64,000 nt of DNA from an uncultured bacterium (GCA_963841935.1 CAWJEP010000001.1:10487-74486), one strand, 5' to 3'; counted from the stretch's first letter, positions 1 through 64,000 are shown. Made by a program: numbers and translations. Notes: a model not told the origin generated them from the letters alone.

Positions 1-607
1 CGTGAGTGATGAGAATAATCGTCCTTCCCTCTTCCAAATTGAGCTTCTGCAAAATGGACATCACATTTCTGCCGGATTTGCTGTCGAGATTTCCAGTCGG
101 TTCGTCGGCAAAAATAATTTCCGGGTCGGTAACTAGGGCGCGTGCGATGGCCGCGCGCTGTTTCTCACCGCCAGAAAGTTCGGAGGGCTGATGTTCCATT
201 CTATTTCCCAAACCGACCGACTCGACGGCCTTTTTCGCCCTTTCATTCCATTCTCTTTCGGGGATTTTCGAATACATGAGAGGCAGTTTTACGTTTTCGA
301 GAACGGTCGTGCGCGGCAAAAGATTGAAGGCCTGAAAAACGAAACCGACCTCGCGGTTGCGAAGTCCGGCTATCTCGTCGCCGGAATACGCCGAGGTATC
401 TTTGCCGTTGAAATGATAAGTGCCGCTTGTCGCCGTGTCCAAAAGTCCGAGTAAATGCAAAAGCGTGGACTTGCCGGAGCCGGACGGACCCATAATCGCC
501 AAAAATTCTCCTTTTCTTACGTTAAAACTCACGCCGTCAAGAGCCACGGTCGGTTCTTCGCCGTCGAAATAAGATTTCTTAAGGTCTTTTACTTCGATAA
601 TGTTCAT
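1..607 (-). CDS. ABC transporter ATP-binding protein (MacB/LolD/FtsE-like); 3' end cut by window edge
   Basis: Minus-strand translation from the ATG at 605-607 reads [50 protein letters not shown]...[15 protein letters not shown], showing a Walker A motif and the ABC signature. The start overlaps the adaptor gene stop by 4 nt. The listed plus-strand ORFs at 6-454 are antisense to this gene. Confidence 0.85.
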
Positions 608-2061
608 TGACCCTGTACGTACGTCACGACTTTGTCGCCCGCTTTGAGACTGGAGAGCACGGCTATCGTGCCGTCGGAACCTTTTAGACCGACAGTGACG
701 GGTACCGTCGTGTAAGTTTTGCCGTCTTTGTTTACCAACCTCACCGTCATCGAGCCGTCATTATCAATAATCGCGCGATAAGGAATAGCGACAACATTGT
801 TTTCTTCGTGAGTAAGAATTTCGAGATTCGCCGTCATGCCGGAGCGGATACGCGAGTCGTTTTGCAAAAACATCAAAGTAACTTTGTACGTGGGCACGCC
901 TTCGATTACGGTTTCAGCCGGGTCTATTGCCGTGACTTTTTCTTCAAAATCTATGTCGGAACCGTAGGCGTCCAATGTCGATGAAGCCATATCGCCAACG
1001 GAAATTTTCGCTATGTCGGCTTCGGCTACGTAAGCTTCGACCTTGAACTGCCCGTTGCTTTCCACGGCAAAACCTGAATCTCCGGCGGCCATAAACTCAC
1101 CGACATTTGGGTCGGCTTTGGTCACGATACCGTCAATCGGAGAAATAATAGTGTCTTCGTTTAGCGCGGCTTTTGCCGCGTCCACTCTGGCCATTTGCGC
1201 GGCGATGGCGTCGGAAGAATTGCCGGCGAGCGAGAGAGCGCTTTGGGCGGCGGTCATGGAATCAATCGCGCCGTTTAAGGTGGAGAGTCCCGTGTTCATG
1301 GCGGCGACGTCGGAAGTAATGGCGGCTTGCGGCAATCCGGAATTACTCTGATTGAGTTCGTTTATTATAAACGACAAGTCATTCATAAATTGTTTTATCG
1401 TGGAAAGATATTTTCCGGAATCGGACGCGAGCGTTGAAGCTTGGTTTGGAGTGGAAGTCGAAAGTTCGTTCGACCAAGCGGAGAGAGCCGTGGAAACGGA
1501 TAAGCGCTCGAAATTAATGGCGTTGGCGGTATCCGTAGTGTCGGTGCGAACGTTTATCGTTGGGTTTGGACTTTGAGGATTGTTAAAAAAATAATCCGTG
1601 TAATTTACGAGGGCACTTTGGGCTTTGGCGAAAGCGTCGTGAGCCGCGTTGATTGCGTTCGTGTTCGCGTTTGAAAGAGAGGTGGCCGCGGAAGAAACAG
1701 AGGGCTCGTCCAAAGACGCGGGTGACGGAGTCATGTCGGCGAGTGTCGCTTCCGCGCTTTCGAGGTTGGCCTCATCGCTCGCGCTATCAAGAGAAACTAT
1801 CGGGTCGCCGGCATTGACCATTTGTCCCACGGAAACGTATATACGCGAGATTACGCCGGACTTCTCGAAAGCCAAGTCCGCGCTGCTTAACGGAGACACC
1901 GTGCCCGTGACGCTTACCGTTTCAATGACGTTGCCCACGGAAGCGGTGGCTGATTGAAAAGTCGCCGCGCCGCCGCGGCTTGTCATAATCAGAATGACGA
2001 CGATGATTACCAAGACGACGATAGCGGAAATAACGTATTTTTTACCTAAATATTTTTTCAT
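604..2061 (-). CDS. efflux periplasmic adaptor / membrane fusion protein (HlyD/MacA-like) with a long coiled-coil
   Basis: The 485-aa product has an N-terminal TM anchor and a long Ala/Ser/Thr-rich helical hairpin region. Its C-terminal beta-barrel region (IISPIDGIVT...VGDMASS...VTAIDP) is HlyD-like. It is translationally coupled to the ABC ATPase. Confidence 0.65.
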   Translation of the reverse strand: MKKYLGKKYVISAIVVLVIIVVILIMTSRGGAATFQSATASVGNVIETVSVTGTVSPLSSADLAFEKSGVISRIYVSVGQMVNAGDPIVSLDSASDEANLESAEATLADMTPSPASLDEPSVSSAATSLSNANTNAINAAHDAFAKAQSALVNYTDYFFNNPQSPNPTINVRTDTTDTANAINFERLSVSTALSAWSNELSTSTPNQASTLASDSGKYLSTIKQFMNDLSFIINELNQSNSGLPQAAITSDVAAMNTGLSTLNGAIDSMTAAQSALSLAGNSSDAIAAQMARVDAAKAALNEDTIISPIDGIVTKADPNVGEFMAAGDSGFAVESNGQFKVEAYVAEADIAKISVGDMASSTLDAYGSDIDFEEKVTAIDPAETVIEGVPTYKVTLMFLQNDSRIRSGMTANLEILTHEENNVVAIPYRAIIDNDGSMTVRLVNKDGKTYTTVPVTVGLKGSDGTIAVLSSLKAGDKVVTYVQGQ

Positions 2062-2083
2062 GGTTTTGTTAATTCGATTATAA

Positions 2084-2130
2084 CAAAAACCGGGGCTTTT
2101 CGGAAATTTCCGAAAAGCCCCGGTTTTTTA
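2084..2130. terminator. bidirectional rho-independent terminator
   Basis: A 14-bp perfect stem (ccggggcttttcgg / ccgaaaagccccgg) has an aaattt loop and is flanked by an A-run and a T-run. On the minus strand it ends the rplB-containing operon. Confidence 0.7.
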
Positions 2131-2132
2131 AT

Positions 2133-2984
2133 TTATTCCGTTTTCTTTCTCTTGCCGACTTGTCTGCGCGAAACGATGAAAACATTCGAGTATTTTTTCG
2201 GCGTACGGGTTTTCTGCCCCTTACCCGACGGCTTGCCCCACATGGTTTTCAAACGGCGAAGTCCTCTGCCCTGTCGCCCTTCGCCTCCGCCGTAAGGATG
2301 GTCAACGGGGTTCATTGCCGAACCGCGAACGGTCGGACGGATGCCGAGCCAGCGAGAGCGTCCCGCTTTGCCGGAGGATACGAGCCAGTGCTCGTCGTTT
2401 GAAACTTGTCCGACCATTGCGAAAGATTCGTCGTTTATTTTTCTGACTTCGGTCGAAGGCATCTTGACTTGGGTGTAACCTTGGTCGTTGCCGATGACTT
2501 GGGCGAAAATGCCGGCGGCGCGAGCGATTTTGGCGCCGCCGTGCGGATGGATTTCAATATTGTAGACGAAAGTGCCGACGGGAATTTTCTTCAATGGTAG
2601 TGCGTTGCCCGGCGCGACGAGAACGTCCGGTCCGGCAATTATAGTCGCGCCAACCTTAACATCTTTAGGAAGAAGAACGTATCGGCGCTCGCCGTCACGG
2701 TAGGCGGCAAGACCGATAAATCCGGAGCGGCTAGGGTCGTATTCAACGGATTTAATCGTCGCCGGAATGCCGACTTTGTCGAACGAGAAAGAAACATCGC
2801 GAAGAAGGCGCTTGTGACCGCTGCCTTTGTGGCGCACGGTGATGCGGCCTTGGTTGTTTCGTCCGACATCGCGTTTAATGCCTTTAGTCAGAGATTTTTC
2901 CGGATTCTGGGTAGTCAAAAACTTTCGAAACTCGATCGTCTGCATCTCTCGTCTGCCGTTTGAACGTGGGTTGTAGGATTTCAT
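2133..2984 (-). CDS. rplB: 50S ribosomal protein L2
   Basis: The 283-aa product has the conserved L2 core (...VEYDPNRSA.IAL...GHKRLLR...HPHGGGEGR...). Confidence 0.95.
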   Translation of the reverse strand: MKSYNPRSNGRREMQTIEFRKFLTTQNPEKSLTKGIKRDVGRNNQGRITVRHKGSGHKRLLRDVSFSFDKVGIPATIKSVEYDPSRSGFIGLAAYRDGERRYVLLPKDVKVGATIIAGPDVLVAPGNALPLKKIPVGTFVYNIEIHPHGGAKIARAAGIFAQVIGNDQGYTQVKMPSTEVRKINDESFAMVGQVSNDEHWLVSSGKAGRSRWLGIRPTVRGSAMNPVDHPYGGGEGRQGRGLRRLKTMWGKPSGKGQKTRTPKKYSNVFIVSRRQVGKRKKTE

Positions 2985-2988
2985 ATGT

Positions 2989-3396
2989 TTAAATAAATTC
3001 TATGGTGTCGCCTTTCTTGAGATAGACGTAAGCTTTCTTGCCGCTCGAAGTCTTTCCGATGATTCCGCGAAGATTTCTTTTCTTCGAGCGAATTGTCGTG
3101 ACCGAAACGCGAACCGGAACGACTTTGTAAAGCGCTTCTACCGCCTCGGCAATCTGTTTTGAACCGGCGCCTTTCACGACTTCGAAAGTATAAACTCCCG
3201 ACTGGGACAAAGTTCCGCTTTTTTCCGTGATGTGCGGACGGACAATTACCGCCGCGGCGACTGTGGAAATATTTTTTGGTGCCGAAACCGCCGGCTTGCC
3301 CGCCGTAGCCTTGGCGGAGGCGGGCGACTTTACTTTCGCTTTCTTTTCCACCTTCTCAACCTTATTTTCCGTCTTCTTTTTTCCAAATAGAGCCAT
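2989..3396 (-). CDS. rplW: 50S ribosomal protein L23 with a Lys/Ala-rich N-terminal extension
   Basis: The C-terminal 95 aa match the L23 fold (IRPHITEKS...FEV...A.K.QI..AVE.LY.V.V..V.T). About 40 aa of KKAKVKSPASAK low-complexity sequence precede it. Confidence 0.85.
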   Translation of the reverse strand: MALFGKKKTENKVEKVEKKAKVKSPASAKATAGKPAVSAPKNISTVAAAVIVRPHITEKSGTLSQSGVYTFEVVKGAGSKQIAEAVEALYKVVPVRVSVTTIRSKKRNLRGIIGKTSSGKKAYVYLKKGDTIEFI

Positions 3397-3400
3397 AATA

Positions 3401-4060
3401 TTATTTTTTATTGGAGAAAACTTGGAGCGACGACTCCGGATTTTCGAAAATGACGAAAGTCGAATTGAGAATGTCCAGGGGATTTATATTTCTCGCTTCT
3501 TCGACTTTGACGCTTCCGATGTTTCTGAAGCTTTTTTCGGCCGTTACACTTTTTGATGAAAGGGCGATGACACCGGCGTTTACTTTTTTCTTTGAAAGTC
3601 TCTCGAAGCCTTTGATTTTCGAAAGCGATACGAGAGCGGATTTCGCCTCGGCCGTTTTCGGAGCGGCGAATTTGAAAGAATCGACGAAAAGGACTTCCCC
3701 GTCTTTCCATTTTCGCGAGAGCAAAGTGAAAAGAGCTTTGGTTTTCATTTTCTTGTTCACTTTGCGCTCGTAGTTCTTGTCTTTGCGAGGACCATGGGTC
3801 ACGCCACCACCGACCCACAAAGGCGAACGAGTAGAGCCGTGTCTCGCGCGGCCGGTGCCTTTCTGTCGCCACGGCTTTTTGCCGCCGCCGCGCACTTCGC
3901 CGCGAGTTTTGGCGTGAGCTATCGGTCGGCGAGCGGTCGATTGCATGGAAGTCACGACCTGATGCACGAGGTCGGCGTTCCAAGGCAGACCGAAAATGCT
4001 TTCGGAAAGTTTTATCTTTCCCGATTCCTTACCTTTTATGTTGTAAATAGTTGCTTCCAT
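3401..4060 (-). CDS. rplD: 50S ribosomal protein L4
   Basis: The 219-aa product has the L4/L1e family motifs KTRGEVRGGGKKPWRQKGTGRAR...PLW.GGG..HGP. Confidence 0.9.
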   Translation of the reverse strand: MEATIYNIKGKESGKIKLSESIFGLPWNADLVHQVVTSMQSTARRPIAHAKTRGEVRGGGKKPWRQKGTGRARHGSTRSPLWVGGGVTHGPRKDKNYERKVNKKMKTKALFTLLSRKWKDGEVLFVDSFKFAAPKTAEAKSALVSLSKIKGFERLSKKKVNAGVIALSSKSVTAEKSFRNIGSVKVEEARNINPLDILNSTFVIFENPESSLQVFSNKK

Positions 4061-4069
4061 ATATTTAAA

Positions 4070-4687
4070 TTATTTCGCGATGATTCGCACCAATGTACCT
4101 CGCTTACCGGCGACCGAACCTTTGACCACAAGGGTGTTCGTCGCTTGATCGACCTGAAGAATCGAAAGATTTCTCACCGTGACTTGGTCAGAGCCCATTC
4201 TTCCCGGCATTCTTTTGCCTTTCGCCACTTTGCCTCCGCCGCCGCGACCGCCACCGGCGATGGTGCCCACTTCGCGCTCGGAATGTTTCTGTCCGTGAGT
4301 TCGGCTACCGCCTTTGAAGTGATAACGTTTGACCGCGCCGGCAAATCCTTTGCCTTTTGATTCACTTCGCACCGAAATCATATCTCCGGCTTTGAAATTT
4401 GAAAGGTCAATCTTGTCTCCGACTTTCATGGCTTTCGAGTCTACGCGAAACTCTTCCATCGCGCGGAAGTTGCCGAGATCTTTTGTGTGACCTTTCACCG
4501 CTTTCGAAAGACGAGATTCTTTCTGAACGCCAAATCCGACCTGCACGGCTTCGTAGCCGTCGCTTTCTTTCGATTTGACCTGCGTCACGACAAGCGGTCC
4601 GGCGGAAATCACGGTCGCGGGAAAGGCGCGACCTTCATCGTCGAAAACTTGAGTCATATATTCTTTTGTTCCAAGAATGAATTTCAT
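4070..4687 (-). CDS. rplC: 50S ribosomal protein L3
   Basis: The 205-aa product has GFGVQKE...FKGGSRTHGQ...GRMG and LVVKGSVAGKRGTLV. Confidence 0.95.
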   Translation of the reverse strand: MKFILGTKEYMTQVFDDEGRAFPATVISAGPLVVTQVKSKESDGYEAVQVGFGVQKESRLSKAVKGHTKDLGNFRAMEEFRVDSKAMKVGDKIDLSNFKAGDMISVRSESKGKGFAGAVKRYHFKGGSRTHGQKHSEREVGTIAGGGRGGGGKVAKGKRMPGRMGSDQVTVRNLSILQVDQATNTLVVKGSVAGKRGTLVRIIAK

Positions 4688-4835
4688 GTTCGTAATAGCG
4701 CGAGCGCGGGATTTGAGTCCTGTAGGCTCTCTATTCGCCTCTACGGCGAACCCGCCGATGAGGCGGGAAAAAGCAGTTCCCTGCTTAGTGAGAACATACT
4801 ACACAGAACATGAAAATAATGCAAGAAAAACAAAA

Positions 4836-4869
4836 AGGCGCGGTCGTTTTCACGACCGCGCCGGAAGAG
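4836..4869 (-). terminator. rho-independent terminator (minus-strand orientation)
   Basis: A 10-bp perfect stem (ggcgcggtcg / cgaccgcgcc) is followed on the minus strand by TTTTTGTTTTTCTT. Confidence 0.55.
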
Positions 4870-4876
4870 AGTTAGT

Positions 4877-5068
4877 TCAACCAAGTTTTGCCCACGCTCT
4901 CATCCTGAGGGCTTTGAGTGAGGTCCTACCCAACTCGGTGTCTTCAGAAGGAACAAACGACGGCTTCTGTGCCGGTAGCCCCATGTCAACTCGAAGGATA
5001 TAAATATCAGCTTCGGTCAGATTTTTCCCCTGGATTTTCTCAGCGAACCGTTCTTCTGTTATAGGCAT
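4877..5068 (-). CDS. hypothetical small protein (63 aa) or non-coding transcript within an orphan transcription unit
   Basis: The ORF reads MPITEERFAEKIQGKNLTEADIYILRVDMGLPAQ... with an AGGTGA 13 nt upstream. It lies between a predicted promoter and a terminator in the rpsJ-rplC gap. No recognisable family. Confidence 0.25.
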   Translation of the reverse strand: MPITEERFAEKIQGKNLTEADIYILRVDMGLPAQKPSFVPSEDTELGRTSLKALRMRAWAKLG

Positions 5069-5145
5069 AAATTAAACCCTGTTCACCTGGAAAGCGTAAT
5101 TGCCGTCCATGTAACAGGATTCAATTTTTAAAAGAGCTATCTTGG

Positions 5146-5173
5146 ATATTACAAATATATTGATAAATGTCAA
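5146..5173 (-). promoter_or_regulatory. candidate sigma70-like promoter (TTGACA-16-TAATAT) reading on the minus strand
   Basis: The reverse complement of 5146-5173 is TTGACATTTATCAATATATTTGTAATAT. It sits immediately downstream of the rpsJ terminator. Confidence 0.35.
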
Positions 5174-5180
5174 TAGCACA

Positions 5181-5212
5181 AAAAACCGCCCTTGCGGGCG
5201 GTTTTTTGTTTA
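5181..5212. terminator. rho-independent terminator after rpsJ
   Basis: aaaaaaccgccc ttgc gggcggtttttt is a perfect hairpin with A/T runs on both sides. The rpsJ stop codon (5210-5212) abuts it. Confidence 0.65.
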
Positions 5213-5606
5213 CGCCATCTTTACATCTATATTGACGCCGGACGGAAGAGAAAGGTTCGTCAGATGCTTCGATGATTTTCGGGTTCGGGTTGAGGATGTC
5301 GATAAGGCGCTTGTGAACGCGCATTTCGAATTGTTCGCGGGCGTTTTTGTAGACGAAAGAAGCGCGATTGACCGTGTATTTTTTGATTTCGGTCGGAAGC
5401 GGAATGGGTCCCAAGACTTCGACATCATATCGGAGCGCCGTGTCGATGATTTGCTTGACCGAGGTGTCGAGGATTTTCGATTCGTAAGCGCGGACCCTGA
5501 TACGAAGTCGCGGCACGACTTCCGCCTTGGCGACTTTGGCCACAGCTTTTACAGCCGGCTTTTTCGACACCGTCTTTTTCTTTATTTCTTTCGGTTCGGT
5601 TGCCAC
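5210..5606 (-). CDS. rpsJ: 30S ribosomal protein S10 with a Lys/Ala-rich N-terminal extension; apparent +1 frameshift near 5262-5266
   Basis: Frame A gives ...RLRIRVRAYESKILD...FEMRVHKRLIDILNPNPKIIEA and then runs on through the terminator hairpin. Frame B gives the canonical S10 C-terminus LTNLSLPSGVNIDVKMA* ending exactly at the terminator. Deleting one T from gcaTctgacg restores the normal protein. Confidence 0.85.
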
Positions 5607-5610
5607 AGAT

Positions 5611-6801
5611 TTATTTTACGACTTTCGTTACGACTCCGGCGCCGACAGTCTTGCCTCCTTCGCGGATAGCAAAGCGCTGTTTGTCCTCGAGAGCGATCGG
5701 AGCGACGAGTTTTACTTTGAAAGTTATGGTGTCTCCCGGCATAACCATTTCAACTTTTTCCGGAAGAGTCACTTCGCCGGTGACATCGGTCGTGCGGAAA
5801 TAGAATTGCGGTTTGTAACCGTTGAAGAACGGCGTATGTCGTCCGCCTTCCTCTTTCTTCAAAATGTAGACTTCCGATTCGAATTCGGTGTGAGGAGTAG
5901 TCGTGCCCGGCTTGGCGAGAACTTGTCCGCGATGGACGGCGTCCTTGGCGGTGCCACGAAGAAGTACCCCGGCATTGTCTCCGGCCATACCGCTCTGAAG
6001 CTGTTTGTTGAACATTTCTATACCGGTGATGGTCGTTTTGGTCGTCGGGTGAAGACCGATGATTTCGACTTCGTCTCCGATTTTTACCTGGCCGCGTTCG
6101 ATGCGTCCGGTGACGACGGTGCCGCGTCCTTCAATGGAGAAAATGTCTTCAATCGGCATGAGGAAAGGCTTGTCGGTGTCTCGAACCGGAAGCGGAATGT
6201 AGGTGTCGAGAGCGTTCATAAGATCTTTGATTTTCTTTGCCCATTCGTCGTTGTTGTCTTTCGATTCGAGAGCTTTGAGAGCCGAGCCGCGGATGACCGG
6301 AGAATCGGTGTAGCCCTGCTTGGCGAGAAGGCCTTTGACTTCCTCTTCGACGAGGTCGATGAGTTCTTTGTCTTCAACGGCGTCGCATTTGTTGAGGAAA
6401 GCGATGACTTTCGGCACGCCGACTTGGCGGGCGAGCAAAATGTGTTCGCGAGTCTGTGGCATCGGACCGTCGATTGCGGAGACAACGAGAATAGCGGCAT
6501 CCATTTGGGCGGCGCCGGTAATCATATTCTTTATATAGTCCGCGTGTCCCGGAGCGTCGATATGAGCGTAGTGACGGGTCGGCGTCTCGTACTCGACGTG
6601 AGCGAGCGAGATGGTGACGACTTTCGTGGCGTCGCGGACAGTACCGCCTTTGGCGATATCTCCGTAAGCTTTGACTGTGGCGAGTCCGTCGCGAGCCTGA
6701 ACCGCGAGTATCGCGGTCGTGAGCGTGGTCTTGCCGTGGTCAACGTGACCGATGGTTCCAACGTTTACGTGCGGCTTTGTTCTTTTGAATTCTCCTGCCA
6801 T
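5611..6801 (-). CDS. tuf: elongation factor Tu
   Basis: The 396-aa product has [18 protein letters not shown] and NKCD motifs. Confidence 0.97.
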
Positions 6802-6904
6802 ATTATTTTTAATTAATGCTTTTAAATTTATAATCGAAACGACGAAAAAAAGCGCATAGAATGCGTAGCGAAAAGTATATGCGAAAGGCCCAGCGAAGTC
6901 AAAC

Positions 6905-6940
6905 GAAAGCCCCGCGGCACTTCGTGCCGCGGGGCTTTCA
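6905..6940. terminator. GC-rich hairpin (possible terminator for the small minus-strand ORF)
   Basis: A 12-bp perfect stem (gccccgcggcac / gtgccgcggggc) has a ttcg loop. It lies upstream of tuf and downstream of ORF 6956-7207 on the minus strand. Confidence 0.35.
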
Positions 6941-6955
6941 TAAAAATTTCGGAAA

Positions 6956-7207
6956 TTACGGAGTCGTGGTCGTCGAGACGGTCGTCGGAGCTGTCATAGT
7001 GCTCGAGCTCGATGAGCTTGAGTACCACCAGATGCCGAGCAAGACAACTACGATGACAATAATCCACACAACCACGCTCGTCGTTGAACCTTTGTTTACT
7101 GACATTGAATACTTTAAATTATTTTCTAATAAACGGACTTGCTCCCCATTGTATAACATTCGAACAAAAAAGATACCGCTTGCATCATCTCCAAACTTAT
7201 TTGACAT
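6956..7207 (-). CDS. small single-TM protein with a Ser/Thr-rich tail (hypothetical)
   Basis: The 83-aa product has the TM helix [18 protein letters not shown] followed by an [21 protein letters not shown] tail. No SD. It resembles the other small TM ORFs in the window. Confidence 0.3.
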
Positions 7208-7274
7208 AATATTTTATTTATGTTAGTAAAGAAATAGTCCAGTAAAACCAACAACGGCTAAAGAGAATTCCCTT

Positions 7275-8222
7275 ATGAACAAAAGCTCATTGTCAGTCCT
7301 GAAGGCGCTTTACGCCTTCGCCTTCGCGGGTCTTATCCCCGCTTTCACATCAGTCGTAAACGGTCAGACGGCCTCGATACAAGTGTCTCCCAATTCGCCT
7401 CCCGATGGAGCGTTCCAGCAAGATACGGGAGGCAACGTGGCTCTCGTTTTCGACGTTTTGAATCCGACCGGCGCCGACTTAACAATCGGTTTCGGTCTGA
7501 CGGCTTCCGGTCCCGTAACGGATCTTGTCGTAAAAGACTCCGGCGGAACGGTGCGCCACGCGGATTCCGTAAACTCCACAGGTTCTGCAATGCAGTTTGA
7601 TTTCTACTCACTCATCGTGCCGGCAAATTCCAATCAAGAATATTCCGTCGTGGTGCGGATAGGAAATTTATCGGCCGGACAGCAGGTATTGGTAGGCATG
7701 GGCTTTTTCAGCTCAAACGCCACAATCAATATAACCACTTGGCCGCTGGGAAATATTCAAACCATTGTCACCAAACTCGCGCAGAAAAATTCATTCCTGA
7801 ATCTATCCGCGCGGGCCACAGTTACGACTTCGTCGCCGCTCATAGGCGGATTCGTCATATCGAACGACGAAAGCTCGAAGACAAAGGTTTTGATCAGAGC
7901 GGTGGGTCCGACATTGTCAGTGTTTGGTGTGACCAATCCTCTGAAAAATTCATACCTCACCGTCTACGATTCCCGTGGTCTTATCGTTGCTCAAAATAAC
8001 GGCTGGTCCGGGAACGCTGATGTGACAACGGTAGTCAACACGGAAGCGGCAGTCGGAACATTCGGTTTTAACCCCGGAAGTCTCGACTCGGCGCTTGTTT
8101 TGTCGCTTTCGCCAGGAACATACACCGCGGAAGTTACGAGTGGCGACGGCACGTCGGGAACGGCACTCGTCGAGGTGTACAAGGTATCGGACGGACCGCT
8201 ACCAGTGCCGGAGAAAGGATAG
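7275..8222 (+). CDS. secreted hypothetical protein (signal peptide, beta-rich)
   Basis: The 315-aa product has the signal peptide MNKSSLSVLKALYAFAFAGLIPAFTSVVNG and is followed by a clean terminator. It is inserted between fusA and tuf. Confidence 0.6.
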   Translation: MNKSSLSVLKALYAFAFAGLIPAFTSVVNGQTASIQVSPNSPPDGAFQQDTGGNVALVFDVLNPTGADLTIGFGLTASGPVTDLVVKDSGGTVRHADSVNSTGSAMQFDFYSLIVPANSNQEYSVVVRIGNLSAGQQVLVGMGFFSSNATINITTWPLGNIQTIVTKLAQKNSFLNLSARATVTTSSPLIGGFVISNDESSKTKVLIRAVGPTLSVFGVTNPLKNSYLTVYDSRGLIVAQNNGWSGNADVTTVVNTEAAVGTFGFNPGSLDSALVLSLSPGTYTAEVTSGDGTSGTALVEVYKVSDGPLPVPEKG

Positions 8223-8244
8223 TTTCAAGACAGGTAAAAATTCA

Positions 8245-8282
8245 AACGGCGGTTCACATATAATGCGAACCGCCGTTTTTTC
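8245..8282. terminator. bidirectional rho-independent terminator (ends 7275-8222 and fusA)
   Basis: The hairpin cggcggttc ... gaaccgccg is followed by tttttt, and the reverse orientation is also followed by a T-rich run. Confidence 0.6.
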
Positions 8283-8301
8283 TTTGCGAAAATTTCCTGG
8301 A

Positions 8302-10446
8302 TTATTTCCTCGCCTCCACAATCTCTTTTTCCACGTTCGGCGGCACGACCTCGTAATGGTCGAATTCCATTTGGGCGCTTCCCTGTCCGGAAGTCATGGA
8401 GCGCAGCTGGGTGGTGTAGCCGAACATTTCGGCGAGAGGCACTTTGGCGAGAATCGAAAGTACCGGACCTTTCGGCTGTGTGCCTTCTATCATTCCTCGT
8501 TTTGAAGCAATCGAGCCGGTGATGTCGCCCATATATTTTTCCGGCGCCACGACCTCTAGCTTCATTATCGGTTCTAGAATGACGGCTTTGGCGCGTTTCG
8601 ATGCGTCTTGGAAAGCTTGCGAGGCGGCGATTTTGTAGGCGATTTCCGAAGAGTCGACGTCGTGATAAGAACCGAATGTAAGTTCGCAGGAAACGTTGAC
8701 CATTTTGAAACCGGCGACGACGCCGCGATCCATGGCTTCGCGCACGCCTTTTTCGACAGCCGGAATAAATTCGTTCGGAATAACGCCTCCTTTAATCGAG
8801 TTGATGAATTCGAAATCGTCGTAGCGGGAGACATTCTTAGGAATTTTTTCTCCTTCGACAAGCGGCGGCAAAGGTTTAAGAATAATTTTCACATGGCCGT
8901 ATTGACCCTTACCTCCGGATTGTTTGATGTATTTGTGTTCGGCCTCCGCGGTTCCGAGAATTGTTTCGCGATAAGCCACTTGCGGTTTGCCGACCGTGGT
9001 GTTCACGCCAAACTCTCTTTTCATTCGGTCAACCATAATTTCGAGATGGAGTTCTCCCATACCGGAGATAATAGTCTCGCCGGTTTCCGAGTTGGCGCTG
9101 ATTTTAAATGTCGGATCTTCGTTCGCCAATTTGCGCAAGGCCATTCCCATTTTTTCTTGGTCGGCTTTGGTTTTCGGTTCGACGCGAAGAGAGACGACCG
9201 GCTCGATAAACTTGATGACTTCGAGAAGAATCGGTTTGTTTTCGTCGCAAAGGGTGTTTGATGTCAACGCGTCTTTGAGACCGACGGCGGCGGCGATTTC
9301 ACCGGCGAAAACTTTTTTCACTTCTTCGCGTTTGTCGGCTTGGAGCCGGACGATGCGCGAAAGTCTTTCTTTCTTGCCCGTCGATGAGTTGTAAATATAA
9401 GAGCCGGCTTCCAAGGTTCCCGAATAAACACGGAAGAATGTGAGAGCTCCGACGAACGGGTCGTTTTGAAGTTTGAAAGCCAGGGCGGAGAATGGTTCCG
9501 AGTCGTCGGCATGGCGGAAAATCTCTTCGCCGGTATTCGGGTCGGTGCCTTTGACCGCCGGAATGTCTAGAGGCGACGGAAGATAGTCGACGACGGCGTC
9601 GAGAATGAGCTGGACGCCTTTGTTTTTGAGCGCCGAGCCGGTCATGACGGGGAAAATATGATTTCCGAGAACGGCTTTGCGCAAACCTTTCTTTATCGTT
9701 TCCAAATCGAAAACTTTTCCTTCAAGATACGCCGTCATCAGAGAATCATCGGTCTCGGCGATTCTTTCGATCATTTGAGCGCGCCATTTTTCGGCATCCG
9801 CTTTTAGTTTCTCCGGAATTTCAATCTCTTTGACATCCATTCCCATTTCGCCTTCGAAGTGATAGGCCTTCATACGAATAAGGTCGATGACGCCTTCGAA
9901 ATTTTCTTCGGAACCTATCGGAAGTTGAATCGGCACGGCGTATTTGCTCAATCGTTCGAGGATTGATTTGTATGATTTTTCGAAAGACGCGCCCATTCTG
10001 TCCATTTTGTTTATGAAACAGATGCGAGGCACTTTGCTCTCATCGGCGTAGCGCCAGTTGGTTTCGGATTGTGGCTCAACTCCGGCGACGCCGTCGAAAA
10101 CGACGACCGCGCCGTCGAGCACGCGAAGCGAGCGTTTGACTTCGACGGTGAAATCAATATGTCCGGGTGTGTCGATGACATTGAAACGGCATTTTTTGGA
10201 GGTGTCGGTCTTCGGCATGTATGAAGGATTCCAAAAACAAGTGATGGCGGCGGCCGTGATGGTGATGCCGCGCTCGCGCTCCTGTTCCATCCAGTCGGTA
10301 ACCGTGTCGCCTTCGTGGACTTCGCCGATTTTATGCGTCATTCCGGTGTAGAAAAGAATGCGTTCTGACGTCGTTGTCTTGCCGGCGTCGATATGGGCGA
10401 TGACGCCGAAATTTCTGACTTTATCTAGAGGATAATCTCTGTTCAT
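8302..10446 (-). CDS. fusA: elongation factor G
   Basis: The 714-aa product has [23 protein letters not shown] and NKMDR motifs. Confidence 0.97.
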
Positions 10447-10483
10447 TTTTATTTTTTATAATTTTTATAGAAGAAAAAATATT

Positions 10484-10954
10484 TTACCACGCGAAGTGAG
10501 CAAACGCCTTGTTCGATTCCGCCATTTTGTGGACATTTTCGCGTTTCTTGACTGCTTCACCTTCGTTTTTGCTTGCGGCGATGATTTCGTCGGCAAGTTT
10601 CTTGTGCATTTCAGTGCCTTTCTTTGAGCGAGCGGCATCAATAATCCATTTCATAGACAAAGCTTGGCGGCGTTCGGGTCGGACTTCGACAGGAACCTGA
10701 TAGTTGGCGCCACCAACACGGCGTGAGCGGACTTCGACGTTTGGCGCGGTGTTTTTCAAAGCGTTTTCGAAAACTTCAACCGGATTTTCGACTTTAGCTT
10801 TTTCTTTTATGGTATCAAAACAGCGATAGACAACGGCTCGGGCCGTTTCTTTCTTGCCGGACTCCATCACATAGTTGATGAGCTTGGAAACTTTTTCAGA
10901 TTCGTATACGCGGTCGGGGAAAAGGTCTCTTTTTGTGTTTATTTTTCGTCTCAT
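10484..10954 (-). CDS. rpsG: 30S ribosomal protein S7
   Basis: The 156-aa product has ...[25 protein letters not shown].... Confidence 0.95.
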
Positions 10955-10960
10955 GGTATT

Positions 10961-11380
10961 TTATTTAGCTTCTTTCTTAGGTTTCTTCGTGCCGTATTGA
11001 CTGCGACCTTTTCCACGCTTCTCCACTCCCGCCGCGTCGAGCTTGCCGCGCACCACTTGATAGCGAAGACCGACATCCTTGACGCGACCGCCGCGAAGAA
11101 GAACCACTGCGTGTTCCTGCAAATTGTGTCCCATTCCCGGAATATATGCCGTGACTTCCATTCCATTTGAAAGGCGCACGCGAGCGATTTTGCGGATAGC
11201 CGAGTTCGGTTTCTTCGGAGTTTTCGTGGTCACCTTTATGCAGACGCCGCGCTTGAAAGGCGAATCAAAATATTTCGGGCGGTTTTCGATGGTGTTGAAT
11301 GAGCGCGTCAAAGCGACCGACTTTGATTTGCGCTTGAGCGAAACTCTCTTTCTCTTTACGAGCTGATTGATCGTGGGCAT
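10961..11380 (-). CDS. rpsL: 30S ribosomal protein S12
   Basis: The 139-aa product has [43 protein letters not shown]. Confidence 0.95.
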
Positions 11381-11540
11381 TGATAAAACAAATTAAATAA
11401 TAAGGACTTGGAACAGCGTGATTTATTCACCGACCCCCGCGAGATTTGGTGCGGAGAGCGATTACTCACCTGTTCCCTTAAATAACAAGCGTCGATGACG
11501 CAGAGATGAGACTACTATATGTATGAAAAAAAGCAAATTA

Positions 11541-11961
11541 CCAAGGTTCTCTTTTGCCTTTGAACCAAAATCCACCTGTTTGAGGTCTTGAGACCGCCAA
11601 TTTGAAAATATCATCCGCCGCTTCCTCTGGAATCATCGGCGCTTCGTCGCCGCCCATATTCGTCCTCACCCATCCGGGATGAACAGCAGAAACTATGAGA
11701 CCTTCTTTCATCGTTCTGTCCGCCAAAGTCGCCATATACATATTGAGAGCGGCTTTGGAAATCTTATACGCCGGATAATATCCCGGTTCGTGACTGATTC
11801 CTTCTTCGGTCAGCGTTATCGAACCGGCTTCGGATGAGACAAAGACAATGTGAGCGTCTTTCGAAAGGTTCGGCAACATTTTTTCCGTGAAATCCGCCGT
11901 GCCGACGAGATTGACCTCGAGTGTCTGCCGAAGTTTGTCCGGCAAAAGAATTGTTTCTCCG
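11541..11961. repeat. direct repeat copy A (about 421 bp, about 90% identical to 12996-13417)
   Basis: Nucleotide alignment of ccaaggttctcttttgcctttgaaccaaaatcc...ttgtttctccg against copy B. Confidence 0.8.
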
Positions 11962-12047
11962 ACACACCGGCCGGCGCGGATACTGGATTCGGTCGCGGAT
12001 ATCCGTGAATATTCGCTGATTAACCTACTACCGCTAGGTATTATACA

Positions 12048-12078
12048 AAAGAAAACAGCATCGATCGAGATGCTGTTT
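12048..12078 (-). terminator. hairpin plus T-run terminator for gene 12170-12715
   Basis: The hairpin cagcatc gatcga gatgctg is preceded on plus by gaaaa, which is a T-run in minus orientation. Confidence 0.45.
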
Positions 12079-12169
12079 GAGGATTTTAATAAAAGTTCCA
12101 CAACTTATTTTTTGAAAGAGCCAAGGTCAGAGATTCTAGAGCCAGTGCCCAAGTTTCAAAGAACCTAGA

Positions 12170-12715
12170 TCAACTTGCGGGAACGAGAGCCGGGCCGTCG
12201 CCGTCCCAGTCGCCGTCGAGCCAGATGAAGCTCCAGCGCCACCTGCCGCTGCCCCAGTCGAGGTAACGCACACAGAGGTCGCCGCCCGAGCCGCGGTATA
12301 TCGTGCCCCAGAAGAACACTGCCTTGCCTTTCCACTCTTCGGGGATGAGGTGCTGATTTCCATTTTTGAGGAGGAAGTCCAGCAGATTGGCGTTGTAGGG
12401 GTTCTTCTTCGATATGAGTTTGCGAAGTTTGTGGCCCTCGACATACCGACGGTCCGTCTGACCTTCATCGAGATGAAGCCGGACTTTCGTCGGGTCCCAG
12501 ACGAACTGGCCGCCCTTTTGGTGTTCCTCGACGGACCAGCCGTCGGGAATGAAGGGAGTGGCGGAGAGGTCGACGGTCTGGCTCAAAAACGGATCTTCGC
12601 CGCGGAGAATTTTCTTCAGAGCATCGAAGACCTGATCTCCGTTTTGCCCAGCAAGTTTGGTCTGAAGATCGTTCAGAACAGGAACCACTTCCACTAACAT
12701 GAGGTTGTTGCTCAT
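12170..12715 (-). CDS. hypothetical protein (181 aa), GC-rich and compositionally foreign
   Basis: Clean ORF (MSNNLMLVEVVPVLNDLQTKL...WGTIYRGSGGDLCVRYLDWGSGRWRW...DGDWDGDGPALVPAS). Its GC is visibly above its neighbours (roughly 55-60%). No family recognised. Confidence 0.5.
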   Translation of the reverse strand: MSNNLMLVEVVPVLNDLQTKLAGQNGDQVFDALKKILRGEDPFLSQTVDLSATPFIPDGWSVEEHQKGGQFVWDPTKVRLHLDEGQTDRRYVEGHKLRKLISKKNPYNANLLDFLLKNGNQHLIPEEWKGKAVFFWGTIYRGSGGDLCVRYLDWGSGRWRWSFIWLDGDWDGDGPALVPAS

Positions 12716-12799
12716 ATTTCCTTTTCTCTGTCATTTGCATGTCAAGGTCTGCCTATTGGCAGATTGTCCCGAGATGCGCGCCGATATGTTGATGTTACG

Positions 12800-12842
12800 G
12801 CGTTTTTCGGAAGCTCGCGCGAAGCACCCGAAAAACGCCGTA
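12800..12842. other. long hairpin upstream of gene 12170-12715
   Basis: ggcgtttttcgg ... ccgaaaaacgcc is a 12-bp perfect stem with a 17-nt loop. Confidence 0.4.
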
Positions 12843-12992
12843 CTCTTTCAAATTTCAATGTTCTATTTGCTGTCTATTATACACCAAACATATCTATATT
12901 GTCAATAGCAATGAAATATCATCTTTTTCAGAAATCCAAGAAATACCTAAATAGAGCCATTATACGAAATAGAGCTAAAAATGAGTCACTGG

Positions 12993-13664
12993 CTACCAAG
13001 GCTCGCGTTTGCCTTTGAACCAGAAACCGCCGGTAGCAGGTTTTGAAATCGCCAATTTGAAAATATCTGCCGCCGCTTCCTCTGGAATCATCGGCGCTTC
13101 GTCGCCGCCCATATTCGTCCTCACCCATCCGGGATGGACGGCGGAAACTATGAGACCTTCTTTCATCGTCCTGTCCGCCAAAGTCGCCATATACATATTG
13201 AGCGCGGCTTTTGAAATTTTATACGCCGGATAATATCCCGGCTCGTGACTGATTCCCTCTTCGGTAAACGTTATCGAGCCGGCTTCGGATGAAACGAACA
13301 CAATGTGCGCGCTTTTTGAAAGGTTTGGTAACATTTTTTCCGTGAAATCCGCCGTGCCGACGAGATTGACCTCGAGTGTCTGCCGAAGTTTGTCCGGCAA
13401 AAGAATTGTTTCTCCGTCATCAAGCATCACGCCGGCGTTATTTAAGAGGATATCTATTTTCTTTCCCATTTTCGAGATTTCTTTGACGCAATTCGCCACG
13501 CTTTCCTTTTTTGAAAGGTCCAAAGCGACGGAAACAAAGTTTTTTTGCTCGTCCGGCTCTTCCGAATTGAAAGTTCCGACGACAAAATATCCTTCGGAGA
13601 GAAATTTCTCTTTGAGTGCCTTGCCGATGCCTTTGCTTACGCCCGTGATGAGAACTGTTTTCAT
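12993..13664 (-). CDS. short-chain dehydrogenase/reductase (SDR) family oxidoreductase
   Basis: The 223-aa product has VLITGVSKGIGKAL (TGxxxGxG), NNAG, a catalytic YxxxK (YKISKAAL) and a PG motif. Confidence 0.85.
   Translation of the reverse strand: MKTVLITGVSKGIGKALKEKFLSEGYFVVGTFNSEEPDEQKNFVSVALDLSKKESVANCVKEISKMGKKIDILLNNAGVMLDDGETILLPDKLRQTLEVNLVGTADFTEKMLPNLSKSAHIVFVSSEAGSITFTEEGISHEPGYYPAYKISKAALNMYMATLADRTMKEGLIVSAVHPGWVRTNMGGDEAPMIPEEAAADIFKLAISKPATGGFWFKGKREPW
12996..13417. repeat. direct repeat copy B (3' end of the intact SDR gene)
   Basis: See copy A. Confidence 0.8.
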
Positions 13665-13668
13665 ATTT

Positions 13669-14289
13669 TTAAAAAGGTATGCCTGTAATTAAAGTAAAAA
13701 GCCAAGACACGACGACTGACGCTATCGGCGCGAGGATAAAAATCAGAAGAATCACTATGACAAGACCCCATTTGTCCAAGATTCGCCGAACATCTTGAAA
13801 ACGCGCGGGCAAAAGCGCACCGAAAATTCTCGAACCGTCGAGTGGCGGAATGGGAATGAGATTGAAAGTGCCGAGCATCAGATTGACAATGACAATGGTC
13901 GCGACGAGCCCCGCCGCCGCGGACGCCGCTATCGCCGGGGAAAATCGCAGGATGAGTCCGAAAACTATGGCGAGCAAAAAGTTGGAAGCCGGACCCGCGG
14001 CGGCGACGATGGCTTCGCCCCATTTCTTGTTTCGCAAATTATAAGGATTGAAGGGCACCGGTTTCGCCCAGCCAAAAATAAACCCGCCGAGAAGTAGCGA
14101 CAGGGCGGGGAAAATTATCGAGCCGATTGGGTCTATGTGCGGTAAGGGATTGAGTGTAAGTCTCCCACTGTCTTGCGCCGTCCTGTCGCCAAGAAAAAGC
14201 GCGGCGTAGCCGTGAGATACTTCGTGAATAATCACGGAGAAAATCAGGATGATGAGCGAGAACACGAATGTTAGAACTGAATTGTCCAT
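13669..14289 (-). CDS. site-2 protease family (M50) zinc metalloprotease, small membrane-embedded form
   Basis: HEVSHG (HExxH) sits in TM1. There is an NLIPIPPLDG motif and multiple TM helices. Confidence 0.8.
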   Translation of the reverse strand: MDNSVLTFVFSLIILIFSVIIHEVSHGYAALFLGDRTAQDSGRLTLNPLPHIDPIGSIIFPALSLLLGGFIFGWAKPVPFNPYNLRNKKWGEAIVAAAGPASNFLLAIVFGLILRFSPAIAASAAAGLVATIVIVNLMLGTFNLIPIPPLDGSRIFGALLPARFQDVRRILDKWGLVIVILLIFILAPIASVVVSWLFTLITGIPF

Positions 14290-14329
14290 CGTTGATTCAT
14301 TTTAACATATGTGTTAGCCTCTTAAATCT

Positions 14330-14572
14330 ATGGCAAGAACATGCCCAGTATCAAAAAGAACCTCTCTCGTAGGCGGAAAATTTTCCAACCGCACCCGCGC
14401 GACCCAATTCAATCCGACGGGAAAAGTCCGGAAGCAGCTCAACATGCAAAAAAAGAAAATTTACATTCCCGAACTGAAAAAATCCATCACCATAAACATT
14501 TCCACTCGCGCTATCAAGACCATAAACAAAAACGGCGCTTACGCCACTCTCAAAAAAGCCGGCATCATCTAG
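14330..14572 (+). CDS. rpmB: 50S ribosomal protein L28
   Basis: The 80-aa product reads MARTCPVSKRTSLVGGKFSNRTRATQFNPTGKVRKQ.... Confidence 0.85.
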   Translation: MARTCPVSKRTSLVGGKFSNRTRATQFNPTGKVRKQLNMQKKKIYIPELKKSITINISTRAIKTINKNGAYATLKKAGII

Positions 14573-15182
14573 TAATATTTTCTCCGTCGGATTTTAAAAT
14601 TATATCGCCGGTGGAAGACGCGAGATTCGGAATGTCAGCGGGAATCGAGATTGAAGTTTGTCCGTAAATTATTTTCCCCGTAATTTCCGCGCCGGAAGAA
14701 AAAATAACAAAACTCGCGCCGTCTCCGAGATTTATGGAGTCGCCGATCTGCGCCGTTATGTGCGGAATATATTTTTGAGAAACTTCAGCCAAAAGATTTC
14801 GGTACGTCGTCGTTTTTGAAAAAAGTCCGGAATCAATGAAAGCTCCGAGGTCAAATCTATCTAGAACGAACGGTAAACCACCGACATCCGAATTTTTCTG
14901 CGAAGTTGCAAGAACAATGTCTAACGAATGGACATAAAAAGGCAGAGTCCTTCCCAAAGCCTGGAGAACACTCTGGTCCGGACCGCCGTCTATAAGCATC
15001 CTGTTTCCGGAAGGTGATGTGATTAAAATCGCGTCGCCCTGCCCGACATTAAGAAAAGCTACTTGTAATAAGGGTGTTTTCAGGACGGAGTAAGCTCCGA
15101 AAGCGCAAACGCAGGTCAAAATTATTAAAATAGACAAAGCTAGCCGCCGCATAGTGATGATTTTAGCACGGCTATGGTACAA
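14565..15182 (-). CDS. ComEC-type metallo-beta-lactamase-fold protein with degenerate metal-binding motif (membrane anchored)
   Basis: VAFLNVGQGDAILI...IDGGPD matches the ComEC C-terminal MBL domain. The HxHxDH position reads TSQKNSDVGG, so all His/Asp ligands are lost. N-terminal TM segment. Confidence 0.55.
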   Translation of the reverse strand: MYHSRAKIITMRRLALSILIILTCVCAFGAYSVLKTPLLQVAFLNVGQGDAILITSPSGNRMLIDGGPDQSVLQALGRTLPFYVHSLDIVLATSQKNSDVGGLPFVLDRFDLGAFIDSGLFSKTTTYRNLLAEVSQKYIPHITAQIGDSINLGDGASFVIFSSGAEITGKIIYGQTSISIPADIPNLASSTGDIILKSDGENITR

Positions 15183-15189
15183 TTTTTAT

Positions 15190-15780
15190 ATGCAAAAATT
15201 CGAAGAAAAAAAATTCAATATTCCGGCTTTAAAAGGTATTTCGGCGAAAACAATCGAGGAACATTTGAAGCTTTATAGTGGTTATGTAGCGAACGCCAAT
15301 CTCGTTATGGAAAAAATCGCGACACTCGGCGCAGATCCGGCGAATGCGTACGCCGTGAGCGAAATCCGCAGACGTTTCAGTTTTGAATTCAACGGTATGC
15401 GCAATCATGAAGTTTATTTTTCTTCTTTCGAGGGCGGAGCAAAACCTTTACCTGCCAATTCCCTTCTTAAACAAACGGTTGAAGCTGGGGGAGGAACACT
15501 TGAAGCTGGTATCGCTTATTTCAAATCACTAGCCCTCACTCGCGGTATCGGCTGGGCAATGCTTTGGTATGACCGCAAAGACAAAATGATACTTGCGTCA
15601 TGGGTCGACGAACAGCACCTCGGACAACTCCAAGATTGCACACCCATTCTCGCTCTCGACATGTGGGAACATTCGTTCGTCGCGGACTACCAACCCTCGG
15701 GAAAGAAAAGTTACGTTGAAGATTTTTTCGCCAATCTCAATTGGGAAGTGATCGAGAAGAATTTCCTAAACGCGCGATAA
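15190..15780 (+). CDS. Fe/Mn-family superoxide dismutase-like protein
   Basis: The C-terminal DMWEHSFV motif matches DxWEHAYY. NHEVYF matches NHxxFW. The EEH position corresponds to the N-terminal His ligand. Start chosen at MQKFEE. Confidence 0.6.
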   Translation: MQKFEEKKFNIPALKGISAKTIEEHLKLYSGYVANANLVMEKIATLGADPANAYAVSEIRRRFSFEFNGMRNHEVYFSSFEGGAKPLPANSLLKQTVEAGGGTLEAGIAYFKSLALTRGIGWAMLWYDRKDKMILASWVDEQHLGQLQDCTPILALDMWEHSFVADYQPSGKKSYVEDFFANLNWEVIEKNFLNAR

Positions 15781-17290
15781 AAAATATCATCGCGGCGTAG
15801 ACAATCACAACCGCCGAAAAAGGAAAAGGGATCGCGACTGACGAAAAAGGAATCGCCGAAAATATTTTGGCGACAAATAGCTCGTATGAAGTGAAAAAAT
15901 AAGCAACGACGGCGAACGGAAAGGAGAGAATCGGCGAAATTAGACCGATCACACCTGACAGAAGTCCGAAAAGCATGGTCATGGGCAGTACCGGCAAAAT
16001 TAAAATATTGGCCGGCACGGAAAAAAACGACAGCGAGCCGGTAATATACAAAATATAAGGCAAAACGGCGACTTGCGCCGACAAAGTCGATATAAAAATT
16101 TCCCTAAAACCGAATCTCTCGGGAATTTTCACTAACTTTTTTTCGAAAATGGGCGAAATAAATATAAGGCCGAGAACGGCGAGAATGGAAGCCTGAAAAG
16201 ACGAGTCGAAAATCAAAATCATTGGGTTCCAAAAGACCATCAGGAAAATCGTCAGTGCCAAAGCGCGCACGGCGTCGTGTTTTCTCGCCAAAGCTTTGGA
16301 TAAAAAAGCGAAAAGCGCCATGATGGAGGCGCGAACGACCATGGCCGACGCTCCGGTCATCAAAACAAAAAGAATAATTGAAACCGAAGCGAGAACAAGC
16401 GACGTCCGAAATCCAAATCTCGCAAAAAACCTTCTGACGGACTCGGCAACGATTGCGATGGCGTAGCCGGAGAGGATAACGATGTGAATCGTGCCAACTT
16501 TTCGAAGCATGTCTAGAATATCCTGCGGTACGGAATGTCTTTCTCCCAAAAGAATGGCGTTGACCAAAGATGCGTTCGGCTCATTTATCACGCGGTCAAC
16601 GCTATCGGCGAACGCGTGTTTTATCGAAAGAAGAAAGGATATCGCGGGATTGCCTTTGTTTGACGCGACCAAACTAATAACCGGTTGGTACATTACGGAG
16701 TAGATTCTGTCTTTTTGAAGATATGAAACATAATCGAAAACCTCACCTGTCGCGTCATCAGAAAAATTCCTCGGCGAAACCAATGGGCCGAGAACGGCGA
16801 GCTCGTCGCCGTAATTTCTTTTCGGAAAAAGTCCGGCTTCAATGAGAATATTATTTTCTCCGGAAAGTTTTTTGCCGTTTACCGACTCCACGCGAAAAGT
16901 AATAAGCTGTTTGTCTTGCCTGACATCCGGGTCTTGCGAAATGTAACCGGTGATTTCTATTTTGCCTCTCGCGCCGGAAAGAATCGGGTCCGGAGTTTTT
17001 GAATATGTCTCGTATCGCAAAGCGCCGAGAAAGAAAAATATCAATGAAAGAGAAACGAGCGCGGGAAGTGCGGCAGTTTTTCGCTTGTGCGCTTCGCTCC
17101 GACTTACGCGCTCAAAACTGCCGCACTTCCCGCGCTCTAAATTCGGTCTTCGTTCGAAAATACATACCGCCGCGATTGCCGAAGCTATTAATAATACAAA
17201 AACTAGCAGAAAAATATCGGCGTTCGTGAAAGTTTGAAACGCGATTCCCGCCGCGAAACCTATAACCGCTATATAAATGGCCGCCGCCAT
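15737..17290 (-). CDS. comEC: competence protein ComEC/Rec2 (DUF4131 plus competence domain, polytopic membrane)
   Basis: The 517-aa product has many TM helices with ComEC-core-like segments (...LSGYAIAIVAESVRRFFARFGF...). It carries an in-frame 81-bp palindromic element insertion in the TM2-TM3 loop. Confidence 0.8.
   Translation of the reverse strand: MAAAIYIAVIGFAAGIAFQTFTNADIFLLVFVLLIASAIAAVCIFERRPNLERGKCGSFERVSRSEAHKRKTAALPALVSLSLIFFFLGALRYETYSKTPDPILSGARGKIEITGYISQDPDVRQDKQLITFRVESVNGKKLSGENNILIEAGLFPKRNYGDELAVLGPLVSPRNFSDDATGEVFDYVSYLQKDRIYSVMYQPVISLVASNKGNPAISFLLSIKHAFADSVDRVINEPNASLVNAILLGERHSVPQDILDMLRKVGTIHIVILSGYAIAIVAESVRRFFARFGFRTSLVLASVSIILFVLMTGASAMVVRASIMALFAFLSKALARKHDAVRALALTIFLMVFWNPMILIFDSSFQASILAVLGLIFISPIFEKKLVKIPERFGFREIFISTLSAQVAVLPYILYITGSLSFFSVPANILILPVLPMTMLFGLLSGVIGLISPILSFPFAVVAYFFTSYELFVAKIFSAIPFSSVAIPFPFSAVVIVYAAMIFFIARLGNSSRSLPN
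17057..17137. repeat. RPE/MITE-like palindromic element, copy 1 (24-bp arms plus conserved 33-bp core), in frame inside comEC
   Basis: gagcgcgggaagtgcggcagtttt | TCGCTTGTGCGCTTCGCTCCGACTTACGCGCTC | aaaactgccgcacttcccgcgctc. It totals 81 bp, which is 27 codons. Confidence 0.8.
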
Positions 17291-17302
17291 ATTATTTTTA
17301 TT

Positions 17303-17794
17303 TTATATTCTTATCGAATATTTTTTTACGTCTCCGGAAAAGAGCGGAACGGGCATATTGTCGGCAAAAGACGTGGCTATGACATCGCAGCGTTCGTTTG
17401 CTCCATGACCGCTGTGACCCAAAACCGTTTTCCATTCGATTTTTAAACCTTCGGACAGCGTCGAAAGTGCTTGCCAATATTCTTGATTCAGGACCGGCTT
17501 TCGCCCGGCCGTTCTCCAATTATTTCTTTTCCAATTGGAGAGCCACTGCGTCATTCCTTTTACGACGTATTCAGAATCCGAACAAACAACGATTGACGAA
17601 GGATTTTTAATTTCTTTTTTTACGAATTCAAGCGCGGAAATCGCGGCTGAAAGTTCCATTTGATTGTTCGTTGTGTGCTCGCTAGCTCCGCCAATTTCTC
17701 TGACTTTGCCTTCATAAACGACAATCGCTCCCCAGCCGCCCGGACCGGGATTTCCTCTCGCGCTTCCGTCGGTAAAAATCAAAATTTCTTTCAT
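17303..17794 (-). CDS. rnhA: ribonuclease HI
   Basis: The motifs are TDGSARGNPGPGGWG, ELSAAISALE and HSGHGANERCD. Confidence 0.9.
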   Translation of the reverse strand: MKEILIFTDGSARGNPGPGGWGAIVVYEGKVREIGGASEHTTNNQMELSAAISALEFVKKEIKNPSSIVVCSDSEYVVKGMTQWLSNWKRNNWRTAGRKPVLNQEYWQALSTLSEGLKIEWKTVLGHSGHGANERCDVIATSFADNMPVPLFSGDVKKYSIRI

Positions 17795-19470
17795 ACAAGT
17801 TTCAAAATTCTAACACGGAGTTCCGTCCTGTTTCCAAATGTCGATTTTTCCAAATTGCCGACGAAAGTTATCTTGTCGCCCTCTTTTATTTTTCGGATTT
17901 CCTCGTCGGCGAAAAATTGTATGGCTTTTACCGTGCCGTTTCCCGCCTCTCCGGCAGTAGGGCCCTTTTTGAAAAGAACCTCAAAATGATTTTTTTCTTT
18001 GCCGAAAGTTTTCGCCGAAGAAATTGAGACCCCACGGAAAAGAAACGCCGGCTTTGGATTGCCCATACCGTACGGTGAGAGTTTTGAAAGCGCGGCATAT
18101 AAAGAAACCGAAACATCGTCGGCGGAAAGTTCCGCGTCGTATATATCCGCCGGAGAGGTTTTTTCGACCGGCGGCAAATTGCCGAGAGCGACTTCCAATT
18201 CTTTTTCCAAATTGAAAACGGCTTCATTTGAAATGCTGAATCCGCCGGAAAACGCGTGGCCGCCGAATTCCATAAACACTCCCGGGCGCGCGGCGCGCAT
18301 AAGTTCGATGAGATTTACTCCGCCACCCGAACGAGCGGAACCTTTTATCACATTGTCCCCGTCCCTGCCCCAAAGAAAAACCGGGCAGGAAAATTCTCCG
18401 GCGAAAGTGTTCGCGGCAAGCCCCAAAAGCGACGGTCGCCAATTTGGATTGCCTAAAACGATGATTCTTCTCGAGGTCGCGTCCCTTTCGCCTACGATTT
18501 TTTTGATTTCTTTGACTAGAGCGGCAACGGTACCTTTGCGTTCATTGTTCACGTGTTCAAGTCGCGCGGCGAGTTTTTCAATCTCATCGCCCTCCTTCGC
18601 GGATAACAGATTGAAGGCGTCGAGAGGCGTGCCCATACGCGAGGCGGCGTTGATTCTCGGGGTAATGGAAAATCCTATGTCGTCTTCGCTTAAATTTTTC
18701 TTTTCCAAGCGCAAAACATTTATCAAGGCACCGAGTCCCGGTCTCTGGGTTTTTCTCATAACCACAAGCCCGTAGTGGGCGAAAACCCTGTTCTCGCCGA
18801 CAAGGGGCACCATATCGGAAAGAGTGGCTATGCCGACCATGTCGAGGAGCCATTTTTCCCAGCCGACGGGAACATTGAATTCCTCGCCGTGTTTTTTTAT
18901 AAACGCTTGCACAACTTTGAAAAAAATCGCCGAGCCGCATAGATTTTTTTCCGGATACGCGCACCCATCCTGTTTGGTATCGATGACGGCAAAAGCTCCG
19001 CTCAATTTTCCGTGAGTTTCGTGGTGGTCGGTAATAATGACGTCAATATTTTTGGACTTGGCGTAGGAAATTTCTTTGGCATCGGCAATGCCGCAGTCAA
19101 TGGTGAGCAAAACTTTCGCTCCGCGCTCGGCTATTTCGTCTATGGCGCCCTCATTTAGGCCGAAACCTTCATCGTGGCGATGCGGAATGTATATTTCAAA
19201 ATTTTTATGGCCGACTTTTTCCAAAAAATCCTTTGCTATGACCGCGCCTGGAATGCCGTCGGCGTCGTAATCGGAAAAAATCGCGATTCGCTCGCCTCCT
19301 TTCACCGCGCGATACAACCTCTCTATTGTTTTTTCCATCCCTTTCAAAAGAAAAGGGTCGTGGGTGTGAAGTTCGTAATCCGGATTTAAGAATTTTTCCC
19401 TTTCTTCGCGCGTTTTTATTCCTCTTTTTTCGAGAAGTAAATCAACGAGACCCTGCACGTCAGTTGCCAT
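17791..19470 (-). CDS. recJ: single-stranded-DNA-specific exonuclease RecJ
   Basis: The 559-aa product has DHH motifs (DYDADGI, ITDHH) plus DHHA1. Confidence 0.9.
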   Translation of the reverse strand: MATDVQGLVDLLLEKRGIKTREEREKFLNPDYELHTHDPFLLKGMEKTIERLYRAVKGGERIAIFSDYDADGIPGAVIAKDFLEKVGHKNFEIYIPHRHDEGFGLNEGAIDEIAERGAKVLLTIDCGIADAKEISYAKSKNIDVIITDHHETHGKLSGAFAVIDTKQDGCAYPEKNLCGSAIFFKVVQAFIKKHGEEFNVPVGWEKWLLDMVGIATLSDMVPLVGENRVFAHYGLVVMRKTQRPGLGALINVLRLEKKNLSEDDIGFSITPRINAASRMGTPLDAFNLLSAKEGDEIEKLAARLEHVNNERKGTVAALVKEIKKIVGERDATSRRIIVLGNPNWRPSLLGLAANTFAGEFSCPVFLWGRDGDNVIKGSARSGGGVNLIELMRAARPGVFMEFGGHAFSGGFSISNEAVFNLEKELEVALGNLPPVEKTSPADIYDAELSADDVSVSLYAALSKLSPYGMGNPKPAFLFRGVSISSAKTFGKEKNHFEVLFKKGPTAGEAGNGTVKAIQFFADEEIRKIKEGDKITFVGNLEKSTFGNRTELRVRILKLV

Positions 19471-19477
19471 ACATATT

Positions 19478-20194
19478 CTACGAGCCCAGCGCTGTTTTTA
19501 TCGCCGTTTCAATGTTCGTGGTCGGTTCGGCGCCTACCAAAAGCTGTTTACCTATAATCATGGCTGGTGTGCCGTTGACGCCAAAAGAAGCGCCTTCGGT
19601 TTTATCGGCCACGATTTCATTTTCATATGCCGTTGCCTGCGAAGTCATGAGAGATGACACCTGCGTCGCGTCAGAGGCGCCGAGGACTTGCGTGGTGATG
19701 GACATGATTTTTGCCTGTGTCGCCCAGCCGGAATTTTCTTCTCCTTGATTGTCGAAAATCGCTTTGTGCCAAGCGTAGAATTGGCTTGGCGCGACCGCCC
19801 AGACCGCGCGGGCGGCGATGGAAAGAGTTTCGGAATCATTACCAAGGAACGGAAAATCCTTGAAAACTATTTTTACTTTTCCCGTGTCGACGTAATCCTT
19901 GATAATTTGTGGCAAAGCTGTCTCTTCGTCCTGCTTGCAGAAAGGACATTGATAATCAAACCAATAAGCGATAGTTACCGGCGCGCTGGCGTCTCCGATG
20001 AACGGTTCGCCGCCGGTTTTCACGTTGCTTATGTCGACGGCTTGAGCGGACGGGTTGGCTATGTTTTGCGCTGGCGCGGTCGGCGAACCGGACGACCCGG
20101 GATGAAGAGCCCAGACGATGGCTAAGGCAATGATAATGGCGCCGAGAAGAATAGCCGCGGGAACGGTGAAAGCGTTTTTTTGTTCTGTATTCAT
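19478..20194 (-). CDS. DsbA-family thiol:disulfide oxidoreductase, membrane anchored
   Basis: The product has an N-terminal TM helix, a CPFC active site and a thioredoxin fold. Confidence 0.8.
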   Translation of the reverse strand: MNTEQKNAFTVPAAILLGAIIIALAIVWALHPGSSGSPTAPAQNIANPSAQAVDISNVKTGGEPFIGDASAPVTIAYWFDYQCPFCKQDEETALPQIIKDYVDTGKVKIVFKDFPFLGNDSETLSIAARAVWAVAPSQFYAWHKAIFDNQGEENSGWATQAKIMSITTQVLGASDATQVSSLMTSQATAYENEIVADKTEGASFGVNGTPAMIIGKQLLVGAEPTTNIETAIKTALGS

Positions 20195-20223
20195 GCTTAC
20201 ATTCTATTTGTTATAATCAGCCG

Positions 20224-20586
20224 ATGCAAGATTGCGTTTTCTGCAAAATCGTAGCGGGAAAAATACCTTCGGAAAAAATTTACGAGGACAAAGATTTCCT
20301 GGCGTTTATAGATGTGAACCCTCTTTCTCCCGGCCACGCCCTGGTCATTCCGAAAAAACATTATGCGTGGGTCTGGGACGTGCCGAACGCCGGCGATTTT
20401 TTTGAAGTCGCCAAAAAAATCGCCTTGGCGCAGAAAAAAGCTTTTGAAACGGATTTTGTTCTATCGAAAATCGTCGGCGAAGATGTGCCTCACGCCCACA
20501 TTTGGGTTTATCCGGATAAAAACGTTAAAGGCGACAAAAAAGATTTCTCTGGTAACGCAGAAAAGATAAGAAAGTTTTTGAAATAA
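20224..20586 (+). CDS. HIT-family (histidine triad) nucleotide hydrolase
   Basis: CVFCKI...PGHALVIPKKH...HAHIWVYP, carrying the HxHxHxx motif. Confidence 0.85.
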   Translation: MQDCVFCKIVAGKIPSEKIYEDKDFLAFIDVNPLSPGHALVIPKKHYAWVWDVPNAGDFFEVAKKIALAQKKAFETDFVLSKIVGEDVPHAHIWVYPDKNVKGDKKDFSGNAEKIRKFLK

Positions 20587-20620
20587 AAAAGCGGCGCGGG
20601 TTTGGATAACCCGCGCCGCT
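20585..20620. terminator. GC hairpin terminator (strongest for minus-strand gene 20629-21009)
   Basis: The hairpin gcggcgcgggtt tgga taacccgcgccgc is preceded by aaaaaa. Confidence 0.5.
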
Positions 20621-20628
20621 GAGTACTG

Positions 20629-21009
20629 CTATTTGCCGCTGCCGGCAAGAACCACGCGCGTATCGAGGTCGAACGTGCCGTCCTTCGCGATATACGCTCT
20701 GGGCTGAAGCTTCTCGAGTCCTTGAGGAAGCTCCACGAATCTGACATTGTCGGTATTAACCTCGCGAATGACGGCGTATGTTCCCGCCGTCCCTTCGTTT
20801 GTGACGTACCCGACTGTATAAACGTGGCCGTCGGAGATCTGGTCTCGCAGTGAGCTACTCGTCCCGCTACCGCCAATCGTTCCCGAGAAAAGCAGGAATG
20901 TGCCCCCAAAGAAGAGGGCTAGTGGCGATAGAAAAGGCCGTCTCTCTGAGCAAACTCGAGACAAAACAAGGAGTAACACGCCGCAAACAAACAAAGAAGA
21001 CATAAACAT
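20629..21009 (-). CDS. hypothetical small secreted/membrane protein
   Basis: The 126-aa product has a hydrophobic N-terminus. No family assignment. Confidence 0.4.
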   Translation of the reverse strand: MFMSSLFVCGVLLLVLSRVCSERRPFLSPLALFFGGTFLLFSGTIGGSGTSSSLRDQISDGHVYTVGYVTNEGTAGTYAVIREVNTDNVRFVELPQGLEKLQPRAYIAKDGTFDLDTRVVLAGSGK

Positions 21010-21116
21010 TTTTTCCTTTCTCCGCGCGAATGAAGCTTTTGCTTCGGTTTAGGTCCGCACGGTGACCTCCTTTCAAAAAACTACTGATTAGGACTCTACA
21101 CAAATATAGAAACTTG

Positions 21117-22247
21117 TCAAGACTTCAACGCGTCGATCCCCGGCAAGGTGCCGTTCGCCAAAAATTCAATCATCGCGCCGCCGCCGGTCGAAGTAAAAGT
21201 AAATTTGTCGAGCATTCCGGCTTTTGAAACGACGGCGACCGTGTCTCCACCGCCGACGATGGAGCGCGCGCCAGAATCAATGACAGCTTGTCCGAAATCG
21301 ACCGTGCTTTGAGAGAAACCTTTTTCGTAATCGCCGAAAGGTCCGTTCCAAAGAACGAATTTCATTTCTTGGAGAAGGTCAGCAAGCTCGGCGGAGGTTC
21401 TCGGACCGGCGTCGACGATAACATCGGCCGGAGCCACATCTTTTGCCATGCGATCGCCAGAGTCATAAGCGTTTTGAACGATGACATCGGAGGGTATGAT
21501 GAGTTTCGGACTATTGGCAACGCGACGGAGGTTCACATAAACTTTGGAAATTTTCGAGCGACCGACTTCATAGCCTTTTTCTTTAAAAATGTCGTTCGCA
21601 AGCGCTCCGCCGACGAAAATATAGTCGGCGATGTCCAAGAATTTCTCGATGAGAGGAAGTTTTGTCTCGAATTTCGCTCCGGCAAGCGCCAAAAGAAACG
21701 GTCGCGAGGGATTGAAAGCTTCGGAAAGAGCCGCGACTTCTTTTTGGAGCAAAAGTCCGGCGTAGCAAGGTATAAGGCGCGGCACGCCAACGATGGAGGC
21801 GTGGGAGCGATGAGAAACAGAGAAAGCATCGTTGACATAAATGTCGGCCAAAGCCGCCAGAGATTTGGAAAAGTCGAGATTGTTTTCCTCTTCGCCCTTA
21901 TTTCTCCTAACATTTTCGAGCATTATGACATCTCCGGCTTTCATCGCGGCGACGGCTTTCGGCGCCGACAAAATATCAGGAACGAAAGCGGAAATAGTGT
22001 AAAAACTGTTCAAATATTTGGACACGGGGAGAAGCGTGGCGTCGGCGCTATCGTCAATGTGGCTTATGATAATCGTTTTGGCTTTTTTTTCTTTGAGATA
22101 CGCGATCGTCGGCAGAATTCTTTTGATGCGAAAGTCGTCGCGCACGCCGCCGGCGACTATCGGTACATTTAAATCCAGGCGCAGAAGGACTTTTTTGCCT
22201 TCGAGGTCTTTTATATCCTGCAGTTTTTTAAACGAAACGTCAGGCAT
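21117..22247 (-). CDS. pgk: phosphoglycerate kinase
   Basis: The 376-aa product has LLRLDLNVP, ISHIDD and GGGAMIEFL. Confidence 0.95.
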   Translation of the reverse strand: MPDVSFKKLQDIKDLEGKKVLLRLDLNVPIVAGGVRDDFRIKRILPTIAYLKEKKAKTIIISHIDDSADATLLPVSKYLNSFYTISAFVPDILSAPKAVAAMKAGDVIMLENVRRNKGEEENNLDFSKSLAALADIYVNDAFSVSHRSHASIVGVPRLIPCYAGLLLQKEVAALSEAFNPSRPFLLALAGAKFETKLPLIEKFLDIADYIFVGGALANDIFKEKGYEVGRSKISKVYVNLRRVANSPKLIIPSDVIVQNAYDSGDRMAKDVAPADVIVDAGPRTSAELADLLQEMKFVLWNGPFGDYEKGFSQSTVDFGQAVIDSGARSIVGGGDTVAVVSKAGMLDKFTFTSTGGGAMIEFLANGTLPGIDALKS

Positions 22248-22986
22248 TTGCCAGTTTGATTATCTCGGCGAAACGCTTGGGGTCGAGAGATTGGCGACCG
22301 ACCAAAAGTCCGTTTATGCCGCCCTTCAAAAGCATTTCTTTGGCATTTGCGGCGTCGACCGAGCCTCCGTAAAGCACCGGAATTCTCATTGCTTTTTCCT
22401 TCGGCAAAAATTGCGCGCAGGTTTTCTTTATGAAAATCGCCATGGCCCGCATCTCCTCCGGAGACAAAGCCTTGTCATAACTGCCCCCGACGGCCCAGAC
22501 TGGCTCATAAGCTACGATGAATTTTGGAATTTTATTTTTCGCCACAGCTTTCATGACCACGGAAAGTTCTCTGGCTATATCGGAAAAATAATCTCCATCT
22601 TGATCGCGTTTTTTTTCGCCGACGCAGAGGATAGGCACGAGTTTGGCTTCAAGGGCGCGGACGAATTTCTCGGCGACAACCTCGTCCGTGTCGCCCGCGG
22701 CTCTTCGCTCGCTGTGACCGACGATGGCGAAATCCGCGCCCGCGGATTTCGCCATTTTCGCGCTCACTTCTCCAGTGTGCGCGCCGGAAAGATGGACGGA
22801 GACGTCTTGGGCCGCGAAAAAAAGCGAACTTTTTTTCGCGGCCAGTATTGGCAAGAAAACTGCGGGCGGAGCAATGATGACTTTTGCGCCGCGCGCGCGG
22901 GCTACCGCGCGCGCGGCGCCCGTCGCTATCTCTTTCGCCTCTGAAAGCGTCATCGGATTCATTTTCCAATTACCAATGATAAACAT
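22240..22986 (-). CDS. tpiA: triosephosphate isomerase
   Basis: The motifs are GNWKMN, IVGHSERR and YEPVWAVG. Confidence 0.95.
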   Translation of the reverse strand: MFIIGNWKMNPMTLSEAKEIATGAARAVARARGAKVIIAPPAVFLPILAAKKSSLFFAAQDVSVHLSGAHTGEVSAKMAKSAGADFAIVGHSERRAAGDTDEVVAEKFVRALEAKLVPILCVGEKKRDQDGDYFSDIARELSVVMKAVAKNKIPKFIVAYEPVWAVGGSYDKALSPEEMRAMAIFIKKTCAQFLPKEKAMRIPVLYGGSVDAANAKEMLLKGGINGLLVGRQSLDPKRFAEIIKLANA

Positions 22987-23061
22987 GGACTTTTATTATA
23001 TCCTTATCCACATCAACTTGCATCGGGAGGGAGCTTTTTTGCTATACTTGAGCCAAAGATT

Positions 23062-23979
23062 ATGTCTAGCCACAAGAATACAAAAATAATATCCTGTCTT
23101 TTGACCGCGGCCGCCGTGTTTATGTTTGCCGGAGCGGCAAATGTTTTCGCTCAGACCGCTCTGCCTTCCGGCGCGGCGCCGGCGGCCAATCCGACCCTGT
23201 CATCTAGCCCGACAGTATCGACCGGGCCGACGGTAAGCCCGACTCCCTCGAGCGTAGCGCAATTGTCCAATTCTTCTTTGTCGAGCGGCGTGACGACGGC
23301 CCAAGGATCCAAGCCGACGGGAAACGTTAGCACGGGCGTTACCAACTCCGGCGTGACGGCGCCGAGCGGTAATTCAAACGTGACGACGAACCTCAACCCA
23401 CCCACGATAATCACGTCGTCCGGCAACACGGTAATAAACCCAACAACCGGCAAAGTCCAAAACGCCGCGCCGTCGGCAACGACAAACGGAAACGTGCTTT
23501 CCTCGCTTTCAGCCGGCGGAAGCGCCGTGACAAACACCGCGGGAAGCGTCACGAACGCGACTGGAGCCATCATCAATCCCATAACACCCCCGCAAAATCA
23601 GACTGTCTCGCAAGCGGCGACGCAACTCGGAAACAACGTCTTGCTTCTAGAAGAAAAATTGAACGGTGCCATATTCAAACTTGACGGCGCGCAAGCTAAA
23701 ATCATAGCCCGCGCGAACGCTCTCAGTTCCACGTCGTCAATTTCCGCGAAACTTTCCTCGGCGGACCAAGCGCTGACGATAGCGGCGCAAAAAGTTTCGG
23801 CCATACAGCAGATTTCCATACCGGCGACAAATCCCTTGTCCTCTTTGACGGCCCTTGAAGCGGCGGACACGGCGGCACGAGCGGCGATCGAGAACGCGGA
23901 GCAAGCTCTCGATAATGTCCTCATTTTGGTCGAAAAAGCCGAAGGTAGCCAGCTCATGAGTACGACGACCTTGCAGTAA
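23062..23979 (+). CDS. secreted Ser/Thr/Asn-rich low-complexity protein (hypothetical)
   Basis: It has a signal peptide, a long ST-rich region and a C-terminal Ala-rich helical segment. Confidence 0.5.
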   Translation: MSSHKNTKIISCLLTAAAVFMFAGAANVFAQTALPSGAAPAANPTLSSSPTVSTGPTVSPTPSSVAQLSNSSLSSGVTTAQGSKPTGNVSTGVTNSGVTAPSGNSNVTTNLNPPTIITSSGNTVINPTTGKVQNAAPSATTNGNVLSSLSAGGSAVTNTAGSVTNATGAIINPITPPQNQTVSQAATQLGNNVLLLEEKLNGAIFKLDGAQAKIIARANALSSTSSISAKLSSADQALTIAAQKVSAIQQISIPATNPLSSLTALEAADTAARAAIENAEQALDNVLILVEKAEGSQLMSTTTLQ

Positions 23980-23991
23980 TTTTTAAAACTT

Positions 23992-24258
23992 ATGGACCCA
24001 ATGAACATAATGCCGCAAAAAAAATCCCACGCCGAACTCATAACAATAATCGTTGTCGTTGTGATTATCGCGAGTGTCGGATTTTATTTCTGGGAAACAC
24101 TTCCGCGCCAATCTTCCGCGATTCCGCCCGCGAACACCGTGGTTCCGTTACCTCAAGTACAAGCGCTTCTAAATGGAACAACCACCGCGGAACAAGACCT
24201 GTCCACGGACGTCTTGAACGGCACGAACGTCGACCTGACTTCCGGAATCAGCCAGTAA
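23992..24258 (+). CDS. small single-TM protein with a G-x-YFW motif (hypothetical)
   Basis: The TM helix is ITIIVVVVIIASVGFYFWETLP. Confidence 0.4.
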   Translation: MDPMNIMPQKKSHAELITIIVVVVIIASVGFYFWETLPRQSSAIPPANTVVPLPQVQALLNGTTTAEQDLSTDVLNGTNVDLTSGISQ

Positions 24259-24259
24259 A

Positions 24260-26320
24260 TTATTTATTCTCCAAAGCTTGAACCTCGGCTTTTAGCGAGT
24301 CTATTTCCGTTTGCTGTTCCTTTACCGCTTCTATTAGAGGCGCGACGAGATTTTGATATTCCACGGATTCAAGTCCGGTTTTGGGGTCTGTCTCCACCAA
24401 GTCCGGGAAAACTTTCTGCACGTTTTGAGCGATTAGACCTACCGACGGCTCGCCGTTGGCTATCCAATTGAACGTCACGCCGTTTAATTGTTCGATTTTT
24501 GAAATGGCGTCCGTAATCGGCTCTATGTTTTCCTTCAACCTTTCGTCCGAACCTTGAGACCATGTGCCCCAATACGTACCGTTGCCATAGAGACGGAATA
24601 TTCCCCCGCCGTTCGCTCCCGTATGCGCGCCGATGTCTACTTCGTTGTCTACTTGAAGAAGTCCGGAACAATTGCCGCAACCGCTCGTCGAGCCTTGAAT
24701 CCAAGTATATCCGTCAAGATACGTGGTAACGCCCGGCGTTACCAAAAACTGCAAGCTCGTAACGGCGAACTCTCCATCCGATTCCCCGCCGCCGCGTAGC
24801 CACGTGTAACCGGGCAAGTATAGCGAAGTCGAATTGTTCGGAGAATAAATAGTCCAGTTGCCTTGATTATTCAAAAGTCCGAACTCGCTCCCGTCCGCGT
24901 ATATGTAACCGCCACTTCCTCCGCCGTAAAGAACGTGAATGTTTCCGTTGACGGATAGAGATTGGTCCGGAGAAGCCGTGCCTATGCCGACAAAGCCGGG
25001 AAAATAAGTGTAGCCGCTCGTGCCGCCGTCGATTTCCAAATAACCGGCGGCGTCGCTATGAATACCGCCACGGGCTTGGAGTTGCGACTGAAAATATACC
25101 GTCCCACTATTGAAATACGCGCCACCGGGAACTATTATGTAGGACGAGGCCGAGATGTATGGGTTAGACGGATAGAAAGACATGTTGCCGTAAAACTCCG
25201 TCCCCGTTTGGTTGGCCGAAACATTGAGAGCCCAATTACCCTGATTGTTTAGAAGTCCGAAATTGCTTCCGTCGCTGTAAATATATCCCAAAACGCCGGA
25301 ATTATTGACCAAATCGATATTGCCGGCGACGGAAAGTTTTTGACCTGGACTCGCCGTGCCGATGCCTACGTTGTTGTAGACTTCCAATTCGAGAGGATAC
25401 GAGGTTATGCCTGTTTTGACTGCCTCGATGTGTCCGACGGAGCCGTCAAAAGATACTCCGACTCCCCCGGAAGTGCCGTCCCCGGGGTCGTAGGAGCCGC
25501 CGGCAAAAAGTCCCCTACCGGCCACGTCGAGTTGTGTGGAACTGCCCGGCACCACGTCCACGCCAACGCTGCCTCCGCTGTAATATATATTCGAACCGGA
25601 AGTCGTCCACTGACTACTCACGACGGAAGGCCAAGAGCTTATACAATTTCCCGCGAGACAAATCTCCGAACTCGCCCATAAATTTGCCAAGGCAAGTCCT
25701 TGTCCGCCGTAGACACTGCCGTTCGCGTCGCTTTCATAAAGCCATCCGTTAGAATAAAAATTGAGACATTGTGTGCCGCTCCCGCCGCAAATAACGCCAA
25801 GATTACCGTATCCGCCGGCGGTGGAATGAATAGCGTAATTTGAACTAAGGGCGCCAACGGTAACGGAGTTCGGCATTGACACGTTGTCCGTGCCATAAGG
25901 CACTTCCACCGCCCAGTTCGTGTTGCTACCAAGCAGTCCGAAACCGCCGGTGTCGCCGTACAAGACGCCCGAGCGCGTGGAACTATTAACAAAAGCATCT
26001 ATTCCGACACTTCCGCTGGAAGAATTTATTCTCTCAACATTGTTCCAATACGAACCCGTGACATCAAGCTTGTAAGACGGACTCGTGTTGCCTATACCAA
26101 CGTTTCCGTATTGGACGATGAGACCGTCTGCCGCGTTACCCGTGTTTAAAAGAAGACCTCCAGTCTTTGCTTGAGCCGTGCCGGAAATATTGAGAGGTGT
26201 GGAAGCGTTATTGCTCGGCGGAGTACCGGTCGGCCCAACCCATTGAGCGGATGCTATGACTGGAAATAAAAGAAAGAGGGAGATGCTAGCGAGGAGTATG
26301 AAGCGCTTTTGTGTGTTCAT
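24260..26320 (-). CDS. secreted tail-fibre-like repeat protein with C-terminal intramolecular-chaperone/autoprotease (peptidase S74-like) domain
   Basis: It has a signal peptide and repeated NVGIGT(A/S)SP..L.V.GNI motifs. The C-terminus reads SDERLKENIEPITDAISKIEQLNGVTFNW...GLIAQNVQKVFPDLV...LIEAVKEQQTEIDSLKAEVQALENK, typical of self-cleaving endosialidase/tail-spike chaperone domains. Confidence 0.7.
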   Translation of the reverse strand: MNTQKRFILLASISLFLLFPVIASAQWVGPTGTPPSNNASTPLNISGTAQAKTGGLLLNTGNAADGLIVQYGNVGIGNTSPSYKLDVTGSYWNNVERINSSSGSVGIDAFVNSSTRSGVLYGDTGGFGLLGSNTNWAVEVPYGTDNVSMPNSVTVGALSSNYAIHSTAGGYGNLGVICGGSGTQCLNFYSNGWLYESDANGSVYGGQGLALANLWASSEICLAGNCISSWPSVVSSQWTTSGSNIYYSGGSVGVDVVPGSSTQLDVAGRGLFAGGSYDPGDGTSGGVGVSFDGSVGHIEAVKTGITSYPLELEVYNNVGIGTASPGQKLSVAGNIDLVNNSGVLGYIYSDGSNFGLLNNQGNWALNVSANQTGTEFYGNMSFYPSNPYISASSYIIVPGGAYFNSGTVYFQSQLQARGGIHSDAAGYLEIDGGTSGYTYFPGFVGIGTASPDQSLSVNGNIHVLYGGGSGGYIYADGSEFGLLNNQGNWTIYSPNNSTSLYLPGYTWLRGGGESDGEFAVTSLQFLVTPGVTTYLDGYTWIQGSTSGCGNCSGLLQVDNEVDIGAHTGANGGGIFRLYGNGTYWGTWSQGSDERLKENIEPITDAISKIEQLNGVTFNWIANGEPSVGLIAQNVQKVFPDLVETDPKTGLESVEYQNLVAPLIEAVKEQQTEIDSLKAEVQALENK

Positions 26321-26341
26321 ATTGGTATCATAATAATACTA

Positions 26342-26602
26342 CTATTTCGCCTGAAGTGAGTCGAGAATGTTCTGTTCGCTTGAACTTGAGGTCGTCTTTT
26401 GCGGCGCAGACGTGGCGTTCAGACTGTAGAGAGCGCGTTTCTGCGCCGGCGTAACTCCCTTGAAAAAATTCGGTTGCGCCGACAGATTCTCTAGGGTTGT
26501 CTTTGTGATTTGCGATTGGTTTGAAATAAGAAAGTAGCTGACAACAAAATAAATGATACCGGCAAGAGCGAGAACAATGATTGCTACAAGTATTTTTTTC
26601 AT
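26342..26602 (-). CDS. small single-TM protein (hypothetical)
   Basis: MKKILVAIIVLALAGIIYFVVSYF is the TM helix, followed by an ST-rich tail. Confidence 0.4.
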   Translation of the reverse strand: MKKILVAIIVLALAGIIYFVVSYFLISNQSQITKTTLENLSAQPNFFKGVTPAQKRALYSLNATSAPQKTTSSSSEQNILDSLQAK

Positions 26603-27801
26603 TATATTTCTTGAAATTGTGGATTAAACGTCGTTGGCGTGATGATTAGATTTTTTACCGAAGAACTGACGCCCGATGACGTGCCTTGGAGAGTGATGTT
26701 GCAGGGATTCGGACTCCCGGAGCAATATGAAGCGGTCAATGGTTCATTGATTTCCAATTGGAAAGTGAAGCTGCCGTTTGGACCGATGATTACCGGGCTT
26801 GGGTTCGCGGTGTAAGCGCCGCCGTTTACCGAGTAGAGCGCCGTGGTCGAAGCATTGGGCATCGTCGGATAACCGGAAATGGAAACCGTGACGTTGCCGC
26901 TAAATCCGCCGACGGGATTTACCGTTATGGTTTTTGTCTGCGACTGTGACCAGCCGGCGGGCAAGAAGCTTATTTTTATCGTGTCGTCTGGACCAAGAGA
27001 GAAACCCGGCGGCTGCGAGCCGACGGCGAACGAGACGTTTGACGATGCCACGGTGTTGCCGCCGGACGTGCAGGTTATATTGAAAGCGTAAGAACCGGTG
27101 GTAAGTCCTTGGGTTGCCGTCGAGCCGGACGAAGTGATGCCCGTCACGGTGGTAAACTGCGTGGCGCCCGAAGAAGTTTTCGAAAGCGTGCACGTGGCTC
27201 CGGAAAGATTTACCAGAGTGTAGACAAGATTCACGACCGTACCGTAAGGCACATTATTGTTGTTGGCGACCGATGTCCCGAGTGGAGATTGGGCGTCGAG
27301 GCCGACGCTCGAAGAAAGTTGCACGCCGTTCGTCCCGGCCGCGTTGAAACTTACCCAGCCGAGAAGGCCGCTGTCCCAAGCGTAGCCGTCGAAAAAAGAA
27401 CCCGAAAGCGTGACGCCGTAATTCGTGCCGGAAAGAGAAATCCAGCCGTCCCAACCGTTTCCGTCGGCGGAAACGGCCTTCGCCCAGCCGATGAGATTTG
27501 TGCCGCTCATCTGGGCGTTCTCCGCCGACGTTCCCGAGCCGCTGGGGAATCCGGAGAGACCGCCAAATTGTATCCAGCCCACGGAATCGGACCACGCGTA
27601 GCCCGTGAGTGTGCCGTCGTTGTTGTCCGTCACACCATAGTCCACGGCGCCGCAGGTGCTCGTGTTCGTGCAATTGAAACTAATCCACCCGGCATCATCG
27701 GACCACGCCCAACCAGCCATATTGTTTTCCGTTCCTGCGTGGGCAAACGCCGGTAGGATAAAAATAGAAACCGAAATTAAAAATAGTGCGAACCTCTTCA
27801 T
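26602..27801 (-). CDS. secreted protein with G(W/Y)AWSD..GWISF repeats and a C-terminal domain shared with the TSP1 protein
   Basis: It has a signal peptide and four or more GWAWSDDAGWISF-like repeats. The last 130 aa or so align with the C-terminus of 29728-31532 and end ...TPTTFNPQFQEI*. Confidence 0.6.
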   Translation of the reverse strand: MKRFALFLISVSIFILPAFAHAGTENNMAGWAWSDDAGWISFNCTNTSTCGAVDYGVTDNNDGTLTGYAWSDSVGWIQFGGLSGFPSGSGTSAENAQMSGTNLIGWAKAVSADGNGWDGWISLSGTNYGVTLSGSFFDGYAWDSGLLGWVSFNAAGTNGVQLSSSVGLDAQSPLGTSVANNNNVPYGTVVNLVYTLVNLSGATCTLSKTSSGATQFTTVTGITSSGSTATQGLTTGSYAFNITCTSGGNTVASSNVSFAVGSQPPGFSLGPDDTIKISFLPAGWSQSQTKTITVNPVGGFSGNVTVSISGYPTMPNASTTALYSVNGGAYTANPSPVIIGPNGSFTFQLEINEPLTASYCSGSPNPCNITLQGTSSGVSSSVKNLIITPTTFNPQFQEI

Positions 27802-27822
27802 CCTTCTAATAATATCATTATT

Positions 27823-28323
27823 TCAAAGTTTCCTGTCTCGAATGCCTAGTTTGTATCCGACAAAGCAAAAAATGGGGTGAATGGCGAGTATCAAAAGGAC
27901 GCTCAATAAATAAGCGGAAAGCGTTATGTATCCCATGAAAAAAACTATGGCGCCGGTAAAAATTATGTAATTACCGTGGTCTACTACCGGCACATAACCG
28001 CCGTCGGGAACATGAAATCTTCTTTTTATGAAACTGCCGAGAATGTGGCCGAAAAAACAGCCGAAACCTATTATGATACCGACCGGGGAATAAAAAATCT
28101 GAATTAAAATTCCGACAAGAAGAGAAACTACCAGCCCCCACCATGTGGCGGATTTTCCGATAAGTCTCTCGCCCCAAAGACGGAGCCCTCCGTCGAACGG
28201 CGGATCAAAATTTTCCAAATGATAAAGTTTTTTGAAGGCTCCGAGAAAATTGTGGGACATATTCACCAGTCCGCAGAGAATGGCGAACCGTAAAGCTTCC
28301 ATGAATATAAAATAATTCATCAT
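27823..28323 (-). CDS. CTP-transferase-1 superfamily membrane protein, closest to CDP-archaeol synthase (CarS/DUF46) or short CdsA/dolichol-kinase-like enzymes
   Basis: The 166-aa product has GKSATWWG (compare G.GKTWEG/WRG), GHILGSFIKRR (compare GDL.ESFLKRR) and VVDHGNYIIFTG (compare LLDQLDFVIGA of CarS). About five TM helices. Confidence 0.5.
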   Translation of the reverse strand: MMNYFIFMEALRFAILCGLVNMSHNFLGAFKKLYHLENFDPPFDGGLRLWGERLIGKSATWWGLVVSLLVGILIQIFYSPVGIIIGFGCFFGHILGSFIKRRFHVPDGGYVPVVDHGNYIIFTGAIVFFMGYITLSAYLLSVLLILAIHPIFCFVGYKLGIRDRKL

Positions 28324-29721
28324 TTAATATGTGACCACGAAATTATTCACCGGAAAGGCTTCCACGGTATGAATTCCTCCGGCCAAAATCAGGAGTTCGC
28401 TCTCGACATCGACGATTCTCGGTATGCATATAAAATAATCAAAGGTCACGGCGTAATAATTCCATCCGTTTTTCTGTCCGAATAAATGGATGTCGGAAAT
28501 GTTCGCGAGACTGTGTGTCGCGGCCGGCTTCACGAGTGGCTCCTTGGAAACGACAAAAAGAGTGCTCGTGGCATTCACGCGCCAATTGTCACACACAACA
28601 TTGTCAAAAGATATCGGGAAACGATTTGTCGGGTCGCCGGTTTCTTTCGCTATATTTCCTATGGTCACGGGACTTGTCGTGGCGATGTCATAGAAATACA
28701 AATCCCCGATTTTTTCCAAAAATCTCCCCGGCGCGGACGCGTCATAAGTTCCAAGATAAACATTTTGATAAGCTATGGACGTCGTGTCGTAAGAAATGTC
28801 TCCTTCCGTTGAAACAAATACCGGGACTAAAAAACAAATACCCAAAAGCAAAACGGCGGTGGCGCCGAAGACGCGAAAGCGCGAGGCGCCTCTTTCCGCG
28901 AGAAAAAACCATCCGAAATACACGAGTTCCATGCCAAAAACATGTTCAAGATACACCGATACTTGAGTGTGACTTATGGCGCCGAAGGGATAGGCGATAA
29001 TAACGGCGATGGGCGTGACTAGAGAAAGAGCAACGGGGAAAATCCAGCCGCGGAAACTTTTAGGTGCGTAGCCGTAGCACATAACGAGCAGGATGAGAAA
29101 AGCCGGAATAGCTTCGGAGTTCAAAAGTCCTCCGTCGAAAATATTTTTCAAAAAAGAAAGCAGAGCGATGGCGAAAAGTATCTGGAGGCCGAATCTTTTT
29201 TTATTTTTCCCGACAAAATCGAACAGGAGCCATATTCCAAGGATAGACACGGTAAGACATCCGGCAAGTCCGACCCAGCCGACCCATGTCGGCAAAATAT
29301 TGAGGTACGCGAAACCAAAATCGGCTTTTGTCTCGAGCGCGAGCCGAAGCTGGGTCGGAAAAAAAGATGAAACCAGACCGAAAGGAAATTTCAAAACATG
29401 AGTGTGAAAGAAATGCGTCGTAGAAATATCCCTTTCCCCTATCGCTGACAGAACATAGTTCGCCGGAACGGCGAGCATTTTATAAAAGTAGAAAGTTACG
29501 CCAAGACCGAGAAGGAAAATCGCCGTCGAAACGATGAAAAATATATTTTTCAGGGGAAATTTCCGCGCGACAGGCGTTTCGACGGCGATTTTTTTTCGCC
29601 ACGCGATGATATTTACGACAGCCAAAAGCAGAATGGCGAAAAGAAAGAGAAAAACTTTCACGTCACTGCGACCCGCGGCGAAAAGGTCGGTAATAATGTG
29701 CAGAAAGAAGAAATAATTCAT
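28324..29721 (-). CDS. large polytopic membrane protein with a C-terminal extracytoplasmic domain (hypothetical; GT-C glycosyltransferase-like or sorting-enzyme-like)
   Basis: The 465-aa product has 10 or more TM helices followed by a soluble tail of about 150 aa. It is tightly coupled to the flanking genes. Confidence 0.55.
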   Translation of the reverse strand: MNYFFFLHIITDLFAAGRSDVKVFLFLFAILLLAVVNIIAWRKKIAVETPVARKFPLKNIFFIVSTAIFLLGLGVTFYFYKMLAVPANYVLSAIGERDISTTHFFHTHVLKFPFGLVSSFFPTQLRLALETKADFGFAYLNILPTWVGWVGLAGCLTVSILGIWLLFDFVGKNKKRFGLQILFAIALLSFLKNIFDGGLLNSEAIPAFLILLVMCYGYAPKSFRGWIFPVALSLVTPIAVIIAYPFGAISHTQVSVYLEHVFGMELVYFGWFFLAERGASRFRVFGATAVLLLGICFLVPVFVSTEGDISYDTTSIAYQNVYLGTYDASAPGRFLEKIGDLYFYDIATTSPVTIGNIAKETGDPTNRFPISFDNVVCDNWRVNATSTLFVVSKEPLVKPAATHSLANISDIHLFGQKNGWNYYAVTFDYFICIPRIVDVESELLILAGGIHTVEAFPVNNFVVTY

Positions 29722-29727
29722 CGAAAC

Positions 29728-31532
29728 TTATATCTCCTTAAAATTCGGATTGAAACTGTTTGGACTTACGGTGAGGTTAAATGTCGTGGATGTGTCGCCG
29801 CCGGAAGCGTCAAACGTCACATAGCAGGAATTGGTAAAGCCCGAAGGGAATTGTATTTGGATATTGAGACCGACATTTCCGGACGGCGCTCGATAATTAC
29901 CGGAACCGTCGTCGCTCATTACCGTGGAAGGACTTTGAGTGAATGCTCCGCCGTCAAAAGAGTAGCCGGAGGGATTCGGCTGGCAGGTGGTTGATTGAAC
30001 GGTCACAGTTACGGGAGAACTGAATCCTCCCGTAGGATTGACTTCCAGCGTGCTTACGTTCGTCGTGCCGCCTTCGTTGGCTACGAACTGTATGCTTGCC
30101 GAAGACGGGCCGGAAAGAGTAAAACCCGACGTGGGATTGTTGCCGTTACTACCGCCATTGTTACCGCCGTTGGTACCGCCGTTGGTACCGCCGTTGGTAC
30201 CCGTTCCAGTCTGACCCGATGGATAAGTGCACGGAGCGGTTCCCTCATAGTTGGTTGCGTTTGGATCTGTGCAAAGCTCCGAATATGTGCACGGTAGAGC
30301 GCCTCCGTAATTATTTGCGTTCGGGTCGACGCAAAGTTGCGCCGACGGATATGTGCACGGCGCGTAGCCGTCATAATTCGACGCGCTCGGGTCCGTGCAT
30401 TCCGCCGGACAAGAAGCCGTCGTGGAAATAACCGACCCGTCCCAACACGTCTGGGTTGTGGGATTTGTCGTGCACGACTGAGTGTTGCAATCCTGACTTT
30501 CCGAACTGCTTCCGGAACAAGTCGCGCCGCCGTTTGCCGGAGTGGGATTCGTGCAAGTTCTGGTCTGTGTTTGATTTCCGCCGCCACAAGTAGCAGAACA
30601 AGTTCCCCATCCAGACCAAGCCGACCAGCCACCGTTTACGGGACATACTTGGGTGTTGCAAGTTTGAGAACTGCTTCCGGAACAAGTCGCGCCGCCGTTT
30701 GCCGGAGTGGGATTCGTGCAAGTTCTGGTCTCCGTACCACCGCCGCAAGTTTCTGAACACGTTCCCCAACTTGACCAGCCGCCGTCGACTTTCGTGGGCG
30801 GAGTAACGCACGCTGGTTCAGTACATGTTTGAGTTTGCGTGCCTGTGCCGCTAGTATCTCCGGAGCAATCAGCACCGCCGTTTGCCGGAGCGGGATTCGT
30901 ACACGTTTTGGTCTGTGTACCGGTACCGCAAGTTACACTGCACGTTCCCCAAGCCGACCATTCGCCATTTACAGGACACGCTTGGGTATTGCAAATTTGA
31001 GATTCGGAACTGTCTCCGGAACAATCGGCTCCGCCGTTTGCCGGAGCAGGATTCGTGCAAGTTCGCGTCGCGGTTTGCGTGCCGCCACCGCAAGTGGCTG
31101 AACATGTTCCCCAACTTGACCAGTCGGACCAGCCGCCGTCCACCTTTTGTGGTGTCGGATTTGTTGAGGGACAATCGCTAAGAGCGCTTTGAGAGAACTC
31201 ATTCGTCACGCCGTCGGGACACGTCCAGTAACAAGGTTCTGTTCCGCGGTAGTTTGTTGCGGTGTGATCTAAACACGCGTTACCGCAAAATAGTCCGCAC
31301 TCGCCATTTGGATACGATGTTGTGGGGTCATTGGGACAAGTGCAGTCCGGGAGACTTCCGCCGCCTCCATAACCGCCACCGCCAAAAGGACCGCAGTTAA
31401 TGGCTGAGTTACTGCATGCGCCGCCATAATACCGCCAGATTCGCTCCCCACTTGGGCAAAAGCTAAATGAGAAGATAAAGAAAAAATCAGAGAGAAAATA
31501 AATATTCTTGATAAATATAATCTGGTATTCAT
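29728..31532 (-). CDS. secreted Cys-rich protein with four thrombospondin type-1 repeats; signal peptide in a different frame (frameshift near 31441-31457)
   Basis: There are four copies of W(S/T)[18 protein letters not shown]..RTCTNP.PANGGA.CSG....Q.CNTQ.CP (WSxW and CSVTCG motifs). Three C(T/V)DP.A.NY....PCTY repeats follow. Then comes a TNGG linker and a C-terminal domain ending [10 protein letters not shown]. The signal peptide [26 protein letters not shown] starts at ATG 31532-31530 in another frame, and the main frame is open upstream to about 31520. Confidence 0.7.
30370..31160. repeat. intragenic tandem repeats of about 165 bp (TSP1 modules)
   Basis: Two copies are near-identical: aactgcttccggaacaagtcgcgccgccgtttgccggagtgggattcgtgcaagttctggtct at 30504-30565 and again at 30669-30731. 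Two more diverged copies lie upstream. Confidence 0.7.
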
Positions 31533-31542
31533 ATTTTTATTT

Positions 31543-32949
31543 TTATATGTTTCCACTCATGGTCGGTGGTTGAGGCAAGGGCTTTTTCTTTTTTAACACA
31601 ACCACAATAGCCAAAATAACAAGAACGCCTGCGATTGCATAATATATGTACATCGTGGTGTTGGATGTCCATTGAGTCTTCGGTGACGGACACCTGTTCG
31701 CGTCACATATGTACAGAACGGATGAGGACGCGAGGATTGTCCCGTACTGGTCGGTAGTCTTTATGCTGAGAGTTAATGGTTCAAAAATATTTGTCGTGGG
31801 AGAAAAATGAATCTGGAAAGGATAGGATGAGGCGTTTCTTTCGGAGAAACCTCCGGACCAGACGCTCTTGCCAAGAGAATCAACAAGAGAAAGGTCAACC
31901 GTCGTCGTGGCCGCGGTGTTGGAGTAATTTTGGGTGAGGCATCCTGCCACGCTGTTTGAAACTCCAGCGGAAATTGGAAAATTGGAGAGGTAAAGCGAGC
32001 GGGCGCCCGGCTCCACGATGTCACTTCGACCTATGCGAAGAGAGAACATTGATTCTTTGTCGCCATCCTTTAGTTCTCCGACCAAAAGATATTTTGCGTG
32101 GACAAAATTGTTGTACGTGAAAGAAACGACACTATTTTTGTTCGGCGAAAGTTGAACGGAATCGGTTTCCGTGGCAACAAGCGCTGTGGGATTTATAAAA
32201 TTGCCGCTATATAGATACCAACCGACCGTGACATTATGAGAAGCGGTGTATGTATTCTCTACGCCAACTGAAGTAACCGCCGTCGGCACGGTAATTGTCG
32301 AAAGCATCTGCGTCATCGGCACAACGCCGTTCACTTTCATCGTCGGCAAATCAAAAAATGATGTTTGTTCTTCCGTTCCGGTAACGGCCAACGGATATGT
32401 GGCTAGCGGAATATTGAGATATTCGTTTCCTCCAATGGCAAATTGGTCGGAACCATTTAAAAACAAGTCAACTTGATATGGTCCGGTAACTAAATCTCGT
32501 GGCACGGGGTAATTGAAAGAAAATGACGCTGTTGCTTTGGGGTTTAGGTATATTCCCGTCAAAGGAATAATCCGGTCCACCGTGTCTGTCGCCATATCAT
32601 AGGAAGAACCGGATTTTTTTTGAAGTTTTACTACGCGAGCGACAAGAGTTAAGTCGGAAACCGGATAACTGTTGAGATTATCGATAGTGCCGGCAATAAT
32701 CACATTGCTACCGGCAGAGACTTTGGTATTACCCACAAGAAAACTCGCTCTAACGAGAGAGTTAGCCAAAAGACATGTCGAAGGGAAAATCAGTTGCGTC
32801 GGCGTGGTGGACGAAAACGAAATACCGGCTCCCAACTGAGAAACGTCGGCCGCCGAGACAAATTGAAAAGAAAGGAACGGTAGGAGAAAAAAAACAAAAG
32901 AAAATATAAGACGCCTAGAACTCATGCCGAAAAGTATACCAACTGACAT
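31543..32949 (-). CDS. type-I membrane surface protein (signal peptide, beta-rich ectodomain, C-terminal TM anchor plus KKKK stop-transfer)
   Basis: The 468-aa product ends with ...YYAIAGVLVILAIVVVLKKKKPLPQPP. It overlaps the downstream gene by 14 nt. Confidence 0.55.
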   Translation of the reverse strand: MSVGILFGMSSRRLIFSFVFFLLPFLSFQFVSAADVSQLGAGISFSSTTPTQLIFPSTCLLANSLVRASFLVGNTKVSAGSNVIIAGTIDNLNSYPVSDLTLVARVVKLQKKSGSSYDMATDTVDRIIPLTGIYLNPKATASFSFNYPVPRDLVTGPYQVDLFLNGSDQFAIGGNEYLNIPLATYPLAVTGTEEQTSFFDLPTMKVNGVVPMTQMLSTITVPTAVTSVGVENTYTASHNVTVGWYLYSGNFINPTALVATETDSVQLSPNKNSVVSFTYNNFVHAKYLLVGELKDGDKESMFSLRIGRSDIVEPGARSLYLSNFPISAGVSNSVAGCLTQNYSNTAATTTVDLSLVDSLGKSVWSGGFSERNASSYPFQIHFSPTTNIFEPLTLSIKTTDQYGTILASSSVLYICDANRCPSPKTQWTSNTTMYIYYAIAGVLVILAIVVVLKKKKPLPQPPTMSGNI

Positions 32950-33009
32950 GGAAATAAAAAGGGCTTCTCTTCGGTATTACTACCTTGGAGAAGCCCTTGA
33001 GAACTAATA

Positions 33010-34482
33010 CTACTCGTCATTGGAAGTCAGTCCTTTACTTGTCGATTGCCCTAGCACCTTCTTACGAATGCGTGCCAGTTCTGCGTAGACGATTGGTCTT
33101 AGAACATGAGCGCTCGCCGCTTCCTGAAGAAACAAACGAGCCGTTTCGTCCTTGCCAGCTTCCACATAGTAAAGACCAATAACGGACATGAGCGCCGGAT
33201 CGCGAGAACCGTCACTGTACGGCTTGAGCAGAATTGCCTCTGCTCGAGCGCCGTATAGCGGAATGTATGGCGACAACACCGAACTCTTGGCCATATATCC
33301 CATCTCCTTAACGATGAAGTTGCCCTGAATCCGAGCGCGAGTGACCGGGTCGGCATCCGATAGATGCAGTTCCGGAATCACGACCGAATCAACCTTCAAG
33401 AGGTTGAGTGGATTCTCCATCGCCTGCGGCAAATAGTCCGAAAGCTCTTTGGTCACATCGGCGAAACCCATGCCGAAACACTGCCTAAACAGTGCCTCGG
33501 TAGCAGGCTCGCGCGATGACTTGTCGACGAAATCCCACAGTGCCTTGCGGCGCGCGTGAGTCTCGTCTACAAATACCCAATACAAGAAAAGAGAGCCTTC
33601 GTAATGCCACAAGTCCAGCTGGTACTGCGACCCTTGCTGCGCCTCGCCGAACGGTCCGGTAAGGAAGCTTCCCATAGGTATGAGTGACGCCGGTTCGACT
33701 CTGTAGAGCTTGCCGTCGTCATCCTTGAATACCTTATAGCCTTGTGGATTTGGGGTTCCAGCGGTTACCGGAACATTAATCCTCGGCCAATACACCGATG
33801 GAATCGTCAGTGCCTCCTCGTCAGACCAGCGGATTTGCTGATAGAGAGAAAACACCGTCGACTGGAACCAGTAAGGAAGCGTAGGGATCCGACGCTCAAG
33901 CATGTTGAGCACATAGCCGATGGTTAGGCTGATGCCCCTGCGATCGCCATCATTTAGCTCGACCATCATCGTGGTGGATTCGGAATCCGTGAGACTGACT
34001 TGGGGAACCATGCCATAAAGCGATGATACCCTGCCGTTGGAGGTTACTCTCGAGGATCTTTCCGAAGACTCGGAATCTCCAACGGCTTTCACGATTTCCT
34101 TGCCCATCTTGTCTCCCATTTCTGGGGGGATGAGGATGAGTGTTATTGGCGCGGTGCGCTCGAACTGTAAACGCGACGGCAGAATCTCTTCCAACTCCGC
34201 TAGTCGTTGCGTAAACTGTCCGACAAACCACAGGGTCGTACTGTCGCTACACTTGGAGATGACTTCGAGGCCCGGAACAGATAAGTATGTCCAAGGCTTC
34301 GTCCCCTTCTGCGGATTTTCCTCCGTAACCATAAATGGCGGGAGATCTACCCTCTTACCTTCGCGAAACGCCTTGAGCTCTTGGTCGCTCCTGGCATCCG
34401 CGTTGATGTTCCTGACAAAGAGTCCGAGTGCGACGAATGCCGCAACAAGAACTCGAATCACTAACTTGTTGTTGAGATGCAT
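33010..34482 (-). CDS. secreted hypothetical protein (490 aa)
   Basis: It has a signal peptide and no recognisable family. It is the first gene of the minus-strand surface operon. Confidence 0.5.
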   Translation of the reverse strand: MHLNNKLVIRVLVAAFVALGLFVRNINADARSDQELKAFREGKRVDLPPFMVTEENPQKGTKPWTYLSVPGLEVISKCSDSTTLWFVGQFTQRLAELEEILPSRLQFERTAPITLILIPPEMGDKMGKEIVKAVGDSESSERSSRVTSNGRVSSLYGMVPQVSLTDSESTTMMVELNDGDRRGISLTIGYVLNMLERRIPTLPYWFQSTVFSLYQQIRWSDEEALTIPSVYWPRINVPVTAGTPNPQGYKVFKDDDGKLYRVEPASLIPMGSFLTGPFGEAQQGSQYQLDLWHYEGSLFLYWVFVDETHARRKALWDFVDKSSREPATEALFRQCFGMGFADVTKELSDYLPQAMENPLNLLKVDSVVIPELHLSDADPVTRARIQGNFIVKEMGYMAKSSVLSPYIPLYGARAEAILLKPYSDGSRDPALMSVIGLYYVEAGKDETARLFLQEAASAHVLRPIVYAELARIRKKVLGQSTSKGLTSNDE

Positions 34483-34698
34483 TTTTGTGCACTCCTTTCT
34501 GTTTTGATTGTTACTTTGTGTGTGAAACTGACAAAAATGTCAATGTACTATCACCTACATTATACTACAATGACTAGGCACTTGTCAACTACCCTAAAAA
34601 GTGTTCTGCTCATTGACTCCCCATTAGCCCCGTGGTAGGCTTATTTCGTTACAAGTTCGCCTCGCGGCGGACTTCTTTTATTAATAGACCACATATAT

Positions 34699-35847
34699 AT
34701 GTTATTCGACCTTAAAACAATCCATTCCGTCTTGGGACAACTCGAGGAGGAGCGTGGCATACCGAAAGAGAAAATCATCGAGGCAATCGAGGCGGCTCTC
34801 GCGACCGCGTACAAAAAAGAATACGGCAAGCGAGGCCAAATAGTGCGCGCCAAGTTTGATCTCACCACGGGTGCCACGGAATTTTATCAGGTGAAAGAAG
34901 TTGTCGACGATTCCAAGGTCGTGGTCATCGGCGAGGAAGAAGAAATGCCGGAACTCGCGGAAGGCGACGAACGCGAACGCTACAATCCGGAGAAACATAT
35001 TCTCATCGAAGACGCGCGCATGATGAAAAAAGGCGCGGGACTCGGCGAGGAAATAATCTTCCCGCTCGAAATGAAAGCTGATTTCGGCCGCATCGCCGCT
35101 CAAACGGCGAAACAAGTCATCATTCAGAAAATCCGCGAGGCCGAGCGCACTTCCGTCATCGGAGAATTCGGCAAACGAGAGGGCGACATTGTCACAGGCT
35201 CGGTAGAAAGAGTCGAGCGCGGCACGATATTCGTAAATATGGGCCGCGCCGTCGGTATTCTTCCTTTTGAAGAACAGATTCGCGGAGAACATTTCCGCCA
35301 AGGAGAAAGACTTCGCGCCTATCTTTATCGCGTGGAAGAAAATCCTCGCGGCGTCTTTCTCCGTCTCTCGCGTTCGCACCCGAAATTCTTGGAAAAACTT
35401 TTCGAAATGGAATCGCCGGAAGTGGCCAACGGCACGGTCGTAGTCAAAGCCGTCGCTCGCGAAGCCGGAAGTCGTTCAAAAATCGCCGCGGTCTCGACCG
35501 ACGAACACGTGGACCCCGTCGGCTCACTCGTCGGGGGCCGTGGCGTTCGAGTCTCGACCGTCATGAGCGAACTTCACGGAGAAAAAATAGATATTATCGA
35601 ATGGAGCGCCGACCCGAAAAAATTTATCGAGGACGCTTTGTCCCCGGCGAAAGTTCTAAAAGTCACGACCGACGAAGCCAGCAAAACCGCAATCGTCGAA
35701 GTCTCCGACGACGAGCAGTCGCTCGCCATTGGCCGTGGCGGACAAAATGTCCGCCTCGCCGCCAAGCTTACCGGCTGGAAAATAGATATTCGCGGTCAAG
35801 GAGGCAAACAGCTCGTTGGAGCGGAGGAAGTTGCGAAAGAAAATTAA
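34699..35847 (+). CDS. nusA: transcription termination/antitermination factor NusA
   Basis: The N-terminal domain is followed by S1 and two KH domains (...GKRGQIVRAKFD...GRAVGILPFEEQ...GGRGVRVSTVMSELHGEKIDII...IGRGGQNVRLAAKLTGWKIDI). Confidence 0.95.
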   Translation: MLFDLKTIHSVLGQLEEERGIPKEKIIEAIEAALATAYKKEYGKRGQIVRAKFDLTTGATEFYQVKEVVDDSKVVVIGEEEEMPELAEGDERERYNPEKHILIEDARMMKKGAGLGEEIIFPLEMKADFGRIAAQTAKQVIIQKIREAERTSVIGEFGKREGDIVTGSVERVERGTIFVNMGRAVGILPFEEQIRGEHFRQGERLRAYLYRVEENPRGVFLRLSRSHPKFLEKLFEMESPEVANGTVVVKAVAREAGSRSKIAAVSTDEHVDPVGSLVGGRGVRVSTVMSELHGEKIDIIEWSADPKKFIEDALSPAKVLKVTTDEASKTAIVEVSDDEQSLAIGRGGQNVRLAAKLTGWKIDIRGQGGKQLVGAEEVAKEN

Positions 35848-35865
35848 TCGAATAATATTTAGCGT

Positions 35866-37850
35866 ATGAATTCATACATTATTTTCGCCCTCGGAAGCGC
35901 GGTGCTCGCGATTGTTTACGGACTCGTATTGATAAAAAATATTTTGGCGAAGCCCGCTGGCAACGACAAGATGAAAGAAATCGCCCTCGCCATTCAGCAA
36001 GGCGCCAAAGCGTATCTCGCGAGGCAATACAAAACTATCGCTGGAATCGCCGTCGTTCTCTTTATCGTTTTGTGGCTCGCGCTCGGACTTACGCTCGCTT
36101 TAGGATTCCTTACCGGCGCGATACTTTCCGCTCTTGCCGGATTTATCGGTATGAATGTTTCCGTTCGCGCCAATTCTCGAACGGCTGAAGCCGCGAGAGG
36201 CGGTATTGACGCCGCGCTCAAACTGGCTTTTAACGGCGGCGCGGTCACGGGACTTCTCGTCGTCGGTCTCGCCCTTCTCGGCGTCACTTCTTTCTACGCG
36301 ATTACCGGCGGCGTTGATTCGCTCATCGGGCTCGCCTTCGGAGCGTCGCTTATTTCCGTTTTCGCCCGCCTTGGCGGAGGTATTTTTACAAAAGCAGCCG
36401 ACGTTGGCACCGACCTCGTCGGTAAAGTCGAAGCTGGAATCCCCGAGGATGACCCGAGAAACCCCGGAGTCATCGCCGACAACGTCGGAGACAACGTCGG
36501 AGACTGCGCCGGCATGGCCGCCGACCTTTTTGAAACTTACGCCGTCACGACTATCGCCTCGATGATGCTCGCGTCAGTGATATTTCCGGGAAATCAAAAC
36601 GCCGTCATATATCCTCTCGTCCTCGGCGGTGTGGCGATAATCGCTTCCATCATCGGCACTTGGTTCGTACATATGGGCAAATCAAAAAATATTATGGGTG
36701 CGATGTACAAAGGCCTCGCCGTTGCCGGAGTTCTCGCCGGAATCGCTTTCTACTTCGTGACGAAAGTTTTGATGGCGGCAAACGGACAATTTTCCACTGG
36801 CAATCTTTTTGGTTGCGCCGTCATCGGACTTCTCGTTACCGCGGCACTTGTCGTCATCACCGAATATTACACTTCAACCAAATACGCTCCGGTTAAATCC
36901 ATCGCCAAAGCGTCGGTCTCCGGTCACGGCACGAATATTATTCAAGGTTTGGCCATGTCGATGAAATCAACCGCTTGGCCGCTCATTAGCATCGTCGTCG
37001 GAATTCTCTTCGCTTATCACTTCGGAGGCCTTTACGGCATCGCTATCGCCGCGATGAGTATGCTTTCGATGGCCGGAATCATTATCGCCATTGACGCTTA
37101 CGACCCATCACCGACAACGCCGGTGGCATCGCAGAAATGGCCGACCTTCCGCAAGAAGTCCGCGATGTTACCGACCCGCTTGACGCCGTCGGCAACACGA
37201 CCAAAGCCGTTACCAAAGGTTATGCCATCGGCTCCGCCGGACTCGCGGCTCTCGTTCTCTTCGCTTCTTACACTCAAGCTACTCACGGACTTCATTTCGA
37301 GCTCGGTGACCCGCGTGTCATCGTTGGACTCTTTCTCGGAGGACTTCTTCCTTATTACTTCGCGGCGCTTTCGATGGAAGCCGTCGGCAAAGCAGCGGGA
37401 CAAGTCGTCGAAGAAGTGCGAAGGCAATTCCGTGAAATCAAAGGCATTATGCAAGGCACGGCCAAGCCAGATTACGCTCGTTGCGTCGACATCGTGACTT
37501 CGGCGGCAATCAAAGAAATGATTCTGCCGGCACTCATTCCTGTTCTCGCTCCGATTGTCGTCGGTTTCGTCCTCGGACCGGTTGCTCTCGGCGGACTTCT
37601 CGTCGGCTCGATTGTCACCGGACTTTTCGTTGCCATCTCGATGACTTCCGGCGGCGGCGCTTGGGACAACGCGAAAAAACTTATTGAACAAGGCGAGCAC
37701 GGCGGTAAAGGCAGCGACGCTCACAAAGCGGCAGTCACCGGCGACACCGTCGGCGATCCTTACAAAGACACCGCCGGTCCCGCCATCAATCCGATGATTA
37801 AAATCCTGAACATTGTGGCGCTTCTTATCGTCAGCTTCTTAATCAAATAG
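35866..37850 (+). CDS. hppA: membrane-bound proton-translocating pyrophosphatase (H+-PPase); apparent -1 frameshift near 37101-37104
   Basis: The motifs are [38 protein letters not shown] and then [21 protein letters not shown] in the downstream frame. Frame 1 reads ...[12 protein letters not shown], whereas the expected [22 protein letters not shown] is restored by inserting one G at tacg|accc. Confidence 0.9.
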
Positions 37851-37925
37851 CAAGTCTCGACAAAGTTACTCGGATTTCCTACACTACAAAGTAGTGTTCG
37901 AAATTATTAATAACCAAACAAAAGT

Positions 37926-38132
37926 ATGAATCCTGAACAGCAGAATCAGCCGAAAGAAAAATCTTTTGGCGCGACCATAGGCATCATAGTCATCGTCATC
38001 GTTCTCGTGCTCGGAGCGCTATATTTCTGGGGCGGCCAGTCCGGCAGCCAGACTTCCGCGCCGATGCAGACTACGACCACCACGACAGCAACAACGACGG
38101 CTTCCACGACTACGGCCACGGTTGGACAATAG
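37926..38132 (+). CDS. small single-TM protein with a G-x-YFW motif and Thr-rich tail (hypothetical)
   Basis: IGIIVIVIVLVLGALYFWGGQ is followed by a TTTTTTATTTASTTTAT tail. Confidence 0.4.
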   Translation: MNPEQQNQPKEKSFGATIGIIVIVIVLVLGALYFWGGQSGSQTSAPMQTTTTTTATTTASTTTATVGQ

Positions 38133-38141
38133 GACAAAAAA

Positions 38142-38214
38142 GCCGCTAGTAAGATATTTTTTCGCTTGTGCGCTTCGCTCCGACTTACGCGCTCAAAAAT
38201 ATCTTACTAGCGGC
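38142..38214. repeat. RPE/MITE-like palindromic element, copy 2 (intergenic, doubles as a terminator)
   Basis: gccgctagtaagatatttt | ttcgcttgtgcgcttcgctccgacttacgcgctc | aaaatatcttactagcggc is followed by tttttg. It is flanked by A5 and T5 runs. Confidence 0.8.
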
Positions 38215-38258
38215 TTTTTGTTTGCCTAAACGGAAATCCTAAGATAAAGTGTTTTTCT

Positions 38259-39284
38259 ATGTCACACAATCATTCATACAAAGTCTCGGTAAAAAAGCTT
38301 CCAAAAAGCCAGCTCGAAATCGAGTCTGAAATTCCCGCGGACGAGTTTTCAGCCCATATCAAAGACGCCGTTGACGAAGCGGTGCGCGAAGCGGAAATAA
38401 AAGGCTTTCGCAAAGGCGCCGCGCCGGAGAAACTCGTCCGCGAGAAAATCGGCGATGACGCGCTTCTTCACGAAGCCGCGAGTGCCGCCATCTCTCACGC
38501 CTACGGCCACATCGTCGAAGCGGAAAAAATAGACGCCATCGGCAGACCGCAAGTGACCATCACGAAAATCGCCGAAGGCAATCCTTTGGGATTTAAATTC
38601 GTCACCGCCGTGGTGCCGGAAATAAAAGATTTCGATTACAAAGAAATCGCCAAAAAAGAAAATAAAAAAGAAAAATCCAAATCGGAAGTTACCGAAAAAG
38701 AATTTGCCGAGACACTTGAAAATGTTTTGAAAAATTATCAGCCGAAGCGACAAAATTGGAAAAAGCTCCGGAACTTTCGGACGAGCTCGTGAAAAAATTC
38801 GGCGAATTTTCTTCGGCCGACGATTTCAAAAAGAAACTTCGCGAACAAATGCTTGCGGAAAAAGAACAAAAGGAAGTGGAGAAAAAACGCGTAGCTCTTA
38901 TAGATGCTTTGGTCTCCGGAGTCTCCATAGAAATTCCGGAAATACTTGGTGCAAAGCGAGCTTGACAGGATGCTTTCGGAAATGAAAAACGACGTTTCAC
39001 GGATGGGACTTTCGTGGACTGACTATCTGAAACACTTGAAGAAAACCGAGGATGATATGAAAAAAGATTGGAACGAAGCCGCGAAAAAGAGAGTGATGCT
39101 CGAACTCATCACCGAACACATAGCCAAGACGGAAAAAATTTCCGCCGACGAGAAAAAAGTTTCGGAGGAAGTAAAACACATTCAAGAACACCACAAAGAC
39201 ATAGACGCCGCGCGCGCCCGTTCGTATTTTGAACACATTTTCCAAAACCAAGCGGTCTTCGAATTTCTAGAGGGACAAAAGTAA
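38259..39284 (+). CDS. tig: trigger factor (short form without a PPIase domain); two apparent frameshifts (about 38740-38756 and about 38948)
   Basis: The N-terminal ribosome-binding domain has GFRKGAAPEKLVREKIG. The middle segment ...KAPELSDELVKKFGEF... and the C-terminal ...VQSELDRMLSEMK... lie in three different frames. The joins sit at an A-run and a GG-run. Confidence 0.75.
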
Positions 39285-40052
39285 AGCTGCTGCCGCAACC
39301 GACGCCGTTTCGGCGCGCAGAGTTTGCTCGCCGAGCGACACAGACGGAATTCTGCGCGCCGAAAAATATTCTTTTTCTTCTTTGCTCCATCCGCCTTCGG
39401 GGCCGATGAAAATAGAAATGGCGCGCAAAACATTTTGCGCCGAGGGAACTTCCGCGCGAGAGTTTTTCTCGCTTGTGCGCTTCGCTCCGACTACGCGCTC
39501 CAAAAACTCTCGCGCGGAAGTTCCCGAGTGGCCTCCAGAAAAATGTTTTGCGCTTCCTTCTAGAACCACAGGATTTTCTGCCTGCTCTAGCGCTAGTTCC
39601 AATTTTTCTGGCTCAAAAATTTCCGGCACTCTTCCCCACCCCGATTGCTCCGCGGCTTCTTTTACTATTTTTTCCTCGCGTTTCAAATCAAAACCGAGTT
39701 TCTCACTTCGCTCCGCGACGATTGGATGAAAACTTGCCGCGCCGAGCTCGGTGGCTTTTTGCAAAACCCATTCAAGTTTGTCTTTTTTTATAAGCGCCGG
39801 ATAGATGTGCAAAGCGACGCTCGGCGCGGCGATCGACGGCGAGCTTTCTTCCACGTGAAAGACGGCGCCGTCCTTCCTAAGAGACGCGAGTGTGGAAACA
39901 TATTCAAATCCGTCCCCGTCGAAAAGTATCACCCGCTCCCCCGCTCCCATCCTGAAAACTTTTCCGAGCTGGTGCGACAGGGCCGGATCGGCGACGACGA
40001 GGTCGGCGCCGACTTTGGCTTTGTTTCTGACGAAAAATCTTTGCAGTTTCAT
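39267..40052 (-). CDS. rsmE: 16S rRNA (uracil1498-N3)-methyltransferase RsmE
   Basis: The N-terminal PUA-like domain plus a SPOUT domain with IGPEGGWS. An in-frame palindromic element lies just upstream of the GPEGG motif. Confidence 0.75.
39444..39525. repeat. RPE/MITE-like palindromic element, copy 3 (24-bp perfect arms), in frame inside rsmE
   Basis: gggaacttccgcgcgagagttttt | ctcgcttgtgcgcttcgctccgac-tacgcgctcc | aaaaactctcgcgcggaagttccc. It encodes ...[32 protein letters not shown]..., lengthening the loop before IGPEGG by about 25 aa. Confidence 0.8.
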
Positions 40053-40075
40053 ATGGAGTATTATATAGTCTTTTT

Positions 40076-40660
40076 ATGTCAATCTTAATTCCCACGGTTA
40101 TAGAGAAAACAAATATGGGCGAACGCGCCTACGATATTTACTCGCGCCTCCTCAAGGACAACATTATTTTCTTGGGCGGCCCTATCGACGACAATACGGC
40201 GAACATCGTCATCGCCCAGCTTCTTTTCCTCCAATCGGAAAATCCGAAAAAAGATATTTCTCTTTATGTAAACTCCCCCGGCGGCTCCGTCACCTCGACT
40301 TTGGCCATCATCGACACGATGAATCACATAGGAAACGATGTTTCGACCGTCTGCGTCGGCATTGCCGCTTCTGGCGCCGCGATGATTTTATCCGCCGGCA
40401 AAAAAGGCAAACGTTACGCACTCCCCAACGCCGAAGTCATGATCCACCAGCCGCTCGGCGGCGTCGAAGGCCAAGCCACCGACATCGCCATCACCGCCAA
40501 ACATATTTTGAAAACAAAGGACCGCTTGAACAAGATGCTCGCCGAAAATTGCGGCAAACCTCTAGCCGAAATCGAGCGCGACGTGGAAAGAGACTTCTTT
40601 ATGTCTTCCGACGAGGCCAAAAAATACGGCATCATTGACAAAATCCTTGGACAGAAATAG
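40076..40660 (+). CDS. clpP: ATP-dependent Clp protease proteolytic subunit
   Basis: The motifs are [21 protein letters not shown] and MIHQPLGG, giving a Ser-His-Asp triad. Confidence 0.95.
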
Positions 40661-40797
40661 AATACGGCTGTTACTCAATTTAATTTTTCGATTTCACTTT
40701 TACTTTATAGCTTTCAAATTCAATGAGCGTATAAATTCCAAAATTCTGTTCGTATACTGAAGCAAAAAGCACGGTAGGGGCGAAATCGCCTTAACAA

Positions 40798-42327
40798 ATG
40801 TCATTAAAAGAAGTCAGTTTGATTGCGAGCGCCGCGGGCGTCCTCGGCATCGCGATTGGTTATTACTTGCGCTTCATTATCGCCCTTGGAAAGAAGCGCT
40901 CCATAGAGCTTGAACTAAAAGAAGCCAAAATCACCGCCGAAGGCGCGGCTAAAAAGATTATTCTCGAGGCCGAACATAAAGCGGCGGATATGATTTCGGA
41001 GTCCCGCCGCGAAACCAAAGAAAAAGAAGAGAAAATTCAGGCGACCGAAGAGCGCCTCATCAAGCGCGAGGACGGTTTGGACAAACGCCAGACGGACATC
41101 GATGCCGAGGCTGAGAATCTGAAGACCAAAGCGGTGAAACTCACCGAAATGGAAGAGAAAACGGCGATTCTTCTGACAGAACGCGCCGCCGCTTTGGAAA
41201 AAACAGCGCGGATGAGCGAAAGTGAAGCAAAAGAAGAATTAGTCAAAGCCACCGAGCGCAAATACGAGGAGGATTTGGCGGTCAGGTTCGCCAAACTCGA
41301 ACAGGGCGGCAAAGAAAAATTCGAAAATCGGGCCAAAGACATCTTGGCGACGGCCATTCAACGCCTCGCATCTTCCGTTGCCTCCGATATTTTTTCTAGT
41401 GCCGTCTCCATTCCGTCCGACGAAGTAAAAGGCAAGATTATCGGCAAAGAAGGCCGAAATATCAAGGCTTTTGAGCGCATGACCGGCGTCGAAGTCATCG
41501 TCGACGACACACCTGGCGCTATCACCATCTCCTCTTTCGATCCTATCCGCCGCGCCGTTGCCAAAGTGGCGCTTGAGAAACTCATTGTCGACGGCAGAAT
41601 TCAGCCGGCGAAAATAGAAAAACTCGTCGAAGAATCAAAAGAAGAAATAAATAAAATCATCAAAGAAAAAGGCGAGCAAGCGACATTTGAAACAGGTGTC
41701 CTCAATCTCGACCCGCGCGTCATTTCTATTCTCGGCCGTCTTTATTTCCGCACGAGCTACGGTCAAAATGTTCTCCAGCACTCGATTGAGATGACTCACA
41801 TCGCCGGAATGATTGCCGAGGAGCTCGGAGCCAATGTTTCCATCGCCAAAGCCGGCGCCCTGGTCCACGACATCGGAAAAGCTCTCGACCACGAAGTTCA
41901 AGGCACGCACGTCGAGATCGGCCGCCGAATTTTGCAAAAATTCGGCACAGATGAGGCTGTTATAAAGGCAATGCAATCCCATCACGAGGAATATCCTTTC
42001 GAAACGCCGGAATCTATTATCGTTCAGGTGGCAGACATCATATCCGGCAGCCGCCCCGGCGCTCGCCGCGACTCGGTCGAGAACTACATCAAGCGTCTAA
42101 GCGACCTCGAGGCCATCGCCACCGGATTTAAGGGTGTCGAGAAGGCTTACGCCCTCCAAGCCGGCCGTGAAATCCGCATATTCGTGAAGCCGGACGAGAT
42201 TACCGACATCGAAGCCAAAGATATGGCTAGAAATATCGCCCTCAAAATAGAACAAGACCTGAAATATCCGGGAGAAATCAAAGTTCACATCATCAGAGAG
42301 TCGAGAATTGTCGAGTTTGCGCGATAA
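40798..42327 (+). CDS. rny: ribonuclease Y
   Basis: An N-terminal TM helix and coiled-coil, then a KH domain (GKIIGKEGRNIKAFE) and an HD domain (HSIEMTHIAG...HDIGKA). Confidence 0.9.
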   Translation: MSLKEVSLIASAAGVLGIAIGYYLRFIIALGKKRSIELELKEAKITAEGAAKKIILEAEHKAADMISESRRETKEKEEKIQATEERLIKREDGLDKRQTDIDAEAENLKTKAVKLTEMEEKTAILLTERAAALEKTARMSESEAKEELVKATERKYEEDLAVRFAKLEQGGKEKFENRAKDILATAIQRLASSVASDIFSSAVSIPSDEVKGKIIGKEGRNIKAFERMTGVEVIVDDTPGAITISSFDPIRRAVAKVALEKLIVDGRIQPAKIEKLVEESKEEINKIIKEKGEQATFETGVLNLDPRVISILGRLYFRTSYGQNVLQHSIEMTHIAGMIAEELGANVSIAKAGALVHDIGKALDHEVQGTHVEIGRRILQKFGTDEAVIKAMQSHHEEYPFETPESIIVQVADIISGSRPGARRDSVENYIKRLSDLEAIATGFKGVEKAYALQAGREIRIFVKPDEITDIEAKDMARNIALKIEQDLKYPGEIKVHIIRESRIVEFAR

Positions 42328-42392
42328 AATGGCTAGGTATATACTTATCCGCAGTCACTGGTTATTAGTTATTAGTTAATTTTCAATTATTT

Positions 42393-42665
42393 ATGAACAA
42401 AGCAGCTATCGTTGATGCCGTTCACGGCGTCCTCAATACGACCAAAGTTCAGGCGGAGCAGGTCGTAGACAAGGTTTTCGATTCAATCGTCGCCGAGCTC
42501 AAGAAAGGTGGCGAAGTATCGGTTGCCGGCCTCGGTATTTTCTCTGTTAAGACCCGCAAGGCCAGAATGGCACGCAATCCCCGCACGGGAGAAGCCATTT
42601 CCGTTCCGGCTATGAAAGTTCCGAAGTTCCGCGCCGCAAAGGCCCTCAAAGACGCGGTTAAATAG
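42393..42665 (+). CDS. hup: DNA-binding protein HU
   Basis: The 90-aa product reads ...GLGIFSVKTRKARMARNPRTGEAISVPAMKVPKFRAAKALKDAV. Confidence 0.9.
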   Translation: MNKAAIVDAVHGVLNTTKVQAEQVVDKVFDSIVAELKKGGEVSVAGLGIFSVKTRKARMARNPRTGEAISVPAMKVPKFRAAKALKDAVK

Positions 42666-42674
42666 AACAAATAA

Positions 42675-42747
42675 GCCGCAGATAAGGTATTTTCGAGAGC
42701 GTAAGTCGGAGCGAAGCGCACAAACGAGAAAATATCTTATCTGCGGC
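42675..42747. repeat. RPE/MITE-like palindromic element, copy 4 (reverse orientation; terminator for hup)
   Basis: gccgcagataaggtatttt | cgagagcgtaagtcggagcgaagcgcacaaacgag | aaaatatcttatctgcggc is followed by ttttt. The core is the reverse complement of TTGTGCGCTTCGCTCCGACTTACGC. Confidence 0.8.
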
Positions 42748-42768
42748 TTTTTGTTACAATAATTGCCT

Positions 42769-43443
42769 ATGACCGACTGCCACACATTGGTAATGAGCGA
42801 TCTGCATCTCGGCTCGCGCGTCTGCCGCAGAGACAAAATCCTCGGCGTTCTAAAAAATAGCCGCCTCCACACCCTCGTTATAAACGGCGACCTCTTCGAC
42901 AGCAACGACATAGAGAAATTGACCGACAAAGACTGGGAAATCCTCGAAACCCTGCGCAAAATAGCTCAAAAAAACACCGTCCTCCTCGTTGGCGGCAATC
43001 ACGGCAGAAAGCTCGACTTATTCGCGGAGGATTTCGGCGTGAAAATAGTGGATGAATACGCTTTCACGCTCGGCAAAAACAGATTTCTCTGTCTTCACGG
43101 CGACGAATTCGACCTTTTCGTCAAACACTTCCCTATGACTAGCAATATGTTCGGCAAATTATATTATTTGATACAAAAATTGAGCCGGAAAAAGCAAAAA
43201 GGTCCCGTGATGGTGAAAATGATTATGAAGAAAGTCTTGCGCGTGCCGCGCAGACAGGAGCGCCTGGCGCTCAAGCGAGGAGCAAGCGACGGCGCGGATG
43301 TTGTCATCTGCTCGCATACGCATATTCCTCATATGGAAACCAAAAACGGCATTCTCTTCATCAACTCCGGCTCTTTCTGCGACAATCCGAGCAACTATGT
43401 GGCAATTAGTCCGACTGGTGAGACGGAACTTGTGGGGGTTTAA
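42769..43443 (+). CDS. calcineurin-like metallophosphoesterase (LpxH/YfcE-like)
   Basis: The motifs are SDLHLG, NGDLFD, GGNHG, LHGDE and SHTHIPH. Confidence 0.8.
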   Translation: MTDCHTLVMSDLHLGSRVCRRDKILGVLKNSRLHTLVINGDLFDSNDIEKLTDKDWEILETLRKIAQKNTVLLVGGNHGRKLDLFAEDFGVKIVDEYAFTLGKNRFLCLHGDEFDLFVKHFPMTSNMFGKLYYLIQKLSRKKQKGPVMVKMIMKKVLRVPRRQERLALKRGASDGADVVICSHTHIPHMETKNGILFINSGSFCDNPSNYVAISPTGETELVGV

Positions 43444-43446
43444 AAT

Positions 43447-43815
43447 CTACTTAATTTTCTTCTTTTGTGCGCTTGGTATGTGTTTATCAAGTGGCTCGTG
43501 AATTTCACGCACTATCTCGCTGGTATTATTATCTTTCACAACCTCATCGTATCGGTTGTTTTCTTTATCTATAACACGATCTACCGTTACTCCATCCGGG
43601 TGTTTAATTAAATCCCCACTAATTTTCCAACCTGTATAAACTCTTTTCAAAAAATCTTTAATGCCAGGACGTTTATGCGTCATACTAATTGAATGTAACC
43701 TAGTCTTATAGACTCCTACTGAAACATTCATTACAAAACGATTACCCGTGTCTTTTTTACAAGATTCACAGTATGAGTTTTCTTTTTCTTTGTTACACAC
43801 AGAACAATATCTCAT
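43447..43815 (-). CDS. hypothetical protein with N-terminal zinc-ribbon (AT-rich island)
   Basis: CSVCNKEKENSYCESC. It is markedly AT-rich relative to its flanks. Confidence 0.4.
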   Translation of the reverse strand: MRYCSVCNKEKENSYCESCKKDTGNRFVMNVSVGVYKTRLHSISMTHKRPGIKDFLKRVYTGWKISGDLIKHPDGVTVDRVIDKENNRYDEVVKDNNTSEIVREIHEPLDKHIPSAQKKKIK

Positions 43816-43827
43816 AATATCTTGCTG

Positions 43828-44295
43828 TTATTCTAGACCTGTCTGATTACAAATTTCTTTCTTTAATTTATAAACTGTCTCTAGCATCAAATCTGTATCG
43901 AACCGATCCATTTGTACAGCAGTCTCACCAAAACGAGTATCAAGAGTGTTTTCATACTCCCTGATAAGCTCAAACAGTCTTTTATTCTGTGCTATTTCGG
44001 CAAATACCGAAATCTTGTTTTCATAGAATGAAATTATCTTAGTGACACTATGACCTAATCCTTCTTTTTTTGCGTCAAATTTTAAATTTTTATGTGCAGC
44101 AAGAGATTTTGTAAAAAGTTCCATGGAAAAATACAAGGCGTGTGGATAGACCCAAAAAGAAATAAGTCTCGACCCTTTCTTTTCTCTTTCATCTTTCAAA
44201 ATTAAAAAAGTTTGAAGCCATTCTGTACCGACATGAAAAAACATCGACCACTTTGGTGGAAAAGTATCGTTAAATTTCGGAAATTTTGTTGGCAT
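43828..44295 (-). CDS. hypothetical protein (AT-rich island)
   Basis: The 155-aa product has no family. Confidence 0.4.
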   Translation of the reverse strand: MPTKFPKFNDTFPPKWSMFFHVGTEWLQTFLILKDEREKKGSRLISFWVYPHALYFSMELFTKSLAAHKNLKFDAKKEGLGHSVTKIISFYENKISVFAEIAQNKRLFELIREYENTLDTRFGETAVQMDRFDTDLMLETVYKLKKEICNQTGLE

Positions 44296-44298
44296 ATC

Positions 44299-44631
44299 TT
44301 ATGATAAAACCAAAACTACTATTAGTCCGAAAATAAAAACTCCGATGGCTGTCCATATTCCCCAGTACAAGGCTATAAGACTGAGTATGATAACGATTAC
44401 CCATTTACCTATTTTCAAGAAACTTCTCTTCTTATATTCTGTAACTAATTTTTTTATATTTTGTTCCGCTTCTCGTTCAATTTTATCCGTAACTTCAATC
44501 TGATTTTTTACGTAATCTTCAGTCTCACCTTCGCGACCCTGTTTCTTCAACATCTCAACTGTCCCTTTCATTAGATTATAACCAGCACGCGCCATATCAT
44601 TTTTATAATTGCGTTCAGGTATATTATTCAT
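44299..44631 (-). CDS. hypothetical membrane protein (AT-rich island)
   Basis: A charged N-terminal half and two C-terminal TM helices. Confidence 0.4.
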   Translation of the reverse strand: MNNIPERNYKNDMARAGYNLMKGTVEMLKKQGREGETEDYVKNQIEVTDKIEREAEQNIKKLVTEYKKRSFLKIGKWVIVIILSLIALYWGIWTAIGVFIFGLIVVLVLS

Positions 44632-44654
44632 AATTTCTATTATTGAACTAAAAC

Positions 44655-45230
44655 CTATTTCTTCCCATGCTCAAACAAATCCCCTGGTTGCCATGGAGTG
44701 CCGCACGCGGGGAGAAGCCAATAATCGACGCCGAGGTAGCCAGCGACGCGCCAGGCGAGGATGAGACCGATAGCCAGAGTGAAAAGTATCGGATTGACGC
44801 TTACCGTACCGGCGAGGAGATAGTTGAGATTCATAAAGAGTCCGAAGAATGCCGCGATGCCGGTAAAAGCGCCGATGATGAGAGCGATGCCGACGAGGAG
44901 TTCGCCGTAGGAGACGACGTACGACCAGACGACCGGATGCGTCAGTATTGTTGATTTGAGAAAAAGTGCATACCAACTCTGTACGTCGGGATGATCCCCT
45001 GCCGCTTTGCCGAGTGCACCGTTTACAAATCCCGTGAGCGCCGTGCCTGCCGCACTTCCCGTCCACGCGACGCTTGTGACTTTTTCCCACGCCGCAGTCA
45101 CCCACTGATAGCCGACATAGAGCCTGACGACAAGCCAGAACCAAGAAAGTTTCGTGTTCGCAAAAAGTGCCATTACCGCCGGAGCTTCATTATATGTTCT
45201 GTGTTTCATATCGAAATTATACACCTGCAT
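44655..45230 (-). CDS. DoxX-like integral membrane protein (tentative)
   Basis: Four TM helices; WFWLVVRLYVGYQW resembles the DoxX N-terminal helix. Confidence 0.35.
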   Translation of the reverse strand: MQVYNFDMKHRTYNEAPAVMALFANTKLSWFWLVVRLYVGYQWVTAAWEKVTSVAWTGSAAGTALTGFVNGALGKAAGDHPDVQSWYALFLKSTILTHPVVWSYVVSYGELLVGIALIIGAFTGIAAFFGLFMNLNYLLAGTVSVNPILFTLAIGLILAWRVAGYLGVDYWLLPACGTPWQPGDLFEHGKK

Positions 45231-45442
45231 ATCTTTCGAGCGAATAATTTATAAAGGAGTACACTTACCATATGATAAAAGGAAATTTCATCGGCGCGGC
45301 AATCGTCGCGATAATTTATACGGTCTATATTTTGTGGAATCCCCTTCCGTCAAAATCGCAAATGGTAATAACTTTGGTGGTTCTCAACGCCCTGACCATC
45401 GTCCTGATGGCTTTCGCTTTCAGACCGTAACCTATCAAAATG

Positions 45443-45460
45443 ATGCGGGATGGGAGAATC
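45443..45460. repeat. 18-bp direct repeat of the tRNA-Gly(TCC) 3' end (att-like scar)
   Basis: tgcgggatgggagaatcg is identical to 45600-45617. Confidence 0.6.
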
Positions 45461-45599
45461 GGTCGTTACACGACCAGTATCCCAATTGGATTTTTTATTC
45501 GTGAACATTCTAAAAAATCTCAATCGGGCTTCGATATCTCCCACGGAAGCATAATATGCTTCCTATCCTCGCAAAATATATTCGCTGCGCTCGTTATTT

Positions 45600-45670
45600 T
45601 GCGGGATGGGAGAATCGAACTCCCGACCACAGTTTGGAAAACTGTTGTTATACCATTTAACTAATCCCGC
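45600..45670 (-). tRNA. tRNA-Gly (anticodon UCC)
   Basis: The minus-strand sequence is GCGGGATTAGTTAAATGGTATAACAACAGTTTTCCAAACTGTGGTCGGGAGTTCGATTCTCCCATCCCGCA. It has a 7-bp acceptor stem, a GGGAG/CTCCC T-stem and a TTCGATT T-loop. No encoded CCA. Confidence 0.85.
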
Positions 45671-45737
45671 CTACGCTATCGCTTCGGCGGGCAGGCCCGC
45701 TTGAGCAAAAACACTTTACCACAAGACATCAAAAATC

Positions 45738-46054
45738 TCACTCGCTCTCCCCTTTTGAGAGCCGCACGACTTCGTCGAAATCGTCTTCGGCGGATAATTT
45801 ATTTTTTTTCTCGAATCCGCATTTCACGCACTGCTGAATTATGGAAAAATCCCCTTTCGTTTTGATTACCGAGATCGGTTTCATCATTCCTCCGCACTTT
45901 TCCGCCCGATCACCAGGATTTTTGTCGACATGTTTCGACCAGAGGCAATGCGGACAATGATTTGTGTAACCATTACCGACGACTTCCCTTCCGCAATTCT
46001 CGCAGACGAAATTTTCGACCGTTTTTTGGAATTTTTTCGTGTCCTTTAGCATTT
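45738..46054 (-). CDS. RNHCP-domain zinc-ribbon protein
   Basis: CENCGREVVGNGYTNHCPHC...CVKCG. The start is trimmed to MLKDT because the longer ORF overlaps tRNA-Pro. Confidence 0.55.
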
Positions 46055-46055
46055 T

Positions 46056-46126
46056 TCGGGGCGCCGGGAATCGAACCCGGGCCGCATGATCCCAAATCAT
46101 GAATACTACCTCTATACTACGCCCCG
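46056..46126 (-). tRNA. tRNA-Pro (anticodon UGG)
   Basis: The minus-strand sequence is CGGGGCGTAGTATAGAGGTAGTATTCATGATTTGGGATCATGCGGCCCGGGTTCGATTCCCGGCGCCCCGA. The anticodon stem is CATGA/TCATG and the loop is TTTGGGA. Confidence 0.85.
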
Positions 46127-46177
46127 TGAAACATCATACTAGCACACTCGCCCCGCCGAAGCTTCCGCGGCGGCGGG

Positions 46178-46585
46178 CTACTCGGTAATATTTACTTTTT
46201 CTATCATTCTTACTCGGGCTTTTCTCGTATTTTGGTCTAGTTCAATGGCCAAAATGTTCCAAAAGAAATCCATATCCCGAAAATCAGGCCTTTGGGCGAA
46301 ATATATTTGCGTTACGCGCGAAAGCTTTTTCATTTTGGAGTAAGTCATATTTTCCTCCGGTCTAAAGGTTTCATGTGAAACCTGAATATCCGTTGTTTCA
46401 CGTGAAACACTTTTTACCTCAAAAAAGTGAATTTCATTGCCTTTTCTGGCGACAATATCGATTTCTCCGGCTTTTCTAGTGAAATTCCTTTCGATTACCG
46501 TGAAACCCTTATTTATCAAGTATTTACAGGCAATTTCCTCGCCGATTTCACCTATTTTCTGTGTTTCAGAGGTAAATACTTTCAT
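46178..46585 (-). CDS. YraN/UPF0102 family endonuclease
   Basis: IGEIGEEIACKYL..KGF.VIERNF..K.GEIDIVA.....HFFEVK. The start is at MKVF. The upstream TTG-initiated extension overlaps the palindrome cluster. Confidence 0.65.
   Translation of the reverse strand: MKVFTSETQKIGEIGEEIACKYLINKGFTVIERNFTRKAGEIDIVARKGNEIHFFEVKSVSRETTDIQVSHETFRPEENMTYSKMKKLSRVTQIYFAQRPDFRDMDFFWNILAIELDQNTRKARVRMIEKVNITE
46367..46411. promoter_or_regulatory. pair of GTTTCA-N2-TGAAAC palindromes inside yraN
   Basis: GGTTTCATGTGAAACC (46367-46382) and TGTTTCACGTGAAACA (46395-46410). Confidence 0.4.
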
Positions 46586-46591
46586 TTTGTA

Positions 46592-46622
46592 TGTTTCACG
46601 TGAAAAGTGTTTCAATTGAAAC
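46592..46622. promoter_or_regulatory. pair of GTTTCA-N2-TGAAAC palindromes immediately upstream of the yraN start
   Basis: TGTTTCACGTGAAAAG followed by the perfect GTTTCAATTGAAAC. Confidence 0.4.
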
Positions 46623-46756
46623 TATTTCTCTATATTTCTCCGTAATTATAGGACAAATGTCCTTGATAATGTGATGTCTTTTACACCTAATCCACAATGT
46701 TATCCACAGAAATATAAACAGACGGTGATTCGGAAAATCCGCCGATTTTCAGAGGG

Positions 46757-46827
46757 TGCGGGTAGGGAGAATCGAACTCCCACCTCATCCTTGGCAAGGA
46801 CGTGTCCTACCACTAAACGATACCCGC
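46757..46827 (-). tRNA. tRNA-Gly (anticodon GCC)
   Basis: The minus-strand sequence is GCGGGTATCGTTTAGTGGTAGGACACGTCCTTGCCAAGGATGAGGTGGGAGTTCGATTCTCCCTACCCGCA. Confidence 0.85.
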
Positions 46828-46875
46828 GTGAAAGCAATTCTAAACGAAATAACCAAAAACTCCAAATCCTATTTG

Positions 46876-46947
46876 TGCGCCCGGAGGGACTTGAACCCCC
46901 AATATCGGTTCCGAAGACCGGTGTGATATCCATTTCACTACGGGCGC
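46876..46947 (-). tRNA. tRNA-Arg (anticodon UCG as read; one C-A mismatch in the anticodon stem)
   Basis: The minus-strand sequence is GCGCCCGTAGTGAAATGGATATCACACCGGTCTTCGGAACCGATATTGGGGGTTCAAGTCCCTCCGGGCGCA. Confidence 0.75.
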
Positions 46948-47003
46948 GCAAGCTCATCATAATCCAAGCAAGCCGTTTCTCCAATGTTTCGCAGTGTCGA
47001 TAA

Positions 47004-48512
47004 ATGAATTATGATAAGCCAATGAGACTTTTTTTTCCGATACCGGACGAAGTGGCAAAGGCGACCAAACGATTGAAAGACGCCGGTTTTGAAGCATACC
47101 TCGTCGGCGGCTGCGTGCGCGACTTGTTTCTCGGACGAAAGCCGGCGGATTGGGACATCACGACCAACGCCACGCCGGAAGAAATAATGTCCTGTTTTCA
47201 AAATACTTTTTACACGAACGATTTCGGCACGGTCGGCGTCGTGTCCGAGACGGACGACGAATCTCTAAAGGTCATTCAAATTACTCCTTATAGGACGGAA
47301 AGCAGATACAGCGACAACCGCCGACCGGACAGCGTAAAGTGGAGCAAAAAATTGGACGATGATTTGGCGCGCAGAGATTTTACGGTCAATGCTTTGGCGC
47401 TTTCGCTTGTGGAAGAAAAAGGCAATGAGTGGGCGACGGAGATAGTGGACCTTTTCGGCGGACTGAAAGATTTGAAACAAGGGATTATCAGGGCGGTGGG
47501 GAATCCGGACGAAAGATTTTCCGAAGATGCTTTGCGAATACTTCGCGCCGTGCGTCTCTCGGCGGAACTTGAGTTCTCGATTGAAAACGAGACTTTTATG
47601 GCTCTGTATAAGCACAGAAATCTGCTCAAAAATATTTCCGCCGAGCGCGTGCGCGACGAATTCGTAAAAATAATTATGTCTCCGCATCCTTTGCCGGCTT
47701 TTGAAACGCTAAAAGTCAGCGGTATTTTGGAAATTATTTTGCCGGAACTACTCGAAGGCGCAGGAATGGAGCAAAATGCCGCCCACAGCTTTGATGTTTT
47801 CGAACATATCATGCGCACGCTCGAACATGCGGCAAAGAAAAACTTTTCTCTCGAAATACGACTCGCAGCGCTTTTCCACGACATAGGAAAACCGCGCACG
47901 AGACGTTGGGGAGAGAAGACGAAGCAGTGGACTTTTTACGGACACGATGTGGTCGGTGCGAGAATGACTAAAGTGATAATGGAAAGAATGAAATTCCCAA
48001 CGAAAATGGTGGATACCGTGACGAAACTTGTCCGCTGGCATATGTTTTTCTCCGACACGGAGGAAATCACGCTCTCAGCGGTGCGCAGAATGGTGGCAAA
48101 TGTCGGCAAAGAGCACATCTGGGAACTTATGGATGTCCGCATCGCCGACAGGATAGGTACGGGCAGGCCGAAAGAAAGCCCTTATCGTTTGCGCAAGTAC
48201 CGTTCGATGATTGACGAAGCGATGAGAGACCCGATTTCGGTATCAATGCTCAAAATAGATGGAAAGAAAATCATGGAAGTGGGGAAGATAACGCCTGGAC
48301 CGTCGATTGGATTCGTTCTGGCGGCGCTTTTGGAGGAAGTGCTAGACGACCCGAAGAAAAACACGGCGGAATATCTCGAAAAAAGAGCCGTGAAACTTTT
48401 GGAACTGCCGGAAATGGAATTGAAGAAATTGGGAATGATAGCCAAAGAGAAAAAAGAAAACATCGAGGAAGTGGAGATCGCGAAAATAAGAGGCAAGCAC
48501 GGGGTGAAATAG
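47004..48512 (+). CDS. cca: CCA-adding tRNA nucleotidyltransferase with C-terminal HD domain
   Basis: The product has the Pol-beta NTase head (YLVGGCVRDLFLGRKPADWDITT) and an HD motif (LFHDIGKP). This fits the tRNAs lacking encoded CCA. Confidence 0.9.
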   Translation: MNYDKPMRLFFPIPDEVAKATKRLKDAGFEAYLVGGCVRDLFLGRKPADWDITTNATPEEIMSCFQNTFYTNDFGTVGVVSETDDESLKVIQITPYRTESRYSDNRRPDSVKWSKKLDDDLARRDFTVNALALSLVEEKGNEWATEIVDLFGGLKDLKQGIIRAVGNPDERFSEDALRILRAVRLSAELEFSIENETFMALYKHRNLLKNISAERVRDEFVKIIMSPHPLPAFETLKVSGILEIILPELLEGAGMEQNAAHSFDVFEHIMRTLEHAAKKNFSLEIRLAALFHDIGKPRTRRWGEKTKQWTFYGHDVVGARMTKVIMERMKFPTKMVDTVTKLVRWHMFFSDTEEITLSAVRRMVANVGKEHIWELMDVRIADRIGTGRPKESPYRLRKYRSMIDEAMRDPISVSMLKIDGKKIMEVGKITPGPSIGFVLAALLEEVLDDPKKNTAEYLEKRAVKLLELPEMELKKLGMIAKEKKENIEEVEIAKIRGKHGVK

Positions 48513-48521
48513 GGAATTAGA

Positions 48522-48556
48522 AAACCGCTCAGCGGTTCGCGAGCGGTTTCTTCGTG
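48522..48556 (+). terminator. hairpin terminator after cca
   Basis: aaaccgctc agcggttcgc gagcggttt is followed by cttcgtg. Confidence 0.45.
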
Positions 48557-48804
48557 AGAAAACCCAGAGTGAGGCCGCGCCAAGCCTCCGAAGAGGTGGC
48601 CGCGATAAAAAAATTATGTGCCGCTTTGCAAGAGGCCGACTTGGCCTCTCTTCGAGGTTTTTCACGGTAAAAATGGGAGCTGAAACGAACAAATCGTGCC
48701 CTTGATTTCTAGAGGAAATCAATAAGACACCCGATAGAATCCTATGTCCTTTATAATCATTTGTAAAGGACATAATGTGGATAACCTGTTAAATGCTTGT
48801 AAAA

Positions 48805-49605
48805 TCAGGATATTTGGAGAAAAATAGGACAGTGGTCGGAACCGAAAACTCCGTCTAAAATCTTGGCGGATTTCACTTTCGAAACTAAATCGGAAGAAAC
48901 GAAAAAATAATCTATGCGCCAGCCGACATTTCTTTCGCGCGCGAAAGTTTTCATATCCCAGTACGTGTAAGCTTCTTTTTTATTCGGATTGAGTTGCCGA
49001 AATATGTCAACATAGCCTTTGGCGATAACTTTATCTATCCACGCGCGTTCGATGGGAAGAAATCCGGTGTTCTCTGCATTTTCTTTCGGCCGAGCCAGGT
49101 CGATCTCGGTGTGCGCGGTGTTTACATCTCCGCAAAAAATAATTCCATAGCCTTTTTTGCGAAGTTTTTCTATGTATTTCAAAAATTGATCGTAATATTC
49201 TAATTTGTATTTCAACCTGTCCGGTCCACCGCCTCCATTTGGAAAGTATGTGTTTATAAAAGCCAGTTTTTTGCCTGCCTCGCCGGCAGGCAGGCCTTTT
49301 TCTTCAAAAAGAAGGGTGATCTGTCTGCCTTCTTGGTCTAGTTTATGAACTCCAAAGCCGTATTCAACCTTCACCGGCTCTTTCTTGGTCCAAATGGCCA
49401 CACCACTGTAGCCTTTGCGCAGTTTCGAGTGGTCAAAATACGAAAAATATCCCGGCGGCCTTAAAACATTCTCTGGAAGCTGGTCGGGATGAGCTTTTGT
49501 CTCTTGGACGCAAAAAATATCGGCATTTTCCGATACAAGCCAGTCAAAACCGCCTTTGGTGATATTGGCTCTCAAGCCGTTGACGTTCCAAGAGATTATT
49601 TTCAC
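48805..49605 (-). CDS. xth: exodeoxyribonuclease III (AP endonuclease)
   Basis: The motifs are MKIISWNVNGLRA, CVQETK and SDHCPI. Confidence 0.9.
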   Translation of the reverse strand: MKIISWNVNGLRANITKGGFDWLVSENADIFCVQETKAHPDQLPENVLRPPGYFSYFDHSKLRKGYSGVAIWTKKEPVKVEYGFGVHKLDQEGRQITLLFEEKGLPAGEAGKKLAFINTYFPNGGGGPDRLKYKLEYYDQFLKYIEKLRKKGYGIIFCGDVNTAHTEIDLARPKENAENTGFLPIERAWIDKVIAKGYVDIFRQLNPNKKEAYTYWDMKTFARERNVGWRIDYFFVSSDLVSKVKSAKILDGVFGSDHCPIFLQIS

Positions 49606-49982
49606 GGATATATTGTAGCCCGCCTCGCGTCGACGAGCGAGTGCGAGTCGAGGCGGGCAAATGGAAACGCCCGCAACCGTATGCGGGACGTTTACAGGCG
49701 ATGAGTTCGAAAAGAAAGAAAATCCCCCTCACGAAGCATTATGAGCCGCGCGCGTATCTTGCCTATGGAAATATCGCAGTGGGCGGTTGCCTCGCCGGTC
49801 AGGCGATACTCTATCGGATGCCTACGCGTCACGTCGCATCCCCATTTGCGATACCGGTTCTCAATGTTAGAAAAGGATTCTTCCGTATTCGTGCCCTCGC
49901 TTATACGAGTAGTCATTTTTTAGGTTCTCCTTCCGAAACCCATACTACGCTGGCTCGTGGGGGAGTCAAGCCGAGACGGGTT

Positions 49983-50903
49983 TTATGATTTTTTGTTGTG
50001 AAATTTTTTGTGGACGTCGCGCAGATGTTTGTCGGTGACATGGGTATAAATCTGCGTCGTCGTAATGCTCGAATGGCCAAGGAGGGTCTGGACGCTTCTA
50101 ATATCGGCGCCGTTACTGAGCAAATCCGTGGCGAAAGAATGGCGGATAACATGGGGCGTGACTTTTTTGGAAACGATACCGGCTTTGGTCGCGTAATATT
50201 TCACGATGCGCTCGACACTGCGACGGGAAAGAGGCATCGATTCGCCTTTGAATTTTTTCTCCGTCGCGATTTTCACGAACAAAGCGTCATCGACATCGTC
50301 TCGTTTCGCCAAATAAGCTTTAACGGCCTTTTTCGCGTCGTCGGAAAGGAAGACCACGCGGACTTTTTCACCCTTTCCTCTAATAGAAAACTCGTCTCGG
50401 GTAAAATCGATGTCTCTGGTGAGGGAACAGAGCTCGGCAACGCGCAGTCCGGTGGAAAAAAATAGCTCGAGGATGGCTTTGTCGCGGAGAGACTTCATAT
50501 CGGAGCCGTTCGGAGCGTCGAGAAGCCGACGAAGCTCTTCTGACGTGATGAAATCGATCTGCCTGTCGGAAACTTTAGCAAGCTCAATGCGGTCGGAAGG
50601 AAGGGAGGTGATGTTTTGTCTGGCCAAATATTTCAGAAACGAGCGCAGGGCTATCAAATAATAATTTTGGGTTTTCTTTTTGAGTGTCTCGCCGGTGGCT
50701 CGCAGGTTGCCGGCTTTCTGACGGTTGAGAAAGAGGCGAAAATCACGGACGGCCTCATCCGTGATTTTCGCCGGATCCTCGCTCTTCAAAAATCCGAAAA
50801 ACCGCGTGAGATATCGGTCGTAATTTTCGATGGTCTTGAGCGACCGACCTTTTTCTATTTCGGTATATTCCAGAAATCGTCTTTTAAGTTCGGATAGTTT
50901 CAT
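49983..50903 (-). CDS. xerC: tyrosine recombinase XerC/XerD-like
   Basis: The C-terminus reads [39 protein letters not shown], giving the R..H..R..Y catalytic tetrad. The start is trimmed to [10 protein letters not shown]. The upstream ORF extension overlaps rpsO and is not credible. Confidence 0.8.
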
Positions 50904-50957
50904 GTCGCACAATATTATATCATACTTGCGTTTTTTAGTTATGTATGCTACGCTCAT

Positions 50958-51230
50958 TTGGCAATGATTTCGAAAACAAAGAAAACCAAGGTCATAAAGG
51001 AAGCCGCTCGCCACACGGGCGATACTGGCTCGCCTGAAGTCCAAATCGCCATTTTGACCCGTAGAATCGAGGAACTTGCCTCGCATTTGAAGGACCATAA
51101 AAAAGACATTCACTCGCGACGCGGACTGCTTTCCATGGTGGCCAACCGCCAGAAACATTTGAAATATTTGGCGAAAAAGTATCCCAAGCATTACAGCGAG
51201 ATAGTGAAGAAACTCGAGCTTAAAAAGTAG
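50958..51230 (+). CDS. rpsO: 30S ribosomal protein S15
   Basis: ...[51 protein letters not shown].... Confidence 0.9.
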
Positions 51231-51308
51231 TTTTGTTTTATACTTTGTCGGTGTCCGTCTTTTGTTCTTTTCGGAATCATTTTTAATAATTTTATTTAGT
51301 TTATTTTT

Positions 51309-51830
51309 ATGTCAGCAATCAAACACTCTTCCCAGCGCGTCGGGATTTTTATCGACGCGCAAAATCTATACCATTCTGCGAAAAATCTATACCACTCGCG
51401 CGTTAATTTCGGCGCGGTAGTCAAAGACGCTCTCGGTGAGCGCTCGCTCATTCGCGCTATCGCTTATGTTATCTCGACGGAATCCGGCGACGAACAGAAT
51501 TTCTTCGAGGCTTTGACCAAAGTCGGCATCGAAACCAAAACCAAAGACCTGCAAATATTTTCCAGCGGTGCCAAAAAGGCCGACTGGGACGTAGGACTCG
51601 CCATGGACGCGGTAAAAATGGCGCCGAAACTAGACGCGGTAATTTTGGTCACGGGCGACGGCGATTTCGTGCCTCTCGTAGAATATTTACAGAACACTCA
51701 CGGTTGCCAAGTGGAAGCCGTAACTTTCGGCAAATCAGGTTCGGCCAAACTCAAAGAAGCCGTGAACGATTTTCTCGACCTCGACGAAAATCCCAGAAAA
51801 TATCTCATATCATCCGGCCGAAGAAAATAA
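51309..51830 (+). CDS. NYN-domain (LabA-like) protein
   Basis: VGIFIDAQNLYHS and AVILVTGDGDFVPLV motifs. It contains a 21-bp tandem duplication (QNLYHSA/KNLYHS). Confidence 0.7.
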   Translation: MSAIKHSSQRVGIFIDAQNLYHSAKNLYHSRVNFGAVVKDALGERSLIRAIAYVISTESGDEQNFFEALTKVGIETKTKDLQIFSSGAKKADWDVGLAMDAVKMAPKLDAVILVTGDGDFVPLVEYLQNTHGCQVEAVTFGKSGSAKLKEAVNDFLDLDENPRKYLISSGRRK

Positions 51831-51871
51831 AATAGTGCAAGCTTTGACCTTTTGGTTTTTCGCCTTACACT

Positions 51872-53026
51872 TTGAATATGGACGAAAACGACAATAACAA
51901 CGAAAACAATACTTCGCAGGAACAATTCACGGCGGCGGAAGCAAATGAAATGATGGCCGAGGGCGTGGAGATTATGGGTCAAGGTGAAACGCCTTCATAT
52001 AGACCAGAACCAATAAAAACTCCCGCGCCCGCGGTCCCGCAGACGCCAGCAACACAACCTGTAATAACACCTGAACCAAAGGTTGTCCCACCGCCAGCGC
52101 CAGAGCCGATAATCACAGAAAATCTCGCTCCGAAGAATTACGCGAGTTTCACGCCGCCGAAAAAGACTGCTCCGGAAACTATGCAAAACGACGTAAGGTC
52201 TATCCGCACCTACAGAAGCGATGCCGAGGAAGCCGTGCAAAAAGGTCACACATCGGTCATTGATATAGCCGTGGCGGAAAACAAAAGAAGGCAGCAAACA
52301 CCTGCGGCTTATGAAAAAAAGAAATCAAAAGCTTTTTTCTTGCCGTCGATAATTCTTATATTAATCGCTCTCGTCGTGGCCGGAGGAACGTACTATTTCT
52401 GGATGGTGGGTTCGCAAACCATTTCCGAGGCCGGACAAAGTGCCACAACCTCGTTTATTCAATCCACGAACACGGAGATTTTTCCCATAGACCCGAAAAA
52501 TCCGATTGTTTCCCTAAACGCGGAAATAAACAACAACAATTCCGTGCCCATAGGTTCCATAATCAACCTCGTACCGACAGGGGCGAACGGCACGGCCATC
52601 GCCACATCGACGGATTTCTTCTCGTCCATAGGCATAACGGTGCCGACACAGATCGCATTGTCGCTTGACGGCACATACATGCTGGGTAGTTCCATTTCCG
52701 TCCCGAACCATCCTTTCATCATCTTGGGCGTGTCTTCTTTTGAGAACGCTTTCGCCGGAATGCTCTCGTGGGAAAAGACTATGCGTCAGGATTTTGGCGG
52801 GTTCATAGAAATCGAACACCAAAGCGAGCCACTCGTGGCGCTTTCGCCGGAAACATTTAGCGACACGACCATAGAAAACCAAGGCATCAGGGAAATTCTT
52901 GATGCTTCGAGTAGTCCTCTGTTGCTTTACGCTTTCGTGGGCACCACAAAACTTGTCATAACCACGGATGAAGCGACCATGGCCATGATAATCACAGACC
53001 TAAATACGACAAACACCACGAGATAA
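51872..53026 (+). CDS. single-TM membrane protein with acidic/Pro-rich N-terminus and a G-x-YYFW motif (hypothetical)
   Basis: ILILIALVVAGGTYYFWMV. Confidence 0.45.
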   Translation: MNMDENDNNNENNTSQEQFTAAEANEMMAEGVEIMGQGETPSYRPEPIKTPAPAVPQTPATQPVITPEPKVVPPPAPEPIITENLAPKNYASFTPPKKTAPETMQNDVRSIRTYRSDAEEAVQKGHTSVIDIAVAENKRRQQTPAAYEKKKSKAFFLPSIILILIALVVAGGTYYFWMVGSQTISEAGQSATTSFIQSTNTEIFPIDPKNPIVSLNAEINNNNSVPIGSIINLVPTGANGTAIATSTDFFSSIGITVPTQIALSLDGTYMLGSSISVPNHPFIILGVSSFENAFAGMLSWEKTMRQDFGGFIEIEHQSEPLVALSPETFSDTTIENQGIREILDASSSPLLLYAFVGTTKLVITTDEATMAMIITDLNTTNTTR

Positions 53027-53040
53027 TATATAATCCTTTC

Positions 53041-53457
53041 ATGCTGAGGAAATTCAAAAACTTATTTTCAAAAAAACAGAAGCGCGAAGACATAAATGTC
53101 GGTCGCTTCAAAAAAATTCTAAAAAAGGAGTTGAGGCGGCTTGAGACGGAACTGAAAACGGTGGGTCACAAAGAAAACGCGGCCGGTGAATGGGAATCCA
53201 GAGCGACCGACGTGGATGTATTGGCGAGTGACGACGCGGACAAGGCCGACAACATAGAAAATTACGAATCAAACGACGCTGTGCTCAAACAACTTCAAAT
53301 CGAGTACAATGAAATTCTTCACGCCCTGGAAAACATAAAAAGGGGAGTTTACGGCATATGCGAAGTTTCCGGCGAGCCGATAGAAGTCGGCCGCCTCGAA
53401 GCCAACCCGGCGGCCCGGACCTGCATAGCCCATAAAAACATGAAAATCCAGCAATAG
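53041..53457 (+). CDS. DksA/TraR-family protein with non-canonical zinc finger
   Basis: The C-terminus reads YGICEVSGEPIEVGRLEANPAARTCIAH, giving CxxS...CxxH instead of C4. Confidence 0.5.
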   Translation: MLRKFKNLFSKKQKREDINVGRFKKILKKELRRLETELKTVGHKENAAGEWESRATDVDVLASDDADKADNIENYESNDAVLKQLQIEYNEILHALENIKRGVYGICEVSGEPIEVGRLEANPAARTCIAHKNMKIQQ

Positions 53458-53497
53458 AGGAAATAGAATTTAGGTTTCGGCGGAAAAATAAATTCAA

Positions 53498-55060
53498 ATG
53501 TCATTTTCAAAAGTTCACAGCGCCCAAAATTTAATCCTTGAACCCCATATCATAGATATCGAGACCGACATTTCGCGCGGTCTTTTTTCTTTTTCCATCG
53601 TCGGTCTAGGCGATAAAGCCGTAGACGAGGCGCGTGACCGAGTGGTGGCGGCGATAAAAAATTCCGGCTTCGCGAGTCCTAAAAGCGACAACCACAAAAT
53701 AGTCGTGTCGCTCGCGCCCGCCGATATGAGAAAAGAGGGCGCGAGCTTTGACGTCGGCGTGGCGCTTGGGTATTTACTTTCGAAAGAACTTATTGACTTT
53801 GACCCAAAAGACAAAATGTTCCTCGGGGAACTCGCTCTCGACGGAAGTATTCGGCCCATCGGCGGAGTCTTGCCGCTGGTCGATTTCGCCAAAAAGAAAG
53901 GTTTCAAGGAAATTTTCGTGCCGATTGAAAATGTCGGCGAAGCGGCAATCGTGCCGAACATAAAAATCTTCGGCGTGAAAAATCTGAGGGAACTTGCCGG
54001 ACATCTGGACTCTAAACTTCGCGAAGAAATCGGCGGTGAGGAAATAAAAACAGCGAAACATATTCCATACGCTCCGGCGCTCGAAGATTTTTCGCCTGAC
54101 TTCGACGACATCGAGGGGCAAACAACGGCAAAAAGGGGATTGGAAATCGCCTGCGCCGGCGGACATCACATTGCCTTTTATGGACCGCCGGGAACAGGAA
54201 AAACGATGCTAGCCAAAGCTTGCGTGTCCGTTTTGCCGGCGCTTTCTTTTGAAGACGCGATAGAAGCAACGTCAATTCACTCGATTGCCGGCACACTCCA
54301 CGGCGATTATTTGTCCGCGCCGCCGTTTCGCGCGCCGCATCACACTTCTTCATACGCGGCACTTGTCGGAGGCGGAGGAAGTATTCCTCATCCGGGAGAA
54401 ATGACTCTGGCTCACAAGGGAGTTTTGTTTCTCGACGAGTTTCCGGAGTTCGACAGACGTGTAGTCGAGTCGCTTCGCGAGCCACTCGAAGAAAAATCTT
54501 TGGCAATTTCAAGGGCCAAAGGTTCGGCGCGTTTTCCGGCGGACTTCACGCTCATCGCGGCAATGAATCCGTGCCCCTGCGGCATGAGAAACGTCAAAGG
54601 CAAGCGTTGTATATGCACCGCGTCTCAACTTTCAAAATACGAAAAGAAATTGTCCGGCCCAATAGTCGACCGAATTGATATGTGGATAGAAGTTTTGCCT
54701 GTCCGACACGAAGGACTTTTGAAAAAACGAATCGGACAATTTGAAACCAAAGCCATGAGAGAAAAAATCGTCCAGGCGAGAAGACAGCAAATGTTTCGTT
54801 TCAAAAATCATCCAAGAAAAATCAGCAAAAATAGCGAAATGAACGCGAGGGATGTCAAAGATGTTTTGGAAAAGGGAAGCGAAGCGGAAAAAGCCTTAAT
54901 CCAATCGGCGCAAGTTCACAATTTTTCGCCGAGAACTTTTCATCGCATTGTAAAACTCGCTCGGACAATAGCAGACTTGGAAGGCAAAGAAAAAATCGCT
55001 CCCGAGCATATCTACGAAGCGATTCAATACCGACCTAAAAACACTTTTTTTACTTCCTAA
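53498..55060 (+). CDS. comM: YifB/ComM family Mg-chelatase-like AAA+ ATPase
   Basis: GPPGTGKTMLAKA; the overall length and motifs match ComM. Confidence 0.9.
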   Translation: MSFSKVHSAQNLILEPHIIDIETDISRGLFSFSIVGLGDKAVDEARDRVVAAIKNSGFASPKSDNHKIVVSLAPADMRKEGASFDVGVALGYLLSKELIDFDPKDKMFLGELALDGSIRPIGGVLPLVDFAKKKGFKEIFVPIENVGEAAIVPNIKIFGVKNLRELAGHLDSKLREEIGGEEIKTAKHIPYAPALEDFSPDFDDIEGQTTAKRGLEIACAGGHHIAFYGPPGTGKTMLAKACVSVLPALSFEDAIEATSIHSIAGTLHGDYLSAPPFRAPHHTSSYAALVGGGGSIPHPGEMTLAHKGVLFLDEFPEFDRRVVESLREPLEEKSLAISRAKGSARFPADFTLIAAMNPCPCGMRNVKGKRCICTASQLSKYEKKLSGPIVDRIDMWIEVLPVRHEGLLKKRIGQFETKAMREKIVQARRQQMFRFKNHPRKISKNSEMNARDVKDVLEKGSEAEKALIQSAQVHNFSPRTFHRIVKLARTIADLEGKEKIAPEHIYEAIQYRPKNTFFTS

Positions 55061-56124
55061 TAACAGCTCGGATATTCTGACAGGAATGGGTTGTGAGCGC
55101 CGCGGACTTCAATGTGGAGATGCGGACCGGTGGCCTCTCCCGTCATTCCGACTAGACCAATTTCCTCGCCTTGCGATACTTCTTCGCCTTGGCTAGCGAG
55201 AACTTTGGTCATGTGGGCATACAGAGTCTGTGTGCCGTTGTCGTGAGAAACGACGACGTAATTTCCATAGCCACCGTTCCAACCGCCGTTGTTTTTCGCC
55301 ACGATGACCTCGCCGGCGGCTACGGCGTATATAGGCGTGCCGCGCGGAGCGGCGATATCGACGGCGTTATATCCGTGAAGACCTTGCGAAAGACATGCTG
55401 TGGCGATTTTTATCGGCATTGAATAATAACTGTCGTAATCGGGACCATTGGTGTTGTGCGCCGGTTCCGGCGGAAGATTGGCATTCGTAATTTTTCCCTG
55501 GCGCAGAATCGTCGGCTCGGTGGAGTTGAGTTCGCCGTTCGGAATGACAATTGTTTCTCCTACGGATATGGTGGAATCCGTGACGCCGTTGAAAGAAGCT
55601 ATGTCTCCGGCGTCGCTACCAAACTTCTTGGCTATATTCTCGACCGTGTCGCCCTTTTTGACCGTGTATTGAACTCCGGTTATCGGTAAGATGACGAGTT
55701 TATCTCCCGGATTTATGGGGCCTGTGATGTCGTTCGCCCAAATGATGGTGTTGACCGAGACGCCGAACATTTTCGCGATTTGGGAAAGGGAGTCGCCCTC
55801 ACGTACGACATAGAGACTAATTGTTGTGGTCTGAACATCTGACTGAATATCCGAGGCTGTGCCCGAGACGCCGCTCGCGGCGACAAGGGCTCCGTCATTC
55901 ACTGCCAACTGGTCTCCGGAAGTCGGGTTTGGGTTGGAGTTTGCGGCTGGTATAGGGAGAGTGCCGGCAGCGGAAGGGTCCGAACCAGAAAGAGATGTGC
56001 CGGCAGCCTCTACGGTATTTCCAAAAATAAATGAAAGAATCCCAGCGTTGGCGACGACTGGGACGGTTAGGGTAGAAAAAAATACAAAACCGGATACGAC
56101 GCCGGCCGACCAAAGCTTTTTCAT
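55057..56124 (-). CDS. LysM-domain M23 family peptidoglycan endopeptidase
   Basis: Two LysM motifs (YVVREGDSLSQIAKMFG, YTVKKGDTVENIAKKFG) and an M23 HxH site (GPHLHIEVR). Confidence 0.85.
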   Translation of the reverse strand: MKKLWSAGVVSGFVFFSTLTVPVVANAGILSFIFGNTVEAAGTSLSGSDPSAAGTLPIPAANSNPNPTSGDQLAVNDGALVAASGVSGTASDIQSDVQTTTISLYVVREGDSLSQIAKMFGVSVNTIIWANDITGPINPGDKLVILPITGVQYTVKKGDTVENIAKKFGSDAGDIASFNGVTDSTISVGETIVIPNGELNSTEPTILRQGKITNANLPPEPAHNTNGPDYDSYYSMPIKIATACLSQGLHGYNAVDIAAPRGTPIYAVAAGEVIVAKNNGGWNGGYGNYVVVSHDNGTQTLYAHMTKVLASQGEEVSQGEEIGLVGMTGEATGPHLHIEVRGAHNPFLSEYPSCY

Positions 56125-56392
56125 CTTTCCCGAACCGTTTTTAGAAGATGCGGGGAAAGAATCACGAGAGAGAATAGATATAAGCCTTATTTTTAGCCAC
56201 TATTGCGGTATTTGCTGTATAACGGCTCCATAGAGCCATTTACTGAATCTCAACCTTTACAGGGTATTAATGAGTATAGTCATATGAGATTTTTAGTCAA
56301 TCAAACTATCCACCTAGTATCCACAAACCGAAAATGTGTCCAAAAAACCTTGGAAATTATGGCTTTTTTGGGTTTTCTGATATATTTAACAG

Positions 56393-58312
56393 GTGGAAAA
56401 CTTAAGCGATAAACAAAAGGAGGCTGTCGAATACACTGAAGGGCCACTTTTGGTCATTGCCGGCGCCGGAGCGGGAAAAACTCGCGTAATTACGGAAAGA
56501 ATCGCTTATCTCATCAAAAAAAAGAATGTCCTACCGGAAAAAATCCTCGCCGTAACGTTCACAAACAAAGCGGCAACGGAAATGCGCGAACGGGTGTTAA
56601 AAATCCTCAAAGAAAAGTCCGGATACTTAAATGCCGCGCCTTTCATCGGAACTTTTCACGGACTTTGCTCTTTTATCTTGCGAAACGACGCCGAAGCCGC
56701 GGGATTGAGGAAAACTTTCGTTATTTTCGACCGAGACGATTCAAAACGGCTCATTCGAGACGCAATGAGAGAAATCGACCCGGACATGCCGAAGCGTCTC
56801 GAGCCCGGAGCGGCACTCGGAATAATTTCCAGGGAAAAAGACACGGGAATGGACGCGAGAACCTTCCTTGAAAGCCGAAAAGACGAGTTTGGGAAAAATA
56901 TCGGCGTCATTTGGGAAAAATACGAAAGAAAACTTCGCGAAGAAAACGCTTTGGACTTCGACGACTTGCTCGTGCGAGCGGTAAAACTTCTAAGGGGCAA
57001 CGAGGTTGTAAGAAAAAAATATCTTTCACGATTCGAATACATAGAAGTCGACGAATACCACGACACCAACGCCATTCAATACGAATTGGTGAAACTTTTG
57101 GCGGGCGAAAAGAAAAACATAATGGTTGTAGGCGACGTAGACCAATCGATTTACAGTTGGAGAGGAGCGGACATAAAGAACTTAATCAATTTCGAGCGCG
57201 ACTTCGCCGGTGCCAAGACAGTGCTCCTCGAAGAAAACTATCGCTCGAGCAAAACCATTCTCGACGCCGCGAACGCCGTCATAGTGAAAAACAAGAACCG
57301 CTTCGACAAAACTTTGTTCACGAAAGCTTCAAGTGGCGAGAAAATTTCCGTCTATGAAGCTTACGACGAAACGGAAGAAGCAAACTTTATTACAGAAAAA
57401 GTCCGTGAGGCGATTTCTTCCGGCGTAAGCTCGGAAGAAATCGCCGTCCTTTATCGCGCCAATTTCCAATCGCGCGCCCTGGAAGAAGCTTTTCTCTCAA
57501 AACAAATCCCGCACATCGTTCTCGGCACCAGATTCTTTGAAAGAAAAGAGGTCAAAGATATTATTTCTTACATCCGCGCGGCGCAAAGTCCCGAGTCGCT
57601 TTCCGACGTAAAACGGGTGATAAACTTGCCGCCGCGCGGCATAGGCAAAGTTTCCATAATGAAAATATTTTCGGAACAGGAAAATCTACTTTCCGGTTCG
57701 CAAAGAGACTCGTGGAATAAATTTAAATCGTCGCTGAAAAACATTGACGAAGAAATAAAAAAATCTCCGCCATCAAAAGTCGTGAGGTTTGTTTTCGAAA
57801 AAAGCGGTATCAAGGAAATGCTGAAAAATCAGGGCGACGAAGGGTTGGAAAGAATGGAAAACATCGAAGAATTGGGGGCTTTCGCCGCGAGATACGACGG
57901 TTTGCCGTGTCCGGAAGGCATAGCGAAACTTTTGGAGGATGCCGCGCTCGCGACTGACCAAGATTCGCTCGATGGAGACCCGAAAGGAGTGAGACTCTCG
58001 ACCGTTCACGCTTCAAAAGGCCTCGAGTTCGACGTTGTTTTCATTACCGGACTCGAACAAGACCTTTTTCCGCACAAGTCCACGGAAGGCAAAAGTAAGG
58101 GTCGGGACGAAGAAGAAGAACGACGGCTTTTTTACGTGGCGATAACGCGCGCCAGAAAAAAAATATATCTTTCACACGCTTCCACCAGAATGGTTTTCGG
58201 TTCGCGACAATGGAACGCGCCGTCGGAATTTCTTTTTGACGTGCCGGAAGATTTGATCGAGCAGGAAGAAAAAGTCGAAGGCGGAGGAAAAGTGATATAT
58301 TTCGACATATGA
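56393..58312 (+). CDS. pcrA: ATP-dependent DNA helicase PcrA/UvrD family
   Basis: GAGAGKTRVITERIAYLI and the other SF1 motifs. Confidence 0.9.
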   Translation: MENLSDKQKEAVEYTEGPLLVIAGAGAGKTRVITERIAYLIKKKNVLPEKILAVTFTNKAATEMRERVLKILKEKSGYLNAAPFIGTFHGLCSFILRNDAEAAGLRKTFVIFDRDDSKRLIRDAMREIDPDMPKRLEPGAALGIISREKDTGMDARTFLESRKDEFGKNIGVIWEKYERKLREENALDFDDLLVRAVKLLRGNEVVRKKYLSRFEYIEVDEYHDTNAIQYELVKLLAGEKKNIMVVGDVDQSIYSWRGADIKNLINFERDFAGAKTVLLEENYRSSKTILDAANAVIVKNKNRFDKTLFTKASSGEKISVYEAYDETEEANFITEKVREAISSGVSSEEIAVLYRANFQSRALEEAFLSKQIPHIVLGTRFFERKEVKDIISYIRAAQSPESLSDVKRVINLPPRGIGKVSIMKIFSEQENLLSGSQRDSWNKFKSSLKNIDEEIKKSPPSKVVRFVFEKSGIKEMLKNQGDEGLERMENIEELGAFAARYDGLPCPEGIAKLLEDAALATDQDSLDGDPKGVRLSTVHASKGLEFDVVFITGLEQDLFPHKSTEGKSKGRDEEEERRLFYVAITRARKKIYLSHASTRMVFGSRQWNAPSEFLFDVPEDLIEQEEKVEGGGKVIYFDI

Positions 58313-59064
58313 GAACCAAAAAATCACTCGGACAAAATTTCTTGATATCGCCTCGGGTGTCGCAAATGATCGCGAACGCCGGTGACATAGAAAAAAATGA
58401 AGTTGTCGTCGAGATAGGTCCCGGCAAAGGCGCCCTGACGAAAGAACTGCTTTCCGCCGGCGCGAAAGTCATTGCTATTGAAAAAGACTTGTCTTTAATT
58501 TCGTTACTCGAAGAAAAATTCACGAAAGAAATTTCAGAAAATAGATTGCAAATAATTTCCGGCGACGCGCTCGACGAAATATCTCTTCCTAAAAAATACA
58601 AACTCATTGCTAACATTCCTTATTACATCACCGGCGCGATTCTGGAGAAATTTTTGGGCGGAGAAAATCCACCGACACTCGCGGTCTTAATGCTTCAAAA
58701 AGAAGCGGCGGAAAGAATAGTCGCGCGAAACAAAAAAGAAAGCATTCTTTCGATTTCGGTGAAAATTTTCGGCAAGCCGTCGATTGTAATGAAGGTCTCG
58801 CGCGGAAATTTCTTTCCGATTCCCAATGTAGATTCCGCCGTCCTGAAAATCTCAAATATAAAAAATCCTTTCGCCTCAAAAACTGAAGAAAAAAAGTTTT
58901 TCGAGCTGGTGAAAAAAGGATTCGCCCACAAAAGGAAAAAACTCACGAGTAATTTGCAATTGTCCGCCGCCCAAATAGAAAAATTGGCTATTCCTGAAAA
59001 TCTTCGCGCCGAGGACGCTTCTCTCGATTTTTGGAAAAACCTCGCGGAGAAATTAAATATTTGA
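58309..59064 (+). CDS. rsmA: 16S rRNA (adenine1518/1519-N6)-dimethyltransferase
   Basis: LGQNFLI and VVEIGPGKGALT motifs. Confidence 0.9.
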   Translation: MRTKKSLGQNFLISPRVSQMIANAGDIEKNEVVVEIGPGKGALTKELLSAGAKVIAIEKDLSLISLLEEKFTKEISENRLQIISGDALDEISLPKKYKLIANIPYYITGAILEKFLGGENPPTLAVLMLQKEAAERIVARNKKESILSISVKIFGKPSIVMKVSRGNFFPIPNVDSAVLKISNIKNPFASKTEEKKFFELVKKGFAHKRKKLTSNLQLSAAQIEKLAIPENLRAEDASLDFWKNLAEKLNI

Positions 59065-59709
59065 ACCTACTATCGGAGTGATCTCGCCCTCGGAACCTAT
59101 GACCGTGCAGCCGTAACCTATGTATTCGTAGCAACCTTGGACACCGGGTTCATCATCACCCAGAAGTTCCGTGGCAAAAGGAATGTTGTAATACTCAAAA
59201 GCCTGCGTTCCTTCTTCATAAGACAAAACTTCGTCGGATGTCGCCGGATTTGATGTCGGGCCAATGTAAATAAGCCACGAGTCACTGCAATCACAATATT
59301 CCGCGCTGTCGAGCGGTCCGCCAAAAGGAAGAGTCGCGACCGTTGCCAAAGCCTGTTTTGGCTCAAATATGGAAGAAAGAAATAACGCGATGCCATCAAA
59401 AAAACCGTTAGAAGCCGTTGTTTTTGTTGGACTTTTTAATTTTGCCTGATTGTCTTTCATAAAAAGCCACACCATATCGGTAGTGGTGGATAAATCCTGA
59501 CGAATTTTGTTTTCTATCGCCGGAAGCTCCGGGTTGTTTTTGTTTTCTTTCGCAACCGCGCCTAGAAACTTGTTTAAGTAAAGCTGGTTTGGAGAATAAT
59601 TCGCGGAAATTCCCGTCGCGTAAGAGGAAAAAGTCGCCTGGTTTGCGAACGCGGCGCAGGGTAACAAGAACAATAACACCGATAAAATAGTGGTGAGTCT
59701 TTTCACAAA
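59053..59709 (-). CDS. secreted hypothetical protein (GTG start; signal peptide VKRLTTILSVLLFLLPCAAFA)
   Basis: The longer ORF extension crosses the divergent gene, so the start is trimmed to the GTG preceded by a TATAAT-like box. Confidence 0.4.
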   Translation of the reverse strand, partial: FVKRLTTILSVLLFLLPCAAFANQATFSSYATGISANYSPNQLYLNKFLGAVAKENKNNPELPAIENKIRQDLSTTTDMVWLFMKDNQAKLKSPTKTTASNGFFDGIALFLSSIFEPKQALATVATLPFGGPLDSAEYCDCSDSWLIYIGPTSNPATSDEVLSYEEGTQAFEYYNIPFATELLGDDEPGVQGCYEYIGYGCTVIGSEGEITPIVGSNI

Positions 59710-59751
59710 AAAATTATAACCCCAAAGCGATATTTTTGATATACTTTCCGT

Positions 59752-60624
59752 ATGCCTCGCATCGTAGCCGCTCTCGCAATCGCCGCCGCTCTCATCATCG
59801 GCGTTTTCATAATAAAAAACAAAACCGCCGCGCCGTCGGCCCCGACGGCGCTCATCGCCGAACAAATCCAAGACGCGAATCAATCTTCGATAGCTGCTTA
59901 TGGCGCCGAGCTAGAATCGGAAGGTGTGGCGACTGACACAAGCATCGTCGTGCCGCCGCCGACGTCCGACGTGCCGGTAGAGCCGCCGAGCTCGGCGCTT
60001 CCGCCGCCGACGGCGACCGACAAACTGGCGCAAAACATTTTGGAAACTTATGTGAACACAAAAGAATCCGGTGTGGATATAAGCAGTGATGTGGCGACAC
60101 AGATAGCCGACAACCTTCTCTCGGAACCATACATGGACTCTTCTTCGGCAAAAACATATTCAGCATCGGACATAAGGACAGAGGATTCATATTCAGCAAG
60201 CGACATTAAAAATTACGGCAACGCCTTCGGTTCCGCGCTTGCAACGCCGCTTCCCGCCGGCGCCGAGGAAGAACTTTCTATATTCTCCGATTTTGCCGCC
60301 ACAAACGACGAGACAATACTCACGAAACTCGACCTAAACATCGCTCGTTATCAAAAAATAATTTCCAAAATGCTGCTTATTCCGGTCCCCCGGGTTTTTG
60401 TTGAAAACGACATCGCTTTCATAAACGCAATATCACAAATCGTGTACGAACTGCAAAAAGCCCGCGACCTGCCATCCGACCCGGTCGGGGGAGCAAATGC
60501 CATGCAGGAATACCAAACGACTTTAAGTTCCATACTGACGATACAAGGCCAAGAAAAAGCCATTTTTACGGCCAATAATATTATATTTTCGCCAACGGAC
60601 GCCGGTTATTCCCTTATGCAGTAG
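59752..60624 (+). CDS. membrane-anchored hypothetical protein
   Basis: An N-terminal TM helix and a Pro-rich linker. Confidence 0.45.
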   Translation: MPRIVAALAIAAALIIGVFIIKNKTAAPSAPTALIAEQIQDANQSSIAAYGAELESEGVATDTSIVVPPPTSDVPVEPPSSALPPPTATDKLAQNILETYVNTKESGVDISSDVATQIADNLLSEPYMDSSSAKTYSASDIRTEDSYSASDIKNYGNAFGSALATPLPAGAEEELSIFSDFAATNDETILTKLDLNIARYQKIISKMLLIPVPRVFVENDIAFINAISQIVYELQKARDLPSDPVGGANAMQEYQTTLSSILTIQGQEKAIFTANNIIFSPTDAGYSLMQ

Positions 60625-60642
60625 TGATGTATAATTAAATCA

Positions 60643-62367
60643 ATGTCTTTGCGCTTAAAAAAATCTCTAGCGTCAATCCTCTTATTCTCAAGCGCACTTC
60701 CCCTCGTCGCCCTGATTTTATACTCTAATCCGATACCAGTAGAGGCACAAACCACCGACTGCGCCGCGGTAATCGGTGGGGTTATAGCTGGTTTCGTCGC
60801 AACTTTTGTCGGAAGCTCGGCGACCGCTGTGCCAAACGAGTCTAAGGGAAGTGATGTTACCGGAGCTAGTACCGCCGGAAGCGCTTATGGGACATTTTTC
60901 GGCGACTGCGTCGTAAAACCGCTCGTTATAGATATGGCGCAGAGGATTCTAGCCAACATCACCAATAGTCTGGTGACGTGGATTCAAAACGGCTTCAACG
61001 GCAATCCGTCGTTCGTCACAAACATAGACGACCTCGTCTCTAATTCTGCTAATCAAGGAATAGGAGAATTTCTAAACAGCACGGCTTTGGGAAAATATCT
61101 CTGCCAACCTTTCGCCACTCAAGTGCGAATCGCTTTAGCCACAAGTTTCAGTCAGCAACAATACGCCGGATGCACGCTCACCCAAATAGACCAAAACATT
61201 CAAAACATCGGCGCTAGTCAGCAAGCATGGCAAAGTTGGATAAATATTTCCACCGTGCCGGCGAACAATCAATACGGAGCTTATGTCCAAGCGAGCGGAA
61301 TACTAAATGATCTGTTGAGCACGCAAATCGCGAATATCAACAACCAAGTAAATCGAAACGGCGGATTTTTGGATTATCAAGTCTGCGATACATATGGCCC
61401 CTCAAATGGCGTAACTCCAACCGCATCAAATCCGTTTGGTATCGATACAAGTATAACCGCGCAACCAGTCACGCAAAACTCTTCAAACCCATTTGCCGTA
61501 AATAGTACCGCCGTAGGTTCTCTGCCAGCAAACACGACCGATTCTTGGGGAGTAAATACTAGCCTCGTGTCATTCCCAAACCAAGGCTCGACGCAAACTT
61601 GCATACACTCTCACACCACTACTCCGGGTCAAACGATTTCAAACGCCCTTGCCGGAAAATATTCTTCGGAATTCAACCAAATTGGCGTAGCCCAAGATAT
61701 CAACCAGATTATGGGCGCTCTGATAAACGAAATGGTGAGCCAAACCTTGACTGGTGCCGGGGGACTTCTCGGTGGAAGCACGCAGACTGTCAACAACACA
61801 CAGAGTCTCTCAGCAACGGTCACGGCTTCAAGTACAAGCGATGCTGACAGCGTCAACACTCTTAATTCAAACATTAACAATGCGTCAAACAACCTGAATA
61901 CCAACATCACTAACGCGTCTCAAACAAACAACAATCCGACCGGCACCGTTTCTTTCGTTGGAACTCTGTCAAACGGCTCACCAATATTGAGCAAGAGCGC
62001 CAATACCACAAACACTTATTCGCTCGTGATTTCCCCGACATCATCAAGCACGGTCATATCGACGCCGGTATCCGCGACAATCACACTGACTTCGGCGACC
62101 GGCGCAACGGCAAATTCGACATTTAGCTCGGCTTCGATTTCCAGAATGGTAAACGGCCAGTCGGTAAGTCTCGAACAAAACGGCTCACTCCTGAACACGG
62201 GCACATTGTCGGTAGACAACCTTCCTGTGCCGGTAGAAATTGACCTGTCGCTAAAGCCGAACACAAGCGCCGTGCTCGGCACAAATTTCAACTTTACCGT
62301 GACACTCACCGACGCGAACGGCGCAACACTCGGCAGCAACACGGAGACATTCACTATCATTCCATAA
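60643..62367 (+). CDS. secreted S/T/N-rich surface protein (hypothetical)
   Basis: It has a signal peptide and a long low-complexity C-terminal half. Confidence 0.5.
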   Translation: MSLRLKKSLASILLFSSALPLVALILYSNPIPVEAQTTDCAAVIGGVIAGFVATFVGSSATAVPNESKGSDVTGASTAGSAYGTFFGDCVVKPLVIDMAQRILANITNSLVTWIQNGFNGNPSFVTNIDDLVSNSANQGIGEFLNSTALGKYLCQPFATQVRIALATSFSQQQYAGCTLTQIDQNIQNIGASQQAWQSWINISTVPANNQYGAYVQASGILNDLLSTQIANINNQVNRNGGFLDYQVCDTYGPSNGVTPTASNPFGIDTSITAQPVTQNSSNPFAVNSTAVGSLPANTTDSWGVNTSLVSFPNQGSTQTCIHSHTTTPGQTISNALAGKYSSEFNQIGVAQDINQIMGALINEMVSQTLTGAGGLLGGSTQTVNNTQSLSATVTASSTSDADSVNTLNSNINNASNNLNTNITNASQTNNNPTGTVSFVGTLSNGSPILSKSANTTNTYSLVISPTSSSTVISTPVSATITLTSATGATANSTFSSASISRMVNGQSVSLEQNGSLLNTGTLSVDNLPVPVEIDLSLKPNTSAVLGTNFNFTVTLTDANGATLGSNTETFTIIP

Positions 62368-62368
62368 A

Positions 62369-64000
62369 ATGAAAAGCTCATCATTAAAAATAATCACCGC
62401 GCTCTTCATCCTGACGGCAGTCATCGCGCCGCTTTCGGCAGCGGCGCAACAACCACCACCTTTCACCAGCCCCACAATTGACGTCGGAGGTACGAGTGCC
62501 GTGGGCGGCACAAATCAAAGCTCGGGTTTAACCGGAAGCAATGCGGGGAGTGGTTTGTCCGCTACGGGAATTCAGACGCCGAATAGTCAGACGGCGCAGA
62601 CAAATCCGCCGGCTTTTACCAGCACGGGCAACGAGTTTAACGTAGGTTCCGGCGGTCCAACCGGAAATACTTCATCCGGGGCGTCAGCCTCTGCGGCTCA
62701 ATCAAATACTGGCACCGGCAGCAGTTTTTCTTGGTCAAACCTCATTGCTGCGATTGACCCGATAACTTGGGTACCAAAAGCTCTGGATGCTCTCATGGAA
62801 CTCGTGGTTCTGCCGGTTGCGGGAGCAGTACTGGCTGTCGCCGGACTTCTTTTTGATAAATCGGTTCTATATTCTCTTGATATTTACAATCTCATAAGTG
62901 GAGCTACCGGAGCAGGTGGCGCTATAGTGCTCGGCTGGACGGTCATCAGAGACATATTCAATATGATGTTTATATTCAGCATTATTTGGATATCAATAGA
63001 GACGATGCTCGACCTCGGTAAGTGGCACGGGAAGCAAGTACTGACAAAAGTAATCATCGCGGCAATTCTCATTAACTTCAGTTTCTTCATAACGGAAGTC
63101 ATCATAGACGCCGGAAATATTTTCGCCACGTGGTTTTACAATGGCATTCAGACTGCGATAAGCACTACGGGCACCACTTCCGTAACCAGCGGCGTGAGTA
63201 GCATCGCCGGCGCGCTTGCCGCGTCACTCGGTCTTTTTGGTATTTACGGCAACGGAGTTAGTGGAGCCGGCGGAGCTAGTGTACTCGGTTCAATCGCGTC
63301 AGGCGGACTCAATGCGTCTGTCAATCAACTTCTTGGTTCATTCATAAGGCTCGGTGTCGTAGCTTTCGCGACTTATATATTTGCCTATGTTGCCGTGCTT
63401 TTCTTTGCCCGAACGATATCTCTGATGTTTTCACTCGTGCTTTCTCCCGTGGGTTTTGCCGGTAGCGTCTTGCCGCAGACACAGGAATATTCGAAAAAGT
63501 GGTGGGATGAACTTCTAAAAGACGTCCTGCTCGCGCCAGTGTTTCTTCTGTTCCTTTACGTCATAATAGATTTCACGACCACGCCTCTTTTTAAAGGACT
63601 CAATTTTTCAACCATCGGCGCTTTTGATGTAACTCCTTATTTCAAATATTTCCTCCTAGCTGGAATGCTTCTCTACGCTCTAAAAATGGCAAAAAAGTTT
63701 AGCGGGTCATTGGGTGAGTCGGTAAGTGGAATAGCGAAACAACTTGGAAACATGGCAGCTGGAGTTGCGGTCGGTACGGCGACGGGTGGTATTGGTCTGG
63801 CTGCCCGGGCAACTATTGGCCGGGCGGGTGCGGCGTTATCTGGAAGTGATCTTGTAAAAAATCTTGAGGGTAACAAGTACAGCGGTTTGGGTGGCGCATT
63901 ATTAAAGAACGTTGGCGCGGGTATTCGTAAAACCGGTGAGTCGGCATCAAAACAGACATTCGATACGAGTGGTATAGCTGAAGGCGCGCTCTCCGGCATA
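62369..64000 (+). CDS. polytopic membrane protein with Gly-rich segments (TrbL/VirB6-like, tentative); runs off the window end
   Basis: The frame is open from ATG 62369 to position 64000. The product has a signal peptide, an ST/G-rich region and then at least five TM helices with Gly-rich loops. It is not in the ORF table because no stop lies in the window. Confidence 0.4.
   Translation, partial: MKSSSLKIITALFILTAVIAPLSAAAQQPPPFTSPTIDVGGTSAVGGTNQSSGLTGSNAGSGLSATGIQTPNSQTAQTNPPAFTSTGNEFNVGSGGPTGNTSSGASASAAQSNTGTGSSFSWSNLIAAIDPITWVPKALDALMELVVLPVAGAVLAVAGLLFDKSVLYSLDIYNLISGATGAGGAIVLGWTVIRDIFNMMFIFSIIWISIETMLDLGKWHGKQVLTKVIIAAILINFSFFITEVIIDAGNIFATWFYNGIQTAISTTGTTSVTSGVSSIAGALAASLGLFGIYGNGVSGAGGASVLGSIASGGLNASVNQLLGSFIRLGVVAFATYIFAYVAVLFFARTISLMFSLVLSPVGFAGSVLPQTQEYSKKWWDELLKDVLLAPVFLLFLYVIIDFTTTPLFKGLNFSTIGAFDVTPYFKYFLLAGMLLYALKMAKKFSGSLGESVSGIAKQLGNMAAGVAVGTATGGIGLAARATIGRAGAALSGSDLVKNLEGNKYSGLGGALLKNVGAGIRKTGESASKQTFDTSGIAEGALSGI

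Follow-up and report, generated by a model that had tools for sequence, protein, structure and literature searches.

An in-frame hairpin repeat with a conserved apical core in the rsmE gene of an uncultured bacterium

The DNA analysed here, called the window throughout, is a stretch of 64,000 nucleotides from an uncultured bacterium (GCA_963841935.1 CAWJEP010000001.1:10487-74486). One of its minus-strand ORFs matches the Pfam profile Methyltrans_RNA (PF04452) at 5.7e-35, and also PUA_4 (PF20260); by its sequence it is RsmE, with a PUA-like N domain and a SPOUT knot domain. RsmE is the SPOUT methyltransferase responsible for m3U1498 in 16S rRNA. The invariant residues of the GPEGG and LRAETA motifs are kept (G217-P-E-G-G221 and R246-x-E-T-A250), and RsmE structures in the PDB match the window protein at E values of 4e-23 or weaker.

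The gene contains a palindrome. A first-pass annotation had described an 82-bp copy of a palindromic element with 24-bp perfect arms, placed just before the catalytic IGPEGG motif in an ORF that stays open. All of this was confirmed: the arms are 24 nt long, 100% complementary and separated by 34 nt, the site precedes IGPEGG in the 261-aa ORF, and the ORF list returns the open frame and the peptide as quoted. There is no stop anywhere across the element, and 82 nt is not a multiple of 3. No inverted repeat like 39444-39467/39502-39525 is expected in shuffled sequence. Folded as RNA, either strand of the hairpin reaches −50 to −53 kcal/mol (z about −7 to −8.5).

Around this hairpin lies an outer inverted pair, which the annotation had also reported; it is real, a perfect match of 14 nt, with ends 1–2 nt away from those first given. 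The pair overlaps the ends of a shell that surrounds the inner stem, whose consensus is TTTT[G/T]CGCCGAGGGA to one side of the stem and TCCCGAGTGGCYTCCAGRAAAA to the opposite side. At two unrelated loci, L003/L093 and L073 (L numbers are our handles for the sequences compared), this shell also encloses core hairpins, whose inner stems differ. Because of this recurrence, the 114-nt composite of shell, stem and core behaves as one unit. The first-pass picture of a copy nested within an older palindrome is thus correct as to the nesting, but the "older palindrome" appears from these comparisons to be largely part of the element rather than simply an older resident of the rsmE site. Two separate insertions may have produced the nesting, or the stem may have grown outwards. 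Nested or compound stems also occur elsewhere, for example in L007, where the version is 166 nt long and has an outer repeat of 20 nt.

Table 1. Features of the rsmE element, its sister copies and other hairpins (window coordinates, except where an L number is given)
Feature	Position	Strand	Basis or remark
rsmE ORF, 261 aa, intact host gene	39267..40052	-	ORF list, Pfam PF04452 + PF20260, AlphaFold2
114-nt composite (shell + stem + core)	39433..39546	-	flank-projected boundaries vs L016, L079
Left arm, 24-bp perfect stem	39444..39467	.	inverted-repeat search
Right arm, 24-bp perfect stem	39502..39525	.	inverted-repeat search
Conserved apical core, reads GGAGCGCGTAGTCGGAGCGAAGCGCACAAGCGAG on - strand, 11 residues translated	39468..39501	-	common to 4 window copies and ~80 elsewhere
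Outer inverted repeat, left arm GCGCAAAACATTTT	39423..39436	.	14 nt, 100%
Outer inverted repeat, right arm AAAATGTTTTGCGC	39540..39553	.	14 nt, 100%
Shell, left part TTTTGCGCCGAGGGA	39433..39447	.	bracket common to L003/L093, L073
Shell, right part TCCCGAGTGGCCTCCAGAAAAATGT	39522..39546	.	bracket common to L003/L093, L073
Sister copy, 81 nt, 24-nt arms, in frame in ComEC-like ORF 15737..17290 (-)	17057..17137	-	covariance model, 92 bits
Sister copy, 83 nt, 25-nt arms, intergenic between 68-aa ORF and trigger factor	38137..38219	-	covariance model, 90 bits
Sister copy, 83 nt, intergenic after 90-aa ORF 42393..42665	42670..42752	+	covariance model, 85 bits
Core-less hairpins in tpiA 22240..22986 (-)	22724-22755, 22810-22843, 22886-22919		
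Core-less hairpin in UvrD/PcrA-like helicase 56393..58312 (+)	57409-57445		
Further core-less hairpins	50735-50772, 20392-20424, 20590-20620, 6905-6939, 5178-5209, 8244-8278		
Variant-B core occurrences	L015 ~3015-3045, ~3680-3720; L017 769-857; L019 1748-1836, ~3040-3110; L036/L069 downstream of indel		

The composite replaces about 18 nt of insert-free orthologs. Alignment to these gives a net gain of 96 nt, or 32 codons, and not the roughly 25 residues first estimated. The comparison of orthologs that the first-pass annotation had proposed found the insert absent from the close relatives P0005, P0008, P0010 and P0012; distant RsmE sequences all lack it too, rather than showing the extra residues conserved in unrelated bacteria. 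PDB structures of RsmE, which align only to residues 2-160 and 200-258, offer no counterpart to the insert. In the RsmE alignment the site lies between VLEGG and the following 10-residue segment, where the DNA of an empty ortholog reads GTTTTC/AAAAATG across the junction, a small T4-C-A5 quasi-palindrome. RsmE of close relatives (65-87% identity) is anywhere between 221 and 293 aa long, an example of how hairpin inserts inflate and diversify protein lengths.

Surface exposure of the insert, also raised at first pass, was modelled with AlphaFold2 from 113 sequences. Mean pLDDT was 89.8 and pTM 0.86; pLDDT was at least 90 for the fold and 60-74 at residues ~168-210, where the insert forms a low-confidence excursion with an isolated helix at 180-195. 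The catalytic motifs are all in place, and the ~32 extra residues are hydrophilic. Our best explanation is that the insert sits in a variable surface loop of the SPOUT domain, protruding from an intact fold.

Every ORF-internal copy in the data set is stop-free and in frame. A search for coding copies that break their ORF yielded none; the apparent breaks were intergenic copies or artefacts of frame choice. Among orthologs the core is translated in differing frames and orientations. With copies in frame and orthologs' frames and orientations differing, we take the insert to be translated and tolerated, neither a conserved module nor removed, and tolerance rather than use by the protein is likewise the best explanation. 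A related effect was seen in gene calls: the core hairpin in the rsmE-clpP spacer stays open in frame and so distorts start-codon annotation, giving P0006, P0009, P0011 and P0013 spurious RsmE N-terminal extensions (L015 3001-3130; L019 1120-1250).

Four hairpins of the window are identical in their central 32-33 nt, TCGCTTGTGCGCTTCGCTCCGACT(T)ACGCGCTC, and differ in their arms; across the family the conserved apical core, likewise 32-33 nt, is GAGCGCGTA(A)GTCGGAGCGAAGCGCACAAGCGA. The unit of repetition had first been taken to be the palindrome, but the 24-bp arms are not common to the copies, only the 33-nt apical core is. A covariance model of the family found exactly these four copies in the window at 81-92 bits (81.5 for the rsmE copy); its other matches were generic hairpins at no more than 29 bits. 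As the first-pass annotation had it, the rsmE copy is the second in-frame insertion: the sister copy at 17057-17137 also lies in frame and encodes a 13-residue stretch of its ComEC-like host protein. The ortholog of that copy in L010 (5168-5248) has two arm differences, both compensated on the opposite arm. At orthologs of the 38137 site the core is flipped (L014, L016), replaced by a second core type, variant B (L019), or absent (L015), and orthologs of the 42670 site in L016 and L049 are plain terminator-like hairpins.

When species-representative genomes were scanned for the exact core, one MAG, labelled Candidatus Saccharibacteria, had 11 copies, and a metagenome scan found the core at 82 loci. 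The resulting set comprises 106 copies; 79 of these are distinct and have arms of 8 nt or more, and by their flanks they define 41 sites. In viral contigs the core was not found, save for one chance match without arms. Rfam matches to the element were miRNA-like hairpins at no more than 31 bits, below their thresholds of 63-114. ORFs of at least 90 aa span 35 of the 79 distinct copies, and about 25 copies lie well inside ORFs of at least 240 aa, so that a third to nearly half are intragenic, depending on the criterion. Intergenic copies occupy the 3' ends of genes and have A-runs and T-runs (A5/T5) on their flanks; the rsmE and ComEC copies have no flanking T-run.

The core itself varies little. 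In GTC[GG/TT]AGCGAAG there is a GG/TT dinucleotide polymorphism, seen for example between the window 39444 copy and L013, and a 1-nt A indel; all four combinations occur across sites. The TT state makes CTT/AAG complementary, which looks like quasipalindrome correction, and at the same positions the L018 core has CAA...TTG. The variant-B core, CTCGAAAACTCGCTTCGCTCAAACATTCTCG, occurs in the same kinds of hairpins and has only GAGCGAAGCG in common with the main core; a search of the window for it was negative. In L019 the GCGAAGC centre of variant B is expanded to GCTTCCG-TCTT-CGGAAGC.

The stems are, by contrast with the core, site-specific: arms are 8-30 nt long, with 0.39 identity between sites. 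Pairing within them is nevertheless almost complete. Only 41 of 1629 arm pairs are non-complementary (97.5% paired). In a 50-copy alignment pre-selected for arms no shorter than 18 nt, pairing extends to 99% of cells and covariation is seen at 19/19 positions, each of which shows all four Watson-Crick pairs (shuffles, 57%). A weak inner ATTTTY/RAAAAT tendency is the only arm feature common to copies.

The few mismatches are not symmetrical. With the core written TCGCTTG..., arm mismatches are A·C/C·A in 30 cases and G·T/T·G in 3 (p=1.4e-6); on the other strand, whose core reads GAGCGCGTAAGTCGGAGCGAAGCGCACAAGCGA, the mismatches are therefore wobble pairs. Sorted by host ORF direction the bias is 8:0 one way and 5:1 the other, it is present in all intergenic configurations, and neighbouring copies on one contig are of mixed orientation. 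Because the bias holds across host strands and contig neighbourhoods, transcription or replication direction does not explain it. The wobble-side strand carries the invariant GCGAAGC, which is also the part in common with variant B. Mini-hairpins of the GCGNAGC type are exceptionally stable as DNA and far less so as RNA. The GCGNAGC/GCGAAGC motif is present at single-strand DNA initiation signals (PMC13037366), a likeness that we treat as a lead only. Nearest-neighbour folding of both strands with DNA and RNA parameters gave no meaningful strand difference, and the core alone has no significant predicted structure. When mismatches were polarised with orthologs only 11 were informative, so selection and mutation bias are inseparable here and the asymmetry could reflect mutation bias instead of selection.

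The rsmE site was compared at the DNA level in seven orthologs, with L016 and L079 as empty reference alleles. The window, L013 and L060 carry the composite of shell, 24-bp stem and core (+96 nt). L014 and L018 have a smaller insert (+48 nt) with the core oriented as in the window and different arms; L017 and L019 have +69 nt with a variant-B core on the sense strand, to which L019 adds a small hairpin inside the core. The seventh ortholog, L015, has a variant-B core with decayed arms at the site and no flank-projected length. Relatives thus differ in arms, core orientation and core variant, in agreement with a site that was recurrently hit or remodelled; this much of the earlier proposal of repeated insertion at a hairpin-forming site stands, with the correction that the outer palindrome largely belongs to the element and is not simply a prior resident. 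The idea that one arm derives from native sequence and its partner from an inverted copy of it was tested against the empty ortholog L016; the similarities were ambiguous, owing to the arm's internal symmetry. Length bookkeeping (core plus one arm vs the whole hairpin as a multiple of 3) gave no discrimination.

Turnover is also evident beyond the rsmE site. In the rsmE-clpP spacer, a copy is present in L013, L065, L015 and L019 and missing from the window, L014, L017 and L018. L069 and L036 differ by a clean 78-nt indel between flanks that are 95-97% identical. No target-site duplication is visible at this indel; there is a possible GA/GA beside the inner rsmE hairpin, where boundaries are uncertain. 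L013 and L065 carry different core subtypes on identical arms, in flanks 92-97% identical, and core-less plain hairpins stand at orthologous sites in L015, L016, L041 and L033. Mean identity over 25 orthologous pairs was 0.90 for the core, 0.75 for the flanks and 0.58 for the arms. The core was flipped in 24 of 66 orthologous pairs, and in about half of the 25-pair set. The elements of the window and L013 agree at 96.5% of positions, and the two rsmE genes at 63% of third codon positions (p=4e-13). As judged from these alignments, conservation lies at the nucleotide and not the peptide level. Taken as sequence comparisons, these results support the description of the rsmE insertion as a lineage-specific, in-frame, repeated hairpin element before IGPEGG.

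Perfect hairpins without a core (arm at least 12, loop at most 12) number 11 in the window vs 0 in shuffles. The four that were checked, three in tpiA and one in the helicase gene, are all inside coding sequence of normal length, and the TPI palindromes are translated, as AAKKSSLFFAA and MAKSAGADFAI. This suggests palindrome formation genome-wide in coding DNA as a general tendency of the lineage. The loops of two core-less hairpins (aagtcgc, gcgtaagct) are similar to the core segment GCGTAAGTCGG. rsmE itself has a further hairpin in its conserved 3' part (FSARRI ... TLRAET), at 39308-39364, with 17-nt arms (94%); of the orthologs, L017 shares it, with a single compensated C/G change, and five others lack it.

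Some further features of the window may be recorded. At 2085-2128 there is a perfect palindrome of 44 nt with no spacer (AAAAACCGGGGCTTTTCGGAAA/TTTCCGAAAAGCCCCGGTTTTT), which looks like an A5/T5-flanked bidirectional terminator or a core-less form of the intergenic copies. The hairpin at 29511-29597 has 23-nt arms (91%) and a 41-nt loop containing GGGGAAATTTCCGCGCGACAGG, similar to the stem of the rsmE copy. Trigger factor (38259-39284) is split by apparent 1-nt indels into ORFs 38259..38792, 38756..38965 and 38946..39284; it is intact (~340 aa) in L013, L014, L016 and L019 and split also in L015, and either assembly error or pseudogenisation would account for this. Four tRNA genes, the only Rfam matches in the window at gathering score, cluster on the minus strand at 45600-46947, and within the cluster lies a 29-nt, 83% inverted repeat (46395-46423 / 46594-46622).

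Given the repetition, insertion polymorphism, in-frame read-through, covarying stems and conserved, often inverted core demonstrated by these comparisons, we consider it probable that the rsmE feature is a copy of a lineage-specific, selfish, non-autonomous hairpin (foldback) repeat whose core is its recognition module. The 114-nt composite would have inserted in an RsmE surface loop, at the T-run/A-run quasi-palindrome before the strand leading into IGPEGG. Template switching at inverted repeats during replication would keep its stems perfect, lengthen them and reshape them where they stand, and would also invert the spacer and give flipped cores. The core would be read by a putative sequence-specific factor that mobilises or maintains the element, probably as single-stranded nucleic acid on the GCGAAGC strand, where mismatches are wobbles.

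Template switching at inverted repeats homogenises and lengthens arms and reversibly inverts the spacer; in yeast REG2 it extended arms from 5 to 16 bp (PMC8604942; PMC7202029). These properties account for stems that are perfect but specific to their site, for compound stems and for cores that flip, and the family behaves as they lead one to expect, with 97.5% of arm pairs complementary despite an ortholog arm identity of 0.58, and 24/66 cores flipped. They do not explain a 33-nt spacer conserved at 41 sites, and for this a sequence-specific reader is required. The spacers in the yeast template-switch reports are 2-5 nt, vs 33 nt in the rsmE family (PMC8604942; PMC7202029). It also counts against template switching that the stems of the window and L013 look more conserved than neutral drift with arm homogenisation predicts, and against MITE-like copying that arms are not common to different sites. 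Nor did any transposase, nuclease or other partner gene come to light in the analysis. A more speculative and rather unlikely version of the process treats the 33-nt core as a mobile "apical cassette": some strand-specific factor would recognise it on single-stranded DNA, on the strand with the GCGAAGC mini-hairpin, and would relocate or reinstall the tip only. The tip would move between hairpin apexes or small palindromic centres, and stems would then be built from local sequence by fold-back or template-switch synthesis. If true, this would be a transposition-like process that makes inverted, not direct, target duplications and by which translated hairpins would have been scattered across the proteome of a Patescibacteria-like lineage.

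That the core is so strongly conserved between species, at dozens of loci, could just as well mean a host function, and the explanation we rank second, after a selfish repeat, is a host-serving structured motif, RNA or single-stranded DNA, spread and kept by selection and acting on the rsmE mRNA or DNA. We regard it as possible, though clearly less probable. Such a motif could be a site of RNA processing or stability (a long double-stranded substrate whose loop binds a protein, for example), could terminate transcription in an unconventional way, or could act as a signal for priming or for DNA uptake. A conserved unpaired core and shell, covarying helices and mismatches that are wobbles on one strand only form the classical pattern of structured RNA; core conservation is far above that of the flanks (0.90 vs 0.75), the element is conserved beyond codon position 3 of rsmE, intergenic copies sit at gene 3' ends between A-runs and T-runs, and the GCGAAGC mini-hairpin is known at single-strand DNA initiation signals (PMC13037366). 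Yet the constrained strand is independent of the direction of host or neighbour transcription, the core is flipped in about half of orthologous pairs, and copies are gained and lost between close relatives. Rfam offers no matching family, a 33-nt loop is unsuited to intrinsic terminators, and selection on each of dozens of copies, even in unrelated proteins, is hard to imagine.

Three other explanations fare much worse. An adaptive protein module, in which the extra residues form a new functional surface helix on RsmE, could draw on the predicted helix at residues 180-195 and on the ORF being open in all relatives. It is very improbable nonetheless, with a pLDDT of only 60-74, insert peptides that are wholly different among orthologs in frame, orientation and length, conservation at the nucleotide rather than the peptide level, and a core that is also translated in unrelated proteins and present between genes. 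Removal or skipping at the RNA level, as an intron-like hairpin or by translational bypass, would give a protein without the insert. Bypassed hairpin inserts are known in T4 gene 60 and in the yeast mitochondrial byps, and a very stable hairpin (−50 kcal/mol) in a coding region invites the comparison; but all coding copies are in frame and stop-free, which a removed element would not need to be, and no ribozyme or intron family in Rfam matches, so we give this reading very little credence. Finally, an artefact of the assembly or the library, a chimeric hairpin or adapter for instance, would likewise show constant sequence between inverted, local-looking sequence, and the frameshifted trigger factor suggests some assembly errors in the window. 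This is effectively refuted by L013 (ENA) and L060 (JGI), independent assemblies from different sources and assemblers that carry the window's composite at the rsmE site; orthologous copies have moreover diverged with compensated changes, and JGI, ENA, NCBI and Logan data have copies at dozens of sites. The selfish hairpin repeat thus remains the favoured reading. The rsmE family could serve as a natural system for asking how template switching reshapes coding sequence, what reads a conserved hairpin loop on one strand, and how a protein tolerates hairpin-encoded inserts of 16-38 codons beside a catalytic knot.

Several known systems bear comparison. Intrinsic terminators have a GC-rich stem, a loop of 3-8 nt and a 3' T-run; the rsmE-family loop is 32-34 nt, and a terminator scan called none of these hairpins, which it cannot call because of the loop size. 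TIGR arrays were rejected as a match, being tandem arrays where the rsmE family consists of dispersed single hairpins. Integron attC sites are alike in combining variable sequence with a conserved hairpin structure and in using one specific single strand. They have conserved outer boxes, a variable tip and cassette arrays beside an integrase, none of which was seen for the rsmE family. REP/BIME/REPIN sequences with their RAYT enzymes are likewise abundant short palindromes that often lie at the 3' ends of genes; their proposed mode of action is as single-stranded hairpins read by a strand-specific enzyme. They are extragenic, with a conserved stem, a GTAG/CGTC head and a variable loop, whereas in the rsmE family a third to nearly half of copies are intragenic, stems are variable and the loop is conserved. 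MITEs such as Correia/nemis of Neisseria are short, non-autonomous, hairpin-forming and multi-copy, show presence/absence polymorphism and may lie in transcripts, as here; they feature conserved terminal inverted repeats matching a parent IS, and target-site duplications, while the terminal arms of the rsmE family are variable and a parent IS was not seen. Template-switch remodelling (quasipalindrome correction) matches the stems and flips of the family in arm homogenisation, extension and reversible spacer inversion, but it is a mutational mechanism and not an element, and its reported spacers are a few nucleotides.

To our knowledge no MITE, REP or RPE family has an invariant tip with free, perfectly paired stems. 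Literature searches found no such layout in any of these families, and no earlier account of such an element turned up in targeted full-text searches; on the strength of those searches, a family of invariant-tip hairpin repeats appears to be previously undescribed. The closest parallel is with RPEs, small palindromic repeats of a reduced-genome lineage that are found between genes and in frame in many protein-coding genes, and that are translated and apparently tolerated in surface regions. The rsmE family is also an in-frame translated palindrome, read through in rsmE, in the ComEC-like gene and in some 25-35 other ORF-internal copies. RPE copies are alike in sequence along their whole length. 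This description sets the rsmE family apart: its copies are alike only in the 33-nt tip (with the shell in some), their stems are site-specific (0.39 identity) and their tip flips, and record labels place them in a Patescibacteria-like lineage. Its noteworthy traits are an inverted pattern of conservation, an asymmetry between strands and a wide range of in-frame insertions. If our favoured reading is correct, selfish palindromes translated in essential proteins, as in Rickettsia, extend to a very different lineage with reduced genomes.
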